Shown in pieces: positions 1 to 64,000 of a DNA stretch of 64,000 nt. The notes under the pieces are model-generated. The model did not search any database and was not told the DNA's origin. It was given only the letters and a program-made list of their open reading frames with translations. Source of the stretch: an uncultured Acidobacteriota bacterium (lineage in GTDB: Bacteria > Acidobacteriota > Polarisedimenticolia > J045); the NCBI GenBank assembly GCA_963702425.1, contig CAVPCQ010000025.1:1-64000 (forward strand), given 5' to 3'. Numbering within the stretch: the stretch's first letter is position 1; each line of letters begins with the position of its first letter. Position numbers and translations under genes: made by a program.

Positions 1-758
1 TCCCCTCTGACACCGAAGTTGCTGTCGCTCCTTCCCCACGCTCCAATGCCGTCAATAGACCTTGCGACGATCCCGTTGGCGCTGCTGTTGGCCGTGAAGC
101 TGCCGGCCTGCGCAGCTCCCGTGAGTTCCACGCTGGTGCCCGTTTCGTAGCTCACGAGCACCGCCGACGGTGCGGGGCCCGCGTTCCGGATGACCATTGC
201 CTGTCCCGCAAGCACGGTCGACCCGACGTCGAGCTGCCCGGGTTTCCCCTGATAGGCACTGCTCGTATCGAGGAAGTCGCTTGCCGCGCGCCCACCGAGC
301 GCGTTGGAGTCCTGTGCGACCTGCGCGTTCTGCGCGTTTTGCGCGCTCTGCGCGTAGGCTGACGAAACGACGCGCGTGCGCGGTGTCAGCGTTTCCGTGC
401 CGATCGTGATCTGCACGTAGACGGCGCTGTAGTCGCGGAACAGGTCCGACAGCCTGGTGTAGGTGCCTGCTCCGCTACCGTCGGTGACGACGCCGCCGCC
501 GAGCTGCGTGTCGAACAGGCCGCCGCTGACCGTGACGGGATTCGCGTCGGCGGCGCGGTGCGCGTCGATCATGATCTCGGTCCCCGCGGTGGCGGCGTCG
601 AAGAAGGTGAACGTCATGTCGTAGCTGCCGGACAGCGGCGCGTCGTTGGAGCCCCGCAGGACGCCCTGGTAGTTGATCAGTGCCGGCGGCGAGGCGGCCA
701 GCGCGGCTGTCGCCGCGACGACCCCTACAACGAATGAGCTGAGCGTCGAACGTCGCAT
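1..758 (-). CDS. Exported NYQG-type fibre-like protein, paralog 3 (3' end beyond window start)
   Basis: Not in the ORF track because it is truncated. Manual minus-strand reading from ATG 758 (GAGGA RBS) gives MRRSTLSSFVVGVVAATAALAASPPALINYQGVLRGSNDAPLSGSYDMTFTFFDAATAGTEIMIDAH..., nearly the same N-terminus as the genes at 1333-3468 and 3519-5639. Confidence 0.85.
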   Translation of the reverse strand, partial: MRRSTLSSFVVGVVAATAALAASPPALINYQGVLRGSNDAPLSGSYDMTFTFFDAATAGTEIMIDAHRAADANPVTVSGGLFDTQLGGGVVTDGSGAGTYTRLSDLFRDYSAVYVQITIGTETLTPRTRVVSSAYAQSAQNAQNAQVAQDSNALGGRAASDFLDTSSAYQGKPGQLDVGSTVLAGQAMVIRNAGPAPSAVLVSYETGTSVELTGAAQAGSFTANSSANGIVARSIDGIGAWGRSDSNFGVRG

Positions 759-772
759 GAGAGTTCCTCGGA

Positions 773-1336
773 TCATGGACAGGGATTGGTGTTGGTGCGG
801 ATGGAACCGTTGGACCGCGTCCCCTTGGTTCCCTCCTCGCCCAGGCGGTTGCGCGCCGTCACGAGGTAGAAGTAGCCCGTTCCGCTGCTCGGGGCCTGCG
901 TGTCGGGGGCGGTCGCACTCGCCAGGTTCGCCGCAAAGCACGCGCCCCACGTGCCCGGCAGCGAAGAGATCAGGCCGCGATACAGCTCGTACTTGCCGAT
1001 CGATGGCTCCGGGTTCCAGACCAGCGTGGTCCGGTTGGAAAAGCGCAGGCCGAGCGTCTCACCGGGCGGGCGGTAGGCCGAAACGAAGGCGCTGTCCATG
1101 CGGTACGAGCTGCTGGACGCGCCGATGCCGACTGACGCCTCGCCGATCGAATCGAGCCTGATCCGATAGCTTGCCGAGCTGGGCAGGCTGCCTTGCAGCG
1201 GGTTACCGCCGGCGTTGATCACCGCCTCCTGCAGCTTGAAGCTGGCGCTGGTCTGGGCCGAGGCAGTCGAAAGCGCGGCAGCGAGGCTCGCCATCGCCAC
1301 CAGCAGTGCGTGTCGTCGCGTCATCAGGCACCTCAT
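773..1336 (-). CDS. Small secreted protein with a Ser/Gly-rich beta N-domain and a C-terminal FN3-like domain ending in PCP
   Basis: Signal peptide RRHALLVAMASLAAALSTASA; C-terminal LVW..YELYRG..C..YFYLVTARN..GEEGTKG..PCP. ATGA overlap with the upstream gene; the true start may be the internal Met of MTRR. Confidence 0.8.
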   Translation of the reverse strand: MRCLMTRRHALLVAMASLAAALSTASAQTSASFKLQEAVINAGGNPLQGSLPSSASYRIRLDSIGEASVGIGASSSSYRMDSAFVSAYRPPGETLGLRFSNRTTLVWNPEPSIGKYELYRGLISSLPGTWGACFAANLASATAPDTQAPSSGTGYFYLVTARNRLGEEGTKGTRSNGSIRTNTNPCP

Positions 1337-3468
1337 CGGGACATCACGAGCACGCGGATCGTGCCGCTGCCGTTGGGAAGAGCTTCGAGAGCCTTGGCTA
1401 CCACCGTGCCCGCACGCGCGCCCTCCGGCGCCTTCATCGCATGGCCGGGCAGCGGAGAGGAGACGAGCAGGTCACCGGCTTCGATCGGCGCCACGCTCGC
1501 ATCGGCGTGGCACAACGTCGCGACGCCCGCGAACGCCACGGGCGCCTGGTCCGAGAAGCGCTGTCCCGGTGCCCCTGCGACGATCCCGTAGACCAGCGCG
1601 TCGCCGGCCAGCGAACTGCGCAGCAGTCGCCCGTCCGAGGCGACCGCGAGGAGATCACCAGCCTCGGCGCTCTCACCGATCGCGACCAGCTGACTTCCGC
1701 TCGGTGGCATCTGTTCGACGACGGACCCTGTCAGCCTCGGACGGGTTTCCGCGGGCGACGCGACGTCGTCTGCCATGCGCGGTGGTTCGGGTCGTTCGGC
1801 ATTCCGTTTGCGCGCAATCGCCTCTCTGCGCGCGGTCCCCTCCTCGTAATCAGGCGGCGCGACGCGCTTGAAGTCGCGCGCCTTGTCATAGACGCCGATC
1901 GCGTTCTCGAGCGTCAGTGAGCGCTGTACTTCGACAGCCCTCGCCAGCGGCTCAACCTGCGCGCGCTCCGCCAGATGGCGTTGCCGGGCGGCGAAGCTGC
2001 GCAGTTCCGGATGCGCGGCGTAGATCGCGTCGTCCGGCGAGCGCGAGGGGATGTACGCCTCGTGCACTTTCGGCTGCACGACGGCCTTGTCCTCGAAGCC
2101 GATCCGGAGCGCCCAGACCTGGTAGTCGAACGTGACATCGTTCGCCTGCGGATCGCGGCTGCGAACGACCAGTTCCTCGGTCGACTTCGAGACAACGTAG
2201 AGGTCGGCCCAGGCACCGGTCGGCGTCAGCTGTGCGGTGATGCCCAAGTCAGGATTCGCGACTTTGCGGAATGTCGGACCGAGCGCGACGCGCGCCTCGC
2301 CATCCACGAGTCTCGCCGAACCGCGCGTGTAGACCGCGACTTCATCCCCCTCGGGTGCAGCGTAGACGATCACCTGCGATGCATCGTCGGGATCGTTCTG
2401 GACGAAGCTGACGGCGCCGGTGCCCTGGATTTTGTAACCCGCCTTGCCGACCGCCGCGTAGCTTCCGGCGGTGAAATCCTGGAACCAGCCGGGGTTCTCA
2501 CCGGGAACGTAGGTGTACGCCGCGACGGCGGTACCGCCGTACGCGAGCCGGGCGACGACAGAGGACTGTGTCGACCGGAATTCCCCTCCGGCGAAGGCGC
2601 CGTCGCCGTACACCCCGACATCCCCAGAGCCGAGGCTCGCGTAGCCGCCGTTGTTTGAGTCCAAGAAAAACCCGCCACCGACGAGACCCACTCCCACCAC
2701 CCCCCAGCTCAACTCGCTGTCCCCGCGAACGCCAGTTCCCGTGGTGCTCCCTCCGCGGACTCCGAAACCGTCAACCGCGGCGGCGAGAACCCCGCCGGCG
2801 GCGCCACCCGAGACGAACTTCGCGGCCTGATCCGTTCCCGCAAGTTCCACGAGTGCTCCGGAGTTTGCGCTCGAGAAGATCGCGGCGGGGTCTGCACTCC
2901 CGTTCTGGACGAGCAGCGCGCGACTCTGAAGTCCGCCCGAGCCGATATCGAGCCGCCCTGACTTCGACTGGAAACTGCTGCTCGTATCGACGAACTGACT
3001 CGCGGGGAGTCCGTTCAGCGCGTTCGAATCCTGCGCGACCTGCGCGTTCTGTGCGCTCTGCGCGTACGCCGCGGCGACGATCCGCGTCCGCGGGTTCAGC
3101 GTCTCCGTTCCGATCTTGATCTGCACGTAGACGGTGCTGTAGTCGCGGAACAGCTGCGCCACGCTGGTGTAGGTGCCCGCTCCGCTGCCGTCCGTGACGA
3201 CGCCGCCACCGAGCTGGGTGTTGAACAGTCCGCCGCTGACGGTGACGGCATTCGCTTCGGCCGCGCGGTGCGCGTCGATCATGATCTCCGTTCCGGCAGA
3301 GGCGGCGTCGTAGAAGGTGAACGTGATGTCGTAGCTGCCCGTCAGCGGCGCGTCGTTCGCGCCGCGCAGCACGCCTTGGTAGTTGATCAGGCTCGGCGGC
3401 GAGGCGGCCAATGCGGAGGCCGTCGCGACGATTCCCACGACAAGAGAGCTGAGGCGAGACAGACGCAT
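1333..3468 (-). CDS. Exported NYQG-type fibre-like protein, paralog 2 (Gly-rich beta-helix-like shaft, chaperone-like C-terminus)
   Basis: ORF 1333..3522, probable start ATG 3468 after GAGGA. Signal peptide, NYQG domain, GVxG/GGxF repeats, then FVQNDP..YAAPEG..VYTRG and terminal PIEAGDLLVSS..PGHAMKA..GTVVAKALE segments. Confidence 0.85.
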   Translation of the reverse strand: MRLSRLSSLVVGIVATASALAASPPSLINYQGVLRGANDAPLTGSYDITFTFYDAASAGTEIMIDAHRAAEANAVTVSGGLFNTQLGGGVVTDGSGAGTYTSVAQLFRDYSTVYVQIKIGTETLNPRTRIVAAAYAQSAQNAQVAQDSNALNGLPASQFVDTSSSFQSKSGRLDIGSGGLQSRALLVQNGSADPAAIFSSANSGALVELAGTDQAAKFVSGGAAGGVLAAAVDGFGVRGGSTTGTGVRGDSELSWGVVGVGLVGGGFFLDSNNGGYASLGSGDVGVYGDGAFAGGEFRSTQSSVVARLAYGGTAVAAYTYVPGENPGWFQDFTAGSYAAVGKAGYKIQGTGAVSFVQNDPDDASQVIVYAAPEGDEVAVYTRGSARLVDGEARVALGPTFRKVANPDLGITAQLTPTGAWADLYVVSKSTEELVVRSRDPQANDVTFDYQVWALRIGFEDKAVVQPKVHEAYIPSRSPDDAIYAAHPELRSFAARQRHLAERAQVEPLARAVEVQRSLTLENAIGVYDKARDFKRVAPPDYEEGTARREAIARKRNAERPEPPRMADDVASPAETRPRLTGSVVEQMPPSGSQLVAIGESAEAGDLLAVASDGRLLRSSLAGDALVYGIVAGAPGQRFSDQAPVAFAGVATLCHADASVAPIEAGDLLVSSPLPGHAMKAPEGARAGTVVAKALEALPNGSGTIRVLVMSR

Positions 3469-3518
3469 ACTCATTCCTCGTATGGAAGAGAGGGGGTGGT
3501 CGTGGCTCGCGAGGTTCC

Positions 3519-5639
3519 TCATCGGGACATCACGAGCACGCGGATCGTGCCGATGCCGTTGGGAAGAGCTTCGAGCGCCTTGGCCACCACCGAACCCGCG
3601 CGCGTGCCCTCCGGCGCCTTCATGGCGTGGCCGAGCAAAGGCGAAGAGGTGAGCAGGTCACCGGCTGCGATCGGTGCGGCGCTCGCATCGACACGGCACA
3701 ACGTCGCCACCCCCGCGAGTGCCACCGGGGCTTGGTCCGAGAACCGCTGTCCCGTGGTTCCTGCGACGATGCCGTACACCAGCGCATCGCCGCCAACCGA
3801 GCTGCGGAGCAGGAGTCCGTCCGAGGCGAGGACGAGCAGGTCACCCGCCTCGACGCTCTCACCGACAGCGACCCACTGGCTGAGAACCGGCAGTGGAGGT
3901 TCGACGACAGCCTCCGGGAGACGCGGGCGGGCGGCTGCGCGTGCCGCCGCGTCGCGCGCCTCGAGCGGCGGTTCAGGTCGACTGGCATTCCGTTCGCGCG
4001 CAATCGCCCCATTGCGCGCGGTCTCGGCTTCGTAATCAGGCGGCGCGACGCGCTTGAAGTCCCGCGCCTTGTCATAGACCCCAATCGCGTTCTCGAGTGT
4101 CCGCGAGCGCTGTGTTTCGACAGCCTTCGCCAGCGGCTCGACCTGCGCGCGCTCTGCCAGATGGCGTTGGCGGGCGGCGAAGCTGCGAAGTTCCGGATGC
4201 TTGGCGTAGATCGTGTCGTCCGGCGAGCGCGAGGGGATGAACGCCTCGTGCAGCTTCGGCTGGACGACGGCCTTGTCCTCGAAGCCGATCCGGAGCGCCC
4301 AGACCTGGTAGTCGAAGGTGACGTCGTCCGCCTGCGGATCGCGGCTGCGGACGACCAGTTCCTCGGTCGACTTCGAGAGGACGTACAGGTCGGCCCAGGC
4401 ACCGGTCGGTGTCAGCTGTGCGGTGATGCCCAGATCCGGATTCGCGACCTTGCGGAACGTCGGGCCCAGCGCGACGCGTGCCTCGCCATCCACGAGTTTC
4501 GCCGAGCCGCGCGTGTAGACCGCGACTTCGTCCCCCTCCGGCGCCGCGTAGACGATCACGCGCGATGCGTCGTCAGGGTCGTTCTGCTCGAAGCTGACGG
4601 CGCCGCTGCCCCGGATCTTGTAACCCGCCTGGCCTACGGCGGCGTAGCTCCCGGCGCTCAGATCCTCGAACCAGCCGGGGTTGTCACCGGCGGTCACGGA
4701 GTAGGCCGCGATACCGGTGCGCTGGTACGCGAGAAAGGCGTATGCGCTCGACGAGGTGGTTCTGAACTCCGCACCCGCGCCGTTCCCAGTGCCAACGACC
4801 CCCGTATCACCTCTCGCGACTGCCGCCCAACTCGTGTTGTCTGAGTCTTCGAACCAACCGCCGCCGAGGACACCGTACCCCGCCACCCCATAGTCCCTCC
4901 CGCTGTGCCCTGCAACGCCAGCGCCAGCGGTGCTATTTCCGCTGACTCCGAAGCCGTCAGCCGCGGTGGCGAGAACCCCGTCGGCGGCGCCACCCGACAC
5001 GAACTTCGCCGCCTGACCCGTTCCCGCAAGTTCCACGAGTGATCCAGAGCTCGCGCTCGAGAAGATCGCGGCGGGATCTGCACTCCCGTTCTGGACGACC
5101 AGCGCGCGGCTCTGAAGTGCGCCCGAGCCAATATCGAGCCGCCCTGACTTCGACTGGACACTGCTGCTCGTATCGATGAACTGACTCGCGGTGCGTCCAC
5201 TCAACGCGTTCGAATCCTGCGCGACCTGCGCGTTCTGCGCGTAGGCGGCGGAAGCGACCCGCGTGCGCGGACTCAGCGTCTCCGTTCCGATCCTGATCTG
5301 GATGTAGACGGCGCTGTAGTCGCGGAAGACCTGCGAGAGGCTGGTGTAGGTGCCCGCACCGCTGCCGTCCGTGACGACGCCGCCACCGAGCTGAGTGTTG
5401 AACAGTCCGCCGCTGACGGTGACGGCATTCGCTTCGGCCGCGCGGTGCGCGTCGATCATGATCTCCGTTCCGGCAGTGGCGGCGTCGTAGAAAGTGAACG
5501 TGATGTCGTAGCTGCCCGTCAGCGGCGCGTCGTTCGAGCCGCGCAGCACGCCCTGGTAGTTGACCAGGCTCGGCGGCGAGGCGGCCAGCGCCGCGGTGCC
5601 ACAGAGTGACGACAGGAACAGAAGGGAAGACAGGCGCAT
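3519..5639 (-). CDS. Exported NYQG-type fibre-like protein, paralog 1
   Basis: 706-aa ORF with GGAG RBS and signal peptide; same architecture as 1333-3468, with near-identical N- and C-terminal regions. Confidence 0.88.
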   Translation of the reverse strand: MRLSSLLFLSSLCGTAALAASPPSLVNYQGVLRGSNDAPLTGSYDITFTFYDAATAGTEIMIDAHRAAEANAVTVSGGLFNTQLGGGVVTDGSGAGTYTSLSQVFRDYSAVYIQIRIGTETLSPRTRVASAAYAQNAQVAQDSNALSGRTASQFIDTSSSVQSKSGRLDIGSGALQSRALVVQNGSADPAAIFSSASSGSLVELAGTGQAAKFVSGGAADGVLATAADGFGVSGNSTAGAGVAGHSGRDYGVAGYGVLGGGWFEDSDNTSWAAVARGDTGVVGTGNGAGAEFRTTSSSAYAFLAYQRTGIAAYSVTAGDNPGWFEDLSAGSYAAVGQAGYKIRGSGAVSFEQNDPDDASRVIVYAAPEGDEVAVYTRGSAKLVDGEARVALGPTFRKVANPDLGITAQLTPTGAWADLYVLSKSTEELVVRSRDPQADDVTFDYQVWALRIGFEDKAVVQPKLHEAFIPSRSPDDTIYAKHPELRSFAARQRHLAERAQVEPLAKAVETQRSRTLENAIGVYDKARDFKRVAPPDYEAETARNGAIARERNASRPEPPLEARDAAARAAARPRLPEAVVEPPLPVLSQWVAVGESVEAGDLLVLASDGLLLRSSVGGDALVYGIVAGTTGQRFSDQAPVALAGVATLCRVDASAAPIAAGDLLTSSPLLGHAMKAPEGTRAGSVVAKALEALPNGIGTIRVLVMSR

Positions 5640-5705
5640 GGGGTTCTCCGTCTCGGCGGCTGTCGCCGGCTGCGAGGAGTATTCGGGGGGCAGGGCCGGG
5701 GGGCA

Positions 5706-5721
5706 CTACGCGACCACGTAG
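5706..5721. promoter_or_regulatory. Candidate response-regulator operator CTACG-N6-CGTAG
   Basis: Perfect 5-bp inverted repeat in the divergent intergenic region between the fibre array and the two-component system. Confidence 0.35.
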
Positions 5722-5795
5722 CGAACGACGGCCAGCCGTGCCATTCCGGCCAAGCGGCTTGACCCGGCGCTTGGATCGACGAACACTCTGTCGCC

Positions 5796-8700
5796 GTGAC
5801 AGCCGCCCGCGCCGTTCTCATCGCCGTCGTGCTCTTGCTGGGCTTCGGGCCGGCGCGGGGCGAACGCCTGCCGATCAGCCACTGGTCGATGGTCGACGGG
5901 CTGCCGAGCAACACGGTCGGGGCGACCACCCAGGACCGGCGCGGTTTTCTCTGGATCGCAACGGCCGAAGGGCTTTCGCGCTTCGACGGCAGGCAGTTCG
6001 TGAATTACGGCACGGCGGAGGGTCTGCCCGGCGAACGCGTGGTCAGCCTCAGGATCGACCGAGACCAGCGCCTGTGGGTCGGAACGATGACCGGACTCGC
6101 GGTGGCCGATCTGGAGCGGTCGCCGATCGAAGGGCCACCGTTCTCCGCGATCGCCGCGCCTTTTCCGGCGGATACCGGCGTGTTGACGATCGCGGAGTCG
6201 CCCGACGGGACGCTCTGGTTCGGGACATCGCGCGGGCTCTATCGACTCGCGCCGGATGCCGCTCCATCGTCGATCGCGAAGGTCGACCTCTCGGCGTTCT
6301 TCCAGCAGCCGGACCTCGCGATCAACCGGCTCGCCGCCGGCCCCGCGGGTGACCTCCTGCTCTACGGCGCGCAGCGCGAACCCGCCCTGCTCCGGTTCGT
6401 CGCGATCGACGCGGGCGGGACGCTCCACGATCTGCCGACGCCGGCGCTCTCCCGCGGGACGGTGACGACCCTCGCGGCGGACGCCGACGGCGCCTTCTGG
6501 TTCGGCGTCGAACTGGCGACGATCTGCCGCACCTCGCTCCGCGAGCCGCAGGCCGAGACGTGCTGGCGGGTCGATCCCTGGCAGAACGGTGCGGTGATCG
6601 ACGCGATCACGTTCGACGGATCCTCGCGAGTGCAGATCGTCACGCGCAACGGCGTGGCCAGCGCGGCGCTCCCGCTGACGGATTCGTCCACGTGGAGCGT
6701 GATCGACAGCACCAACGGCCTGACCGCGGGGACCGCGAACTCCGCCGCGTTCGATCGTGACGAGACGCTCTGGATCGGAACCCCGGCCGGGCTTGCGGCG
6801 CTGCCGCGCGAGGGGTTCCTCGGCTTCGATGCCCTCGACGGTGTGCGCGATGCCAAGTTCACGAGTTTGTGCAGCCTCGACGACGGCCGCGTGCTGGCGC
6901 GCGGACGGGACTTCGACTGCTACCTCCTGAGTCCCGGTCAGCGCGCGCTGCGGCTCGAGGCCGCGCGGCCGCCCGACGTCGCACCGCCGTCCCGCACGGG
7001 CGCGCGCACGATGCTGCGGGCGCGCGACGGCTCCTTCTGGATGAGCAGCGAGTGGGGGCTTGCTGCACTGGCCGGCCATCGCCCCCGAGCGGCTCGCGAG
7101 CACGCAGCCCGAGCGGATCATCTTCGACACCGAGGACTCGGGCTGGGACCAGCTCTTCACGCTGTTCGAGGCTCGCGACGGGGGGATCTGGGTCGGCCGG
7201 ACGACGAGCCCGCCGACCGTCGGGCGCTACGATCCGCGGACACGCCGCTTCGAGGCCCCGGCGCCGGCCGACGTGCCGCCGGATGCCGTTCCCACCGACT
7301 TCGCCGAAACCGCGGGCGGCACGATCTGGGCGGGGGCGTACGGCGGGACGCTCTACCGCCGGCGCGGTGGCGCGTGGGACCGTCACGCGATCGTCCCGGG
7401 CGACAGCCGGGGCGTCGGGTTCCGCCTGCTGACCGATAGCGAAGGACGGCTGTGGGCAGCCACGACCGGCGTCGGCGTGGCGCGGTGCGACGATCCTGAA
7501 GCCGATCGGCCGCGCTTCCTGTTCCTGACCCGAAAGGACGGACTGGCCTCGGATCGGGTGTACGGGATGACCCAGGATCGTTTCGGGCGGCTCTACTTCG
7601 CGACGGACAGCGGGATCGACCGACTCACGCCGGCGAGCGGACGGATCGAGCATCTCGGACCGGACTTCGGGATGGACGCTCCTCCGGTCCGGACGATGCT
7701 CGCGACGGATGACGGCACGCTGTGGTTCGGCGGCATGGGACGTCTCTTCAAGCTGGAGCCGAGGGAGCCGCGTGATGTCGAGGCTCAGCCCGCCGTACTG
7801 AGCGCCCTGAGGATCGCGGGTCGCGGCGTGGCGTTGCCGCTCTCCGGATCCGATCGCCTGGAGCTCGGAGGCCTGGCCGTCGACGACAGGAACCTCGAGG
7901 TTCACTTCACGTCGCCGGCCCTGCTCGATTCCGGCGCCGTCAGTTATCAGGTGAGGTTCCAGAACGAGCCCGGCGAGTGGAGCGCGCCGAGCGCCGTCCC
8001 GGCGCTGCAGCTGGCGCAGCTTGCACCTGGCCGCTACGACTTGCAGGTGCGCGCGACCAGTCGAGACGGTACGCCCAGCTCCCGGCCGGCCACGCTGCGG
8101 TGGACCCTGCCCGCTCCCGTCTGGCAGCGCTGGTGGTTCCTGTGCGCCGTGGGCGCCGTCATCGCAGGCGTTCCCGCCCTGCTGGTGCGGCAGCGGGTCC
8201 GGCAGCTGCTCGCGGTCGAGCGCCTCCGCAGCCGGATCGCGGGCGACCTGCACGACGAGATCGGCGCGAGCCTGACGCACATCGCCCTGCTGAGCGACAT
8301 GACGAGGCGCCAGGCCGCCACGGGTCGCGCGGACACGGGGGCGGGACTCGACAAGATCGCGAGCGTCTCGCGCGAGCTGGTCGACTCGATGAGCGACATC
8401 GTGTGGTCGATCAACCCGAAGCGGGATCGGCTGAGCGATCTGATCGACAGGCTGCGCTGGTTCGCGACCGAGCTGGCGGAGCCGAAGGGGATCGCGGTGA
8501 AGCTGAACTCGGGCGAGGGGGAGGGCGATCTGAGCCTGAACCCCGACACCCGCCGGGCTCTCTACCTGATCAGCAAGGAAGCGATTCACAACGCGATCAA
8601 GCACTCCGGAGCACGATCGCTCGCACTCGACATCGAGCGCAAGGAGGGCGGAGTGCAGGCCCGGATCGCCGATGACGGGCAGGGTTTCGAAGCGATCGCG

Positions 8701-8853
8701 GTCGGCCAGGGGAACGGCTTGATCAGCATGCGCCAACGCGCCGCCGCGATCGGTGGTTCGCTGGAGGTGCTCTCGACGCCGGGGAAGGGGACCCGCGTCG
8801 TGCTTTTCGTGCCACTGCGGCCGGAATCCGTGCCGCGGACGCAGCGGGCGTGA
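5796..8853 (+). CDS. Beta-propeller (Reg_prop/Y_Y_Y) sensor histidine kinase, HisKA_3 type; apparent frameshift near 7060
   Basis: ORFs 5796..7439 and 7060..8853 join: signal peptide, DGLPSN..QD..GFLW propeller repeats, Y_Y_Y domain, [11 protein letters not shown]-box [39 protein letters not shown]. Confidence 0.9.
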
Positions 8854-9500
8854 GCGACAGCACGCCGCTCCGGGTGGCGGTCGTCGAAGACCGTCCCGAG
8901 TTGCGCTCACTGCTCCAGTCGCTGCTCGACTCCGAGCCCGGATTCCGGTGCGCCGGCACCTATGGGTCGATGGAAGCGGCGCTCTCGGCGCTACGCCAGG
9001 CCGAAGTCGATGTCGCGTTGATCGACATCGGCCTGCCCGGCATGAGCGGCATCGACGGGATCCGCCTGTTGCGCCAGATGCACCCGGAACTGCCGATGCT
9101 GGTGCTCTCGATCTATCACGACGACGAACGGATCTTCGAAGCGCTCTGCGCCGGCGCCTGTGGCTACCTTCTGAAGAACACGCCTCCCGAGAAGCTGATC
9201 GGGGCGCTTCGCGAAGCGAAGGCGGGGGGCTCGCCGATGACACCCGAGGTAGCGCGCAAGGTCGTCACCCTGTTCCGCGAGTTCCGCCCCCCGCCACGCG
9301 CCGACTACGATCTGACCCCTCACGAGCAGAGGATCCTGAAGCTGCTGGTCGAGGGCCACAGCTACAGGACGGCCGGGAAGGAACTCGAAGTCACGCCGCA
9401 CACGGTCTCGTTTCACCTTCGGCGGATCTACGAGAAGCTCGAGGTGCACTCGAAGAGCGAGGCGGTGGCCAAGGCCATCCGGGAGCGGTTGATCTCGTAA
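8850..9500 (+). CDS. NarL/LuxR-family DNA-binding response regulator
   Basis: REC domain (VVED, LIDIGLPGMSG, YLLK) plus LuxR HTH (LTPHEQRIL..TVSFHLRRIYEKL); GTGA overlap with the kinase. Confidence 0.95.
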   Translation: MSDSTPLRVAVVEDRPELRSLLQSLLDSEPGFRCAGTYGSMEAALSALRQAEVDVALIDIGLPGMSGIDGIRLLRQMHPELPMLVLSIYHDDERIFEALCAGACGYLLKNTPPEKLIGALREAKAGGSPMTPEVARKVVTLFREFRPPPRADYDLTPHEQRILKLLVEGHSYRTAGKELEVTPHTVSFHLRRIYEKLEVHSKSEAVAKAIRERLIS

Positions 9501-9575
9501 TTGGCGAGGGGATGCGTCGAGCGAACGGCGAAGTGGCGCCGAGCCGAGTGGACGCCGCCATCGGGGCCGCTGACG

Positions 9576-13224
<3,649 letters not shown>

Positions 13225-13568
13225 GAATCCTCCCGTTCCCATTGCACACCCGCGTATCGGCCGGGCAGGGGAGGAACCTGAGCCTCGGTGCCGCATTTTC
13301 GGGCGCGTTCGGACGTCTCGGCGCCCCCATGAACCCGTCGGCGGGAGTGGGCGCTCGGCCGGGAGGGTCCCGGGTAGCCGCGGGCTCGTCCGCCGGCCGT
13401 CGAGGGGCTGGTTACGCGAAAGCCGGCGTGAGTAAGCCCAACCGGTCAGCCGCGTCGGCCAGGGCGTGAGCTGCCGGCGGGGCCCCCCGGAAGGCGGCAA
13501 GAGCGAGGCGCGGGGCTGGTAGCCCCGCGCCGGGATGAAACGTGAAGGCCGAGTGAAACCGACCCTGC

Positions 13569-15974
13569 CTAGGGCGCCGCCAGCACATCGCCCCAGACGA
13601 GGCTGGCACCCGACACGAGGCTGTCGCCCCAGATCACGCTGTCGCCCCAGACCAGGGCGTCGCCCCAGATCACGCTTCCGCCCCAGATCACGCTCTGGCC
13701 CCAGAAGCGGTTGTAGTTGTATCCCGTTTCGCCCCAGACGACGTTGTTGCCCCAGACGAAGCTGCCGCCCCAGACGAAGCTGCCGCCCCAAACGAAGCTG
13801 TCGCCCCAGATGAGGCTGTGGGTGTAGACGGCGTTGCCCCAGATCACGCTGTTGCCCCAGATGAAGGCGTCGCCCCAGATGAGGCTCTGCCCGTCGATCG
13901 CGGTCGACTTGGTGACGCTCGTCACCAGCCAGTTGCTGTCGACCGGGAGCGTGGGGTTGATCGCCCGGGCCAGCGTGAGCGCCCCGGCCGTGTTCAACGC
14001 GCCCGCCCCTTGCGCGAACACGTGGTACGGCTGGCTGCTGGCGTCGTTCATCGGCAACGCCGACACTTGCAGCATCGCCTTGATCGTGTTGACCGGCGGT
14101 ACCGCACCGTAGGTCGCCCGTGCTTCCTCGATCATCAGCGCGACCGAACCGCTGACCACCGCGGCCGCCATGCTCGTGCCGCTCAGCGTCAGATACGGCC
14201 GGCTGGCGATCGTCTGCCGCAGCGCCGGGTAGTTCGTGTACAGGGTCTGGTTCGTCGCCGCGGCCGAGAGCAGCCGCGAGCCGGGCGCGACCAGGTCGGG
14301 CTTGGCGAAGCCGTCGTACCACGTCGGGCCGCGCGAACTGTAGTCGGCCACGACGTCGTCACCGCGCGTCGCCGTGTCGAGGGTCCTGAGCGCCCCCACA
14401 GTGATCGCCGAGGGCGCGTTGCCCGGCGAACTGATGCCCGTATAGCCCACCTGACCCGTCTGCGTGTTGGTCCCGTAGTTGCCGGCCGAGACCACCACGA
14501 CGATGTGCGCCCGCACGGCCGCTTCCACCGCCTGCACCAGCGGGTCGGTCGCCGCGGGTTCGAAGATCGGGTGGCCGAGCGACAGGTTGATGACGTCGAT
14601 GCCGTACGTGGCCTTGTTGGCCACTGCCCACTGGAGGGCCGCAATGACGTGGCTCGTCTGGCCGCTACCGATGGCGTTGAGCACCCGCAGGCTCACGTAC
14701 TGGACACCGGGCGCCACGCCCCTGACTTCGGCCTTGTTACCGGCGATGAGTCCGGCCACGTGCGTACCGTGCCCGTACCCGTCGAAGGGACTGATCGCCG
14801 GAGGATTGCTGCTGCCGGTCGTGAAATCCCGGGCCGTCTTGATCCGGCTCGTCCCGCCGCCGTCCTCCAGCAGCCCGGAATCGATCACCGCCACCGTCAC
14901 GCCGGCGCCCGTCCGCGCCATCGTCACCCCCGGCGACGCGGGCTTGAGCGCTACCGCTGCGGTCGACCACGGTTTGCTGGCCCCCATAGTCCACGCCAGC
15001 GCGGTCGTACTCGCACCTGGCACCGCGCCACCCGCGCCCCAGGCATTCCCGCTCGCGGTGCCCGACTTCGTGCTCCAGGGTGCGGTCAGCGTTGCGGTCG
15101 TCGTCATCGACTTTGCATCCCCGTTGGCGGCGACCATGCCGACCACGACCTGGTCCGGGGCGCTGCTGATCGTCACGGCCGGAGCGTTGCTCGAGCCCGA
15201 CGCCGTCTTGACCAAGGCCACCGGCGTTGACTGATCGACACCGGTGATGCAGATCGCCGAGACCACGAAATCGACGGCGCCACTCGCGGTGACCACGATC
15301 GATGCCATGCCGACCGGTGGGTTCACCAGGTACCAGAACGTCGATCTGTTGCTGGTGCCCGAGCTGTTCTGCGAGACCGCCTGGGTCAGCGCCCGGCCGG
15401 CGAAGGTCACTTGAGTAATCGACCGACTGTTGTTCGCCTGAGCGAAGCTCACGAGGAGCAGCCGGTTGCTGCCAGGCGCCACGTTATGCGAGAAGGTGAG
15501 GCTCGCCGTCGCCACGCCCGCACCGACCGTCCACGCCCCGACGTCGATGGAGCCGTCGAGACCCAGCGTGCGGCGCAGCGTGTAGGGCGTGCCCTGGGCC
15601 GTCCCGCTGACCGTGGCACCATCGGCACGAACCTCGGCATCGGAGGACAGGGTCACGACATCCGCGTGGCGCTGCAGCGCGCGCACCAGACCGGCCGGCA
15701 GTTCGCCGGCGAAGCCCTCGATCAGGGAGAAGTCGTGGTTCACGCGCGCGCCCTGCGCGCGCAGGGCGTTCAGCATCCCGCCCTTGGTCCCCGGCTTCAT
15801 CGTCACGATGACGCGCTGCGGGTCGGTGTCCCCGGCGCGGAGGAGACGGTCCGCCAGATGCTTGTCCACCCGCGCGCCCTGCGGTGCCCGGTCTTTCCGG
15901 GTATCGGGCGAGCCGGCGACGGCGAGGCCGAGCGAGAGGAGGAAGATCGAGATCCAGATGCCAGCGCGTCTCAT
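13569..15974 (-). CDS. Secreted S8 subtilase with an inserted beta-sandwich domain and C-terminal xxWG repeats
   Basis: Start MRRAGIWISI at 15974 (AGGAG RBS). Triad motifs VAVIDSG, GHGTHVAG and SGTSMAA; oxyanion SAGN; terminal (S/N/D)x(I/V)WG repeats. Confidence 0.92.
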   Translation of the reverse strand: MRRAGIWISIFLLSLGLAVAGSPDTRKDRAPQGARVDKHLADRLLRAGDTDPQRVIVTMKPGTKGGMLNALRAQGARVNHDFSLIEGFAGELPAGLVRALQRHADVVTLSSDAEVRADGATVSGTAQGTPYTLRRTLGLDGSIDVGAWTVGAGVATASLTFSHNVAPGSNRLLLVSFAQANNSRSITQVTFAGRALTQAVSQNSSGTSNRSTFWYLVNPPVGMASIVVTASGAVDFVVSAICITGVDQSTPVALVKTASGSSNAPAVTISSAPDQVVVGMVAANGDAKSMTTTATLTAPWSTKSGTASGNAWGAGGAVPGASTTALAWTMGASKPWSTAAVALKPASPGVTMARTGAGVTVAVIDSGLLEDGGGTSRIKTARDFTTGSSNPPAISPFDGYGHGTHVAGLIAGNKAEVRGVAPGVQYVSLRVLNAIGSGQTSHVIAALQWAVANKATYGIDVINLSLGHPIFEPAATDPLVQAVEAAVRAHIVVVVSAGNYGTNTQTGQVGYTGISSPGNAPSAITVGALRTLDTATRGDDVVADYSSRGPTWYDGFAKPDLVAPGSRLLSAAATNQTLYTNYPALRQTIASRPYLTLSGTSMAAAVVSGSVALMIEEARATYGAVPPVNTIKAMLQVSALPMNDASSQPYHVFAQGAGALNTAGALTLARAINPTLPVDSNWLVTSVTKSTAIDGQSLIWGDAFIWGNSVIWGNAVYTHSLIWGDSFVWGGSFVWGGSFVWGNNVVWGETGYNYNRFWGQSVIWGGSVIWGDALVWGDSVIWGDSLVSGASLVWGDVLAAP
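13590..13885 (-). repeat. 18-bp coding repeats (hexapeptide xx[I/V]WG[D/N/G])
   Basis: Repeated CCCCAGA on the + strand at mostly 18-bp period; protein LIWGDAFIWGNSVIWGN...SLVWGD. Confidence 0.9.
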
Positions 15975-16018
15975 GGGAAAGCTCCTGTGGCCGCTAAGGG
16001 AGCCGGCGCACTCCAGAG

Positions 16019-16034
16019 AGCAAGGCGTGTGCCG
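16019..16034 (-). promoter_or_regulatory. Sigma-54 (-24/-12) promoter of subtilase A
   Basis: Minus strand CGGCACACGCCTTGCT = GG-N10-GC, matching the TGGCAC-N5-TTGC consensus; conserved in the paralog's upstream region. Confidence 0.75.
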
Positions 16035-16118
16035 TTCGCGCCGCTCGGCAACGCAGCCGATAAGTCGTTTGTAATCAGTGGCATCGCTGGAGCGCGCGGG
16101 GCCGTCGGGTGCCGCCGA

Positions 16119-16178
16119 GGCCGTCCGATCGGCCATTCCGTCGCGGCGTCCTGGCCGGTTTCCGGACGGAGCGTCCGA
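16119..16178. promoter_or_regulatory. 60-bp upstream element identical to 18173-18232 (putative enhancer/UAS)
   Basis: Exact duplicate flanked by diverged DNA; contains a CCGTCCG...CGGACGG inverted repeat; lies about 85-145 bp upstream of the sigma-54 site. Confidence 0.65.
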
Positions 16179-16329
16179 GGGCCGCACCGCGCGTGGGAAG
16201 CGGGAGCGCAGGGCCTTCGCTCGTGTCAGGGAAGGGGCGCGCGGAGGGGAATCGAGGGTCGCGGCGGCAAAGACAAGGCGCGGGGCCATGGGCCCCGCGC
16301 CGCGGTCGTCTCCGATGAGAACGCCCGGA

Positions 16330-18027
16330 TCAGTCTTCGCCCTGCGTCACGACGTTGAGCGCCTCGCCGGTGGGGACTCCGTTGCCCCAGATCGCCGCGT
16401 TGCCCCAGATGGCGCTGAAACCGGAGGTCGTGTCGTTGCCCCAGATCGCCGCGTCGCCCCAGATCCGGGAGTTGCCCCAGATCAGGGAGTTCCCCCAGAC
16501 CAGGGCGTTGCCCCAGATCCGCGAGGTGCTCCAGAGGGTCGAGTCGCCCCAGATCAGCGCGGTCCCGTCCACCGTGGTCAGGTAGACGTTTCCGGTCGCG
16601 GCGTCGTAGTCCGCCTTCGGTGAGCGGGCCGGCTTGCTGGCCAGATCCGTGTTGGTCAACGCGGCCGGGATGTCGAGATAGCCCGCTCCGACCGTGAAGA
16701 TGTCGTACTGGCTCGTGAAGGACTGCCGGGTCTCGGGGTCGGTGGCGACGCTGGACGCCGGGAACGCCTTGGAGGCCGACTTCATCAGGCGCGCCTTGAC
16801 CTGATCGGGGGTGAGCGCCGAGGTCTTCTGCAGCATCAGCGCCACGGCCCCGCTGACCAGCGGTGTCGCCATGCTGGTCCCGCTGAGCTTCATGTACTGC
16901 GGGGCCCACCCCTGGTTGGTCGTCCAGTACTCGTTCGGAACCAGGGCGTTGGGAAACTGCGCTCCGAGTACCGACATGGGGCTGCGCACGGCGATGATCC
17001 GGTTGCCGGGAGCCACCAGGTCCGGCTTGACGATGTGATCGATCAGGCTGGGTCCTTTCGAGCTGTAGCTGGCCACGTAGTCGTCGGTCCGGGACGGCGT
17101 CCCCATCGTCTTCATCGCGCCCACGGTGATCACGTACGGGTCGTTGCCCGGCGCGGTGATCGTGGAATAGCCTTCCGTCCCCTGCTGGTAGTTCCGGCCC
17201 TCGTTGCCGGCCGCCACCACCACGACGATGCCCGCCTTCCAGGCCTTCTCGACCGCCAGGCACAGCGGGTCGGTGAGGTAGCTCCCGGCGACCGGGCGGC
17301 CCAGGGACAGGTTGATGACCCGGATGTTGTAGGTCTTCTTCAGCGCGATCGCCTTGTCGATCGCGGCGATCACCCAGCTGTCCGTGCCGACGCCCTGGGC
17401 GTTGAGCACCTTCAGGTTGACCAGCTTTACGTTGGGGGCGACGCCGCGGAAGCTCTTGGTGAACTCGGGTCCGCTGAACCAGGTGGCATTCGAGCCCAGG
17501 ATGTAGGCGACGTGGCTTCCGTGACCGTAGTCGTCGGTCGTCCAGCCGGATCCCGTGAAGTCCTGGTTGTAGACGATGCGGCTCGTGGTCTTTCCCGCGT
17601 ACCGCAGGTCGGCGAAGTCGTTCATGCCGCTGTCGATGACGGCGACGGCGATCCCGGTGCCGTTGTAGTTGTAGTTCTGGGCCAGGCCGTTCCAGACGGT
17701 CGGAGTGGCGTTGTCCAGCGTCGCCTTGACCTCCCGGTCCGGCGAGATGAAGGCGACGTCCGGGTCGGCGGCCAGGCTCTCCAGCTCTTCGGCCGGGAGC
17801 GAGTAGGCACCGCCCTGCACCAGACCGAGTTCGGCCTTCATCGTGCCGCGCCGACTCTTGACCTTGTCGTGCTGCTTCGCGGTCGGCGCGTCCTTGAACT
17901 GCACGATGACGTCGACGCGCTCGCCGGGCTTCTTGTTCTGCAGGTCGCGGGCGACCTTCGGCGAGCCGGCGAAGACGAGGCCGACCGAGAGGAGGAGGAT
18001 CGAGATCCAGATGCCAGCGCGTCGCAT
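16330..18027 (-). CDS. Secreted S8 subtilase (AprX-like) with C-terminal xxWG repeats
   Basis: Start MRRAGIWISI at 18027 (AGGAG RBS); VAVIDSG, GHGSHVA, AAGNEG, SGTSMATP; terminal IWGN repeats. Confidence 0.93.
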   Translation of the reverse strand: MRRAGIWISILLLSVGLVFAGSPKVARDLQNKKPGERVDVIVQFKDAPTAKQHDKVKSRRGTMKAELGLVQGGAYSLPAEELESLAADPDVAFISPDREVKATLDNATPTVWNGLAQNYNYNGTGIAVAVIDSGMNDFADLRYAGKTTSRIVYNQDFTGSGWTTDDYGHGSHVAYILGSNATWFSGPEFTKSFRGVAPNVKLVNLKVLNAQGVGTDSWVIAAIDKAIALKKTYNIRVINLSLGRPVAGSYLTDPLCLAVEKAWKAGIVVVVAAGNEGRNYQQGTEGYSTITAPGNDPYVITVGAMKTMGTPSRTDDYVASYSSKGPSLIDHIVKPDLVAPGNRIIAVRSPMSVLGAQFPNALVPNEYWTTNQGWAPQYMKLSGTSMATPLVSGAVALMLQKTSALTPDQVKARLMKSASKAFPASSVATDPETRQSFTSQYDIFTVGAGYLDIPAALTNTDLASKPARSPKADYDAATGNVYLTTVDGTALIWGDSTLWSTSRIWGNALVWGNSLIWGNSRIWGDAAIWGNDTTSGFSAIWGNAAIWGNGVPTGEALNVVTQGED

Positions 18028-18071
18028 TTGACAGCTCCTGTGCCGGCTGCGGAACCCGGCGCACTCCATGG

Positions 18072-18087
18072 AGCAAGGCGCGTGCCC
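18072..18087 (-). promoter_or_regulatory. Sigma-54 (-24/-12) promoter of subtilase B
   Basis: Minus strand GGGCACGCGCCTTGCT = GG-N10-GC. Confidence 0.75.
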
Positions 18088-18172
18088 TTCGCGCCGGCCC
18101 GCAACGCTGCCGATAAGTCGTGTGAGATCAACGATATCGGGGGTGCGTGCCGGGCCGGGGGGCGCCGCTCGG

Positions 18173-18232
18173 GGCCGTCCGATCGGCCATTCCGTCGCGG
18201 CGTCCTGGCCGGTTTCCGGACGGAGCGTCCGA
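18173..18232. promoter_or_regulatory. 60-bp upstream element identical to 16119-16178 (putative enhancer/UAS)
   Basis: Exact duplicate of the element upstream of the other subtilase. Confidence 0.65.
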
Positions 18233-18238
18233 TCCGGG

Positions 18239-20973
18239 CTAATGCCGCGCGGCGGCCAGCTCGTCGATCGTCTCGAGCAGGTGCCGGGCATCGATCGGCT
18301 TGGTGACATAGCCGTCCATGCCCGCCGCCAGGCAGCGCTCCCGATCGCCGCTCATCGCGTGCGCCGTCATGGCGACGACCGGGAGGTGACGCTGCGTGCC
18401 GCGTTCGCGAGCGCGGATTTCCGCCGCGGCCTGCAGCCCGTCCATCACGGGCATCTGCACGTCCATCAGCACGAGGTCGGGCTCCTCGGCCTGGAGCCTG
18501 GCGAGCGCTTCCCGGCCGTCTCCCGCGAGCGCCACGACGTGGCCCGCGGCTTCGAGCAGGCGCGCCGCGAGTCGCTGGTTGACCGCGTTGTCCTCAACGA
18601 GAAGGATCTTCAACGGCCGCCGTGCCGTTGGCTTCAACGGACGGGCCACGACCGGCCGAGGCGGCGCCGTAGGCGGCTCCCCGGCGACGAGGCGGAGGAG
18701 GAGCGCCAGGAGTTCCGGGCCGATGACCGGCTTGGTCACCGCGTCGTCGACCTGGTCGCGGCCCGGAAGTTCGCCTGCCGCCGCCATCTGCCGGGTGGTC
18801 AGCATCACCACCACGCGGCCCTTTGGGGGAGCGCCCGCGGCGCGCAGGGCCCCGAAGTCGGCGGGTGTCCCGACCCGGGCGTCCGCGAGCACGACGCGGA
18901 CGGGCCGGCCATCTCCGCCGCTTGCTCGAGTGCCTCGAGCGCGGCCGCGACGTTCGACGCCGCGGTCGCGCGAAGGCCCCAGCGCTCGAGCATCGATGCC
19001 GCCTTGAGCCTGGCCGCCCCATTGCCGTCGACGACCATGGCGGTCGTGCCCGCCAATCGGTCAGCGCCGGCGGCCGCGCCGCCCTCGTTGCCGAGCAGCG
19101 GCGTCGCCTCGCCAAGTCGCACCGTGAAGCGGAAGACGCTTCCCTGGCCGGGAGTGCTTTCCACCCAGATTCGGCCGCCCATCAGCCCGATGAGGCTGGA
19201 CGCGATCGCGAGGCCGAGTCCCGTGCCGCCGTAGTCGCGGGTCGTCGAGCCGTCCGCCTGCTCGAAGGCGCGGAAGATCCTCTCCTGCTTGTCCGGGTCG
19301 ATTCCCGGGCCCGTGTCCCGCACGGCGGTGCGCAGCAGCACACCGCGGTCGGTCCGGCGTGCGGACACGGTGACCACCACCTCGCCCGCGCGGGTGAACT
19401 TGATCGCGTTGCCGACCAGGTTGAAGAGGACCTGGCGGAACCGACCCGGGTCACCGACGAGCCGTCCCGGCACGCTCGGGCGGACGTCGCAGACGAGTTC
19501 GAGCCGCCTCTCGTGCGCGCTGACTCCCAGCACGGCGAGAGCCTGCGCGATCTCCGCTCGCACATCGAAGGGACGAGCGTCGAGGCGGACCCGACGCGCC
19601 TCGATCTTCGAGAAGTCCAGAATGTCGTTGATGACCTCGAGCAGCGTCTGGCTCGAGGTGCGAACGATCTCGAGGCAGTCGCGCTGCTCGACCGTCAGAT
19701 CCGTCGTGAGCACGATGTCGGCCATGCCCATGATGCCGTTCATCGGAGTCCGGATCTCGTGACTCATGTTGGCGAGGAACTGGCTCTTCGCGCGGCTTGC
19801 CGCCTCCGCGGCCTCGTTGGCGCTCTGCAGTTCGAGTGTGCGCTCGCAGACCCGCCGCTCCAGATCGTCCTTCGCCTCCGCGAGTTCGGCGAGCGTCGCT
19901 TTCAGGAACGCGTCGCTCTCCTGAAGTTCGCGCTGCGAGCGCTCGAGGGCGGCGAGGGTATCGTTGATCGCGATGGCGAGCGCGGCGATCTCATCGCGGC
20001 CGCGGACGGGGACGCGCCCGGAAAGGTCCCGACGCCAGCCGACATCCCGCACCGAGAGCACCAGCGCAGTCAGGCGCACCAGCACGCTGCGATCGAGCAC
20101 CAGCAGAATCGCCAGACAGACGAGCACTCCGAGAGCAACCACGAAGAGCGCCAGACCGCGCAGGAGCGTGACGCTCCGCGCGTACGCCTCGCGGGGCAGC
20201 CAGGCCCGCAGAAACAGCGCCGGCTCGCCGGCAAGATCGTCGAACCGGGCATAGCCGGCGAGTTCCGACTCCGACAGCCGCTGGACCCGGCTGCTCCCGG
20301 GGGTCGGAAGCGCTTCCGCCACCCGCTCGAGCCCGGGCGGCAGCGGCCGGGCCGAGGCCGGGATCAGCGTCAGATCGAGGTGCGACGCGTGGCGCAGGCG
20401 GGTGGCCACGCGGGCGTCCACCGCGCGGCTGACCAGCAGCGTGCCGCGGCGCGGTCCCTCCCGCTTGCTGGTGAGGATCGGCAGCGCGGAGACCAAGAAC
20501 GGACCCTCGGGAAGGACGAGGACGCCGCTGGCGGCCTCCGGGAGGGAGGCCCGGCGGGAGATCTCGCAGAACGCGGATCGTGCCGATTCGACCTGCGCCC
20601 CCTGTGGCCGGTCAGGCAGCGAGACCGTCTTTCCGTAGAGGAGCCGGCACTCCGGGTCGAGGAAGAGGATCAGGTCCACTCGGGACTCGCGCAGCACCGT
20701 GTCGTAGAGGTTCACCTCGATGAAACGCGGGTTGAGATCGAGGGCGAACTGGTAGGCATCATCCCAGATCGCCCAATAGCGGTTCGTCTCCTGCAATCGC
20801 TCGATTTCCGTCGTGAGCGCCTGCCGGGCACGGGCGAGATCCCCCGCTGCGAGCAGCTCCTCGACGTGCCTCGAGTTGCGATCGAACGTGACATAGGCCG
20901 CGGTGAGCGCGAGGGTACCCAGGCCGAGCGTCGCGGTCCCGACGATCAACAACGTCTTGACACGCAGGTTCAA
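18239..20973 (-). CDS. CHASE4-HAMP hybrid histidine kinase with two REC domains; apparent frameshift near 18890
   Basis: ORF 18805..20973 has [13 protein letters not shown] (CHASE4), GRDEI (HAMP), [11 protein letters not shown] and GGTGLGL. ORF 18239..18892 has [10 protein letters not shown] and LVLMDVQMP. Confidence 0.9.
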
Positions 20974-21267
20974 TCGCGCCCTCCGCGCGAGCGCGCATTA
21001 TCCGCGCTCCGCCGCTTCAGCGTCCGGGGTCTACGAAAGCGTTATCGGACGTGCGCCCGGAGAACTTGAGTGGCCGGCCTCCTCCCGTGCTGCCGTCGCC
21101 GCGGCCATGCACCAGGGACCCGGATGCCCGCGAAAAAGCGGCCGAACGCACGGCAGCCGGCGACGCGCTCCCGGCGAGTCGATCGTTCAAGTCGCTTCCG
21201 GACCGTCCGATGAGTCCCGACGGGCGAACGCCGCTCCTGCCGAGCGCTGTGCCTTGCGTCGCCACGA

Positions 21268-23187
21268 ATGCGAAGGGGGCTCCAGGTGGCGTTATCGCCG
21301 CGCCGGCCGTTACGCAGCGCCTCTGCCAGGTACACGCTCCGCGGGGCAGCCTTCGGAGTGTGCTTCCCGGTCTGCGCGACGCTGCTTCACGCCTGGACTC
21401 ACACCGGCGGGCTCTCGCCGGAAGCGCTCACCGCCGCGCTCCGCGATCCCCTGCTCTGGATCATCGACTCGGCGCCGCTCTGGCTCGGCCTGTTCGCGTG
21501 GGTCGCCGGCACTCGGCAGGACCGGCTCCGGCGGGTCGTGGAGCGGCAGGATCAAGTGATTGCCGAGCGGACCGCCGCGCTGAAGCAGGCGCTTCGCGCC
21601 GCCGAGGCGGCCGCGAAAGCGAAGAGCGACTTCCTCGCCAACATGAGCCACGAGATCCGCACGCCGATGAACGCCGTCATCGGGCTCTCGTCACTGCTGC
21701 GCGACACGTCGCTGAGTCCCGAGCAGCGGGACCTCGTCGAGACGATCATCAGCAGCGGCGACGTCCTGATCAGCCTGATCAACGACATTCTCGACATTTC
21801 GAAGATCGAAGCCGGAAGAGTGGAGCTGGAACTCCGGCCGTTCGACCTGCGGGACGTCGTCGAGCAGAGCGTCGCGGTGCTCGGCGCGCAGGCGGCGGCG
21901 AAGAGCCTCGACCTGTCCTGGTGCGTCGACGAAGACGTGCCGCACCGCCTGCTCGGCGACTCGACGCGACTCCGCCAAGTCATCATCAATCTCGTCGGCA
22001 ACGGCGTGAAGTTCACCGAGAGGGGCGGGATCGGCGTCGAGGTCTCGGCAGCGGGCGGGTCGCCTCGCGATCCGTTGCGCGGCGACAGCATCGTGATTTC
22101 CGTCACGGTCCGGGACAGCGGAATCGGCATCGCGCCGGACCGCGTCGACCGGCTCTTCAAGCCGTTCAGCCAGGTCGATTCGTCCACCACGAGGAATCAC
22201 GGCGGCACCGGCCTCGGGTTGTTCATCAGCCGGCGACTCGTCGAGATGATGGGCGGGACTATCGGTGTCGAGAGCGTGCCAGGGCGCGGCTCGACCTTCC
22301 GGTTCTCGATCCGCGTGCGCACTCTGCCCGAGGGGACTGCTGCTGAGCGCGACGCCGAGACGCCGCCAGCCACTCGCGGGATGTTGCTCGTCGCAATCGC
22401 GAATCCGATCTGCCAGCGGCTTGTCGCGAGCGAGGGGCGTGCGCTGGGGCTCGTGTCCGTCGTCGTCGACCCAGGCCGCAGCACGGAACTGATCGAGCTT
22501 GCGCGCGATGCGGACATCGTGCTCGTGGACGTGGACGATGTCCAGCGTGACTCGCGCGCGGATGCCCTCCGCGCCGCGTTCACGGGCGGGGTGCGCCGGC
22601 GCCGCGCTGTTTTTCTGACCCTCCCGGGAGCGAGCTACCCCTGCGCGAGCGACCCCCACTGTGCGGGAGTCGTCACGAAGCCGGTACGGCGGGCAGAACT
22701 GAGACGAGTCCTGTGCTGCGCTCTCGAAGGAGGCGACCGACCGTGTCTCTTCGTCGATTCGCGGCACGACGGACGACCCGCGGAGCCCCCGACGCGCGCG
22801 CTCCGCATCCTGCTCGCCGAAGACAATCCGGTGAACCAGAAGGTCGCGCTGCGCCTGCTCGGACGGATCGGCCAGCAGGCTGATGTCGCCGGCGATGGCC
22901 AGGAAGCCCTCGACGCGCTGGAGCGATCGGAGTACGAAGTCGTGCTGATGGACCTCCAGATGCCCAAGCTCGATGGGCTCGAGGTGATCCGGCGCCTGCG
23001 TGCCGGCACCGGGCCGTCGCGACGGGCACTCGTGATCGCACTCACGGCGGAGGCGTTGGAGGGGGATCGGGAGCGGTGTCTCGCGGCCGGCGCCGACGGT
23101 TATCTCAGCAAGCCCGTGCGCCCCGAAGAGTTCTCAGCGGCCATCGCGCGCTGCGCCGAGTCGCTCGCGGTGACGGAAGCGACGTAG
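21268..23187 (+). CDS. Hybrid histidine kinase with a short membrane sensor, a degenerate REC and an intact REC
   Basis: [22 protein letters not shown] module, [40 protein letters not shown]. Start codon uncertain. Confidence 0.9.
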
Positions 23188-23494
23188 AGCGGCCGGGGCC
23201 GATGGGCAGGCAGCGGATCGGTGTCGCTGCGGTTCACGGTGACGCGGTCGCCATCCTCGGAGTTCCTCTGTCCACGCCGAGATCGCGGGTCCGGTCAGCC
23301 CCGCCACGACTCCGATCGGGAACGGGAGCGCGGCGCTCGGTGCTCTGGCCGAGGATCTCGGCGTCCCGAGACGCCGCTGCCGAGACCGTTGCCGCAGCGA
23401 GCAGCGGCACGTACGATCCGGCCTTGGCGGATGGCTGCGGGGCAGGCCGGAGCCTTGGGGTGGGTGCCATGAATGGTGAAGGGGGAGGAGCCCC

Positions 23495-23800
23495 ATGAGT
23501 CCCGAAACGCGATTCGAGTTCGACAAGGCCGCTCTCGCGGCGATCTGCTCGCGGTTTGGCGTGATCGAGTTGTCAGTTTTCGGCTCTGCCGCGCGCGGCG
23601 AGCTTCGAGCGGATAGCGATATCGACCTGCTCGTGGACTTCGAAGAGAGTCAGCGGGTGACCCTCTTCACGCTGTTCGACCTCCGGTCGGAGCTATCGAC
23701 TCTGCTCGGTCGCACCGTGGACGTGGTTCCGAAACGCGGGCTCAAGCCCCTGATTCGGGAGCATGTGCTGAGCGAGGCTCGGGTCCTCTATGCGGCCTGA
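23495..23800 (+). CDS. mntA: Minimal nucleotidyltransferase (MNT) antitoxin
   Basis: GSAARGELRADSDID = GS-X10-DXD motif; 101 aa; GGAGGAG RBS. Confidence 0.9.
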   Translation: MSPETRFEFDKAALAAICSRFGVIELSVFGSAARGELRADSDIDLLVDFEESQRVTLFTLFDLRSELSTLLGRTVDVVPKRGLKPLIREHVLSEARVLYAA

Positions 23801-24137
23801 TCAGCTCTATCTCGCCGACATGCTCGAGGCGGCCGACAACATCGGCGTGCACCTCGGCCAGCGGCCCCGCGAGGCTTTCCTCGGCGACGTGACGGCGCGG
23901 GCGGCGGTGCTGCACGAGTTGACGGTCATCGGGGAAGCGGCCTCACGCATTTCCGCTGAACTTCGCTTGCGGCACACGGACGTTGCTTGGGCGAAGATCG
24001 TGGCATTCAGTAACTTCGTGGTTCACGAGTACTTCGGACTCGACTGGTCCATTGTCTGGGAAACCGCTACGTCGCTCGTTCCCGCGCTGCGCGAGCAGAT
24101 CCAGGATCTCGTGTTGGCCGAGTTCCCCCCGGAATAG
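23790..24137 (+). CDS. hepT: HEPN (DUF86/HepT-like) toxin with an altered RNase motif
   Basis: YLADMLEA..VIGEAA..W..IVAFSNFVVHEYFGLD..IVW; overlaps the MNT gene. Confidence 0.88.
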   Translation: MRPDQLYLADMLEAADNIGVHLGQRPREAFLGDVTARAAVLHELTVIGEAASRISAELRLRHTDVAWAKIVAFSNFVVHEYFGLDWSIVWETATSLVPALREQIQDLVLAEFPPE

Positions 24138-24212
24138 GCTGCCGGTCCGATTCGCCGCGCGGGCCGAAGCTCCGAGGCGCCCGGCGCCCTTGCCCGCGCC
24201 CGGCGGGAATTT

Positions 24213-24275
24213 GGGCCGCCACGGAGGGCGGCCCCTGCGGTGCGCGGGCGGGCCGCCACGGAGGGCGGCCCCTAC
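24213..24275 (-). repeat. Two GTAG-family REP-like palindromes in direct orientation
   Basis: Minus strand GTAGGGGCCGCCCTCCGTGGCGGCCC (24250-24275) and GCAGGGGCCGCCCTCCGTGGCGGCCC (24213-24238): a GTAG tetranucleotide followed by a GC hairpin. Confidence 0.75.
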
Positions 24276-25519
24276 ATGCCGTACTTCTCGATGATCCCCT
24301 TCTTGTCGAGCCCGAGGATCCCGTACTTGGCCCCGATCTTCTTGAACGCCAGGAGCGCCTGCTCCAACTGCGGGATCTCGTGGTCGGCCGACATCTGGGT
24401 CCGGATCCGGGCCTGCCCCGCCGGGACGACCGGGAAGAAGAAGCCGATCACGTAGATCCCCTCGTAGAACAGGTCGCGCGCGATGTCCTGGCTCAGCTTG
24501 GCGTTGAACAGCATGACCGGGACGATCGGGCTGTCGCCGTCCTTGATGACCAGGCCGATCTCCCTGAGCCCCTTCCTCCAGAAGTGCTGGTTGCGCTCGA
24601 GCTTGTCGCGGCGCTCGGTGCTCTGGCCGAGGATCTCCAGCACCTTGAGCGCGCCGTAGGCGATCGGCGGCGCCACCGCGTTGCTGAAGAGGTACGGCCG
24701 CGCCTTCTGCCGGCACAGCTCGACGATCTCGCGGCGGCCCGAGACGCAGCCACCGGACGCCCCGCCGAGTCCCTTGCCCAGCGTGGTCGTGATGATGTCG
24801 ATCTTCCCCAGCACGCCGAAGTGCTCGTGCGTGCCGCGGCCGGTCTTCCCGATGAAGCCCGAGGCGTGGGAGTCGTCCAGGAAGACGAGCGCGCCGTACT
24901 GCTCGGCCAGCGCGCAGATCCTGTCCATCGGCGCCAGGTCGCCGTCCATCGAGAAGACGCCGTCGGTGATGATCACCTTGACCCGCTTGTCGGCGTGCTC
25001 CTGGAGCTTGTCCTCCAGGTGGGCCATGTCGCCGTGCTTGTAGGTGTCGTGCATCGCCTTGGCCAGGCGGATCCCGTCGATGATCGAGGCGTGGACCAGC
25101 CGGTCGCTGATCATCACGTCCTCGGGGCCCAGGATCGCCTCGAAGACGCCGGCGTTGGCGTCCAGGCAGCTCGGGAAGAGGATCGTGTCCTCGGTCCCGA
25201 GGAACTCGGTCAGCTTATGCTCGAGCGTGCGGTGGACGTCCTGCGTCCCGCAGATGAAGCGGACCGAGGACATCCCGTAGCCGCGCTCGTCCAGCCCGCG
25301 GTGGGCGGCGGCGACGACCTCGGGGTGCGACGACAGGCCAAGATAGTTGTTGGAGCAGAGGTTGATCACCTCGCGCGGCGGGGCGTCGGTCGGGAACTCG
25401 ACCGAGATGTGCGAGGACTGCGGCGAGTGGATGTACCGCTCCTGCTTGAACAATCCCTTCTCCTGCAGGTCGGCCAGCGTCGCCTGCCAGGTTTCCTTGA
25501 CGGCAGCCGGGTAAGCCAT
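24272..25519 (-). CDS. Kbl-like PLP-dependent alpha-oxoamine synthase (glycine C-acetyltransferase family), operon-linked to a carrier protein
   Basis: [53 protein letters not shown] (PLP Lys), RPYLFSN, ARIRTQMSA. Confidence 0.92.
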   Translation of the reverse strand: MAYPAAVKETWQATLADLQEKGLFKQERYIHSPQSSHISVEFPTDAPPREVINLCSNNYLGLSSHPEVVAAAHRGLDERGYGMSSVRFICGTQDVHRTLEHKLTEFLGTEDTILFPSCLDANAGVFEAILGPEDVMISDRLVHASIIDGIRLAKAMHDTYKHGDMAHLEDKLQEHADKRVKVIITDGVFSMDGDLAPMDRICALAEQYGALVFLDDSHASGFIGKTGRGTHEHFGVLGKIDIITTTLGKGLGGASGGCVSGRREIVELCRQKARPYLFSNAVAPPIAYGALKVLEILGQSTERRDKLERNQHFWRKGLREIGLVIKDGDSPIVPVMLFNAKLSQDIARDLFYEGIYVIGFFFPVVPAGQARIRTQMSADHEIPQLEQALLAFKKIGAKYGILGLDKKGIIEKYGM

Positions 25520-25521
25520 GG

Positions 25522-25767
25522 CTACGCCCCCTTCTGGAACTTCTGGACCAGCGCGATGATCGAGGTGACGGAGTCGAACGCCTCGGGCGAGGCCTCCTCG
25601 TCGGGGATGCTGACCGCGTACTTCTTCTCGAGGAACCGCTTGAGGCTGACCATGCTGAAGCTGTCCACGATGCCCGACGAGATCAGCTTCGTGTTTTCGT
25701 CGAGCGGCATGTCGTCGTCGTCTTCCAGGTATTCCTTGCGGATGTAGTCCAGGATCATTTCTTTCAC
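25522..25767 (-). CDS. Acyl/peptidyl carrier protein
   Basis: 81 aa, acidic; LISSGIVDSFSMVSL phosphopantetheine-Ser motif (DltC-like carrier style); GGAGG RBS before GTG. Confidence 0.9.
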   Translation of the reverse strand: MKEMILDYIRKEYLEDDDDMPLDENTKLISSGIVDSFSMVSLKRFLEKKYAVSIPDEEASPEAFDSVTSIIALVQKFQKGA

Positions 25768-25780
25768 GTGGGCCTCCGTC

Positions 25781-27485
25781 TCAGTCGTTTTCGAGCGTGC
25801 TGGTGTCGCCGATCTCCTCGCCCCACTCCTTCGCCTTCAGCAGCCGGCGCATGATCTTGCCGCTGCGCGTCTTCGGCAGCTTGTCGACGAATTCGATCTC
25901 CTGCGGCATCGCCAGGGGCGAGAGCTTCTTGCGGATGAAGTTCATGATGTCCAGTTCCAGGTCATCGTCGGGCACGACGCCGGGGCGCAGCGCGACGAAG
26001 GCCTTGACCACCTCCATGTTCATCAGGTCAGGCTTGCCGATCGCGGCCGACTCGGCGACCGCCGGGTGCTCCAGCAGCGCGCTCTCGATCTCGAACGGCC
26101 CGACCAGGTGGCCGCCGGTGTTGATCACGTCGTCGTCGCGCCCGGTGAACCAGACGTAGCCGTCGGCGTCGAGGCTCCCGCGGTCGCCGCAGATGTACCA
26201 GCCGCCCAGGAACTTGCCGTAGTAGGTGGCGGAGTTGTTCCAATAGTGGCGCATCATGCTGGGCCAGGGCGGCCGCACCGCGATCATCCCGACGCGGCCG
26301 GGCTCGGTGATCGGCTCGCCGGTGTCGGGATCGACGATCGTCGGCCTCCAGGGCGGGGAAGGCGCGGCCCATGCTGCCCGGCTTGACCGGCATCCCGGGC
26401 AGGTTCGTGACCACGATGCAGCCGGTTTCGGTCTGCCAGAAGGTGTCGTGGAAGTCGAGCTTGAACGCTTCGCGGCCCCAGTGCACCGCTTCCGCGTTGA
26501 GCGGCTCGCCGACGCTGGCGAGGTGGCGCAGCGAGGAGAGGTCGCAGGCCCGGACCGGCTCGAGGCCGTCCTTCATCAGCATCCGGATTGCGGTCGGGGC
26601 GGTGTACCAGACCGTGATCCTGTGCTTCTCGATCGTCTTGTACCAGCGCTCGCTGGAGAACCCCGCGTCCAGCACGACCTGCGTCGCGCCCATCGACCAG
26701 GGGCCGATGATTCCGTAGCTCGTCCCGGTGACCCAGCCCGGATCGGCCGTGCACCAGTAGATGTCGTCGTCCTTGACGTCGAGGACCATCTGCGTGGTCA
26801 GGTACTGCGCCACGACGCTGCCGTGGACGTGGAGCGCCCCCTTCGGCTTGCCGGTCGTGCCGCTGGTGTAGTGCAGCACGCTCGGCGTCTCGGCGAAGGT
26901 CTTCGTCGCCGTGAAGCGCTCGAGGCGGTGGTCCTCCATCCGGAACGCGACCTCGCCCTCCTGCAGCGGCTTGCCGTCGGCGTCGTGGTCGATCACGATC
27001 ACGACCTTCAGGTCGGGCAGCTTCTCGCGGATCTTGCGGACCTTGGCCAGGTGCTTGCGCTGCGTGATCACGGCGCTCGCGCGGCTGTCCTCCATCCGAG
27101 TCAGGAGCGCGTCGGTGCCGAAGGCCGAGAACAGCGGCTCGACCACGGCGCCGGCCTTGAGGATTCCGAGGAACGAGATGTACAGCTCCGGCACCCGGTC
27201 GAGGAAGAGGCAGACGCGGTCCCGCGGCCGGACGCCCTGCTTGGCGAGGTAGTCGGCCCAGCCGTTGGAGAGGACGGAGAGGTCGCGGAAGCTGAACCGG
27301 CGCACCTCCCCGGCGTGGTTCTCATGCAAGAGCGCGGTCTTCTCGCCACGGCCCTGCTCGACGATCCGGTCGGTGCAGAGCCAGCCGATATTGACGGGGC
27401 CGTGCTCCGCGAGCCCGAGCTCGCGTCGTGCAGCATCCCAGGACGTCTTGGCGCGCAGCGATTCGTAGTCCGAGGCCGCGATCAA
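25781..27485 (-). CDS. acsA: Acetate-CoA ligase-like adenylate-forming enzyme (AcsA type); apparent frameshift near 26345
   Basis: ORFs 26028..27686 and 25781..26287 join: YTSGTTGKPKG, WCTADPGWVTGTSYG, SVGEPLN, DTFWQTETG, GRDDDVIN, LPKTRSGKIMRR. Probable TTG start at 27485 after GGAGGAGG. Confidence 0.88.
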
Positions 27486-27725
27486 ACTCCCTCCTCCCGT
27501 GCGGTAGAGCACGACCGGCACCCGGCCGCCTGGTGGGGGAGGGGACGGGCTCGCACAGTTTAACATCCCGGTAAGCCCCCCGGAAGCCGCCCCGGGCGGG
27601 CGAAACCGGCGCGAAATCCGGTCTTGCCCCGCCGCCGGAGGGTGGTCGGCGGGGCGCGCCGGGGCGACAATGGCCCGCCCTCCCATCCCCCCGGGACACT
27701 CGTCCTCGCGAGGACGCCTTCAGCG

Positions 27726-28916
27726 ATGTTCGGACACCTCAAGGACCACCTGACGACCGAGCTGTCCGCGATCCGGAGCTCCGGGCTCTGGAAGAGCGAG
27801 CGGGTCATCACCAGCCCGCAGGGGCCGGCGATCACGCTCGACAGTGGCCAGTCGGTCCTGAATTTCTGCTCCAACAACTACCTCGGGCTGTCGGGCGCGC
27901 CGTGGCTGATCGAGGCCGCCCAGGCGGTGCTCAAGGACCGCGGCTATGGCATGTCCTCCGTCCGCTTCATCTGCGGCACACAGGACATCCACCGCGAGCT
28001 GGAGCAGCGCATCGCGGAATTCGTCGGGCAGGACGACGCGATCCTCTACGCCGCGGCGTTCGACGCCAACGGCGGCGTCTTCGAGCCGCTGCTCGGCGAG
28101 GACGACGCGATCCTCGCCGACCGGCTCAACCACGCCTCGATCATCGACGGCGTCCGGCTCTGCAAGGCGCGGCGCTTCGTCTACAAGCACAACGACATGG
28201 ACGAGCTGGAGGCCAAGCTGCAGCAGGCCCGCTGGTGCCGCTTCCGGCTGATCGCCACCGACGGCGTCTTCTCGATGGACGGCGACCTCGCGCCGCTGCC
28301 CGACATCTGCGCGCTGGCCGAGCGCTACGACGCGCTGGTCATGGTCGACGACTGCCACGCCACCGGCTTCATCGGCAAGCACGGCCGCGGGACGGCCGAG
28401 CACTGGGGCGTCACGGGGCGGGTCGACATCACGACCGGGACGTTCGGCAAGGCGCTGGGCGGCGGTCAGGGCGGGTTCACCGCATCGCACCGCGAGGTCG
28501 TCGACCTGCTGCGCCAGCGCTCGCGGCCGTACCTGTTCTCCAACACGCTCGTCCCGGAGGTGGTCGGCGGCTCGCTCGCGGTGCTCAAGCGGCTGTCCGA
28601 GACGACCGCGCTGCGCGACAAGCTGGAGGCGAACACGCGCTACTTCCGCGAGCAGATCGCCGAGCTGGGCTTCGAGATCAAGCCGGGCTGGACGCCGATC
28701 ATCCCCGTCATGCTCCACGACGCGGTGCTGGCGCAGAAGGTCGCGGCCGACCTGCTCGACGAGGGGATCTACGTGATCGGCTTCTTCTACCCGGTGGTCG
28801 CAATGGGCGAGGCGCGGATCCGCGTGCAGATCTCCGCCGCGCACGAGCGCGAACACCTGGACCGCTGCCTCGCGGGCTTCGAGAAGGTGGGGCGGCGACA
28901 CGGAGTGATATCGTAG
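27726..28916 (+). CDS. kbl: 2-amino-3-ketobutyrate CoA ligase (glycine C-acetyltransferase)
   Basis: [74 protein letters not shown]; start MFGHL at 27726. Confidence 0.95.
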
Positions 28917-28942
28917 GGCGCGATGGACGCGGGAGATCACGC

Positions 28943-29620
28943 GTGAGCCTGCTCGCCTCGGCCTGGGCCGCCTGCCGGGCGCTGAGCGCCCGGGTGCGCG
29001 GCGGTGCGGACGCCGTCGGAACGGCCGGAGCAGCGCCGAACCGGGGCGACGCGGAGTCCGCCTCCGACGACCGCGTGCCGACCGACTTCGACGAGATCGA
29101 GCGCCTGCTCCTCGCCTCCGAAAAACACGCCCCGGCCGACCGCCGCGTCGCGGACGGGATGGTCTGGCTGGCCGGGCAGCGCGCCGAGGCCGGCCAGCTC
29201 GAGGAGGCCTACCGCCTGCTCCACCGCGCGATCGCGATCCGCGAGCGCGCCGGACGCCAGGGGGGGCGCGGGATCACCCGCACGATGGAGGCGCTGTCGA
29301 GCGTCGCGGCCCAGATGAGACGCTACGACGAGGCGCTCGAGATGCGGCGCCGGACGCTGCGCAACCGGGAGAAGATCCACGGCCCAAACCACCCCGAGGT
29401 CGCCTACGGGCTGGCCCAGCTGTCGAACCTCCTGTGGGAGATGGGACAGACCCGTGCCGCGTGGGAGTGCCACCGCGGCGCGATCGACATGGTGCGCGAG
29501 GCCCCGGTCGGCCAGATCCCGGCGGAGCTGCGCGAGGCGTTGCGGGACTTCCCGGGCCGCAACGGCGACGGGCGCCCGCACCCGCCGCGGATGCCGCGCT
29601 CCGAGATCGGCCTCAACTGA
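28943..29620 (+). CDS. TPR-repeat protein (kinesin-light-chain-like repeats)
   Basis: 3' part of ORF 27902..29620 from GTG 28943: EEAYRLLHRAIAIRE, YDEALEMRRRTLRNREKIHGPNHPEVAYGL. Confidence 0.75.
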   Translation: MSLLASAWAACRALSARVRGGADAVGTAGAAPNRGDAESASDDRVPTDFDEIERLLLASEKHAPADRRVADGMVWLAGQRAEAGQLEEAYRLLHRAIAIRERAGRQGGRGITRTMEALSSVAAQMRRYDEALEMRRRTLRNREKIHGPNHPEVAYGLAQLSNLLWEMGQTRAAWECHRGAIDMVREAPVGQIPAELREALRDFPGRNGDGRPHPPRMPRSEIGLN

Positions 29621-29776
29621 CGGCAGGCGCAGCCCCGGCGTAGTCTCGTGCCCAGGAGCGCCCCCCCCGAGCGACCGGCGAAGCCTGGGCCGCTAGCCTG
29701 CCGGCGCGGTTCGGCGTACCTTCCGGCGGTCTCGAGCGCCCGCCGGGGGAGCGCCGAAGACGGAAGCGCCCGGATC

Positions 29777-31421
29777 GTGACCATTCCGCTACATGCCAGG
29801 CTCTCGAAGCGAAACACCCTCATCGCCCTGGCGTGGGTGGCGAGCGGGAGTGTCCTGCTCGCCGGAGCGGCCCCCCCGAGACGGTCGTCGTCGGCGACCG
29901 GACCGTGATCGTCGAGAAGGAACTCCCTTCCGCCGCGGCGTCCGCGCTGTCCGTGAACGATGCCCTCCGCGAGGCGAGCCGCGCGCGCCCGCGCGTCGCC
30001 CCGCGCCTTGCCGACTGGCTCGAGCGGGCCGCGCCCGGCGAGCGGACCGTGATCCTGCGCGTCGATCCGGAGGCCGGACTGGATGCTCGTCGAGGTCGAT
30101 CGCGCGGAGGCCGCGGAACTTGCGCGTGTCGCCGGCCCCGACACCCGGCTCGAGCTGCTCGCCGAGCGCGAGCCGGCGCTGCGCTGGGTGCGTCCGACGC
30201 TGGGTATTCCGCGCGCCTGGAAGATCGCCGGCCACGGCGAAGGGGTGAGGGTCGGCCTAGTCGAGATCGGCGGGCTCGGCCGCACGACCGACACGGTGAT
30301 TCCGTTCCTGCGCTACGGCGGCTGCGCCGACACGTGGCACGCCACGATGGTCGGCGGCGTGATCGCCCTGCGCCCGGCTGCGACGTGGAACCGCTGGTTA
30401 CGAAGGGATCGCGTCGTCCGTACGACTGCTCGATGCCGGCGCCTGCTCGGCCCGTGACCACGACCTATTCGCCGCGATCGACTGGGCGCTGGCGCAGGGT
30501 GCGACGGTGCTGAACCTCTCGTGGGGTGCGCCGACCGGCGGCGCCTACGACGCGGCCGCCACCCTCGTCGACGAGATCGCCTGGAGCCGGGGCACGCTGA
30601 TCGTCGCGGCGGCAGGGAACGACAGCGCGTCGGTCTGGTCGCCGGCGCTCGCGCACAGCGCACTGGCGGTCGGAGCGACCGACGATCGCGACACCGAAAC
30701 GGTGCGCGACGACGCGCTCGCGGGCTTCTCGTCCTGGATCGATCCGCGGAGCGGGAGCGCGAAACCAGAGCTGCTGGCGCCCGGGGAGGACGTGGTCACG
30801 GCGGCTCCCGGGTTCCAGGCGATGGCCCGCGCGACCGGCACCTCGGTCGCCGCGCCCGCGGTGACCGCCACGGCGGCGCTGCTGCTCGGCGCGCGTCCCG
30901 ACCTCGCGGGCCACGGTCCGGCCGTTCGGGCGCTGCTGCTCGCCTCGGCGGGGCTCCAGCCCGGCGCTGGCGATGCCGATCGCAGCCCCGGAGATCGCGC
31001 GGGCGAGGGCTACCCGCGAGCCGAGATCGCGGCGGAGAGCGCGAGCGCCGGGCGCTATGGCTGGCAGGAACTGAGGTCCGGCGATGCCGGCACGAAGCGC
31101 ACGCTGGCGACCCTGCGCCTGCGGCGCGGCCAGAAGGTCCGGGCCGCGATCGCGTGGGACCAGCCGGGGAGGTACCACGCCGCCGGCCTCGGTGCGATGG
31201 CCGACGTGGATCTCGCCCTGCTGGCGCCGAACGGCGCCGTCGTCGCCGAGAGCCGCGCGGCGGCAGGCGCCTACGAAGCGCTCACGGCCCGGGCGCCGGT
31301 CGGCGGCTACTACCGGCTGGTGGCGACCGTCTTCCGCCACGACACCCTGGATCGCGAGGGGCAGCTCCCCGGGCGCACGCCGCTCGGCTGGGCCTGGGCG
31401 ATCATCCCCTCGGTCCGGTAA
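29777..31421 (+). CDS. Secreted S8-family peptidase with a divergent triad; several apparent frameshifts
   Basis: Pieces in successive frames: signal-like LIALAWVASGSVLLAG, GEGVRVGLVE, WHATMVGGVI, VLNLSWG, VAAAGND, KPELLAPG, TGTSVAAP, and a C-terminal PPC-like ADVDLAL. Confidence 0.7.
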
Positions 31422-31493
31422 CCGGCTGCCCGGCCCCCTGCGGCGCCGGGGTGGGTTACCTTACGCACCGGGACGTTCCGGTGCGGAGAGCCG

Positions 31494-32762
31494 ATGGACC
31501 GACACGATAGCCCGAGCCGCCTGCGGGTCGAGGACTTCGAGCGCCTGCTCGACGTCACGCGCGCGCTCGCCCACGAGCTGGATCTCGACGCCCTCCTGAC
31601 CCACATCGTCGACGCGGCGCGGGCGCTGCTGGATGCCGAGCGCGGCAGCGTCTTCCTCTACGACGCGAAGACCGGCGAGCTGTACACGAAGGTCGCCACC
31701 GGCAGCGGCCAGATCCGCGTCCCCCCGGGCCGCGGGATCGTTGGCGAGTGCGCCCAGACGCGGGCCGTGATCAACGTGCCCGACTGCTACGCTGACTCGC
31801 GCTTCGACCGCAGCTTCGACCAGCGCACCGGCTTCCGCACGCGCTGCCTCCTGACGGTGCCGCTCGTCGGCCACGACGAGGCGCTGGTCGGCGTGATGCA
31901 GGTCCTGAACCGGCGGGGCGGGTCGTTCGGCCAGCAGGACCAGCGCGTCGCGACCGCGCTCGCCGCGCAGTGCGCCGTCGCGCTCCAGCGCAGCCACATG
32001 CTGGAGGAACTGCTCGAGAAGCAGAAGATGGAGCGCGAGCTGCAGGTCGCGCGCGAGATCCAGCTGCGGTTCCTGCCGCAGAAGATGCCCGACCTGCCGC
32101 CCTACGAGTTCGCGGGGTGGATGCGCCCCGCCGACGAGACCGGCGGCGACGTCTTCGACACGATCCCGGCCGGCGACCGGCGGGTGGCGCTGCTGCTGGG
32201 CGACGCCACCGGCCACGGGATCGGTCCGGCGCTGAGCGTGACGCAGGTGCGGTCGATGCTGCGCATCGCGCTCCGCCTCGGCGCCAGCCTCGAGGCATCC
32301 TTCAAGAACATCAACGACCAGCTCGCGGCCGATCTTTCGAGCAACCGCTTCGTGACCGCCTTCCTGGGCGTACTCGACGCGGACGCGCACGAGATGCGCT
32401 TCCACAGCGCCGGCCAGTCCCCGGTCCTGCACCTGGTCGCGGCGACCGGCGAAATACGCGAGCTGCCGACGACCGCGCTGCCGCTCGGGATGTTCGCCGG
32501 GTTCCCGGTGCCCGACCCGCCCCGGATCGAGCTGGCGCCGGGCGACATCGTCGCCCTGATCACCGACGGCGTCTTCGAGCGCGAGGCGGAGGGCGGGGAG
32601 CTGTTCGGCACCGAGCGCGTATCGGCGCTGCTGCTCGAGCACCGCGCGGCCCCGCTGGAGGAGATCATCGGTGTCGTCGTGGCCGCCGCAGATGCTTTCG
32701 GTGGGACCAGTCCGCAGGCCGACGACATGACGCTGCTGCTGGTCCGCCGCGGCGAGGGCTGA
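31494..32762 (+). CDS. GAF + SpoIIE/PP2C serine phosphatase (RsbU-like)
   Basis: GAF domain (ERGSVFL..FDQRTGFRTRCLLTVPL..GVMQVLN); PP2C motifs TGGDVFD, GDATGHG, ITDGVFE, ADDMTLL. Confidence 0.93.
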   Translation: MDRHDSPSRLRVEDFERLLDVTRALAHELDLDALLTHIVDAARALLDAERGSVFLYDAKTGELYTKVATGSGQIRVPPGRGIVGECAQTRAVINVPDCYADSRFDRSFDQRTGFRTRCLLTVPLVGHDEALVGVMQVLNRRGGSFGQQDQRVATALAAQCAVALQRSHMLEELLEKQKMERELQVAREIQLRFLPQKMPDLPPYEFAGWMRPADETGGDVFDTIPAGDRRVALLLGDATGHGIGPALSVTQVRSMLRIALRLGASLEASFKNINDQLAADLSSNRFVTAFLGVLDADAHEMRFHSAGQSPVLHLVAATGEIRELPTTALPLGMFAGFPVPDPPRIELAPGDIVALITDGVFEREAEGGELFGTERVSALLLEHRAAPLEEIIGVVVAAADAFGGTSPQADDMTLLLVRRGEG

Positions 32763-32766
32763 GCGG

Positions 32767-33603
32767 TCAGAACGGGATCTCGTCCCCTTCGCGTGCCAGC
32801 GACGTGTTGGGGAACTCCGCCCGGGCCAGCGCCAGGATCTGCTCCAGCTCGTCGTCCGTGTGCTCCGGGTGGTGGTGGAACAGCACGAGGTTCTTCACCC
32901 GCGCCGTGCGCGCCAGCGCCACGGCGGCGTACCACGTGCTGTGCCCCCAGCCGCGGCGCAGGCTCTCGTACTCCGACGGGATGTAGGTCGCGTCGTAGAT
33001 CAGGTGGTCCGCGTCCTCGCAGAAGACGTTCAGCGCCGCGTCGACCGCGGCGTCGCCGTGCTCGTGGTCGGTGGCGAAGATGACGCGCCGCCCGGCATGG
33101 TCGAGGCGAAAGGCGTTCGAGCCGTCCGGGTGATTCAGCGGCAGCGTACTCACCGTGACGTCGCGGATCGTGAACGGACGCCCGTCGATCTCGACGTATT
33201 CCAGCATCGCCGGCGAGCCGGCGAGCGCGACGGGGAACCAGGGCGGCTGGATCAGTTGCTCGAGCGTGTCGCGGAGGCTCATCCGGTGGGGCGCGCAGCC
33301 GCGCACGACGATCCGGCTGTGGCCATCGTAAAGCGGCATGAACAGCGGCAGCCCTTCGATGTGGTCGAAGTGGTAGTGCGAGAAGAGCAGGTGGACCGTC
33401 GTCGGCTTCCCGGCGCGCTCGGCGCGGATCGCGGCCCCGAGGTGCCGCAGGCCGGTCCCTCCGTCCAGGACCAGGTACTCGTCCTCGGCGAGCCGGGCGG
33501 CCAGGCAGATCGTGTTCCCGCCGTAGCGCAGCCGGTCCGCCGCGGGAGTCGCCACGGTCCCCCGGACCCCCCAGAAACGAAGCCCATAACTGGAAGCGCT
33601 CAC
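32767..33603 (-). CDS. MBL-fold metallohydrolase (putative cyclic-nucleotide phosphodiesterase)
   Basis: FWGVRGT..RYGGNT, LDGGTG, SHYHFDHIEG, LNHP, TDHE, GWGHST, LFHHHPEH; probable GTG start at 33603. Confidence 0.88.
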   Translation of the reverse strand: MSASSYGLRFWGVRGTVATPAADRLRYGGNTICLAARLAEDEYLVLDGGTGLRHLGAAIRAERAGKPTTVHLLFSHYHFDHIEGLPLFMPLYDGHSRIVVRGCAPHRMSLRDTLEQLIQPPWFPVALAGSPAMLEYVEIDGRPFTIRDVTVSTLPLNHPDGSNAFRLDHAGRRVIFATDHEHGDAAVDAALNVFCEDADHLIYDATYIPSEYESLRRGWGHSTWYAAVALARTARVKNLVLFHHHPEHTDDELEQILALARAEFPNTSLAREGDEIPF

Positions 33604-33877
33604 CGGTCCCTCGTCCGCCGGCGGTCGCTCGTCGCCGGACAGCTCACGGATTCTAGCCCGACCCGACGCCATCGCCCTCGCCTGCTGGTCCGGCCTGGCG
33701 TTGCCAGCGGCCAGAACCTCGCTCAGGTCAGCAAGATAACAAGTAACTGAGCTCTAGCTAACTTTGCCGACACGGTAAACTAGCCTCAATATAGGGTTAG
33801 CGGAAGCGTATGCTCTTCCGCGTTCGGAAGGTCCCGGAACGGGGGACGAAGAGTCCGTGCGAGGGAGGGGCGGGACC

Positions 33878-37302
<3,425 letters not shown>

Positions 37303-37303
<1 letters not shown>

Positions 37304-39333
37304 TGGCCCGGCGGGCGGGTCCGCGCCCCCGCGTCCGGTCGCACCGGACCCGCACCGCCGTTCTCCTCGCCCTGCTCCCCGGCCTCGTCGGGGCGCTCCT
37401 GATGAACTGGCCTCCCGCCGAGGGGCTGGAGAAGTCGGGGCTCGACTTCCTGTTCATGACCCGCGGCTCGCTTCCCGAGCCCCCGAAGGTGCGCGTCGTC
37501 GCGATCGACGACGACTCGTACGAGGAGCTGGGCTTCGAGCCGACCAGCCCCTGGCCGCGCGGCCTGCACGGTGAGCTGATCCGCACGCTCGCGGCGCAGG
37601 GCGCGCGGGCCGTCGCCTTCGACGTGATCTTCGAGGAGGCCGGCGACCCGGAGCAGGACGAAGCCCTCCGCTCCGCGCTGGAAGAGACCGGAATCGTCGT
37701 GCTCGGCGCGACCGTCGACCAGGTCATCGACCCGCGCTTCCGGCGGGCCCAGACCGTCGAGCCCTACGAGCCGTTCGCCCGCGCGGCGGCCGCGCTGGCC
37801 GAGGTGAACCTGCTGCCCGACAGCGACGGCGTGATCCGCAGCGCCTGGCTGGTGCCCTACGGCCGGCCGGGCCTGGCGCTCGCAGCGTACGAGAGAGCGA
37901 CGGGCGACACCTCGCAGCGCGACGAGGAGGCGCGCCTGATCGACTACTACGGCCCGCCGCGGACGGTGCGGACCGTCTCGCTCTACCAGGCGCTCGAGCC
38001 GGAGCGCTTCCTACCCCCCGACTTCTTCGAGGACGCGATCGTCTTCGTCGGACTCTCGCAGGCCGCGGCCGCGGGCCCGGCGGCGAAGGACGCCTTCATG
38101 ACGCCCTACCGCGGGGCCAGCGGCGCCGCGACCTTCGGCGTCGAGATCCACGCGACGATCGCCGCGAACCTGCTCGAGGGACGCCGGATCGACCTGCTCC
38201 CGCCCTGGGTCGAGATCGGGATGTTGATCCTGCTGCCGATCATCGCCTCGATCGCTTTCGTGTGGCTGGGGCCGCTCTACGGACTGCTCGCCCTCGCCGC
38301 GCTCCTGGTCCTGCCCTTCGCGACGAGCTACGTCGCGTTCAACCACTTCCAGCTCTGGACCCCGACCGTGATCCCGGCGGCGATCCAGCTCCCGCTGGCC
38401 TATGTCGTCAGCGTGATCTGGTTCTACCTGACCACCGTGCGCGACCGCGAGCGAATCAAGCGCGCCTTCTCGCTCTACCTCTCGCCGGCGATGACCAAGC
38501 AGATCGCGGAGGACCCTTCGAAGCTCGACCTCGGCGGCGAGGAGATCGTCGCCACCGCGATGTTCACCGACATCAAGGGGTTCACCACGGTCGCCGAGTT
38601 GATGTCCGCCAAGGAGACCGCGGCGCTGCTCAATCGCTACTTCTCCGAGGCGACGCGCCACGTCTTCGACTCCGGCGGGACGCTGGTGAAGTACATCGGC
38701 GACGCGGTCTTCGCGATCTGGGGCGCCCCGTTGAAGATGGAGGACCACGCGGAGAAGGCCTGCGAGGCGGCGCTCGCGCTCTCGCGGATGCAGGCTGGCG
38801 GCGACGGAACGGAAGGCGAGGACCACCCGGTGCACCAGCTCAAGACGAGAATCGGCGTGCACACCGGGCCGATGCTGGTCGGCAACCTGGGGTCGGCGCA
38901 GCGCTTCGACTACACCGCGATCGGCGACGCGGTGAACCTGTCGGCGCGGCTGGAAGGCCTGAACAAGCTGTTCGGCACACGGGCGATGATCTCGGGGGAC
39001 ACGCTGGCCCTGGCCGGCGGCCACTTCGCCGTGCGCAAGCTGGGCCGCGTGCGGGTCGTGGGACGCGGCGAGCCGGTGACGGTCTACGAGCTGCTCGGCC
39101 GGACCGGCGAGGCGACCACGCCGCCGGCGGAGACGGTGGCCCGGTTCGAGGCGGCGCTGGCAGCGTTCGAGGCGGGCCGCTTCGCGGAGGCGGGGGCGGC
39201 GTTCGAGGCGGTTGCGCTCGAGGGCGAGGTCGCAGACGCCCCCGCGGCCTTCTACACGGGTCTCTGCCGCCGGTACCATGAGCAGCCGCCGCCGGGACCG
39301 TGGGACGGCGTGGTGACCGCGGAGTCGAAGTGA
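37303..39333 (+). CDS. CHASE2-domain class III adenylate cyclase
   Basis: 3' part of ORF 35992..39333 from ATG 37303 (TGATG overlap): VVAIDD..WPR..FDVIF..DSDGVIR..GVEIHA, three TMs, MFTDIKGFT, KYIGDA, YTAIGDAVNLSARLEG (Lys/Thr adenine specificity). Confidence 0.93.
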
Positions 39334-39340
39334 ACGGGTC

Positions 39341-39748
39341 GTGAGCAGGAGGAGTCGGGCGATGTCGCGGAAGTTCGTCGTGGGGATGGCCGTCCTGGCG
39401 CTCGGCGCCGCCTTCGCAGCCGGACGGGCGAGCGGTGCCGGATCGGCCGTCGCGCCGGCCGCCGGAACGTCGGTGACCGCCGCCGAGGGATACGGCCTGG
39501 TCGCGCTGCGCAACACCTACGATCCCGGCGAGAGTGCGCCGCTGCACGAGCACGCCGCCCCGCGCCTGGTGGTCGTGCTGTCGGGCGGCTCGTTCGAGGT
39601 CACGGCCGGCGACGGGGCGATGCGCACGGTGGACCTCGCCGCCGGACAGGTCATGTTCCGCGGGCCCGAGACGCACGCGCTGAAGAACGTCGGCGACACG
39701 ACGATCGAGACGATCGAGCTGGACCTGAATCGGGGACAGCAACCGTAA
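39341..39748 (+). CDS. Secreted cupin-domain protein
   Basis: Signal peptide; PGESAPLHEH..VVLSGG..GQVMF..PETHALKNVG. The start may be ATG 39362. Confidence 0.8.
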   Translation: MSRRSRAMSRKFVVGMAVLALGAAFAAGRASGAGSAVAPAAGTSVTAAEGYGLVALRNTYDPGESAPLHEHAAPRLVVVLSGGSFEVTAGDGAMRTVDLAAGQVMFRGPETHALKNVGDTTIETIELDLNRGQQP

Positions 39749-39786
39749 GTCGGTAAGTCGGCCGAATCGGGGACAGCAACCGTAAG
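39727..39786 (+). repeat. 23-bp direct repeat GAATCGGGGACAGCAACCGTAAG, 2 copies
   Basis: Copies at 39727-39749 and 39764-39786, 14 bp apart, between convergent genes. Confidence 0.85.
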
Positions 39787-39790
39787 CCGG

Positions 39791-41491
39791 TTAGCCGGCG
39801 GAATCGCCCCGCTCGCGCTCCCGCTCCAGCAGCGCGCTCGCCAGCACCAGCGGCCCGACGCGGCCGACGAACATCGCGACCGCGGCCACCAGCTTGCCGG
39901 CCGTCGTCAGCTCCGGCGTCAGGTTCATCGTCAGGCCGACGGTGCCGAGCGCCGAGGCCGCCTCGAACGCGACCCGCCGGTCGAAGGTCCCCTGGGCGAG
40001 CGCGAGCAGCAGCGCGAAGGCCCCGTACGAGCCCAGGTACGTCGAACGCCAGGCGCAGCGCGCGCCGGCGCTCGCGCGTCCCGGGGCCCCGGCCGCGGAG
40101 TGCCGCCGGGAGCAGGGCCGCGGCCGTGCTCGTCTTCATCCCGCCGGCGGTCCCGCCCGGCGAGCCGCCGACCAGCATCCAGGCGATCGAGAGCACGATC
40201 GCCGGCCCGCCGAAGGCCGCGAAGTCGAGCGAGTTGAAGCCCGCGGTGCGCAGCGTCACGGACTGGAACAGGGACGCCAGCCACTTCGATCCCTCGTCGA
40301 GCGGCGCGAGCGTCCGTCCGGCTTCGAACCCGCGGAACAGGAGCATCCCGGCCACGATCAGGAACGCGGTCGTCCGAGCGCTGCACGCTGCTCCCAATCG
40401 AAAGGCGAGCGGTCGCGTGTCGTCGCGCGCCGGCCCAGCCGGATCAGCAAGACGAAGCCGAGGCCGCCGAGCACGACCAGCGCGGCGATCACCAGGTTGG
40501 TCGGAACGTCGGCGACGAGGCCGGTCAACGAGGCGTTCCCCTTGAAGAGCGAGAAACCGGCGTTGCAGAACGCGGAGACCGCGTGGAACGCGGCCCAGCC
40601 CCCGCGCGTCACCGCGTCGGGCACGATCTCCCGCCAGGCCCAGAACAGCCCCGCTGCGCCGACGGCCTCGATCGCCAGGGTGACGCCGATGATCCGCCCG
40701 AGCAGCGTGCGCACGTCGGTCGCGTCGTCTTCGGTAATCGCCTCGGCCAGGGCCTGCTCGTGCCGTCCGGTGTACCGCCGCCCGCCGAAAACCGCGAACG
40801 CCGTCGTCAGCGTCAGCACGCCGAGCCCGCCGACCTGGATCAGCGACCAGCAGCACCCCGTACCCCAGCTTCGAGAACTGCCCTGCCGTGTCGACGACGA
40901 CGAGCCCCGTCACGCAGCCCGCCGAGGTCGCGGTGAAGAGCGCGTCGACGAGCGACAGCGGGACGTCACGATGGCAGCCCGGTAGGAGCAGCGCCAGCGT
41001 GCCGGCGCGCGACCAGCAGGCCGAACGAGACGACCGCCATCTGGGCCGGGGCGAGCCGCAGGCGCAGGAGGAGCTGGTTCGCGAGCGACGACCGCGCGGC
41101 CACGATCGCGAGGAAGTAGAACTGCACGACCAGGACGAGCAGCGCCCACGTCGGGTCCGGGATGTCGCGCGCCGCGAGGTAGGCGGCCTCCGGAGTTTCG
41201 TTCAGTCCCAGGTAGACGAAGACCTGCGACGCGAGCACGGCGAGCATCGAGAAGTCGAGCCAGCGCGTCCTGAGGTAGTCCAGCGGCTGCCCGGCGACCA
41301 GCAGCTTCGAGAGCTGCAGCAGCGACGAAGGCGACGACGCAGAGGAACTGCAGCCGTGTCAGCCACCCGTCCCACGGCGGTCCGACGAGCAACCCGTAGA
41401 CGAGGATCGCCGCGCCGAGGCCGGTCAGCGCGGGAATGGCCATCGCGGCGTTGATCCGCGCGATGGACCGGCTGCGCTCCGCGGGCCTCAC
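39791..41491 (-). CDS. KtrB/TrkH-family K+ uptake permease with an N-terminal membrane extension; several apparent frameshifts
   Basis: FTATSAGCVTGLVVVDT, IQVGGLG, FHAVSAFCNAGFSL, VLGGLGF, FQSVTLRTAGFNS, VGGSPGGTAGGMKT, FEAASALGTVGL, MFVGRVGPL; stop TAA at 39791. Confidence 0.85.
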
Positions 41492-42800
41492 GCTGCGTCG
41501 TCGGTCCCGTCGGGCCGGGTGGTCGGCGCCGGCCCGGGCGGCCGCGCGTCGAACTCGAGCGGCACGCGGGCCAGCGCGCGGTAGGGGACGCGCACGAACG
41601 CGCCGTCGTCGGTGCGGAGCGTCAGCGCCAGCGGACCGTCGGCGACGACGACGCCGGCGAGCGGGCCGACCCGCACGCGCGTTCCGCGCTCGACGAAGCG
41701 GCCGTAGTGGAGCGCGAGGCCGGCGAGGAAGTCGGCGGCGAAGTCGCGCATCCCGACGAGGAAGAGCAGCGCCAGGAGCGCGGAGAGCGCGAGCAGCGCC
41801 ACGCCGGGCGGCCCCGGCAGCAGCAGGCCGGCGACGAGCACGAAGAGCCCGATCAGCAGCAGCTGGATCGTGATTCCGGCGGTGTGGGGGCCGCCGAACG
41901 AGCGCGAGACGGCGCGCAGGCTGGCGCGCAGCAGCAGCGCCAGCAGTCCCAGCAGGACCAGGCGCGGCAGCAGGCCGAGCAGTGCCACCCCCGTCTCGCT
42001 CGCCGCGCGCCAGACGAGCTCGGTCAGGCGCACGCCGTAGGCGGAGGTCGTCGGGATCAGCCGCAGCAGCGCGACCGCGAAGCCGTACGTCAGGACGAGG
42101 TAGGCGACCCAGCGCAGCACGGCCAGCAGCGAAGCTCAGCAGGCGGCGAACCGCCGACGCGCTGAGCAGCGTGACACCGCCGACCTCGATCGCGTGGCGG
42201 TGCCAGCGCGGGTGGAGCAGCACCGAGCGCAGCCTCAGGTAGAGGAACCGTGTCGCGATCAGCGCGGCGAGCCAAAGCACCGGGATGACGATGCCGAGCA
42301 CCGCGCTGCGCAACAGGCTCGCGGAGTAGAGCGCCGCCTTCTCGCGCGCGAAGCGCGGCCGGGTCTCCTCCATCCAGCGCCGTGCGACCTCCTCTGCCGG
42401 AAGGCCGGCCACGATCGAGTCGTTCGGACCGGCCCGCAGCAGCTCGCGACCGCAGACGAAGAGCGCGGGCCGGCCGTCGGCCTCGCCCAGCGAGAAGCTC
42501 TCCGGGGTGCAGGCCGGATCGACGAGCGCCTCGTCGATCCGCACCGCGGCCAGTTGCGCCCGCTCCGCCGCGGAGAGCTGGCCGAGCGGGGCGTAGACCG
42601 TCGGGCCCGTGGTGCGGCCGATCCGGACCGGGAAAGCGGCGGCGGCCGGCGCGAGCGGAGGGGGCGACGGCGAAGGGTGCGCGGGGCTCGGGGTCGGCGG
42701 GGGGGCCGGCGTCGGCGGGTCCGTCGCGCTCGCCGGCAGCGCCAGGGCGGCCAGCGCGGTGGTGACGGCGAGCCATCGCGAACAGGGTAAGCGACCTCAC
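41488..42800 (-). CDS. MscS-family mechanosensitive channel with a periplasmic N-domain; apparent frameshifts
   Basis: C-part RDFAADFLAGLAL..VERGTRVRVG..GVV..LRTDDGAFVRVPY; N-part has a signal peptide, a Pro-rich linker and TMs across several frames. Confidence 0.72.
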
Positions 42801-42989
42801 GGCGGCATGATAGCGGACCCGGCCAGGAGGCCTCGGCGGCGGCTCGCTGCGACGCCTGCGCCGGGTCGCCCGGTGCCACCTCGGGACGGTCCGGCCGGCG
42901 CGAGCAATCGCCGGGCTGTGGCCGCCGGGCCGCTCTCCCTTATCCTGCTCGGGTCGCCGCGGGTCGACCCGCGCGGCCGAGAGGTGCCG

Positions 42990-43937
42990 ATGCACGTGCC
43001 GGATGGGTTCCTGAGCGCCGGGGTCGCGGCGGGGGCGTGGGCCGCGGGCGCGGTCTCGCTGGCCGGCGCGCTCGGCGCCGAGCGGCGCGACCCGGAGCCG
43101 GTCCCCGCCGGCGTGCTGGGCGCGCTGGCGGCGTTCGTGTTCGCGGCGCAGATGGTCAACGTCCCGGTCGCCCCCGGGACCAGCGGTCACCTCGTCGGCG
43201 CGACCCTGACCGCGGCGCTCGTCGGGCCCTGGCGTGCGATCGTCGTGATGGCGGTCGTGCTCGCGGTGCAGGCGCTCCTGTTCCAGGACGGCGGGATCAC
43301 CGCCTACGGCGTCAACCTGCTGGCGATGGGAGTCGTCGCGGTCGTCGTCGGCTTCGCCGTCACGCAGGCGATCGCGCACCGCGTCGGCGGCGTGCGCGGA
43401 CAGGCGGCAGGGGCGGTCGTCGGCGCGTTCCTGGCGACGCTTGCAGCGGCGAGCGTCGTCGCCGCCGCGCTGGCCCTGTCGGGCCTCTACCCGATCGGCG
43501 GCATCCTGCCGCTGATGCTCGTCACGCACGTCCCGATCGGCCTGCTCGAGGCGGCGCTGACCGGCGCGATCCTCGCGACCGTCCTGCGCTGGCGCCCCGA
43601 CCTGGCCGCCGGCCTGCAGGATGGCCGGCCCGTGTCGCGGCCGGTCGCGACGGCGCTCGGCGCGCTCGGCGTCGCGCTGCTCGTTGCGGGCTTCGTGGCT
43701 CCGTTCGCATCGACGCTGCCCGACGGCCTCGAAGCGATTGCGGAGCGGCTCGGTTTCGCCGGTGCAGCGCGTGCGCTGTGGCCGGCCCCCGCGCCGGACT
43801 ACGAGATCCCCGGCGTGGCGGCGCTGGGACGGGTGGCGCCCGCCGTCGCCGGCCTGGGAGGCACGATCGTCGCCGCGGGCCTCGCGTGGGCCTTGTCGCG
43901 CGGCCTGGCGGCTCGCGGCCGGGCCGGACACCGTTGA
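42990..43937 (+). CDS. cbiM: ECF Ni/Co transporter substrate component (CbiM/NikMN, with PDGLE domain)
   Basis: N-terminal MHVPDGFL, FAAQMVN, GTSGHLVG, QALLFQDGG and PDGLE. Confidence 0.93.
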   Translation: MHVPDGFLSAGVAAGAWAAGAVSLAGALGAERRDPEPVPAGVLGALAAFVFAAQMVNVPVAPGTSGHLVGATLTAALVGPWRAIVVMAVVLAVQALLFQDGGITAYGVNLLAMGVVAVVVGFAVTQAIAHRVGGVRGQAAGAVVGAFLATLAAASVVAAALALSGLYPIGGILPLMLVTHVPIGLLEAALTGAILATVLRWRPDLAAGLQDGRPVSRPVATALGALGVALLVAGFVAPFASTLPDGLEAIAERLGFAGAARALWPAPAPDYEIPGVAALGRVAPAVAGLGGTIVAAGLAWALSRGLAARGRAGHR

Positions 43938-44578
43938 GCGGCGTGCGCACGATCCGCCGCCCGGGCCTGGTGCTTGCGGCGGGACTCGCGCTCGTCATCG
44001 CGTCGGCGCTGGCGCCGGCCGGGCTTGGCGGCCGGGCGATCCACACCTGGTCGTGGGCGCTGTGGGGCGCCGCGTTTCTCGCCGGGCTCGCGTTCCTGAG
44101 CGCCGCCGGCCTGACCGTCGCGCAGGCGGTGCGGCGCCTGGCGTGGCTGATGCCGCTGGTCCTGCTGCTCGCGCTTCCGGCTGCGCTGCTGGCTTCGCCC
44201 GGCCACCGGATCGAGATCGCGCTCGCGCTCGGCGCGCGTGCGCTGGCGGCGACCGCGGCGGGCGCGGGGATCGCCAGCCTGCTTGGTCCGCTCGGGCTCG
44301 TGCGCGGCGTGGCGGCACTCGGCGTGCCGCGGCGGCTCGTCGACGTGCTGGAGGCGGCGCTCGGCAGCCTCTCCGGCGTCTTCCGCCAGGTGAAGGGGAT
44401 GCTGCGCGCGCGCGAAGCGCGGCGCCCGGCGTTCGGCGCGTGGAGTTCGCTCGCGCGCGAGCCCGTAGCGACGGTCACCGGCTTCGGACGCTTCGCGGGT
44501 GCGCTGTTGCTGCGCTCGCTGGAGCGGGCCGAGGCGCTGGAGCGCGCCCGCCGCGCGCGCGGCGGGGGCGAGGCGTGA
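43934..44578 (+). CDS. cbiQ: ECF transmembrane T component (CbiQ/NikQ)
   Basis: 3' part of ORF 43037..44578: LGVPRRLV, MLRAREAR, LLLRSLERAEALERARRARG; TTGA overlap. Confidence 0.82.
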   Translation: MSGVRTIRRPGLVLAAGLALVIASALAPAGLGGRAIHTWSWALWGAAFLAGLAFLSAAGLTVAQAVRRLAWLMPLVLLLALPAALLASPGHRIEIALALGARALAATAAGAGIASLLGPLGLVRGVAALGVPRRLVDVLEAALGSLSGVFRQVKGMLRAREARRPAFGAWSSLAREPVATVTGFGRFAGALLLRSLERAEALERARRARGGGEA

Positions 44579-45342
44579 CCGGCGCGGTCGCGCTCGAGGT
44601 CGAGCACCTCGCCTACCACTATCCCGACGGGTCGGCCGCGCTCGACGGCGTGTCGTTCCGCGTCGCACCCGGAGAGCGCGTCGCGCTGCTCGGACCCAAC
44701 GGGGCGGGGAAGTCGACCCTGCTGCTGCACCTCGCCGGGCTGCTGCCGGAGCGCCAGCGCTACCTGCACCGCCACGCCGCGCACGACGCGCCGCACCGCC
44801 ACGACGTGCAGGGGCACGTGCACGTCGACGGCGTGGAGCTGAGACCGCACGCGATCCGCGCGATCAGGGACAAGGTCGGGATCGTGTTCGAGGATCCCGA
44901 CGACCAGCTGATCGGCCTGACCGTCGGCGAGGACGTCGCCTACGGGCCGCGCGCGCGCCGCTGGCCGCCCGCGGAAGTCGAGCGCGCGGTGCACGAGGCG
45001 CTCGCGGCGGTCGGGCTGGCAGGCTTCGAGGAGCGCTTTCCGCACCACCTCTCGACCGGCGAGAAGCGGCGGCTCTGCCTGGCCGGCGTGCTGGCCTGCC
45101 GGCCGGGCCTGCTGCTGCTCGACGAGCCGTCGGCGGGGCTCGACCCGCGCGGCCGGCGCGAGCTGGCGGCGCTGCTCGACGGGCTGCCGGCGACGATCGT
45201 CGCCGCCAGCCACGACCTGGCGTTCGTCGAGCGGCTGGCGCCGCGCGCGATCGTGCTCGACCGCGGGCGCGTCGTCGCGGACGGGCCAACACCCGCGCTC
45301 TTTGCCGACCGCGACCTGCTGCGGCGGCACGGGCTGGACTGA
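44575..45342 (+). CDS. cbiO: ECF ATPase (CbiO/NikO) with a His-rich insert
   Basis: GPNGAGKST, VFEDPDDQL, LSTGEKRR, LLDEPSAGLDP, SHDL; GTGA overlap. Confidence 0.92.
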   Translation: MTGAVALEVEHLAYHYPDGSAALDGVSFRVAPGERVALLGPNGAGKSTLLLHLAGLLPERQRYLHRHAAHDAPHRHDVQGHVHVDGVELRPHAIRAIRDKVGIVFEDPDDQLIGLTVGEDVAYGPRARRWPPAEVERAVHEALAAVGLAGFEERFPHHLSTGEKRRLCLAGVLACRPGLLLLDEPSAGLDPRGRRELAALLDGLPATIVAASHDLAFVERLAPRAIVLDRGRVVADGPTPALFADRDLLRRHGLD

Positions 45343-45364
45343 GCGTCGTGTCCGAGGAGACCCC

Positions 45365-47213
45365 ATGAACAGCTTCGTCCTGCGCGTGCTCGACCCCCGC
45401 GGCCCCACCGCCGGCTTCCTGCTCGAGTTGCGCGAGGAGCACGCACTGTCGGACCTGCACTGGGCGATCGCGACCGCGCTCGGCGTGGCAGGCGAGGGGA
45501 GCTACGCCTTCGACCTGGCCGGGGGCGAGGCGCCCGACTTCGACGATCCCGACTTCGTGCTGGACGACAGCGTCGCGCCGCTCTTTCCGCTGCGCGAGGT
45601 GATCGACGAGCTGGGCGGGCGGATCTGGCACCGCGCCGGGCGAGGGAATCGGGACCGAGATCGTCCCCGAGCGGCTGCGCGTCGCGTACGCGCACGCGAC
45701 CTACCCGCGCCGCGCCGGGACCGGCACCGAGCTGGAGGGCTCGCCGGTTCGCGGCGACGCGACCGAGACGAGCGGGCGTCTGCGGAGCGAGGCCCGCGTC
45801 CACGCCGCGGCGATGGACGAGATCGTGCGGCGCGGCACGGTCGGCGACCTCGATCCGGAGCACGGCCCGCTCGATCCGCGCGCGGCGCTCGAGCGGCTCG
45901 GCGAGCTGCTCGACTGGGCCGCGGGCGATCGGCGACGGGTTGCCGCGGTGGAGATGCTGGCCGAGTCGCACTGGAGCTACTGGCTACGCCAGTGGCTGAC
46001 CGGCGAGGCGCCGCGCCTCGGGCTGGTCGACGAGGCGGCGGCGCTGCTTGCGCGCTGGGCCGAGATCGACCGGCGCGAGGATGCGCTGGCGCGGCGCGCG
46101 CTGGTGCTGGCCAAGACCGGACGCGGCGCCGCGGCGATCGCCGAGGCCGACACGGTGCTGGCCAGCGCGCGGCGCGACGGCTGGGCGATGTTCCTGGCCG
46201 CGCAGGCGCTCGAGGCCGCGGGCGAGCCGGCGCGCGCCGAGACGGTCTATCGCGAGCTGCTCGGCGCGGAGGACATCCCGCCGACCTTCGAGCTCGGCGT
46301 CCTCGAGCGGCTTGCGCCGCTGCTGGCGCGCGCCGGGCGGTCGGCGGAGGCGGCGCCGCTCGTCGAGCGGCTGGCCGCGCTCGAGAAGGCCGCGGCCCGC
46401 GACGGGGTCGACGAGGAGTTGGACGAGCTGGGCGCGCTCGACGACGAGGCGGACGAGGTGATCGACGACGAGGACGACGACGAGCTGATGGGCTTGGTCG
46501 CGGCCGAGGCCGAGGCCGACCTCGAGATCGGCGCCCCCGAGCTGCCGGACGAGGGGGACGAGAGCGCAGCTTTCCGGACGGCGCGCGCGGCGCTGCTCGA
46601 GTTCGCCGCGCGCCCGGAACACGCGTCGCGCGTCGCGGCGGCGCTGACCGAGGCGATGGACGAGGAGTTGTCGCAGTACACGCTGCAGGACCTGCTCGAG
46701 CGGTTCGCGCCGCGCGGGGCCGCGCAGGCGCTGGTCGAGTGGGTGCTCTTCGATCACCGCGACGAGGCGGGCGAGACGATCGCGGCGCGCTTTCTGCGCG
46801 AGGACGGGCCGTCACTCGATGACGACCAGCGGCTCGTGCTCGAGCGTGCGATGAAGAGCCCCGTCAGCCTCTACCGCGTGAAGGCGATCGCCCCCGGCCG
46901 CGGGATGACGCTCGCCGACCTGCCGCGCGGTCGGACGATCGCGGCGCTCGATTCGCTGCTGGCGCACCGCTTCGACCCGGAGGACCTGGTCGCGATGCGC
47001 GTGGTGGAGCTGGACGGGGCGCCGCGCCCGACTGGCGGCTGCTTCGCCTTCGAGGCCGAGGACATGGGCGAGCTGATGGCCGCGCTGCTCCAGGCCTACG
47101 AGGACTACACCGAGATCTTCCCCGGCAGCGGCTGGGACGAGGTGCTGCGCGAGCACTTCGACCTCTTCCCGGCCTTCCTCGCCTTCAAGTCGACGCGCGA
47201 GCGGCAGGCGTAG
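45365..47213 (+). CDS. Hypothetical multidomain protein (pRiA4b-ORF3-like N-part, TPRs, acidic linker); apparent frameshift at about 45650-45750
   Basis: LSDLHWAIATAL..YAF N-terminus; TPR helices; D/E-rich tract; EWVLFD..TIAARFL..SLYRV C-domain. Confidence 0.6.
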
Positions 47214-47248
47214 GCGGGCGCTCTGGGCGGCCGCAAGGGAGAACGGAG

Positions 47249-47701
47249 ATGGCACTCAAGGTGTCCGAAGAGATCGCGATCGATGCGTCGCCGGAGCGGG
47301 TCTGGTCCTACCTGGCGAGCGAGCGCGGGCTGGCGGCGTGGAACGACGGCCTCGTGCGCGTGGAGCCGCATACGCTGCGCGCCGGCGAGACCTGCCGGAT
47401 CGTGGTGCGGGCAGCAGGCAGCGACATCGAGCAGTCGCAGGAGGCGACGGTCGTGGTTTCCGAACCGCCGCGCCGCCTGGGTCTCGAAGTCGCGGGGGGG
47501 ATGCTGCCGCCGGGCGTGAGCCTGCGCGTCGACCTGAGCCTGCGCCCCGTGGGGACCGGGACCCGGCTGGTGGTCGATGCGGAGGCAAAGCTGACGGGCT
47601 TTCTCGCCGGGCTGATCGGCTCCTCGATCCTGCCGCTGGCGACGACGCGGTTCCGCGCCGCGGCGGCGCGGCTCAAAGAGGCGGCGGAGGCGGGGCGGTA
47701 G
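47249..47701 (+). CDS. SRPBCC/START-like protein
   Basis: IAIDASPERVWSYL..W..EPPRRLG..GTRL; GGAG RBS. Confidence 0.85.
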   Translation: MALKVSEEIAIDASPERVWSYLASERGLAAWNDGLVRVEPHTLRAGETCRIVVRAAGSDIEQSQEATVVVSEPPRRLGLEVAGGMLPPGVSLRVDLSLRPVGTGTRLVVDAEAKLTGFLAGLIGSSILPLATTRFRAAAARLKEAAEAGR

Positions 47702-47740
47702 TTGGCGGTGCGACGCGCCAAGCCGGTGCACGTGTCCAGC

Positions 47741-47775
47741 CGTGCAATCTTGCATTCGGAATGCAAGATTGCACG
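47741..47775. repeat. Perfect 35-bp palindrome between convergent genes (possible bidirectional terminator or REP-like element)
   Basis: CGTGCAATCTTGCATTC-G-GAATGCAAGATTGCACG: 17-bp arms with a 1-nt centre. Confidence 0.85.
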
Positions 47776-47816
47776 ATCCAGGCCTTCAGCGTCCTGCGGC
47801 TGCGCCCCGTGCCCTG

Positions 47817-50800
47817 CTACCGCCACTCCCCCGCCGCCACGAACGCCCCCCAGTAGAACGGGTGCGTAGACAGGCCCGCCCGGCGCCGCTCCTCGAGCGT
47901 GCGCAGGCTGGCCTGCCGCACCGCGTCCGCCGTCGTCGAGCCGTTCAGGCGCGCTTCGTACAGCGCCCGCATCCAGGCCCGCGAGGCCTCGTCCTGCACC
48001 GGCCACAGGCTCATGATCAGCGTCCCCGCTCCCGCCACCTCGAACGCTCGACGCAGGCCGAGTACGCCTTCGCCGTTCATCACCTGGCCGACGCCGGTGT
48101 TGCAGGCCGAGAGCACGACCCAGTCGACGCCGGAGAGGTCGAGCGACGCGATCTCCTCCGCGGTGAGGATGCCGTCCTCCTCGCCGGGGCCGGCGTCGTC
48201 GCGGTGGTTGGCGCCGGCCAGCGCGAGGCCGGAAGAGAGCAGGGGACTGGCCGTGCCGCCGGCGCTGAGACACTTCGGCTCGAGATAGAAGCCGTGGGTG
48301 GCGAGGTGGACGATGCTCCGGGACGGCGCGAGCTGCTTGAAGAGCGCTTCGTGGGCCGCCGGGCCGGTCAGCTCGAGCGCCGCGTCACGCGAACCCTCAT
48401 GCGCCGACCAGATCGCCGTCACCTCATCGGCCTCCAACTTCGAGGCAGGCAGCGCCTCGAAACGCAGCGAGCGGAAGTCCCCGCACGAGGCGCGTGGGCC
48501 GCGGTAGGTATCGGCGAGCGCGGAGGGAAGCGCCGCCGGCGCGCTCGCCCGGGCAAGCCGCAGGACCTCCGCGCCGCTCGCCGGCGCGCGGTCGAAGTCG
48601 GGGGCGCCGAGTGCGAGCAGCGTCGGCGTCCCGCCGCCGGCCGGTCCCGGCGGGCGCGCGAGGTCCCGCTCCGCCGAGAGCAACTGGATCACCGGACCAC
48701 GCTCGACGAGATAGCGCCCGTTCGGCGCCGGCAGCGTGGCCAGGTTGACGAGGTGGAGCGCGCCGTCGGGGACGACGAAGACCTGCTTCGCTCCGCCGAC
48801 GTGCCTTGCGAGCGGGTCCCAGACCGCGCGCCGCAGCGCCTCGCCGGCGCGTCGCGCGCGCTCGTCCGCGTCGCGCGCGGGCGCTTTGACCGCCGCTGGC
48901 TTCGCGGCCGCTTCCACGCGCCACGCCGCGACCAGCCGTTCGATCTCCTCCGCCGGGCCGAGCGGGACGGCGACCGGCTCGCTCGCCGCGCGCAGTACGA
49001 GCGCCGTGTACGTCCGGCGCGGAGCGCGCGCGACGCCGCCGGGGGCCGGCGGTGTCCGATCCCATGCCGAGGGGTCGTGGATCGCGTACGCCACCAGCGC
49101 CGCGCCCGCGGGAAGGGCGTCCTCGACGTCGCCCAGGCTGACGCCGCGCCACGCCTGCGCGCGCCGGAAGGCGGCGCTCTTCGCCGCCAGCGCGGCCTCG
49201 TCGCGCTCCTTCTCGTCACGCGCGGCGCGCAGCCGCTCGGCGTAGCGCTCCGGTGTGTCGGAGGCGATGCCCCGGACCGTCAGCCGGGCCAGCCGCGTCC
49301 GCGCCGCCTCGAACTGCGCCCGGAGTGCGGCGCTCTCGGCATCGCCGTCCCCGGCCGCGAGCCGGCGCCGGGACGCCATCTCGTCCAGCACGAGGGCCCG
49401 CGAGCGCACCAGCGCGTCCCAGGCTGCGCGCGTCCTCGCCGATGCCGGGTGCGCCACGGCGAGCGAGAGCGCGAGGTCCCAGCCCCACGGCGTCGCGGAG
49501 GAGAGCGTGAGCGCCTGCCGCTCGGGCAGCCCGCCGGCGTAGAGCGCGAACTGCTCGCGGCCGATCCGCGCCGCCGCGAGCACTGCGCGTTCGGCGCCCG
49601 CTACGTCGCCCGCGTCGGCGCGCACGGCCGCGAGACCGAACAGCGTGTTGAGGTGCGTGATCTCGAGCCCTGGCGTCCCGTCGAGGACGGCCTCGTTCGC
49701 CGCGTACAGCGCGGCCGCTTCCTCGCCGCGGCCCGAGAGGCGCAGGTTCCGCGCCAACTCGGTGTGGCACCAGAGCGCCTCGTGCTTGTCCGGGCCGAGG
49801 GCGCGATCGTAGATCGAGCAGGCCCGTTCCAGTCGGGTGCGGCCGGCATCGAGATCACCGAGATCCGTCAGGAGCGAGCCGTCAACGACGAGGGCCTGTG
49901 CGATGTTGGGATGATCGGGCGGGAGAAAGTGCTCCTGGATCGTGACGGAGCGGGTGACGAACGGGCGGGCCTCGGTGAACTTCCCCTCATTGAGCAACAG
50001 GTAGCCGAGCACGGAGAGCGCGGCGGCCGTCTCCTCGTGCATCGGCCCGAAGATGCGCTCGTGGAGCTCGAGCGCGCGACGTGCAGTGACCTCCGCTTCG
50101 GGCAGGTCGCCGACGTACTGCTGGGCTTCCGAAAGGACTCGTACCGTGATGGCGACCCACGGATGGTCGGGTCCCTGCGTTCGCTCGAGGATCGGGAGGG
50201 CTCGCTGGAGAGCCGCAAGCGCGCCAGCCGGGTCGCCCGCGCCGACGGCGGCCCACCCGAAGTTCACGAGCTGCCCCGCGAACTCGGGCGAGTCGGGTCC
50301 GAGAGCGGTTTCCATCGCCGCGATCGCTCGCTCGCGGTGGGCGAGGGAGGCGTCCTCGTCGCCTCGGCGCTTGAGGAGGCTGGCGTATCCTCCCCACGCA
50401 CGTGCCGTGAAGATGCTCTCCGGTCCTGGCGTCGACTCCAACACCGCCAGTGCCGACTGGTAGAGCTCGTCGGCCTCTTTGTAGCGTCCGAGGCGGTAGT
50501 AGGCCCACGCCAGCCCGGACTTCGCGCTGGCCGTTCTCGGATCGGCGTCGCCCAGGGCCGCGCGCCGGACCGCCAAGCTCCGCTCCGCCAAGCGCATCGC
50601 GTCTTCGACATCTCCCAGCTGCTCGACACCCCAGCACATCCGCAGCAGGCTGTCGGCGACCGCGAGGTCGTCCGGCCCAAGAGCGGCCTCGCGGATCTTG
50701 AGCGCCCTCTCGTGCAGCGCGCGGGCCGCGGCCAAGTCGCCGCCTTCACCCTCGATGATCGAAGCGAGGTTGTGCAGGCTGGCCGCAATGCGCGGGTCGT

Positions 50801-51140
50801 CCGGCCCGTAGGCTGTCTCGTGGATGTGCAGGGCGCGCTCTGCCAACTGCCGCGTGGCGGGATCGCGCGAGCCGCTGCAGTTGCAGAGCACCTCGACCAG
50901 CAGGTCGATCGCGTCGGCGGCTTCGACCGAGTCGGGTCCGGGGTTCGCTTCGGCGGCCCTTAGCCATTCGCGGGCGACGGGTACGGCTTCGCGATATCGA
51001 CCCTGCTCGACGAGAGCGCGGGCGGTGGACGGTTTGCGGGCAGACCCGGGGCGCGCGACTTCGCCCGGGCCGGCGCGACCGGCTCCCTCCGCTGTCGCGA
51101 ACAGGCCGAGGCAGATGATCAGAGTCATCGGAGTCCGCAT
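47817..51140 (-). CDS. Exported TPR-CHAT (caspase/separase-like) protease, paralog A
   Basis: Start MRTPMTLIICLGLFATAEGA; about 10 TPRs (LGPDHP type); IVHLATHGF (His), VVLSACNTG (Cys), MSLWPV, HPFYWGAF. Confidence 0.92.
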   Translation of the reverse strand: MRTPMTLIICLGLFATAEGAGRAGPGEVARPGSARKPSTARALVEQGRYREAVPVAREWLRAAEANPGPDSVEAADAIDLLVEVLCNCSGSRDPATRQLAERALHIHETAYGPDDPRIAASLHNLASIIEGEGGDLAAARALHERALKIREAALGPDDLAVADSLLRMCWGVEQLGDVEDAMRLAERSLAVRRAALGDADPRTASAKSGLAWAYYRLGRYKEADELYQSALAVLESTPGPESIFTARAWGGYASLLKRRGDEDASLAHRERAIAAMETALGPDSPEFAGQLVNFGWAAVGAGDPAGALAALQRALPILERTQGPDHPWVAITVRVLSEAQQYVGDLPEAEVTARRALELHERIFGPMHEETAAALSVLGYLLLNEGKFTEARPFVTRSVTIQEHFLPPDHPNIAQALVVDGSLLTDLGDLDAGRTRLERACSIYDRALGPDKHEALWCHTELARNLRLSGRGEEAAALYAANEAVLDGTPGLEITHLNTLFGLAAVRADAGDVAGAERAVLAAARIGREQFALYAGGLPERQALTLSSATPWGWDLALSLAVAHPASARTRAAWDALVRSRALVLDEMASRRRLAAGDGDAESAALRAQFEAARTRLARLTVRGIASDTPERYAERLRAARDEKERDEAALAAKSAAFRRAQAWRGVSLGDVEDALPAGAALVAYAIHDPSAWDRTPPAPGGVARAPRRTYTALVLRAASEPVAVPLGPAEEIERLVAAWRVEAAAKPAAVKAPARDADERARRAGEALRRAVWDPLARHVGGAKQVFVVPDGALHLVNLATLPAPNGRYLVERGPVIQLLSAERDLARPPGPAGGGTPTLLALGAPDFDRAPASGAEVLRLARASAPAALPSALADTYRGPRASCGDFRSLRFEALPASKLEADEVTAIWSAHEGSRDAALELTGPAAHEALFKQLAPSRSIVHLATHGFYLEPKCLSAGGTASPLLSSGLALAGANHRDDAGPGEEDGILTAEEIASLDLSGVDWVVLSACNTGVGQVMNGEGVLGLRRAFEVAGAGTLIMSLWPVQDEASRAWMRALYEARLNGSTTADAVRQASLRTLEERRRAGLSTHPFYWGAFVAAGEWR

Positions 51141-51147
51141 ACGCTTC

Positions 51148-54100
51148 CTACCGCCACTCCCCCGCCGCCACGAACGCCCCCCAGTAGAACGGGTGCGTCG
51201 ACAGCCCCGCCCGGCGCCGCTCCTCGAGCGTGCGCAGGCTGGCCTGCCGCACCGCATCCGCGGTCGTCGAGCCGTTCAGTCGCGCCTCGTAGAGCGCCCG
51301 CATCCAGGCCCGCGAGGCCTCGTCCTGCACCGGCCACAGGCTCATGATCAGCGTCCCCGCTCCCGCCATTTCGAACGCTCGACGCAGGCCGAGGACGCCC
51401 TCGCCGTTCGTCGGCTGACCGACGCCGGTGCTGCACGCCGAGAGCACGACCCAGTCGACGCCGGTGAGGTCGAGCGACGCGATCTCCTCCGCGGTGAGGA
51501 TGCCGTCCTCCTCGTCCGGCCCGGCGTCGTCGCGGTGATTGGCGCCGGCCAGCGCGAGGCCGGAGGAGAGCAGGGGACTGGCCGAAGCGCCGGCTTCGAG
51601 GCACTTCGGCTCGAGGAAGAAGCCGTGCGTCGCAAGGTGGACGATGCGGTTCTTCGGGGCCAGTTCCTTGAAGAGCGCCTCGTGGGCGGTCGGCCCCGTC
51701 AGCTCGAGCGCCGATCGCGTGGACCGCGCGTCCGAGCTCCACAGCGCGGCGACCTGGTCGACCTCCGTGCGCGACGCGGGGAGCGCCTCGAACTTGAGCG
51801 AGCGGAAGCTCTCGCAGGCCGAGCGAGGACCGCGGTAGACCGAAGTGGACGCCGGCGCGATCAGCGTCGGGACCGCGGCCTGCGCCAGCCTCACGACCTC
51901 CTCCGTCCCCGTGGGCGCACGGTCGAAATCGGCGCCCCCGAACGCGATCAGCGTCGAGGAGCCCAGGCCGAGGGCGCCTCCCGCACCAGGTCGCGCTCGG
52001 TCGACAGGTAGTGGATCAGCGGTCCCGTCTCGACGAGGTAACGGCCGGCCGACGTCGGCAGGGCGGCGACGTTGACGAAGTGCAACGGTCCGTCCGGCAC
52101 GACGAAGGTGCGCTTCGCCCCGGCGAGGTATTTCACGACCGGATCCCACACGATGCGGCGGAGTTGTTCTCCCGCGGCGCGGTAGCGATCCTCGGCGGCC
52201 CGCTCCGTAGTCCGCACCGCGGGCGGTTTGGCCCCCGCTTGCTCGCGCCACGCCGGCGACGAGTGGGTCGATGCGCGCGGCCGGTCCGAGCGGAACGACG
52301 ACCGGTGGCGCGCCCGACGCCAGCACGAACGCCACCAGTTGCCACGGGATCTGCCCCATCGTCCCGCCGACGGCCCAGGGGATCGGCTCCAGGGCCTGGG
52401 GATCGTAGACGGCGTAGGCGACCAGCGCGGCGTCGGGAGGGAGCGCGCGCGCGACGTCCTCGTAGCCGATCCGCAGGTGCGGCGCCTCGAGCGCCACCTC
52501 ACCGGCCGCGTCCGAGCCCGCGAGCGCGCTCTCGATCCGCTCCTTCTCGCCGCGGGCGGCCTCGAGACGCACGGCGTACTGCTCGGGCGTGTCGGCGCCC
52601 GGGCCGCGGACCGTCATCCGCGCCAGCGTTTCCCGCGCGGCCACGAGCTGGGCCGCCAGCGACGCCGTGGCCGGGTCCATCGGTCGGGACGCCATCCGGT
52701 GGCGCGCGGCGAACTGGTCGAGGACCAGCGCGCGCGCGTGAACGAACGTGTCCCAGACCAGGGCGACCCGCTCCGGATTGGGGTCGCGGAGCAGGATCGT
52801 CAGCGTGCGGTCGGGGCCGCGGATGTTGCCCGACACAGCCAGGGCCTGCCGCTCCGGGAGCGCGCTGGCGAACAGCGAGACCTGCTCGCGGCGGATCTGC
52901 TCGGCGTCGAGCGTGCAGTCCAGCGCGCCGGGGAAGTCGCCGAGGTCCTTGAGCAGCGCCGCCTTCTCGATCAGCGCCGTCAAATAGTCCATTCGACTGC
53001 CGACGCGCTGAAGCCGCGGCAGGTAGTCTTCCGTGATGGCCAGGGCTTCCGCCCCGCGGCCGGCGAGCCGCAGGTTGTGCGCCAGCTTGAGATGCGCGTC
53101 GACGGAGGTCAGGTGGTCCGGCCCGAGGAGCTGGTCCAGCAGCGCCGCCGCGCGCTCGATGGTCGCGCGGCCGGCGTCCAGCTCGCCCAGCTCGGTCAGG
53201 AGCCAGCCGTAACCGAGGAGACAGCCGGCGTAGTTGCTGTGCCCGGGTCCTTCCGTCTTCTCGCGAATCGCCAGGGCCCGCTCCTTGAGCGGCCTGGCGG
53301 CGCCCAGCTTCCCCTGCCAGACCGACACGCTGGCGACCGTCTCGAGGGCCGTCGCCGTCTCCGGGTGATCGGGGCCGAAGGCGCGCTCGTGCAGACGCAG
53401 TGCTTCTTCGGCCATCACCTTTGCTCCGGGCACATCGCCGGACTCGCTCAGTTCCTCCGCGAGCAGGCGGGTCGCGATCGCGACGAACGGGTGCTCCGGC
53501 GAGAAGGCCGCCCGGAAGATCTCGAGACTGCGCCGGGTCGGGGCGAGGGCGCGGACCGGGTCGCCCGCCGCGAGCGCGGTGTACCCGAGGTTGACGAGGG
53601 CGACGCCCAGCGACTGCGACGCCGGGCCCGTCGCGGCCTCGGCGACGGGGATCGACCGCTCCCGCAGCGCGAGGGCCGCATCCAGGTCGCCGCGGCGCTG
53701 GAGCACGCTCGCGTAGCCTTGCATCGCATCGAACGTGAAGTAGCTGTCGGGCCCCGCGGTCCGCTCGAGGACGTCGAGGGACTGCCGGAAGAGCGACTCC
53801 GCTTCTGGGTACTGGCCCGCGAAGTAGGCAAGCCAGGCAAGCCAGGAGACGCTGAACGCCGTCAGGGGGTGTTCCGGTCCGTAGGAGCGCAGCCGGATGT
53901 CGTGGACCCGCTCGGCCAGCGCTTGCGCGCGCGGCCGGTCACCTGCCGTCCTGGCGGCCTCGACCGGCAGCGCGAGGCTGGTCGCGACGTCGGGGTGATC
54001 GGGGCCCAAGGCACTCTCGCGAAGCGCCAGCGCGCGCCGCAGGAGCGCATAGGAGCAGTCGCGGTCCCCGGCCCCGAGGTTCTGGACCATGCCGAGGTTC

Positions 54101-54459
54101 TGCAGGCTCGCGGCGATGCGCACGTCGTCCGGTCCGAACAGCGCCTCGTGGATCCGCACCGACCGGTCGGCGAGTTCCTGCGTCTCGGGCTGGCTCGTCT
54201 TCCCGACCATGACGAGCGACGCGACGAGCAGGTCGATCGCGTCGGCGGCTTCGGCGGAGTCGGGCCCCCAGCGTGCCTCGGCCGCGCAGAGCAGTTCGCG
54301 AGCCGAGGACTCGGCGAGGAGGAACCTGCCGCTGTCGACGAGGGCGCGGGTCGGGGCGGGATCGGTGTTGCTGCAGGGGAGGTCCGCGGCGTGTACGGAA
54401 CCCCCCACCGCAATGAGAGCGGCCAGCCACAAGACCGTGCCCGCTCCCCATCGGAGCAT
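51148..54459 (-). CDS. Exported TPR-CHAT protease, paralog B; compensating frameshift pair at about 52255 and 51975
   Basis: Start MLRWGAGTVLWLAALIAVGGSVHA; TPRs; IVHLATHGF, VVLSACSTG. The expected segment LRRIVWDP..FVVPDGPLH is in ORF 51948..52502. Confidence 0.9.
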   Translation of the reverse strand: MLRWGAGTVLWLAALIAVGGSVHAADLPCSNTDPAPTRALVDSGRFLLAESSARELLCAAEARWGPDSAEAADAIDLLVASLVMVGKTSQPETQELADRSVRIHEALFGPDDVRIAASLQNLGMVQNLGAGDRDCSYALLRRALALRESALGPDHPDVATSLALPVEAARTAGDRPRAQALAERVHDIRLRSYGPEHPLTAFSVSWLAWLAYFAGQYPEAESLFRQSLDVLERTAGPDSYFTFDAMQGYASVLQRRGDLDAALALRERSIPVAEAATGPASQSLGVALVNLGYTALAAGDPVRALAPTRRSLEIFRAAFSPEHPFVAIATRLLAEELSESGDVPGAKVMAEEALRLHERAFGPDHPETATALETVASVSVWQGKLGAARPLKERALAIREKTEGPGHSNYAGCLLGYGWLLTELGELDAGRATIERAAALLDQLLGPDHLTSVDAHLKLAHNLRLAGRGAEALAITEDYLPRLQRVGSRMDYLTALIEKAALLKDLGDFPGALDCTLDAEQIRREQVSLFASALPERQALAVSGNIRGPDRTLTILLRDPNPERVALVWDTFVHARALVLDQFAARHRMASRPMDPATASLAAQLVAARETLARMTVRGPGADTPEQYAVRLEAARGEKERIESALAGSDAAGEVALEAPHLRIGYEDVARALPPDAALVAYAVYDPQALEPIPWAVGGTMGQIPWQLVAFVLASGAPPVVVPLGPAARIDPLVAGVARASGGQTARGADYGAGRRGSLPRRGRTTPPHRVGSGREIPRRGEAHLRRAGRTVALRQRRRPADVGRPLPRRDGTADPLPVDRARPGAGGALGLGSSTLIAFGGADFDRAPTGTEEVVRLAQAAVPTLIAPASTSVYRGPRSACESFRSLKFEALPASRTEVDQVAALWSSDARSTRSALELTGPTAHEALFKELAPKNRIVHLATHGFFLEPKCLEAGASASPLLSSGLALAGANHRDDAGPDEEDGILTAEEIASLDLTGVDWVVLSACSTGVGQPTNGEGVLGLRRAFEMAGAGTLIMSLWPVQDEASRAWMRALYEARLNGSTTADAVRQASLRTLEERRRAGLSTHPFYWGAFVAAGEWR

Positions 54460-54550
54460 CGGCCTGCCTCCCGGGGACGCCCGCGGCCGCGCCGGCGGCC
54501 GCGGGCGTCCTGACCGGATCATACGCCGATGCGGGTCGTCCGGCGGCGGG

Positions 54551-57500
54551 TTACGGCGTCGGCTCGTCGCCGCTCGTGCCGGCGGCGTTGACGGCGATGA
54601 CCAGGTAGTACTCGTTGAACGGCAGCGGCGAGCGCACCAGCGAGGTGCCGGCGGTCGTCCTCTCGACGGCGAAGTCCGAGAGCGGCTGGTTCGAGACCCA
54701 GACCTGGTAGTAGGCCGCGCCGTCGTGGGAGGCGTCGATCGGTGGCGGCGCCCAGTTCACGTCCACGCTGGAGGCGGACCGGGTGACCATCAGCGAGGAC
54801 TCGACGGCGTTCGGCGGGTGCGTGATGCCGAGGGCCGCGCAGACCTGGCGTTCGCCGATGACCTTCACGTTGTCGAAGCCCATCTCGACGATGTTGTCCG
54901 ATCCCAGGTCGCAGGCCTCCATGTGATCCGGTTGTCGGCGATGAGCGGGGTCAGCGGGGTCAGGTCCTTCTCGACTGTCACCCAGCCGCTCGTCATGTCG
55001 TACCGCGTGATCAGCTGCGTGGCGGGCGTACTGTCGGCCGTCACCGTGTACCACTGTGCATAGTCGTCCTGGGACTGGCTCGGTGAGTTCTGTAGAGCCA
55101 GAGGTCGAAATAGTAGACGACGCGCTTGTAGCCGGTGTAGTCCATGCTCGGCGAAGAGACGATGGGCAGATGAAGCCGACGGTGTCGACGTCGTTGGCGT
55201 TGGGACTGCCTCCGGGCGCTCCATTCTCTGTGACGTAGCACTTCGACCCCGCGTCGTTGGGGCTGTCGATCGCCGGGTTCGCCTGGCGGGTTCCGTCGAT
55301 CGTCCCCACCGGAACGCCGCGCTGCCAGATACCGCGACCGGCAGTTCCGGCCACCTTCGTCCAGCCCTTGTCCGTTTCGAACCTGTCCGCGAAGATCGTC
55401 TGCGGTCTGCGTGCTGCCGAAGTCGACCGTCCACGGTGAGAGGGCGCGCGTCCCGGCCTCGTCCACGATGTCGAGGTCGAACGTGAGCGTGTCGAGGCAG
55501 GTGCGGTCCGCCGGCGCCGTCACGGTGAATCCCGGCCCCGCGGAGGTCGCCGAGCCGCCGGGCGCGATGTCCGGGAACGTGGCGCCGTCTTCGTGCACGA
55601 GCAGCCCCGCGTCCCGCTCCGCAGCGTGGCGACCGGCGCCCGGGCGGTCACGGTCCCGTCGTTGGTGAGCGTGGCGGTCAGGCGCGCGGACTCTCCCGGC
55701 TCGAGCACGCCGTTCCCGTTGCCCCAGCCGGGCTGCGTGTCGTCGACCGTGACGCCGGTCACGCGCAGCGCCGAGCGGCCGCAGACGGTCGCGCGCTCGA
55801 TGCGGACGTTGTCGATCCCGTACTCGGCGAGCAGGTAATGCGGGAAGCGTGACGAAGCGGATCGACATCGTGCTGGTGGGAGTGAGGTAGTCTGCGAGGT
55901 CGATCTCGCCGCGCTGCCAGCTCGGACGCGCGTCCGTGTCGAAAATCTGCACGAGCGTCGAGTACAGCGAGCTCAGGTGAACGGTCTGGCTCGTGATGCC
56001 GTTGTGGATCTCGAGGCTGAAGCCAGCCGCGATGAGCCCAGTAGTCGAACGAGACGATCGTCGCCCCGCCGGTCCCGTCCCAGGTGGGCGAGATCAGGCT
56101 GACCGCCGCGTCGTTGTCGTAGGCCGCGATCGACGCGCCGCTGGGCCGTCGCCGGTGACCCACGCCATGGTGCCGCTCGACGCCGCGGGCGGCGCGAACC
56201 AGAAGCCTTGGTAGCGCGTCCCGCGCGGCGCGGCGAGCACCCAACCGCCGGTCGCGTCGCCCGTATTGTCCGTCGTCCAGCCCGCGGCACCCGACTCGAA
56301 GTCCCAGGACTGGACCGCCGTGCGGCCGAGCGTCGGCACGCGCGGGAACCAGCGGACCACCTGGGACGACCCGCGATCGTGGGCGTCGACCGGATCGTCG
56401 AGCGTGCCGTGCTGTGCGAGCACGAGGTAGTAGTAGGTAGACTGCTCTGGTAGTAGGCGTGGCCGCCTGCGGCGGCGTGTCCTGGAACGTGGTCCCGGTC
56501 GTGCGGCCGACGAGCAGCCGCTCGAACGGCTCGAAGCCGGATTCCGGGGCGCGGTAGACGTTGTAGACGATCGGCGTGCTCGACCCCGGACATCCCGGAA
56601 TCGCGGGGGACCAGGAGAGCGTCAGCGCGCAGGAGGGGTCGCCGTCGGCGACCGTGAGCTGCGGGTCGAAGATCGGGAGGCGCTGCAGGTGCCCGTCGCC
56701 GTGGCGTCGGCCGTGCCCGAGGCGCCGCTGCGGCAGTACGTGCCGCCGGAACCGAGGGCGACGAGGTAGTAGCGGTAGCTCCGGCCGCCGAGCGGCGTTC
56801 AGTCGATGTAGCTGGTCGTGTTCGTGGTATACGCGATCCGCTGCGCCAGGTCGAGCGGGTTGTAGAGATCGTCGCGCCAGATCTCGACGGCGGCGGCCCC
56901 GGGCGCGCTGTAGCTCAGCGTATCGCGTTCTCGCCCTCGGGCGCGGCGAGGTAAGCGTCGGCGCGGCGGGGGCGGTGCAGGCATGCGCCGCGGGAACGAC
57001 GAACCCCGCGTGGGGCGCGGTGTCCGCGTCTCCGGTCGTCGAGGCGTCCTGGCCCATGCCACGCTTCGCGAACACGTTCCAGATCACCTTGTGATGCGCC
57101 GAGCCATAGAGCGCCGTGTCGGCTTGAGCAGCGCGTCGCGGGCGACGAGGAAGGTCGGCGTGCAGGCCGCGCTCTTCATCCCCTGGACGACGAGATGCTC
57201 GAACGTGTCCCGACCCGCGGACGGCTCGAGGGCGAGCAGCGACTCGCGGAGGTCCCACAGGGCTCCGGCCCAGATCATCCCGTCGCCGTGGACCTCGCAG
57301 CCCTGGTTCGCGACCTTGCAGAAGTCGGCATAGGTCAGGTTGTGGAGCGCGCTCCGGCGTAGCCCGGCGTCCGAAGCCGAGGCCCCCGATCCCGTTGAGC
57401 TCATGAAGGAGTGGCCATCCCGTCGCCCCAACCCTCTGCGATGGCCCCCGACTGGGTTCCGCGGAGGCAGTCGTGCTCGTTCCGCCCCCGACCAGGCGCG

Positions 57501-58921
57501 TGCTGACGCCGTGGGTGTACTCGTGGTAGGTGGCGCTTCTGTCGTAGGCGCCGGCGCGCTCGCTGTCGCTCCCGGCGTAGCCGTCGTGGTCGTCGCAGTA
57601 GCAGACAGTCCCACCATTCCAGACCGATCGTGGCGCTGCCCCCGTCGACCAACAGGTCGAGAACCACGCCTCGTCGCGCGGCGTACCGCCCGCCATGACC
57701 ACCTTCATCGGATCCCCGCCGACCCCGCCCTTCCCGAAGTTGTCCTGCTGGTAGTTCCCCGACGCCTCGTCGAAGCCGAGGTCGTAGAAGCGGTCGTGCG
57801 CGTCGTTGACCACCCACCAGGCGTTGACGAGCGCGGATTCCGGCGTGTTGAACGGGTAGTCGTAGATCCCGGTCGGCTCGGCGAGGGCCGGCTCGGTGGC
57901 CCAGCGCAGGTGGCCGGTCGCGTTGTTGCCGCGAGCGTCGTGGCGGGAGCGGCGATCCAGTTGCCGACCGATTGGCCCGCCGCCGCCGGGATCGGGAGCC
58001 GGTCGTAGAAGTCGGGGGCGTACTCCTCGACCACGGGAATGGGCAGCGGCGTGTTGATCACTCTCGCCTCGGCGTAGAGCGTCAGGTTCTGGCGGTAGAG
58101 GAACGACCCGTCTGCCGCGTCGACGAGCACCAGGTAGTCGGTGTAGAGGTTCGGCTCGCCGATCCGCGTCTCCCAGGCGAGCCGCGCGCCGTCCTGCGTC
58201 GGGAAGACCACCAGCCGCGCCTCGATCGGCCGCGCGAACTCCGCGCGGTCGAAGACCGTCCGCTGGTCCACGCCGTCCGACGCCTCCACCTGGACACCGG
58301 TGAAGACGCGGTCGGGGTAGGCGTCCCGCGCCGCGCGGGCGACGGCCTCGACGGCGCTGACCGTCGGCGCGACGCGCAGGTCGAGCTGGCCGTAGAGGCT
58401 GCCGCCGGCACTGATGGCCGCGTTGTCCGGCCCGAGGGTGACGCTGATGACGGCGCCGAAGACGTCGAGCCCGGCGACCGTCTGCGCGAAGTGGACGTGC
58501 GACCAGCCGTTCGCGCCGGGGATGGTCGAGGCATGGCGCAGCCGGTCGACCTCGCGCGGTGTCAGGCCGAACAGGCTCGCGTTGGCGCGCAGGAAGGCGC
58601 GCGCGGCATCCTCCGGTGTCCCGGGGAACGGAGCCGAGAGCGCCTGGCCCGGAGGCGCGGCGATCCACGCCGGCGACCCCGACATCCCGTCCCAGTACAA
58701 GGTGAGATCGGGGATCGCGGCGCGCAGGGCGTCGCCGGACGCAGCTGGGCCGGCGTGGGCGCGCGCATGACCCAGCCCGCGCGCGCGGCGTCGGTCGCCG
58801 GCAGGCGGACGTCGAGCGCCGGCTTCTCGACGGTCCCGCCGGGCTGGAAGGCGAACGCCGGGATCAGCGGAGCGAGCATGGCCAGGGCCACGAGCGCGAT
58901 GCGAGACGAGCGCAGCATCAT
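54551..58921 (-). CDS. Secreted M36 (fungalysin-like) metallopeptidase with FTP/PepSY propeptide, FN3 and MAM-like domains; many apparent frameshifts
   Basis: Signal MMLRSSRIALVALAML; HVHFAQTVAGLDVFG; FYDLGFDEASGNYQQDNFGKGG; YHEYTHGVSTRL (57511-57525); AIAEGWGD; EVHGDGMIWAGALWD; WNVFAKRGMG; C-terminus YYLVIAVNAAGTSGDEP. Confidence 0.85.
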
Positions 58922-59051
58922 CGGAACCTCCCCCTCGGCGTGGAGCCGCGGCGGCCGCCGCGGAGCGCACCGTGTACTGGACTTGTCGCGGAAAGGGGCG
59001 GTGTGTCACCGCCCCCGGCGGAACGAGGCGCCAGAACGCGGGGCGTGCGGC

Positions 59052-62000
59052 TCACGGCCCGCTCGCCTCGCAGGCGTCCCCGACGCCGTCGCCGTCGGAG
59101 TCGGCTTGGTCGGGATTGGCGACCTGCGAGCAGTTGTCGCAGGCGGTGCCGATGCCGTCGTGGTCCCCGTCCTTCTGCATGGGATTCGCCACGGTTGGGC
59201 AATTGTCGGAGAGATCCGGGATGCCGTCGCCGTCCATGTCGCTTCGCACAGATCGCCGGTGCCATCGCGGTCGAGATCCTCCTGGCCGGGGTTCGCGATC
59301 GTGGGACAGTTGTCGCAGAGGTCGCCGATCCCATCGCTGTCGAGGTCCTCCTGCGCCGGGTTGGACTGGTCCGGGCAGTTGTCGAGCGCGTTGCTCACGC
59401 CGTCGGCGTCCCTGTCGCCGTCGGGGGAGAGGAACTCGATCGTCTTGCCGATGCCCCGGAAAGCGACATCGTCGATGTACCAGCCGGGTAGTTGACCGAG
59501 CCGTCGCTGGTCAGCAGGAAGCGAATCCGGACCGTCTGGCCCGCGTAGGCGGTCAGGTCGTAGGACACCTGGAAGTAGCCTCCGAGGTGGGCTTCGAACT
59601 CACCCAGCGTGGCCCAGCTCGCGCCGCCGTTCGAGGAGATCTGGACGCGGCCGCGGTCATACCAGTACTCGGACTGGAACCAGTGCCAGAACTTGAGGAC
59701 GGGGTGTGTCCCGGCAGGAGCCCGAAGCTCGGGTGCCTCGAGCGACGCCGAGCAGGAGGACGGGTAGCTACCGGCGAGGTTCGTGGCCCACACCCTGGTT
59801 CCCGAGTGTGCGGCCCCAGGGCCCGAGGTCGGCACGCCCCACTGCCAGGGGTCATTCACCCCGGAGTGGGTGAAGCCGCCGCCGTCGGTCTCGAAGTCCT
59901 CCAGGATCGTCCGTGACGACGACGACGTCGTTTCCTTCGGTGTCGTCGCCGCGCAGGAGCACGACCTCGGGCACGGTGTCGCGCACGTCAAGCGTCACAA
60001 GCCCGTCTACGAACTCGACGAGCGCGCGGTTCGTCCCGCCGCCGCTGATCAGCAGGCCCTGGGCGGCCGTCTCGCCGAAGACGGCGGAGCCGGAGAGCGT
60101 AAGCGTCGTCCGCACGCCAGCGAGGTCGGTCACGAGCTCTTCGTGTCGCGGTGCTCCAGGCGATAGGTGACGAGACTCGACTCGCCGGTCAGGCCGTACT
60201 GCGGAACCACGGGGGTGACCACGAGCGCGTGGTCGGGGTACGGGTCGCAGATGTCGCCGAGGTGGTCGCGATCGCGGTTGGCTTGGTCGGCGTTTGGTGT
60301 GCCGGGGCAATTGTCGAGGGCGCAGGTCGAGGCTGGGTGACCCGCGTTGCCATAGCCGTCCTGGTCCGTATCCGTACAGGTGTCGCAGGCGTCGCCGACA
60401 CCGTCCCCGTCCAAGTCGACCTGGCCGGGATTGTAGGAGGCGGGGCAGTTGTCGAGCGGGCAGGTCGAGGACGGGAACCCCGGGCTGCCGAGCCCGTCCC
60501 CGTCGGGATCGACGCAGGCGTCACACGCGTCCCCGACGCGGTCCCGGTCCGTGTCCGCCTGGTCCTGGGTTCGGGAGATCCGGGCAGTTGTCGGTCGAGT
60601 CCGATCGGCCGTCGGCGTCGGGGTCGTCGCAGGCGTCGCCGACCCCGTTGGGGTGCACGCGGTCCGCCTGGTCGGGGTTCGAGATACCGGGCAGTTGTCG
60701 AGCGGGCAGGTCGAGGCCGGGAACCCAGGGTTCCCGAACCCGTCGCGGTCGGTGTCGGTGCAGGTGTCGCACACGTCGCCGAGCGGTCCCGTCCGTGTCC
60801 GCCTTGTCCTGTGGGCGTTGGCGACATCCGGGCAGTTGTCGGTGGTGTCCGACCGGCCGTCGGCGTCGGGGTCGTCGCAGGCGTCGCCGACCCCGTTGGG
60901 GTGCACCCGATCGGCCTGATCGCGATTGCTCGTCTTCGGGCAGTTATCGCTGCCGTCGAGGACGCTATCATCATCGAAGTCCGGGTCCCGCGGGTCGAGT
61001 CCACGCGCCAGTTCTTCGGCGTTGTTCACCCCGTCGGCATCCTCGTCGCCGTCGGGTGCGAGGAACTCGGTCGTCGTCAGGTTCCCCCGGAGGGCAAAGT
61101 CGTCGATGTACCAGCCCGGCGCGGTGGTCCTCCAGTCGGTGGACATGTCGAAGCGGACCTGGATCTCCCGTCCCGCGTACGCGGAGAGGTCGTAGGTCCG
61201 CTTGGCGTAGCCACCCAACGAACCCTGGAGCGTCTGAAGCGTGTCCCAGGTCGCGCCGCCGTCTGGCGAGACCTGGACGCGGCCGACGTCGTACCCACTC
61301 CGAATGGAACCAGTCCCAGAATTCGAGGACCGGATGGGCGCCCATGGCGAGCCTGAACATCGGAGACACGAGAGCCGCCGAGCAGTTGTCCGGGTAATTC
61401 CCGCTCAGGTTCGTGGCCCAGACGTTCGTTCCGGAGTGCGCGGCCCAGGGGCCCGAAGTCGGCCGGCCCCATTGCCATGGGTCGTTCGTCCCGGAGTGAG
61501 TGAACCCGCCGTCGCTGCCCTCGAAGTCCACTTCGAGATCTGTCTGGACCACGACATCGTTGCCCTCGCTGTCCTCGCCCCTGAACTCCACGACCTCGGC
61601 CGTCGCGTCGCTCGCCGTCAGCGTCACGAGCCCGCCGACGAACTCGACGAGGACGCGGTTCGTCCCGCCCCCACTTAGCAGCAGCCCTTCGGTGGCGCTC
61701 TCGCCGAACGAAGCGGAGCCGGAGAGCGTTAGGGTCGTGCGGACGCCGACGAGGTCCGTCACGAGTTCGCCGCTTCCGCGGCGCTCGAGCCGGTAGGTCA
61801 CGGTCGCGACTTCACCGACGATGTATTGCGGCGCCACCGGCCTGACGATGAGTGCGTGGTCGGGGTACGGGTCGCACACGTCGCCGAGATCGTCGCTGTC
61901 ACTGTTGAGCTGGTCCGTGTTTGTTGTATTGGGGCAGTTGTCGAGGGGACAGACCGAGGCCGGGAAGCCCGGGTCGCCGAAGCCGTCGCGGTCGGTGTCC

Positions 62001-64000
62001 GTGCACGGATCACAGACGTCGCCGAGGCCGTCGAGGTCGTCGTCCTCCTGCGCGGGGTTGGGCTGATCCGGGCAGTTGTCAAGGAGATCGAGTACGCCAT
62101 CGCCATCATGGTCGTCGCAAGCATCACCGAAGCCATCCCCATCGGCGTCTTCTTGACCCGCGTTGGCTTGACTCGGGCAGTTGTCACACGCACTGCCGCG
62201 GCCATCTCCGTCCGGATCTTCCTGAGCGGGGTTGGGCTGGTCCGGGCAGTTGTCGAGCGGGCAGGTCGAGGCCGGGAAGCCCGGGTTGCCGAAGCCGTCC
62301 CCGTCGGTGTCGGTGCAGGGATCGCACCCGTCGGCGGTGCCGTCCCCGTCCGTGTCCTCCTGCGCGGGGTTGGCATTGTCGGGCAGTTGTCGCGCAGGTC
62401 GACCACGCTGTCGCCGTCCGGGTCGTCGCAGGCGTCGCCGATCCCGTTGGGGTGGACGGCATCGGCCTGGTCGGGGTTCTTCGTCGCCGGGCAGTTGTCG
62501 AGCGGGCAGGTCGAGGCCGGGAAGTCCGGGTCGCCGAAGCCGTCGCGGTCGCGGTCGGTGCACGGATCGCAGGCATCGCCGACCCGGTCCCAATCGAGAT
62601 CGCCCTGACCGAAGTTGGCCGCGGCGGGGCAGTTGTCGCAGGCGTCGCCGCGGCGGTCGCCGTCTCCGTCCGCCTGCTCGGTATTGGCCGCCTCCGGGCA
62701 GTTGTCGCACTCGTCCCCCGGACCGTCGTCGTCGCGATCGGTCTGGCAGGCGTTCATCACGGAGACGCAACTGTCGCAGGCGTCGCCGACCGCGTCGTGG
62801 TCGGCGTCGGCCTGGTCCGGATCGCGGTCGGCGGGACAGGTGTCGCAGGCGTCGCCCCAGCCGTCGCGGTCGCCGTCCGCCTGGTCGGGGTTGGCGGTGA
62901 CGGGGCAGTTGTCGGTGAAGTCGCCGACGCCGTCGCCGTCCAGGTCCTCCCCGATGACCCAGGACCGCCCGGCCCCGAACGCCTCGGCGAAGCTGACGCG
63001 GGCCGTCGTCTCGCAGCGGACGCTGTCGCGGCCGACGACCTCGAAGACCAGGTCGGCGTCGCGGCCCGCGGCCGCCGCGCCGGTCAGCGCGCCGGCTGCG
63101 AAGCGGTACTCGTACGACGCGAACTGCGGGCGGGCGCCCCAGGCCGGGGGGCGGTTCCCGCGGATCGACGGTGACGGGCCCCGGTGTCGGCGCCGGACGC
63201 TCCGGGTCCGGCAGGTGCAAGTCGCCGACCGGCGCGTCGCGCACGACCCCCAGGCTCAGCTCCGCGTAGTGCCGGGCGTCGTCGCGCGGGACCTCGATCC
63301 GGCCGGCCGCGGAGATCGTCGCCCACAGGGCGTCGGCCGCTTCCGGGTCGTCGGCCAGCAGGCGGACGATTCCGGAGTTCCTCTCCGGCACCAGCAGCAA
63401 CTCGATCTGGATCGTGCCGGGCTCGGCGGCGGGATCGTGCTGAATCTCGAGATGCGCCGGCAGCGCCGGCAGCAGCAGGTCCGCCTCGTGCCGCGGGCGC
63501 GGACAGACGAATTCTCCGTCCCCGTCGACCTCCAGCCGCCAGGTGATCGGCGACCGCTCGACGGGCGTCGGGGCGCCGCGCGGGATCGGCGGCAGCCAGG
63601 GGGCGAGCCGGACGTCGAGCGTTCGTCGCGTGCAGGCGCGGAAGGCGTTGGCGAGCGTCGTCGCCTCGGGCTCCTGGTTCGTCGCGCGCAGGTGATACGG
63701 ACCGGGCGGCGAAGCCCGGCGGGCACGATCGCGGTCATCGCCTCGCCCGAGGACCACGCCACGTCGCTGCAGCGGCGGGGTCGGGCGCAGGACCTCGAGA
63801 CCGGTGGCTCGGACCGACGACGAACGCGAGGTCCCCGGCGAGCGCGACGCTGCTTGCGCTCCGCCCGGGTCGTGCTGGCGCGTGGCAAGCGCTGGCTGGC
63901 TCGGGTCGCTGACGTCGACAGTGACGAGAGCCGCCTCGGTCGTCCGCGACGAAGGCGAGGCGTCCGGAGACCGTGACGCGGACGGCGAACCCGCCCGTGG
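59052..64000 (-). CDS. Giant surface protein: LVIVD-like repeats, IPT-like domain, many thrombospondin type-3 repeats and two InhA/MAM-like modules; 5' end beyond window; many apparent frameshifts
   Basis: Repeated DNCP..NP.Q.D.DGDG.GDACD; two [30 protein letters not shown] modules; the last 300 bp read [31 protein letters not shown]; stop at 59052. Confidence 0.8.

Follow-up and report, generated by a model that had tools for sequence, protein, structure and literature searches.

The minus-strand genes described here belong to the window (the whole 64-kb stretch of DNA analysed) and are, with a fair measure of confidence, a copy of a widespread four-gene module probably devoted to acetyl-carrier chemistry, comprising an AcpS-type PPTase, a ligase of the Acs family, a small carrier protein and a paralogue of Kbl. 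Judging from the sequences, the acetyl group is probably carried on the dedicated small carrier instead of coenzyme A. No description of this module was found in the literature searched; it is a conserved yet undescribed gene set present in hundreds of mostly uncultured bacteria. The features of the locus are the following:

24272..25519, minus strand: KblL, an ACP-linked paralogue of glycine C-acetyltransferase (415 aa ORF)
25522..25767, minus strand: dedicated carrier protein (81 aa ORF; serine motif GIVDSFSM)
25781..26341, minus strand: C-terminal part of the ligase, AMP-binding_C (PF13193, 1.9e-24; NF003313, 265 bits)
26342..26344, minus strand: frameshift site in the ligase (1 extra base compared with all relatives)
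26343..27569, minus strand: N-terminal part of the ligase, AMP-binding (PF00501, 1.4e-73; NF003313, 462 bits)
27570..27725, no strand: intergenic region from which the ligase and the canonical kbl diverge (~156 bp)
27726..28916, plus strand: canonical kbl, glycine C-acetyltransferase (396 aa; TIGR01822, 636 bits)

The original prediction had recognized an Acs-type ligase, a carrier and a Kbl-like enzyme at these places, and the ORFs verified both the genes and the short gaps that separate them (13 bp between ligase and carrier, 2 bp between carrier and KblL). The second complete kbl, divergent from the trio, was also there as described (27726-28916, plus strand, 396 aa), as were the motifs FPSCLDANAG, DRLVHAS and DDSHA and the C-terminal extension of KblL. 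The observation was nevertheless only partly confirmed, since it had missed that the ligase is not a single open frame in the assembly. A single additional base at 26343/26344, where the window reads GGAGGCCGACG and the relative G004 reads GGAGGCGACG, puts its N- and C-terminal parts out of frame with each other. This base is missing in all three of the relatives G004, G002 and G015, as well as in the single bridging contig of each of the runs X4, X5 and X6 (three other studies), which span the site (run X1 does not cover it), so that an assembly error appears more likely than a real pseudogene. The G004 ligase occupies one frame and the C-terminal part of the window ligase is 98% identical to it; in the same window, five further 1-base indels disrupt a gene that is one 804-aa ORF in G004. 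Were the frameshift real, the module would be defective in this genome. The true start of the ligase seems uncertain, because the ATG at 27569 has no Met at the equivalent place in the G004 translation.

The co-occurrence of the trio is more than chance, since the ligase-ACP-KblL order is identical in 8 of the 8 fetched relatives with the carrier and is repeated, with both enzymes adjoining the carrier, at 64 of the 80 loci surveyed in other species. We confirmed 552 carrier relatives in species genomes, with orthologues in 9 of the 23 genomes of the family, and surveyed the best 80 carrier-protein loci from other species, which span Acidobacteriota, Zixibacteria, Ignavibacteria, Calditrichota, Fibrobacter and others. 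Among these best 80 loci, the gene adjacent to that of the carrier was the ligase in 70 and KblL in 74; an AcpS-type PPTase, verified as PF01648, was found upstream in 59, and all four genes occurred together in 50. The original prediction hung on the conservation of the trio elsewhere, and the trio does recur in many phyla, in most cases accompanied by a PPTase of its own. One partner is absent from beside the carrier in 16 of the best 80 loci; at L050 and L052-L054 the ligase-ACP pair adjoins a different alpha-oxoamine synthase (AOS, ~40% identity), and the cassette-like ligases L142, L144 and L145 showed no carrier in the flank examined. No linked AcpS-type PPTase was found at the cassette in this genus; the present genome (G000) has two ACPS-family genes outside the window. 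The neighbourhood survey detected no tailoring, export, reductase or N-acyltransferase gene conserved beside the module.

The presumed phosphopantetheine serine of the carrier is Ser36, in the GIVDSFSM motif. The Pfam PP-binding match falls below threshold (17.2 bits vs a gathering score of 20.8, E=0.006), and the best NCBIfam matches, all below their cut-offs, are dedicated carriers: the OlsHI ACP (52 bits), AmcB, AsbD and DltC. The AF2 model (pLDDT 88) has the helical fold of carrier proteins: DSSP assigns helices to residues 2-13, 36-50 and 67-79, and the Asp-Ser motif, with Ser36, lies where the second one begins. The closest folds retrieved by Foldseek are PigG, PltL, the carrier of the glycine:[carrier protein] ligase and DltC (TM 0.7-0.86), so that the modelled protein resembles carriers charged by stand-alone adenylating enzymes. 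This likeness to PigI-PigG, PltF-PltL, DltA-DltC and the glycine:[carrier protein] ligase 4h2u, which supply both the closest folds and the best NCBIfam matches, extends to the gene arrangement, with the ligase gene directly upstream of that of the carrier. However, the cargo of those systems consists of amino or aryl acids destined for secondary-metabolite or cell-wall pathways, whereas here it would be acetyl and the consumer would be a PLP enzyme of primary metabolism. Conservation of the carrier is extreme: 34 of its 81 columns are invariant among 16 homologues.

The two halves of the ligase score 462 + 265 bits on NF003313 (acetate--CoA ligase, cut-off 729) and seven one-frame ACP-linked orthologues straddle that cut-off (721.6 to 781 bits), whereas unlinked AcsA-type genes reach 892-935 bits. 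The closest solved structure is 9g79, an AcsA-type acetyl-CoA synthetase (6.9e-159), and a separate housekeeping Acs (991 bits) is encoded elsewhere in the genome. At the equivalent of SeAcs Arg526, a conserved residue required for the thioester-forming step with CoA, all 83 cassette ligases have Leu, whereas 16 of the 17 classical Acs have Arg there; this change is shared by 3/3 unlinked AcsA-type ligases and is therefore not a mark of ACP use. The equivalents of SeAcs Val310, Thr311 and Val386, which we take to be acetate-pocket positions, and of Trp414 are V/T/V/W in 83 out of 83 cassette ligases. [quoted passage not shown] The short-chain substrate originally proposed thus holds at sequence level, the ligase being predicted to perform C2-specific acetate chemistry; a long-chain fatty-acyl-AMP ligase was rejected, as the best families and structures are those of Acs and the acetate pocket is retained.

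KblL can be recognized from its sequence as a Kbl and not as an SPT, BioF or CqsA. It exceeds both equivalog cut-offs, with 562 bits on NF005394 (460 needed) and 554 on TIGR01822 (493 needed), and among solved structures it is closest to Kbl enzymes (7bxp, 5.7e-137; 1fc4, 2.9e-130). By contrast, it reached only 223 bits vs 670 on NF047603, 254 vs 500 on NF047599 and 306 vs 640 on NF047600 as an SPT, with solved SPTs matching at 6e-65 vs 1e-130 and better for Kbl, and 356 bits vs 426 on TIGR00858 as a BioF. A kinship with the CqsA/LqsA autoinducer synthases, to whose chemistry the original prediction had pointed, did not survive either (NF005526, 185 bits vs a cut-off of 428). The phylogeny that it had called for separated the 66 ACP-linked KblL rows, as one clade of their own (SH-aLRT 100), from the 14 rows of free Kbl. 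As in the Tdh-Kbl pair (E. coli kbl-tdh; 1fc4, 7bxp), all catalytic residues are retained: N50, H136, S185, D210, H213, T241, K244, S274 and R368 (E. coli numbering), to which we ascribe the presumed Kbl/AOS catalytic roles, including the PLP lysine, occur in 66/66 ACP-linked and 14/14 free Kbl rows. KblL differs from that pair in its separate clade, in the fixed change N135V beside the catalytic His, in further fixed changes (E160H, L264C, S268A, L298R and F309W), in a conserved, basic C-terminal tail of 12 aa (GLDKKGIIEKYGM) and in being always encoded beside a carrier protein.

The best reading of these data, by analogy, is a C2 (acetyl) counterpart of the AasR-AcpR-Spt logic that would link acetate, glycine and 2-amino-3-ketobutyrate/threonine. 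In Caulobacter and other Rhodobacteria, a specialised ANL ligase (AasR) charges a specialised small ACP, and the alpha-oxoamine synthase encoded beside this ACP consumes the acyl-ACP (excerpts of PMC9386255). The acyl pool is segregated from CoA in that system, as it would be here with an ACP charged by the ligase. However, the present ligase belongs to the Acs family, with an intact acetate pocket, instead of to the fatty-acyl-AMP ligases, a Kbl takes the place of SPT as the AOS, no ceramide genes lie nearby, and a dedicated AcpS is usually linked to the module. The carrier would be phosphopantetheinylated; the ligase would interconvert acetate + ATP and acetyl-S-carrier; and KblL would interconvert acetyl-S-carrier + glycine and 2-amino-3-ketobutyrate + holo-carrier. 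In addition to the CoA-dependent Tdh/Kbl route, the cell would thus have a C2 thioester pool bound to protein and reserved for this module.

The chemistry permits either direction, and we lean slightly towards threonine breakdown, from Thr through 2-amino-3-ketobutyrate to Gly + acetyl-carrier and then acetate. The 64-kb window contains no tdh, as originally stated (zero tblastn matches with the E. coli Tdh as query). Nevertheless, as in the Tdh-Kbl pair, a Tdh is encoded in the present genome, namely an SDR-type Tdh at G000:C39 (PDB TDH matches down to 2.2e-57), which 21 of 22 family relatives also have, and tdh adjoins the cassette at some loci (Zn-type Tdh-like genes in 7 of the best 80). 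Four relatives, G009 (100% complete), G018, G013 and G020, possess the cassette and the SDR-type Tdh with no canonical Kbl at E<=1e-60; KblL is thus the only Kbl found alongside this Tdh, which favours threonine breakdown. Two genomes of the same genus, G001 and G003 (84% and 81% complete), have Tdh and neither kbl nor the cassette, which counts against the explanation that we prefer.

The opposite direction would be biosynthesis, in which carrier-activated acetate and glycine yield 2-amino-3-ketobutyrate and then aminoacetone, pyrazines, another small aminoketone or threonine. We consider it rather unlikely, although it draws on the same module evidence (64/80 loci, acetate pocket, KblL clade), the ligase is of an ATP-consuming, acetate-activating type, 73 of the best 80 cassette loci are without adjacent tdh, and its dedicated-carrier logic fits AasR-AcpR-Spt, itself biosynthetic (excerpts of PMC9386255). 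Nonetheless, no tailoring, export or reductase gene conserved beside the module accompanies such a pathway, the four relatives with KblL as their only Kbl suggest a catabolic Kbl job, and KblL is not of the CqsA/LqsA type. The original prediction, which proposed a CoA-independent biosynthetic route to an aminoketone or signal, is partly supported: the conserved trio and the short-chain reading stand, but that direction is not favoured over the reverse.

Threonine breakdown through the acetyl-carrier might even conserve energy, an extension that we regard as unlikely. Tdh would produce 2-amino-3-ketobutyrate, KblL and the holo-carrier would convert it into glycine and acetyl-S-carrier, and the ligase working in reverse would transform acetyl-S-carrier + AMP + PPi into acetate + ATP. 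Many uncultured bacteria of sediment and soil would then obtain ATP by substrate-level phosphorylation from a thioester that is bound to a protein and kept out of the CoA pool. Excerpts of PMC4992975 and PMC13404658 describe a precedent in Syntrophus aciditrophicus, where an AMP-forming Acs operating in reverse makes ATP from acetyl thioester + AMP + PPi, as the catabolic direction requires; however, that enzyme takes acetyl-CoA, with no carrier protein involved.

It is improbable that both enzymes are ordinary CoA-dependent paralogues and that the small protein has another role or is just co-transcribed as the carrier of some unrelated partner. The scores of both enzymes reach or approach the curated cut-offs of CoA-dependent families, and KblL, being above those of the equivalogs, may therefore simply use acetyl-CoA. 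Likewise, the ligase may still bind CoA, since the equivalent of SeAcs Arg584, which contacts the CoA 3'-phosphate, is retained in 82 of 83 cassette ligases. The modelling of ACP-enzyme interfaces, also proposed with the original prediction, gave a predicted ACP-KblL complex with weak support. Against all this stand the position of the carrier between both enzymes in 64/80 loci, with a private AcpS too in 50, the extreme conservation of the carrier, the KblL clade with its fixed changes, and the coexistence of a housekeeping Acs and a canonical Kbl in the same genome. A long-chain or lipid route homologous to AasR-AcpR-Spt or BioW/BioF and leading to a sphingoid base, an aminolipid or a biotin precursor is very improbable: it shares the gene logic of a ligase, a dedicated ACP and an alpha-oxoamine synthase (excerpts of PMC9386255) and the genome has no separate BioF-like AOS, but the acetate-pocket Trp is invariant, KblL lies far below the SPT cut-offs and below that of BioF and matches solved SPTs worse than Kbl, G000 (91% complete) has no bioB match and no bioA above cut-off, and neither a reductase nor an N-acyltransferase neighbour is conserved.

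The canonical kbl on the plus strand clearly exceeds the TIGR01822 cut-off (636 bits vs 493) and groups in the tree with the free Kbl rows, that of E. coli included. The intergenic region 27570..27725 gave no Rfam match at E<=0.1, and neither a sigma-70-like nor a terminator-like site was found in it. Among the relatives compared, only G004, G002 and G015 keep the back-to-back arrangement of the trio and the canonical kbl.

The window (G+C content ~70%) contains three tightly packed minus-strand genes encoding an Acs-family ligase, a carrier protein (ACP) and a carrier-linked Kbl paralogue (KblL), divergent from a canonical glycine C-acetyltransferase gene (kbl). The ORF coordinates confirmed the gaps of 13 and 2 bp originally described within this trio.

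Genes and indels in the trio region of the window
23495-24137, plus strand: MNT/HepT pair (MNT-type nucleotidyltransferase and HepT-like RNase, toxin-antitoxin), from Pfam
24272-25519, minus strand: KblL, 415 aa
25522-25767, minus strand: carrier ORF, 81 aa
end at 25781, minus strand: AMP-ligase gene, from the ORF map
27726-28916, plus strand: canonical kbl, from the ORF map
29004-31421, plus strand: indel-broken gene; in the family relative G004 a single 804-aa ORF with TPR-like and Peptidase_S8 parts, in that order
~29657, 29872, 30084, 30398 and 30697, plus strand: 1-base indels in the preceding gene, from comparison with G004

KblL and the canonical Kbl both matched the Pfam family Aminotran_1_2, and the ligase AMP-binding plus AMP-binding_C. 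Against two NCBIfam glycine C-acetyltransferase models (cut-offs 460 and 493), KblL scored 562 and 554 bits and the canonical Kbl 615 and 636 bits, respectively. The top NCBIfam family of the ligase was NF003313, AcsA-type acetate--CoA ligase, its two halves scoring 462 and 265 bits (cut-off 729). The genes flanking the trio, which include two histidine kinases and one TPR/S8-peptidase gene according to Pfam, do not look functionally related to it. The MNT/HepT pair comes immediately downstream of KblL and, as the region syntenic with G004 begins only at 24213, is not common to that relative at this place. The ~63 bases just past the KblL stop (24213-24275) match three overlapping places in G004 (locus L040, 7170-7343), indicating a short tandem repeat of ~37 bases in that relative. 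Rfam searches (E ≤ 0.1) found no riboswitch or other RNA between 20000 and 32000 of the window and only two tRNAs in ten further cassette loci, and a promoter and terminator scan found no site.

The original prediction described the gene set correctly but overlooked that the ligase gene occupies two frames in the assembly, one surplus base separating ...FPALEA from TIVDPDTGEP... In an alignment with three relatives, the window reads GGAGGCCGACG at this site versus GGAGGCGACG in G004, and the two halves share one frame in all eight relatives (8/8). Contigs of three public sequencing runs from different studies (X4, X5 and X6) each span the site without one base at 26343; these contigs come from relatives ~94-95% identical to the window and not from the source sample, the highest word share of any public run being 0.37 and the site falling outside the coverage of a further run, X1. 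The syntenic 9.4 kb of G004 revealed five further 1-base indels, between 29657 and 30697, a pattern that suggests either that the assembly is locally wrong or that the 29004-31421 gene is decaying. Since the relatives and the run contigs lack the surplus base and five indels lie nearby, we consider that the ligase frameshift is probably an assembly error, a real pseudogene being the less likely explanation.

Carrier orthologues with at least 61% identity occurred in 9 of the 23 family genomes, including the source genome, G000. We detected at least 8000 carrier relatives among metagenome proteins, the best 120 being 70-98% identical, and confirmed 552 carrier stretches in species-representative genomes; sixteen carrier homologues had 34 invariant columns. 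Gene order was counted in the best 80 of these 552 loci, all from MAGs, with taxa taken from record titles. They included Acidobacteriota (Vicinamibacterales, Thermoanaerobaculia, Holophagales, Terriglobales and Aminicenantes), Calditrichota, Zixibacteria, Ignavibacteria, Chlorobiaceae, Fibrobacter, Latescibacterota, Gemmatimonadota, Eisenbacteria, Planctomycetota, Polyangia and others. The ligase was encoded directly upstream of the carrier in 70 of the 80 loci (74 had room for it) and KblL directly downstream in 74 (76 with room). Both genes flanked the carrier in 64/80, so that the synteny survey envisaged in the original prediction recovered the trio order in many phyla. A gene for an AcpS-type PPTase (~125 aa, PF01648) was present upstream on the same strand in 59/80 loci, and the complete four-gene set in 50/80. 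Clustering of the ORFs of these 80 loci, where many clusters were antisense shadow ORFs, showed AcpS alone to be conserved beyond the trio, the next neighbour families (M1 peptidase, SpoIIE, Aldedh, aconitase/Iso_dh and acetyl-CoA hydrolase-GNAT) being found in 11 loci at most each.

Several loci departed from this order. In some Acidobacteriota (L050 and L052-L054), the ligase-ACP pair has no KblL downstream and is oriented divergently from a different AOS-family gene (alpha-oxoamine synthase), ~40% identical to Kbl; genes for an acetyl-CoA hydrolase/transferase-GNAT fusion, an aldehyde dehydrogenase (divergent), Iso_dh and aconitase are nearby. In L060, L061, L073-L075, L080 and L097, the order is AcpS-ACP-KblL and the ligase is elsewhere. 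The NF003313 cut-off was exceeded in 12 of the 151 genomes of a phylum sample that takes in the unpublished G062 and G086, which entered this count only; the 13 best loci comprised 7 ACP-linked genes, 3 unlinked AcsA-type genes and 3 cassette-like ligases (L142, L144 and L145), the carrier being absent from the short flank examined in the latter. No AcpS gene was linked to the cassette in the source genus; G000 has two ACPS-family genes elsewhere, one of them 42-44% identical to the linked AcpS genes. The back-to-back arrangement with canonical kbl was kept only in the relatives G004, G002 and G015. G000 also carries, on another contig (C1:18208-18474; locus L003, ~1500-1770), a remnant of 89 residues with 87% identity to the KblL C-terminus, special tail included; lying alone mid-contig without the N-terminal part, it looks like the relic of a second cassette copy.

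The solved protein nearest to the ligase was 9g79, an AcsA-type acetyl-CoA synthetase (6.9e-159), followed by other Acs including that of S. enterica (SeAcs). Through this solved-protein alignment we carried the SeAcs numbering over to 83 cassette ligases, with both halves of each in one frame; three of the 83 are second copies of contigs already included. The equivalents of residues 310/311/386/414 were V/T/V/W in 83/83. We take positions 310, 311 and 386 to have roles in the acyl pocket. The acyl range is set by Trp414 (Trp416 in the M. thermautotrophicus enzyme), which is Gly in medium-chain enzymes, according to PMC10455477. This acetate-type pocket supports the short-chain part of the original prediction. 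Lys609 and the equivalent of Arg584 were each present in 82/83 ligases. The Arg526 position was Leu in 83/83, as it was in 3/3 unlinked AcsA-type genes, and is therefore uninformative on CoA versus ACP as acyl acceptor; these unlinked Acidobacteriota ligases (L138, L139 and L140; NF003313 892-935 bits) differ at this position from classical Acs. The SeAcs Arg191 loop could not be aligned with the ligase and differs also in a bona fide AcsA-type structure, such that neither this loop nor the Arg526 replacement discriminates as a test of CoA contacts. A separate housekeeping Acs (991 bits) is encoded in G000.

The carrier missed the Pfam PP-binding threshold (E=0.006), and its top NCBIfam matches were dedicated carriers (OlsHI ACP, AmcB, AsbD and DltC), all under cut-off. 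An OlsH-type ornithine-lipid carrier, belonging to a planctomycete GH3-like pathway, was rejected (52 bits against a cut-off of 130). In the AlphaFold model (pLDDT 88), the second helix starts at Ser36. The top Foldseek matches of this model were PigG (TM 0.81-0.86), PltL, the carrier of the B. japonicum glycine:[carrier protein] ligase and DltC, which have a similar fold and are all loaded by stand-alone adenylating enzymes. The predicted complex of the KblL dimer with the carrier scored 0.43, 0.40 and 0.23 (median 0.40), was graded as weak support and was not counted as evidence: 58 of 80 solved complexes and 2 of 110 mismatches attain the score mark, but scores of 0.60 or below come from only 7 of those 80 solved complexes and from both mismatches. 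The best of three controls scored 0.00; the runs agreed in at least 94% of contacts, with partner pLDDT of at least 81.

The nearest solved proteins to KblL were true Kbl (7bxp, 5.7e-137; 7v58; 1fc4, 2.9e-130; 3tqx), with Thermus AONS/KBL (1e-90), SPT (serine palmitoyltransferase, 6e-65), ALAS and AONS all far behind. We built a tree of 83 sequences, comprising 66 ACP-linked Kbl, 14 free Kbl including that of E. coli, and three AOS (~40% identity) as outgroup. In this tree, a check proposed in the original prediction, the 66 ACP-linked sequences occupied one side of a branch (SH-aLRT 100 in a quick search without bootstraps), apart from the 14 free Kbl. The catalytic positions were all kept in 66/66 of them. 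In E. coli numbering, N135V was found in 65/66, versus N in 14/14 free Kbl, and the other fixed differences were E160H, L264C, S268A, L298R, F309W and D334N. A conserved tail, GLDKKGIIEKYG, further sets KblL apart from free Kbl, which lacks it.

At the level of sequence, these data show a conserved four-gene unit whose ligase has an acetate-type pocket, whose carrier is of the kind that free-standing ligases load, and whose Kbl keeps all catalytic positions yet belongs to a clade of its own. A short-chain, carrier-dependent reading of this unit appears the best supported. The ligase would acetylate the holo-carrier and KblL would exchange acetyl between this carrier and glycine/2-amino-3-ketobutyrate; catabolic flow would require the reverse ligase reaction. 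For Syntrophus aciditrophicus, PMC4992975 and PMC13404658 describe an AMP-forming Acs that operates in reverse on acetyl-CoA. The module has the same logic as the AasR-AcpR-Spt sphingolipid set of Rhodobacteria (ligase, dedicated ACP and SPT; PMC9386255), but does not belong to it, its ligase being an Acs and not a fatty-acyl ligase. KblL scored far under the cut-offs of SPT models; a BioF/biotin reading was rejected on the BioF model score and a search for biotin genes in G000 (91% complete), which gave no bioB match and no bioA over cut-off. Nor did NCBIfam place KblL among CqsA/LqsA, whose chemistry the original prediction invoked for comparison.

If the carrier truly holds acetyl, the module would extend the AasR-AcpR-Spt logic to C2 for the first time, with a Kbl acting on a protein thioester, and would possibly form a new acetate/glycine/threonine node in uncultured bacteria that number in the hundreds (Acidobacteriota, Zixibacteria, Ignavibacteria, Calditrichota and others). 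Annotation pipelines label its genes 'acetate--CoA ligase', 'acyl carrier protein' and 'glycine C-acetyltransferase', which makes it invisible in annotations. The clusters recovered from a protein atlas were all either unnamed or named as ACP, and we found no description of the module in the openly accessible literature.

As originally stated, no tdh is present in the window. Zn-type Tdh (TIGR00692) was not found over cut-off in G000 or in five cassette-positive relatives, nor was a tdh beside the canonical kbl in six regions of relatives. G000 has 14 Epimerase-family genes, of which 12 were scanned against NCBIfam, the longest ones (496 and 572 aa) excepted. The PDB matches of one gene (C39:11987-13111; L184/L189) were solely SDR-type L-threonine 3-dehydrogenases (E 2.2e-57 to 3e-42) and, judging from them, the Tdh of G000 is of the SDR type. 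NCBIfam gives this gene no name at E ≤ 1e-40, and only the PDB search identified it. Its orthologues occurred in 21 of the 22 other family genomes, and in G014, G031 and G038 one contig carries a homologue and a Kbl-like gene side by side. In a tally of relatives that takes in the unpublished G034, which entered this count only, canonical Kbl and the cassette were both present in G000, G002, G004, G015 and G017. Canonical Kbl went undetected at E ≤ 1e-60 in G009 (100% complete), G018, G013 and G020, all of which had the cassette and SDR-type Tdh; the Tdh gene of G020 has one internal TAG. Two genomes of the source genus, G001 and G003 (84% and 81% complete), had Tdh but showed no kbl and no cassette. 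In the genomes with KblL as the sole Kbl found (G009, G018, G013 and G020), it would be the obvious consumer of the Tdh product, which favours a catabolic role in those genomes. Of the 80 best carrier loci, 7 have a Zn-type Tdh-like gene immediately upstream of the cassette, as does one further locus, from the phylum sample.
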